Assembly: GCA_054661495.1 (NCBI GenBank)
Contig: BAAFSQ010000502.1
Location: forward strand, 1-5,125
DNA length: 5,125 bases
Reading direction: 5' to 3'
Source of the DNA: Zygophlyctis sp. KS116
Lineage: Eukaryota > Fungi > Chytridiomycota
The notes under the pieces were generated by a model that did not search any database, was not told where the DNA came from, and worked only from the letters and a program-made list of their open reading frames with translations. The stretch's first letter is position 1, and every line of letters starts with the position of its first letter. Below are positions 1-5,125 of this stretch, one piece after another. Made by a program: the position numbers and the translations under genes.

Positions 1-61
1 CTCCTAATCCATCAACACGTTTTCTGATCAATCCAAGCCTACCAAGCATCAAAGCATAACA
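1..61 (-). mobile_element. Start of a 3' LTR of a Ty3/Gypsy element (runs off the window)
   Basis: Minus strand reads AATAGGAGGGGGGTGA|TGTTATG...: a purine tract directly followed by TGTTA at 61, downstream of a pol-like tail. Confidence 0.65.
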
Positions 62-77
62 TCACCCCCCTCCTATT
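62..77 (-). promoter_or_regulatory. Polypurine tract (PPT)
   Basis: Minus strand AATAGGAGGGGGGTGA abutting TG, the typical Gypsy PPT/LTR junction. Confidence 0.7.
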
Positions 78-103
78 GAAAAACATCAAGACTTCATTCA
101 ACA

Positions 104-295
104 TTAATCAGAGTCCATATCATCATTGTCCCATTCAATATTACCATGTCCTGAATAATATAGACTTATATAATCATCGTTTTTCTTCAGTTTCTTCCCT
201 GCAACTACAGGGCCCTTAGCTGCTTTACCTACAATTTAACGATATAAATTGATAACAGTAATTAAATCAAAGTTTTCTTTTTTCTCAAGCCAAGA
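104..295 (-). pseudogene. pol: Degenerate pol C-terminus (probable chromodomain tail)
   Basis: Hand translation SWLEKKENFDLITVINLYR*IVGKAAKGPVVAGKKLKK...DMDSD* resembles the chromodomain end SW-x-x-x-x-NF-x(n)-I-x-x-Y; internal TAA at 238-236, final TAA at 106-104; lies just upstream of the PPT and LTR. Confidence 0.45.
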
Positions 296-514
296 TATCA
301 TGGCCAATCTCTCGGCCTGAGTTGTTTTTGGTCCTCGGCCCATTACAAAATAAAATCAAAATAAAATATATAGAAAGAAATATAAAGCTCCGAAATTGTA
401 GCTTTAATTTTTGCATTATTTTTGATAAATAACGCGGAAATCCGGCGAAATAAAAGCACGTTAAATCATAAAAAGAACCGCGTTTTTTCATATTTGAAAC
501 CCCCTAATGGAATC

Positions 515-565
515 AACTGAACATTCCTTTTGACTTTGTTCTTGTCCTTCAATAAACGAGTCTAT
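515..565 (-). repeat. 51-bp dispersed copy of 4622-4672 (coding fragment IDSFIEGQEQSQKECSV)
   Basis: Ungapped alignment at offset 4107: 45/51 identical, all 6 differences are transitions, 5 at third codon positions of the minus-strand frame. Confidence 0.9.
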
Positions 566-600
566 AACGGGTAATTAGTTCAGGGAATAGTTGAAATTTT

Positions 601-838
601 AGATACTTTGACATCATTATTCAATTAATAATAAGCTCTGTTATCGGCTGGCATACAACGAAAAAACAATTAAATTCATTACCAGGACTATTTGGATATC
701 CGAAAGGTTATTTGGTATCTCCTGAATCGCAAAAATTATGGAAATCTTCACGCGCACATGTTGATTTGGATCCATGGTTTACCTGCCACAGCATCTCAAT
801 ATAAATTGATATCTGAAAGTGATGATAGATTAGTTCTA
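601..838 (+). pseudogene. Helitron-type Rep (HUH endonuclease) fragment, end of motif I through motif II
   Basis: Frame 1 from 601 gives RYFDIIIQLIISSVIGWHTTKKQLNSLPGLFGYPKGYLVSPESQ; removing one A from A5 at 731-735 continues as NYGNLHAHMLIWIHGLP, matching the Helitron Rep pattern R(Y/F)F...G(L/I)FG...Y....ExQxRGxLHxHxLxW. Confidence 0.85.
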
Positions 839-1450
839 TATACAAATAATCTTATTCATGCACTCACCCAATTATCTCAGGTTGAACATCGCAATTTATC
901 AGCGTATCATCCTCGTGCTAACCCAGTGGAACGTCAAAATCACACGATCTTGTCTGTAATAAGAAAGTACTTAAATAGAAACATCGATTGGTGTTTATGG
1001 ATTCCGTGGATTCAGTTTTGCGTGAATGCTCACGTATCACAAGCCACAGGATCTACTCCTTTTTCCTTGATGTTTGGTCGATCTAGTATTCCTTTGCCTG
1101 ACAATTTTTATGAAAATCACCCCTCAGATGGGGTGAAGTGGAAAGAAAGATTGAAAGAACTCAATGAATTAATTTATCCCGCAATATCTGATCGCATAAA
1201 ATCTATTCGGGCTAAAGCAGCTGCTGCTTTCAAAAATCGCAACTTGATTATCAACAATCCGTATCCGGTAGGATCTATTGTTAATGCTGATAACAATACA
1301 CGCCAACAGAAATTGGAAGCAATCTATGGACCGTTTACTATATGCCATGTTAACAGAAATAACTCATATAATCTTATTGATCGAGCTGGTAATGTTAAAG
1401 AAAAAATTCCTGTCTCTCACCTCAGACTTATTTCCAAAATTCCAAATGAT
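839..1450 (+). pseudogene. pol: Ty3/Gypsy integrase, C-terminal half (within track ORF 692..1561)
   Basis: YTNNL...EHRNLSAYHPRAN-PVERQN (catalytic E region), W...IP.IQF.VN...S.ATG.TPF.LMFGR, and GPY/F module YPVGS...KLEAIYGPF...SYNL...PVSHLR. The HHCC finger and first two catalytic Asp are absent; single codons appear lost in ANGxVER and YxGPF. Confidence 0.9.
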
Positions 1451-1637
1451 AATAGAATCAAAAATCGAGCTATTGAGCAGAATTTGGGATTGTGCAAAAT
1501 GGGCTATTTAATGATTTGTTTTGTAGATAATCTTACCTCGAATTGTCTGAGATCAGGTTAGAGAGTACTGGGGAAAGTAAACTGACCTGATTCACCAGTC
1601 GCTGGCAAAGGTAGGGTCGGTTGTATGAGGAAAGTTG
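1448..1637 (-). pseudogene. pro: Gag-pro linker and N-terminal piece of aspartic protease, truncated before the catalytic Asp
   Basis: The gag frame continues past TGA for 34 codons to TAA (1535-1533), then DYLQNKSLNSPFCTIP; dropping one A at 1484 gives ILLNSSIFDSII, the register of IPIxxNxxxxxALV that precedes D(S/T)G. D(S/T)G itself is absent. Confidence 0.5.
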
Positions 1638-2818
1638 TCAGTTCACTCTTTTGGATTCTGAGGTGCAAGTATGATCTTTTGACCATGGGGAACCACACTT
1701 ATAGCAGTTTTTTTTAAGGGTCGATGGTGGTAAGTTAGGTGGCTTACTTTGAGGCGTTGGATTCCGGCACTCGCTGTTTAAGTGTCGTGCTTCGGGGTGC
1801 ACTTGACAGCGATCCGTTGGTTTACTTCCTACAGCAGGTAGACGAGGAGCTGAACTGTTGGGACGCCGATCTTGGGATCGACCATATGAATCAGGCTGGT
1901 GATCATGCCGATCCATACTTTTGGCGAATGCTACGATTTGAGGAAAACTGTCGATAATTTCAGTACGACGAGCTAGGGGTAAGGCGTATGTTATGTTCCA
2001 GGGTAGTTTAGATTCAATAGAAGCCGAGTATTGATCAGGTGGATCACCCGAATGAGCCACAAACAGGCTGAAACGATCACAAAAATCAGTGATTGATTCT
2101 GATTTGCTAATTGAGAGGTTGTGGATCTTGCTTCTAAGCGTGGATTTCCATTGGGAACCCATGCGATCATGAATGAAGGCGCGGGACAAATCATTCCAAG
2201 ATGTCGTATCTTCCAGCAATTTGTTCACACTCTCCCTGAGGGAGGGATCTTTCTTGAAAGAAAACTTAAAAACCCGTTTGCGTAAAATTTTGTCACTTAA
2301 ATCAAAAGAGAAACCATCACAGGTCTTTTTAAAGTCGTTTAAGAACAGGAGAGGATCATGCCCAGACTGCCACAGAGGAAGCTTGTCCAGGAGGGAAAGG
2401 ATTCTATTCTCTGTGGAGAAGGTAGTAGAAGAGCCATTTGCTGCACTGGACGCTGGAGAAGGGGCAGTTGGAGGTGGAGGCGTATTCCGTTGAGGGCTAG
2501 GAGGGAGTTTCTAGCTGTTGTGATTTGTACCAAAATAGAGTCTACCAGAGAGTTATTTTGGCTTACCACAGCTTGAGCAAGTTCCATTCCAAGCAATTTG
2601 AAATGATTATTGAGGATCACCTCTACAGCGGATGCATGAGGTTGGGTGACAACAGGAAGTGGTGCCATGGGCAAGGGTTGCTGGACAACAGCAGGTAGCT
2701 GAGCAACAGCAGGTAGTTGAGCAACAGCAGCCATATATCTGGTTTGCACACCAGAGACTGGGGCTTCAGAAGAGGACGAAGAGGATTGGTTAGATTGAGA
2801 GTTGTTATCAGAATTCAT
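1638..2818 (-). pseudogene. gag: Ty3/Gypsy Gag, about 393 aa if one frameshift (near 2485) is repaired; joins track ORFs 2339..2818 and 1638..2228
   Basis: The downstream frame is open from 2510 and gives LDKLPLWQSGHDPLLFLNDFKKTC, SWNDLSRAF and ESITDFCDRF (capsid/major-homology-like), then CQVHPEARHLNSEC (1808-1767) and CYKCGSPWSKDHTC (1706-1665). ATG lies 9 nt after the LTR. Confidence 0.88.
2686..2730. repeat. 18-bp tandem repeat x2.5 within gag (AVAQLP)
   Basis: caacagcaggtagctgag / caacagcaggtagttgag / caacagcag. Confidence 0.95.
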
Positions 2819-2827
2819 TGAAAAAAA
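2815..2827 (-). promoter_or_regulatory. Non-tRNA primer-binding site candidate TTTTTTTCAATGA (overlaps the gag ATG)
   Basis: Directly follows the LTR terminal CA; no TGG; complementary to TCATTG (2858-2853) plus a poly(A) tail. Confidence 0.6.
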
Positions 2828-3075
2828 TGTTTTAATCAGACAAGAGCAGAGTCAATGAGACTAAAAGTTTTTTATTGTGTACTAAAAATAGGCTGCGGCA
2901 GTGTTTAAGAATAGCACGCGGCTGCTAACACGTTCTCGAAATAGAGAAGTGTATCTGTAAAAACCTGTGCTCATTTACAGGAAAAAAAAATCTCTTATCA
3001 GTTCGGGCGGCGAGTACTTTAAGTTTTAGGTCGAGGTGCCCAGAGCTTTGTTTAAGTTTAGGTGTTGTTACAACA
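2828..3075 (-). mobile_element. 5' LTR (248 bp, TGTTG...AAACA)
   Basis: TG...CA termini with TGTT/AACA inverted ends; homology to 3765-4005 starts exactly at TGTTG; TATA-like TGTAAATGAG, AATAAA at 2876-2871; gag follows immediately. Confidence 0.85.
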
Positions 3076-3380
3076 GCTTGCCTTGGTAAACTGAGGACAT
3101 TTTGAAATAAAATGACCCTTAATATTGCATTTTCTACATGTATAATTGTCAGGGGGAACATCAGTTGAAGAGGTACGTGTACTGTAAACGTGAAGTGCTC
3201 TGTCTTTATGATTGGGCTTGCCGGAGGCTGTATCTAATTGGTTACCTCTGCATTTAAATTCCTTGTGCCCTCTGTGCTTACCATAATTGCAAACAACCGA
3301 GTTATTTTTTGGCGTGTCTTTTAAAGAATTTTGTTGCTAATATATGTCTTCGCAAGACTTTTGGTAAATGAGATAAGGAC
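3076..3380 (-). pseudogene. gag: Second Gag C-terminal fragment with two CCHC-type zinc knuckles, interrupted by the LTR at 3075
   Basis: One frame gives ...SVVCNYGKHRGHKEFKCRG (3291-3250, second Cys replaced by Gly) ...VPPDNYTCRKCNIKGHFISKCPQ (3138-3097); TAG at 3339-3337. Not in the ORF track because it has no start codon. Confidence 0.8.
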
Positions 3381-3382
3381 CC

Positions 3383-3753
3383 TCTCACAAAATTCTCTAT
3401 GACCCTTACCTCAATGGGTCCTTCGTTATGCGAGTGGAAAAAACGAGAACAGGTGCTTTACAGCCTCGGTTCGAAGGACCCTTTAAGATTCTCAAAAGAA
3501 CTACTAGAGTTCGTATGTGTGACAAGATTCTACTGCAGCTTTAGTTTCACAAAATTCACCTCCGTATCACATCAAGCTGATTTCCCATGCATCAGATTTT
3601 GAGGCTCAATCCTATGAATTGGAAGCTATATTAAATCAGATAAAAGTCGAGAGGTTAAATGAAAAAATTCTTAATTCTAAAATTCCTGAATAAGACAATC
3701 TTGGAGATTACAAGAAAATATTGGAAACGCCTTTCAACGAAAAATTCAAAACT
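3383..3753 (+). pseudogene. pol: Second integrase C-terminus (GPF module) plus decayed chromodomain
   Basis: HKILYDPYLNGSFVMRVEKTRTGALQPRFEGPFKILKRTTR, 1-bp loss at about 3509, then SYV*QDSTAALVSQNSPPYHIKLIS...SYELEAILNQ (chromodomain start, 3613), PE*DN, and KYWKR (YW at 3719-3724) in another frame. Confidence 0.85.
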
Positions 3754-3764
3754 AATGGGAATAA
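3754..3764 (+). promoter_or_regulatory. Probable (eroded) polypurine tract
   Basis: AATGGGAATAA between the chromodomain end and the TGTTG LTR start. Confidence 0.5.
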
Positions 3765-4005
3765 TGTTGAAACAACACCTAAGCCTCAATTTAAGATGAG
3801 GACACCTCAATCTTCAACTAAGAGGACCCGCCGTCCGAAATCCAATTGAATTTTAAGAGCAATCTTTTCCTGTAAATGAGCACTAACTTTTTTCTCTTTC
3901 GAAAACATTCTATTAGCTGCCGCAAGCGATTCTAAAAACATTGCCGCAGTCTATTTTTAGCAACATAAATTTGAGTCTCATTGACTCTGCTCTGATCTGA
4001 TTAAA
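3765..4005 (+). mobile_element. 3' LTR, diverged relative of the 2828-3075 LTR (inverted orientation), terminal CA missing
   Basis: Starts TGTTGAAACAACACCTAA versus TGTTGTAACAACACCTAA; identical blocks of 19 bp (3865-3883 / 2967-2985) and 20 bp (3974-3993 / 2843-2862); similarity ends at CTGATTAAA. Confidence 0.85.
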
Positions 4006-4009
4006 TTGT

Positions 4010-4951
4010 AACTTGCAATGGATTTTAGCTGTTTTTAGTTGATTATTGTTGAGCATTTTGAATATACATTCCAGTTTGTATCATTTGCAATATTGGGACT
4101 TATATATCTGAGATCAATTCGGGAATTTCTATCTAATTGCTCATATCTACTATCTAATTGCTCATATGTGTACTCCGTTTTATTTGGGTTTAAGCATCTA
4201 TAAATGTCAATTAAAGAGCAGCTGTGTCTTAGAAAAGGATTCTTAAATTTCTTTGGGGTGGCTTATGAGCGGTTTCTGTCTAGTTTATCATTCGGACATT
4301 CATTGAGATATCCTTGTTATATTACAGAAAAATTTTATGTTCAAATTCCATTTCAACAGCTCTAATATCAGAAAATATTTTTACCTTTTGGGCTTTCTCA
4401 TCTCTACATTTTTGGTCTATTACTGCCTTCAATCAATAACTCTGCTTCTTTTCTTTTTCTTGGTTCTTTTGGAAATACAAACTTTATTTTCGGATGCTCT
4501 TTCTCAATATGCTTCCTTGACGGTTTCTATAATTTGGTACTTCCTTGGATGTACAGCCAGAATGGGGACAATGATAGTACCCATCTTCTTATAGTCTGAG
4601 AATTTCAAATACGATTGATACGACTGAACATTCCTTCTGGCCTTGTTCTTGTCCTTCAATGAACGAATCTATTAAATTTTCTAAATGTGCACCAGTAGAT
4701 TTAGGTCCTTGATGTAATGTAAATTGTCCTTTGGGATAGTCTAAGTTTAAATCAATTTGATGTTTCCATCCAGATAGCTGATAATGAAGTTTCTTGGACT
4801 AGAATAAGCAATCTCTTTTTCGCGGAGGTGTCAAAATTATACTTTCTTTGGCGCTTATGTAATGGAGTATTTTCCATTCCGATGGCCGTACAAACTCTTG
4901 TGTAAATAAACAATTGAAAAAAGCTCCGACGCGTTCGTTAGGCCATCGGAA
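4010..4951 (-). pseudogene. Decayed gene of unknown family containing a C2H2 zinc finger; boundaries approximate
   Basis: A frame runs from 4951 to about 4540 with only TAG (4801-4799) and TAA (4591-4589); it includes YHCPHSGC (Cys at 4570 and 4555), and after frameshifting RKHIEKEHP (His at 4511 and 4496). The frame is supported by synonymous differences to the copy at 515-565. The part below about 4400 is weakly supported. Confidence 0.55.
4129..4167. repeat. Direct repeat, 18 bp identical, period 21
   Basis: ctatctaattgctcatat at 4129-4146 and 4150-4167; reads YEQLDSR YEQLDR on the minus strand. Confidence 0.95.
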
Positions 4952-4952
4952 T
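4876..4952. repeat. 12-bp perfect inverted repeat with 53-bp spacer
   Basis: attccgatggcc (4876-4887) and ggccatcggaat (4941-4952). Confidence 0.9.
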
Positions 4953-5030
4953 TACGGTAGTTATTTTATAGTTCAAAAGTTCCCACTTATATTGATTGTT
5001 GTTGCGTTATTTGAAGAATTATAGTTGTGG

Positions 5031-5108
5031 TTTAGAATTCTCCAGAATCATCCAGACCCATCCAGAACATTCTAGACACTTGTATAAGACTATAAGATTC
5101 TTATAAGA
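5031..5108. repeat. Degenerate 10-bp tandem array x5 followed by three TATAAGA
   Basis: tttagaattc tccagaatca tccagaccca tccagaacat tctagacact; tataaga at 5083, 5091 and 5102. Confidence 0.8.
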
Positions 5109-5125
5109 TGATAACTCCAATAAGC

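What the first reader, a model, noticed from the sequence alone, without database searches (positions are those of the whole stretch)
2815..2876. LTR retrotransposon apparently primed by its own poly(A) junction instead of a tRNA
Seen: on the minus strand the LTR ends ...GATTAAAACA and is followed by TTTTTTT-CAATGA, with no TGG-type PBS. Inside the LTR, AATAAA (2876-2871) is followed by 18 nt ending in TCATTG, then A (2852). Known: cleavage/polyadenylation usually occurs about 10-30 nt after AATAAA, and minus-strand priming must start right at the LTR edge. Inference: a transcript ending UCAUUG-A(n) pairs over 13 nt with UUUUUUUCAAUGA, with the tail's 3'-OH pointing into U5, the correct geometry for priming strong-stop DNA from a circularised RNA. 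TCATTGA lies in the longest identical block (20 bp) shared with the diverged second LTR. This differs from Tf1 self-priming, which uses the transcript 5' end. Dictyostelium Skipper is known to lack a canonical PBS and I recall T-tract PBSs being noted in Skipper-like elements, so novelty needs a literature check.
Basis: partly seen in the sequence, partly recalled or inferred. Interest (0 to 1): 0.9.

Follow-up and report, generated by a model that had tools for sequence, protein, structure and literature searches.

The report
Retrotransposon primed by its own poly(A) end
A group of LTR retrotransposons has no tRNA primer site; instead it carries a T-run plus a short sequence that co-varies, across a dozen lineages, with the predicted polyadenylated 3' end of its own RNA, which suggests a new way to start reverse transcription.

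Summary

- **LTR edge:** on the minus strand the LTR (3075..2828) ends in ACA. A sister copy with a 5-bp target duplication fixes that edge.
- **What follows the LTR:** T7 (2827..2821), then CAATGA (2820..2815), which holds the gag ATG. There is no TGG-type PBS.
- **Inside the LTR:** AATAAA (2876..2871) lies 19 nt before the A that ends TCATTGA (2858..2852).

The new evidence is comparative. I fetched relatives by protein homology only. In every relative whose left LTR edge could be read and that has the T-run (11 further lineages), the LTR edge is followed by T6-9. These include Rhizopus delemar and Amoeboaphelidium occidentale. In 10 of those 11 lineages, the 5-8 nt after the T-run are the exact reverse complement of an LTR motif at the homologous place. 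The motif differs between lineages (12 states) and always changes on both sides. Combined P is about 4e-12, and there are no wobble pairs.

The LTR supplies only 1-2 A after the motif, so the A-run needed opposite the T-run is untemplated. That fits a poly(A) junction and not Tf1-type 5' priming.

The poly(A) site itself is not mapped; the read data were uninformative. T-rich pseudo-PBSs are already published as unexplained for Skipper and SM-Tcn1. An unchecked note of this scan (s1-559220) proposes the same idea on another piece of this genome.

The parts
2828..3075 (-). 5' LTR of a truncated chromovirus-type Ty3/gypsy element (TGTTG...AAAACA, 248 bp)
   Evidence: The edges are fixed by homologous LTR pairs with a target-site duplication in L012.
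2871..2876 (-). AATAAA, the proposed polyadenylation signal, 19 nt before the proposed cleavage A
   Evidence: AATAAA is kept at 17-19 nt in four of the five lineages in this genome, and AATATA sits at 14 nt in the fifth.
2852..2858 (-). LTR motif TCATTGA, the proposed last bases of R; A2852 is the proposed cleavage/polyadenylation site
   Evidence: it is the exact complement of T+CAATGA. It is invariant in five lineages in this genome and replaced by co-varying motifs in relatives.
2828..2851 (-). Proposed U5 (24 nt, T/GT-rich), ending in the ACA that integrase would use
   Evidence: Its length varies from 15 to more than 90 nt among relatives.
2821..2827 (-). T7 run directly after the LTR edge; proposed to pair with untemplated A's of the poly(A) tail
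   Evidence: T6-9 is present in all 12 lineages.
2815..2820 (-). CAATGA, the complement of the LTR motif; it contains the gag ATG (2818..2816)
2861..2864 (-). TTAG, possible second short helix pairing with CTGA at 2811..2808 across a small internal loop
   Evidence: Duplex prediction. The same arrangement is predicted for Rhizopus and L083 there and read by eye in L081. It is weak or absent in other copies.
2808..2811 (-). CTGA, the partner of the possible second helix
2339..2818 (-). gag ORF, first fragment (159 aa)
   Evidence: 54% identity to the N-terminus of the C465 gag.
1638..2228 (-). gag ORF, second fragment in another frame (capsid plus zinc knuckle); the element is truncated after it
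   Evidence: Retrotrans_gag, E 1e-4, just under Pfam's cut-off.
3765..4007 (+). Second, diverged LTR of a decayed sister element (about 70% identical). The motif TCATTGA is kept at 3978-3984, and the T-run has decayed
3338..3760 (+). Decayed pol tail (integrase C-terminus and chromodomain region, 8 stops) leading into the second LTR

Best explanation
The element is a chromodomain-bearing Ty3/gypsy retrotransposon. I propose that it starts minus-strand DNA synthesis from its own polyadenylated 3' end.

Proposed steps:
1. Transcripts are cleaved about 14-26 nt after an AATAAA-like signal, right after a short LTR motif (here TCATTG-A), and receive a poly(A) tail.
2. [quoted passage not shown]
3. 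It anneals there, in cis or from the co-packaged RNA.
4. The surplus tail is trimmed at the end of the duplex, as the RNase H of Tf1 does for its 5' self-primer.
5. The last paired A primes copying of U5 and R.
6. Later, plus-strand synthesis copies the retained primer, which rewrites the PBS from the LTR motif in each cycle. This would explain why the two always match perfectly.

Shown here: the LTR edge, the T-run, the covarying complement, and the lack of a templated A-run.

Inferred, not shown: the poly(A) site, the trimming step, and the priming itself.
For: 1. **LTR edge.** It lies at ACA, directly (or 2 nt, TC) before the T-run. It is fixed by target duplications in L012 (CTATG) and L096 (GATAC) and by the 3' LTR end in L079. 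By the established logic of retroviral reverse transcription, the primer's 3'-OH sits at this edge, so the primer must end in A's.
2. **Covariation.** There are 12 different motif/complement pairs in lineages fetched by protein homology alone:
   - TCATTGA/CAATGA
   - TCAATTGA/CAATTGA
   - TCACTGA/CAGTGA
   - TCACACGA/CGTGTGA
   - TCGTGA/CACGA
   - CGATCA/GATCG
   - CGTCGA/CGACG
   - GAATTA/AATTC
   - TCGTTA/AACGA (L104 and Rhizopus delemar)
   - TCATCGTA/ACGATGA (Amoeboaphelidium occidentale)
   - TCACAGA/CTGTGA
   - CATTA/AATG (weak)

   Positions 1-5 next to the A:T junction are Watson-Crick in all lineages but one, with 3-4 pair types per position and no wobble. Fisher's combined P is 3.5e-12.
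3. **Untemplated A's.** The LTR encodes only 1-2 A after the motif, while the T-run is 6-9 nt long.
4. **Poly(A) signal.** An AATAAA or one-base variant lies 14-26 nt before the proposed cleavage A in 14 of 17 copies tabulated. The proposed U5 is T/GT-rich.
5. **Duplex energies.** Polyadenylated end against the PBS: -13.7 to -23.9 kcal/mol. The 5' templated copy: -8.2 to -17.6. A12 alone: -0.9 to -3.0.
6. **Not a start-codon effect.** In L079, L081, L083 and L107 the gag ATG lies outside the paired block, so the match is not explained by start-codon constraint.
7. **TSS in Rhizopus.** A TATAAATA box sits about 75 nt upstream of the motif, so the start site is probably upstream of the motif.
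8. **No tRNA.** None of the own-genome loci that contain the 13-mer complement holds a tRNA gene.
Against: - The poly(A) site and the transcription start are not mapped in any lineage.
- Two lake-water metatranscriptome contigs cross gag-PBS-U5 and stop 8 and 17 nt into the LTR, short of the motif. That is what a start site near the motif would also give, although depth was only about 3x.
- A normal long poly(A) tail would leave an unpaired 3' flap, so a trimming step has to be assumed.
- L083 and L096 have no recognisable hexamer, and in Rhizopus the hexamer is 36 nt away.
- The complement in L086 is only 5 bp (P 0.22).
- Spaller et al. (PMC5006619) argued against simple poly(A) priming in Skipper because of a C in the pyrimidine tract. 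Here the C (ACA-TC-T6 in L079, L098, L099) fits the usual 2-nt spacer, but that reading is mine.
Confidence: 0.6

Rival explanations
1. Tf1-type self-priming. The transcript starts at the LTR motif, its first 6-9 nt fold back onto the complement after the T-run, RNase H cuts, and the T-run is only a spacer.
For: The elements are chromoviruses, like Tf1. The LTR-motif/leader pairing is real. The metatranscriptome contigs stop just short of the motif. Unchecked notes of this scan report Tf1-type families in the same genome.
Against: The primer's 3' end would lie at the 3' side of the T-run, so the LTR should end with the T-run. The 3' LTRs in fact end at ACA. Only 15 nt separate the motif from the LTR end in L096, too little for R plus U5. 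This model gives no reason for a T6-9 run conserved in GC-rich hosts. The Rhizopus TATA box is about 75 nt upstream of the motif.
Confidence: 0.1
2. The pairing is real but is not the primer. It could be a leader hairpin or a 5'-3' contact used for packaging, dimerisation or switching off gag translation. Reverse transcription would then be primed by some other RNA with an oligo(A) 3' end, for example any poly(A) tail.
For: Covariation proves pairing, not priming. In several lineages the gag ATG lies inside the duplex, which would suit translational control.
Against: The block is perfect Watson-Crick in all 12 lineages, with no G-U pair. That is what copying from a primer gives and is unusual for a purely structural helix. 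The complement abuts the T-run exactly, so motif plus A-run forms one continuous duplex. A12 alone binds at only -1 to -3 kcal/mol. No other PBS candidate exists.
Confidence: 0.2
3. Priming by a host tRNA or a tRNA fragment (as in Ty3, copia or Ty5) whose binding site was overlooked or lost in this copy.
For: Half-tRNA priming exists in other families. Unchecked notes report it for copia and one Gypsy family in this genome.
Against: No copy or relative has a TGG after the LTR. None of the own-genome loci carrying the complement of the PBS 13-mer holds a tRNA. A host tRNA cannot explain why the site co-varies with the element's own LTR across different hosts.
Confidence: 0.03

Closest known systems
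Tf1/Tf2 self-primed reverse transcription (Schizosaccharomyces pombe; Levin 1995, cited in PMC5006619; details from my own knowledge)
   Same: Both are chromodomain Ty3/gypsy elements with no tRNA primer. The primer is part of the element's own RNA. An LTR-derived sequence is complementary to the site just after the 5' LTR. The primer strand runs on beyond the duplex and has to be cut at its end.
   Different: Tf1 uses the first 11 nt of the transcript (the 5' end of R), and its PBS complement is fully templated. Here the complement corresponds to the proposed last 5-8 nt of R plus 6-9 untemplated A's, that is, the 3' end of the RNA.
Skipper elements of dictyostelids and Protostelium (Spaller et al. 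2016, PMC5006619)
   Same: Both are chromoviruses in which a polypyrimidine tract directly after the left LTR replaces the TGG PBS. [quoted passage not shown] Some tracts carry a C near the LTR side, as in L079, L098 and L099.
   Different: The authors found no complementary region in the left LTR and argued against a simple poly(A) primer. Skipper has two ORFs, whereas the C465 copy has one ORF of 1521 aa. I could not fetch Skipper DNA, so I do not know whether Skipper shows the anchored complement.
SM-Tcn1 and the Tcn1 clade (Novikova et al. 2010, PMC2864245; Neumann et al. 2019, PMC6317226)
   Same: A chromovirus with no PBS found and a 'conservative and thymine-rich' sequence between the 5' LTR and gag, with the mechanism stated to be unclear. 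The Tcn1 clade is predicted to self-prime.
   Different: No poly(A)-junction complement is described there. The relationship to the present clade was not tested.
Target-primed reverse transcription of non-LTR elements such as L1 (own knowledge)
   Same: A poly(A) tail paired with an oligo(T) stretch sets the start point of reverse transcription.
   Different: In L1 the tail is the template and nicked genomic DNA is the primer. Here the tail would be the primer and the element's own leader the template.

Membership tests
Ty3/gypsy chromovirus | gag, protease, RT, RNase H and integrase in that order | tested here: met
   on the intact sister copy (L011, 1520 aa): Retrotrans_gag, RVT_1, RT_RNaseH, Integrase_H2C2 and rve above Pfam's cut-offs, with Asp_protease_2 (20.9 bits against a cut-off of 24.3) between gag and RT. 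The window's gag fragment hits Retrotrans_gag at E 1e-4, just under the cut-off.
Ty3/gypsy chromovirus | Chromodomain at the integrase C-terminus | tested here: met
   PF00385, E 9.6e-6, 25.9 bits against a cut-off of 25.1. Relatives carry PF00385 in the precomputed annotation.
Ty3/gypsy chromovirus | LTRs with TG...CA ends and a short target duplication | tested here: met
   CTATG; GATAC.
Tf1/sushi-type self-primed elements | No tRNA-type PBS; the site after the LTR is complementary to the element's own LTR | tested here: met
Tf1/sushi-type self-primed elements | The complement is the first roughly 11 nt of the transcript | tested here: inconclusive
   The start site is unmapped. The contigs stop 8-17 nt into the LTR. 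The Rhizopus TATA box about 75 nt upstream of the motif argues against it.
Tf1/sushi-type self-primed elements | The templated complement reaches the LTR edge | tested here: not met
   A T6-9 run lies between the edge and the complement, and the LTR has only 1-2 A after the motif.
Skipper-type elements (PMC5006619) | Polypyrimidine tract directly after the left LTR in place of TGG | tested here: met
Skipper-type elements (PMC5006619) | Separate gag and pol ORFs | tested here: not met
   a single ORF of 1521 aa in the intact sister copy.
Skipper-type elements (PMC5006619) | Placement within the Skipper clade on a pol tree | not tested
   No Skipper sequence was available by reference. The nearest named RT hits are Amoeboaphelidium, Rhizopus, Lichtheimia, Absidia and Entomortierella at 44-46%. 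The integrase also hits Planoprotostelium at 41%.
tRNA-primed LTR elements | PBS starting with TGG, complementary to a tRNA 3' end | tested here: not met

The most novel reading that the evidence does not exclude
A fourth way of priming LTR-retroelement reverse transcription, alongside the tRNA 3' end, the tRNA half and the transcript 5' end. In this reading the junction between R and the poly(A) tail of the element's own RNA is the primer, and it rewrites the PBS in each cycle. The mechanism would be shared by a chromovirus clade spread over fungi, aphelids and uncultured protists, and it may be the answer to the unexplained T-rich 'PBS' of Skipper and Tcn1.
Probability: 0.55. Interest if true: 0.85.

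Novelty: new variant of a known kind. Interest (0 to 1): 0.8.

Why it matters
How reverse transcription is primed is a defining trait of retroelement lineages. Only tRNA-based priming and Tf1-type 5' self-priming are established for LTR elements.

T-rich tracts in place of a PBS have been reported twice as unexplained (Skipper in 2016, SM-Tcn1 in 2010). The covariation found here gives a concrete and testable answer: the primer is the polyadenylated 3' end.

If correct, three things follow:
- Polyadenylation site choice becomes directly coupled to replication.
- Placing the gag start codon in or next to the primer duplex provides a built-in switch between translation and reverse transcription.
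- LTR-annotation tools could use a simple rule to recognise this clade: T-run plus the complement of the sequence before the poly(A) site.

The same architecture occurs in Rhizopus delemar and Amoeboaphelidium occidentale, which can be cultured, so the claim can be checked with ordinary RNA-end mapping.

Tried and rejected
**Hypotheses tested and set aside**
- **tRNA or tRNA-half primer.** I suspected the tRNA-Phe anticodon loop by eye. The 13-mer complement occurs 21 times in the genome, none of them in a tRNA gene. Rejected.
- **Longer LTR containing the gag ATG.** This was prompted by C465, where the 3' LTR is followed by the PBS and about 110 nt of gag. It is rejected by the C152 copy, whose 3' LTR ends at ACA before a duplicated CTATG.
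- **TCATTGA...T7 as a general feature of the genome.** The other pattern hits are unrelated repeats or chance, with no complement after the T-run.

**Searches that gave nothing usable**
- **Direct mapping of RNA ends.** The only runs holding the element were lake-water metatranscriptomes kept as contigs. Eleven short contigs at 99% identity or more were laid, none on the 3' LTR, and there were no loose ends.
- **Polyadenylated LTR retrocopies in this genome.** The pattern TCTCATTGAAAAA gave 2 hits, about the chance level, and their context was unreadable.
- **More families from this genome** (C159, C544 and others). I did not try to get the letters another way.
- **Viral contigs.** No relatives.
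- **Six Logan contigs (L107-L112) as possible transcripts.** They break at a (CA)n repeat in U5, not at RNA ends.

**Loci that could not be assessed**
- L078, L080, L082 and L084-L095 (other than L086) lack the 5' junction.
- L101 is distant and no LTR was found.
- L106 has no T-run and its LTR is undefined.

**Procedural notes**
I redid it with coordinates and references only.
- I built no consensus and repaired no reading frame.

Full report
**1. What is in the window**

The window (contig C502 of a 12.7-Mb, 1175-contig assembly) is a pile of decayed Ty3/gypsy pieces.
- On the minus strand, a 248-bp LTR (3075..2828, TGTTG...AAAACA) is followed by T7 (2827..2821) and CAATGA (2820..2815).
- The ATG at 2818..2816 opens a gag reading frame. 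It survives as two fragments (2818..2339 and 2228..1638) and is then cut off.
- On the plus strand, a decayed pol tail (3338-3760, eight stops) runs into a second LTR that is about 70% identical (3765-~4007).
- An integrase of a different Gypsy family occupies 692-1561.

That includes AATAAA at 2876..2871, the 18 nt ending in TCATTG, the A at 2852, and the 20-bp block shared by the two LTRs.

**2. The LTR edge is secure**

The same genome holds sister elements.
- **C152 (L012):** two 259-bp LTRs, 99.6% identical and flanked by the 5-bp duplication CTATG. The 3' LTR ends ...AAAACA directly before the flank. The 5' LTR is followed by T7-CAATGAATTC.
- **C465 (L011):** an uninterrupted ORF of 1521 aa (gag, protease, RT, RNase H, integrase, chromodomain). 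The ORF starts 10 nt after a 252-bp LTR.

The T-run is therefore outside the LTR, and the LTR ends at the CA immediately 5' of it. In retroviral-type reverse transcription the LTR's U5 edge marks where the primer's 3'-OH sat, give or take the two bases removed by integrase (established knowledge). A primer bound here must end in a run of A.

**3. Within this genome the two motifs are invariant**

Five lineages were compared: the window, C152, C465, C279 and C568. Their LTRs are only about 70-75% alike or unalignable. All five keep CTCATTGAC 18-29 nt before the LTR end and T7-8-CAATGAA after it. That is conservation, not covariation. Because CAATGA contains the start codon, it could be coding constraint.

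**4. Relatives from elsewhere show covariation**

I fetched relatives by protein homology only (integrase, RT), so the choice was blind to the nucleotide motifs. Every relative whose left LTR edge could be read and that carries the T-run has ACA (or ACA-TC, or CA) followed by T6-9. In all but one (L086, below), the bases after the T-run are the exact reverse complement of a motif inside the LTR. That motif ends in A and sits at the homologous place, often behind a conserved GTCTC.

| Lineage | LTR motif | After the T-run |
|---|---|---|
| This genome (5 lineages) | TCATTGA | CAATGA |
| L079 | TCAATTGA | CAATTGA |
| L083 | TCACTGA | CAGTGA |
| L081 | TCACACGA | CGTGTGA |
| L096/L097 (duplication GATAC) | TCGTGA | CACGA |
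| L098 | CGATCA | GATCG |
| L099 | CGTCGA | CGACG |
| L100 | GAATTA | AATTC |
| L104, and two copies in Rhizopus delemar RA 99-880 (L102, L105) | TCGTTA | AACGA |
| Amoeboaphelidium occidentale (L103) | TCATCGTA | ACGATGA |
| L107-L112 | TCACAGA | CTGTGA |
| L086 (5 bp only, P 0.22) | CATTA | AATG |

Sources.

The first five positions next to the A:T junction are Watson-Crick in all lineages but L086. Each position shows three or four different pair types. There is not one G-U pair inside the block.

An anchored test asked for the longest complement that starts at the last T of the run and lies in the last 130 nt of the LTR, compared with 20,000 shuffles. It gives P 0.0009-0.056 per lineage. 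Fisher's combined P over the 12 states is 3.5e-12.

In L079, L081, L083 and L107 the gag ATG lies outside the paired block, so start-codon constraint does not explain the match.

**5. Which RNA end carries the complement**

After the motif the LTR encodes only one or two A's and then unrelated sequence, yet the T-run is 6-9 nt long. The only RNA that reads motif followed by an A-run is a transcript cleaved and polyadenylated right after the motif. Supporting points:
- AATAAA or a one-base variant lies 14-26 nt before that A in 14 of the 17 copies tabulated. It is 36 nt away in Rhizopus, and L083 and L096 have none.
- The stretch between the motif and the LTR end is T/GT-rich, as downstream elements of poly(A) sites are (my reading).
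- Predicted duplex energies are -13.7 to -23.9 kcal/mol for the polyadenylated end against the leader. They are -8.2 to -17.6 for the templated 5' copy and -0.9 to -3.0 for A12 alone. A tail alone would not bind; the motif gives specificity.

Tf1-type priming from the transcript's 5' end fits less well:
- It would put the primer's 3'-OH at the 3' side of the T-run, so the LTR should include the T-run. It does not.
- In L096 only 15 nt lie between the motif and the LTR end, too little for R plus U5.
- Rhizopus has a TATAAATA box about 75 nt upstream of the motif.

In L079, L098 and L099 a C lies in the tract (ACA-TC-T6). This fits the usual two-base spacer between the integrated LTR end and a PBS. 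It therefore need not argue against an A-tail primer, as was suggested for Skipper (PMC5006619). That is my inference.

**6. Mechanism proposed**

Shown: the LTR edge, the T-run, the covarying complement, and the absence of a templated A-run.

Inferred:
1. Cleavage and polyadenylation occur at the motif.
2. The 3' end anneals to the leader.
3. The surplus tail is removed at the end of the duplex, analogous to the RNase H cut that makes the Tf1 primer.
4. The primer is extended through U5-R.
5. Plus-strand synthesis copies the retained primer, so the PBS is rewritten from the LTR motif in each cycle.

The last step would explain the flawless, wobble-free match in every lineage.

**7. What the reads said**

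Five lake-water metatranscriptome runs hold 5-14% of the words of the C465 element. I laid four of them; eleven contigs of 150-436 nt match at 99% or more. Two contigs cross gag, the PBS and U5 and stop 8 and 17 nt into the LTR. None lies on the 3' LTR, and there are no A-tailed loose ends. This shows that the organism or its element occurs in lake water and is probably transcribed. It cannot place either RNA end. If anything, the two stops mildly favour a start site near the motif.

**8. Literature**

- Spaller et al. 2016 (PMC5006619) report that Skipper elements of dictyostelids and Protostelium replace the PBS by a polypyrimidine tract. [quoted passage not shown]
- Novikova et al. 2010 (PMC2864245) report a conserved thymine-rich leader and no PBS in SM-Tcn1, 'mechanism unclear'.
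- Neumann et al. 2019 (PMC6317226) predict self-priming for the Tcn1 clade.
- Full-text searches for poly(A)-tail priming of LTR elements returned nothing else.

The T-tract is therefore known, and the poly(A)-junction explanation with covariation appears to be new. Within this scan, an unchecked note (s1-559220) proposes the same idea for another piece of this genome. Another note (s1-545165) records the start codon inside the duplex on this very stretch.

**9. Verdict**

- Confidence in poly(A)-junction self-priming: about 0.6.
- Regulatory pairing with another primer: about 0.2.
- Tf1-type priming: about 0.1.
- tRNA priming: about 0.03.

Limits:
- Lineages are related by descent, so the P-values measure the fit of each current state, not a count of independent events.
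- LTR edges in L100, L102, L104, L103 and L107 are inferred from the CA-plus-T-run pattern or from copy comparison, not from LTR pairs with duplications.

Noticed in passing
L011 (contig C465) 620-1020, minus strand: The 3' LTR of the intact sister element is followed not by flank but by T8, CAATG and about 110 nt of gag identical to the 5' copy. The sequence then switches into a host-like ORF with tandem repeat units. This could be a partial tandem, an aberrant cDNA end, or a mis-join in the assembly. The window's second LTR is likewise followed by a decayed CAATGG.
   Followed up: partly
window 507-565 and 4614-4672: A direct repeat of 59 nt (85% identical) 4.1 kb apart brackets the whole pile of elements. 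It may be the remains of an older element's LTRs or a duplicated flank.
   Followed up: no
window 692-1561 (+): An integrase ORF of a different Gypsy family (31% identical to the C152 integrase) ends close to where the minus-strand gag is cut off. This suggests nested or abutting insertions.
   Followed up: no
LTR motif region in the window (2859..2862 minus), L083, L081, L104, L102: A conserved GTCTC (or TCTC) precedes the variable paired bases in lineages as far apart as this genome and Rhizopus. In some lineages a second 4-bp helix (TTAG/CTGA, TCGG/CTGA, CGGG/CCCG) flanks a small internal loop. This may be a recognition structure for the RT/RNase H.
   Followed up: partly
L107-L112 (Logan contigs from six runs): This family carries a (CA)n microsatellite inside the proposed U5, where all six assemblies break. 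The proposed U5 is therefore more than 90 nt long and variable in length.
   Followed up: no
L106 (Entomortierella parvispora) 2500-3500: The leader region of this related chromovirus has no T-run but has two long C-runs. Its LTR could not be defined, so I cannot say whether it uses another primer.
   Followed up: no
L011:700-5780 against runs X1-X4: Contigs at 99% identity or more to the intact element occur in four separate lake-water metatranscriptome studies. This points to a freshwater, probably fungus-like host; the nearest named RT hits are aphelid and Mucorales.
   Followed up: partly
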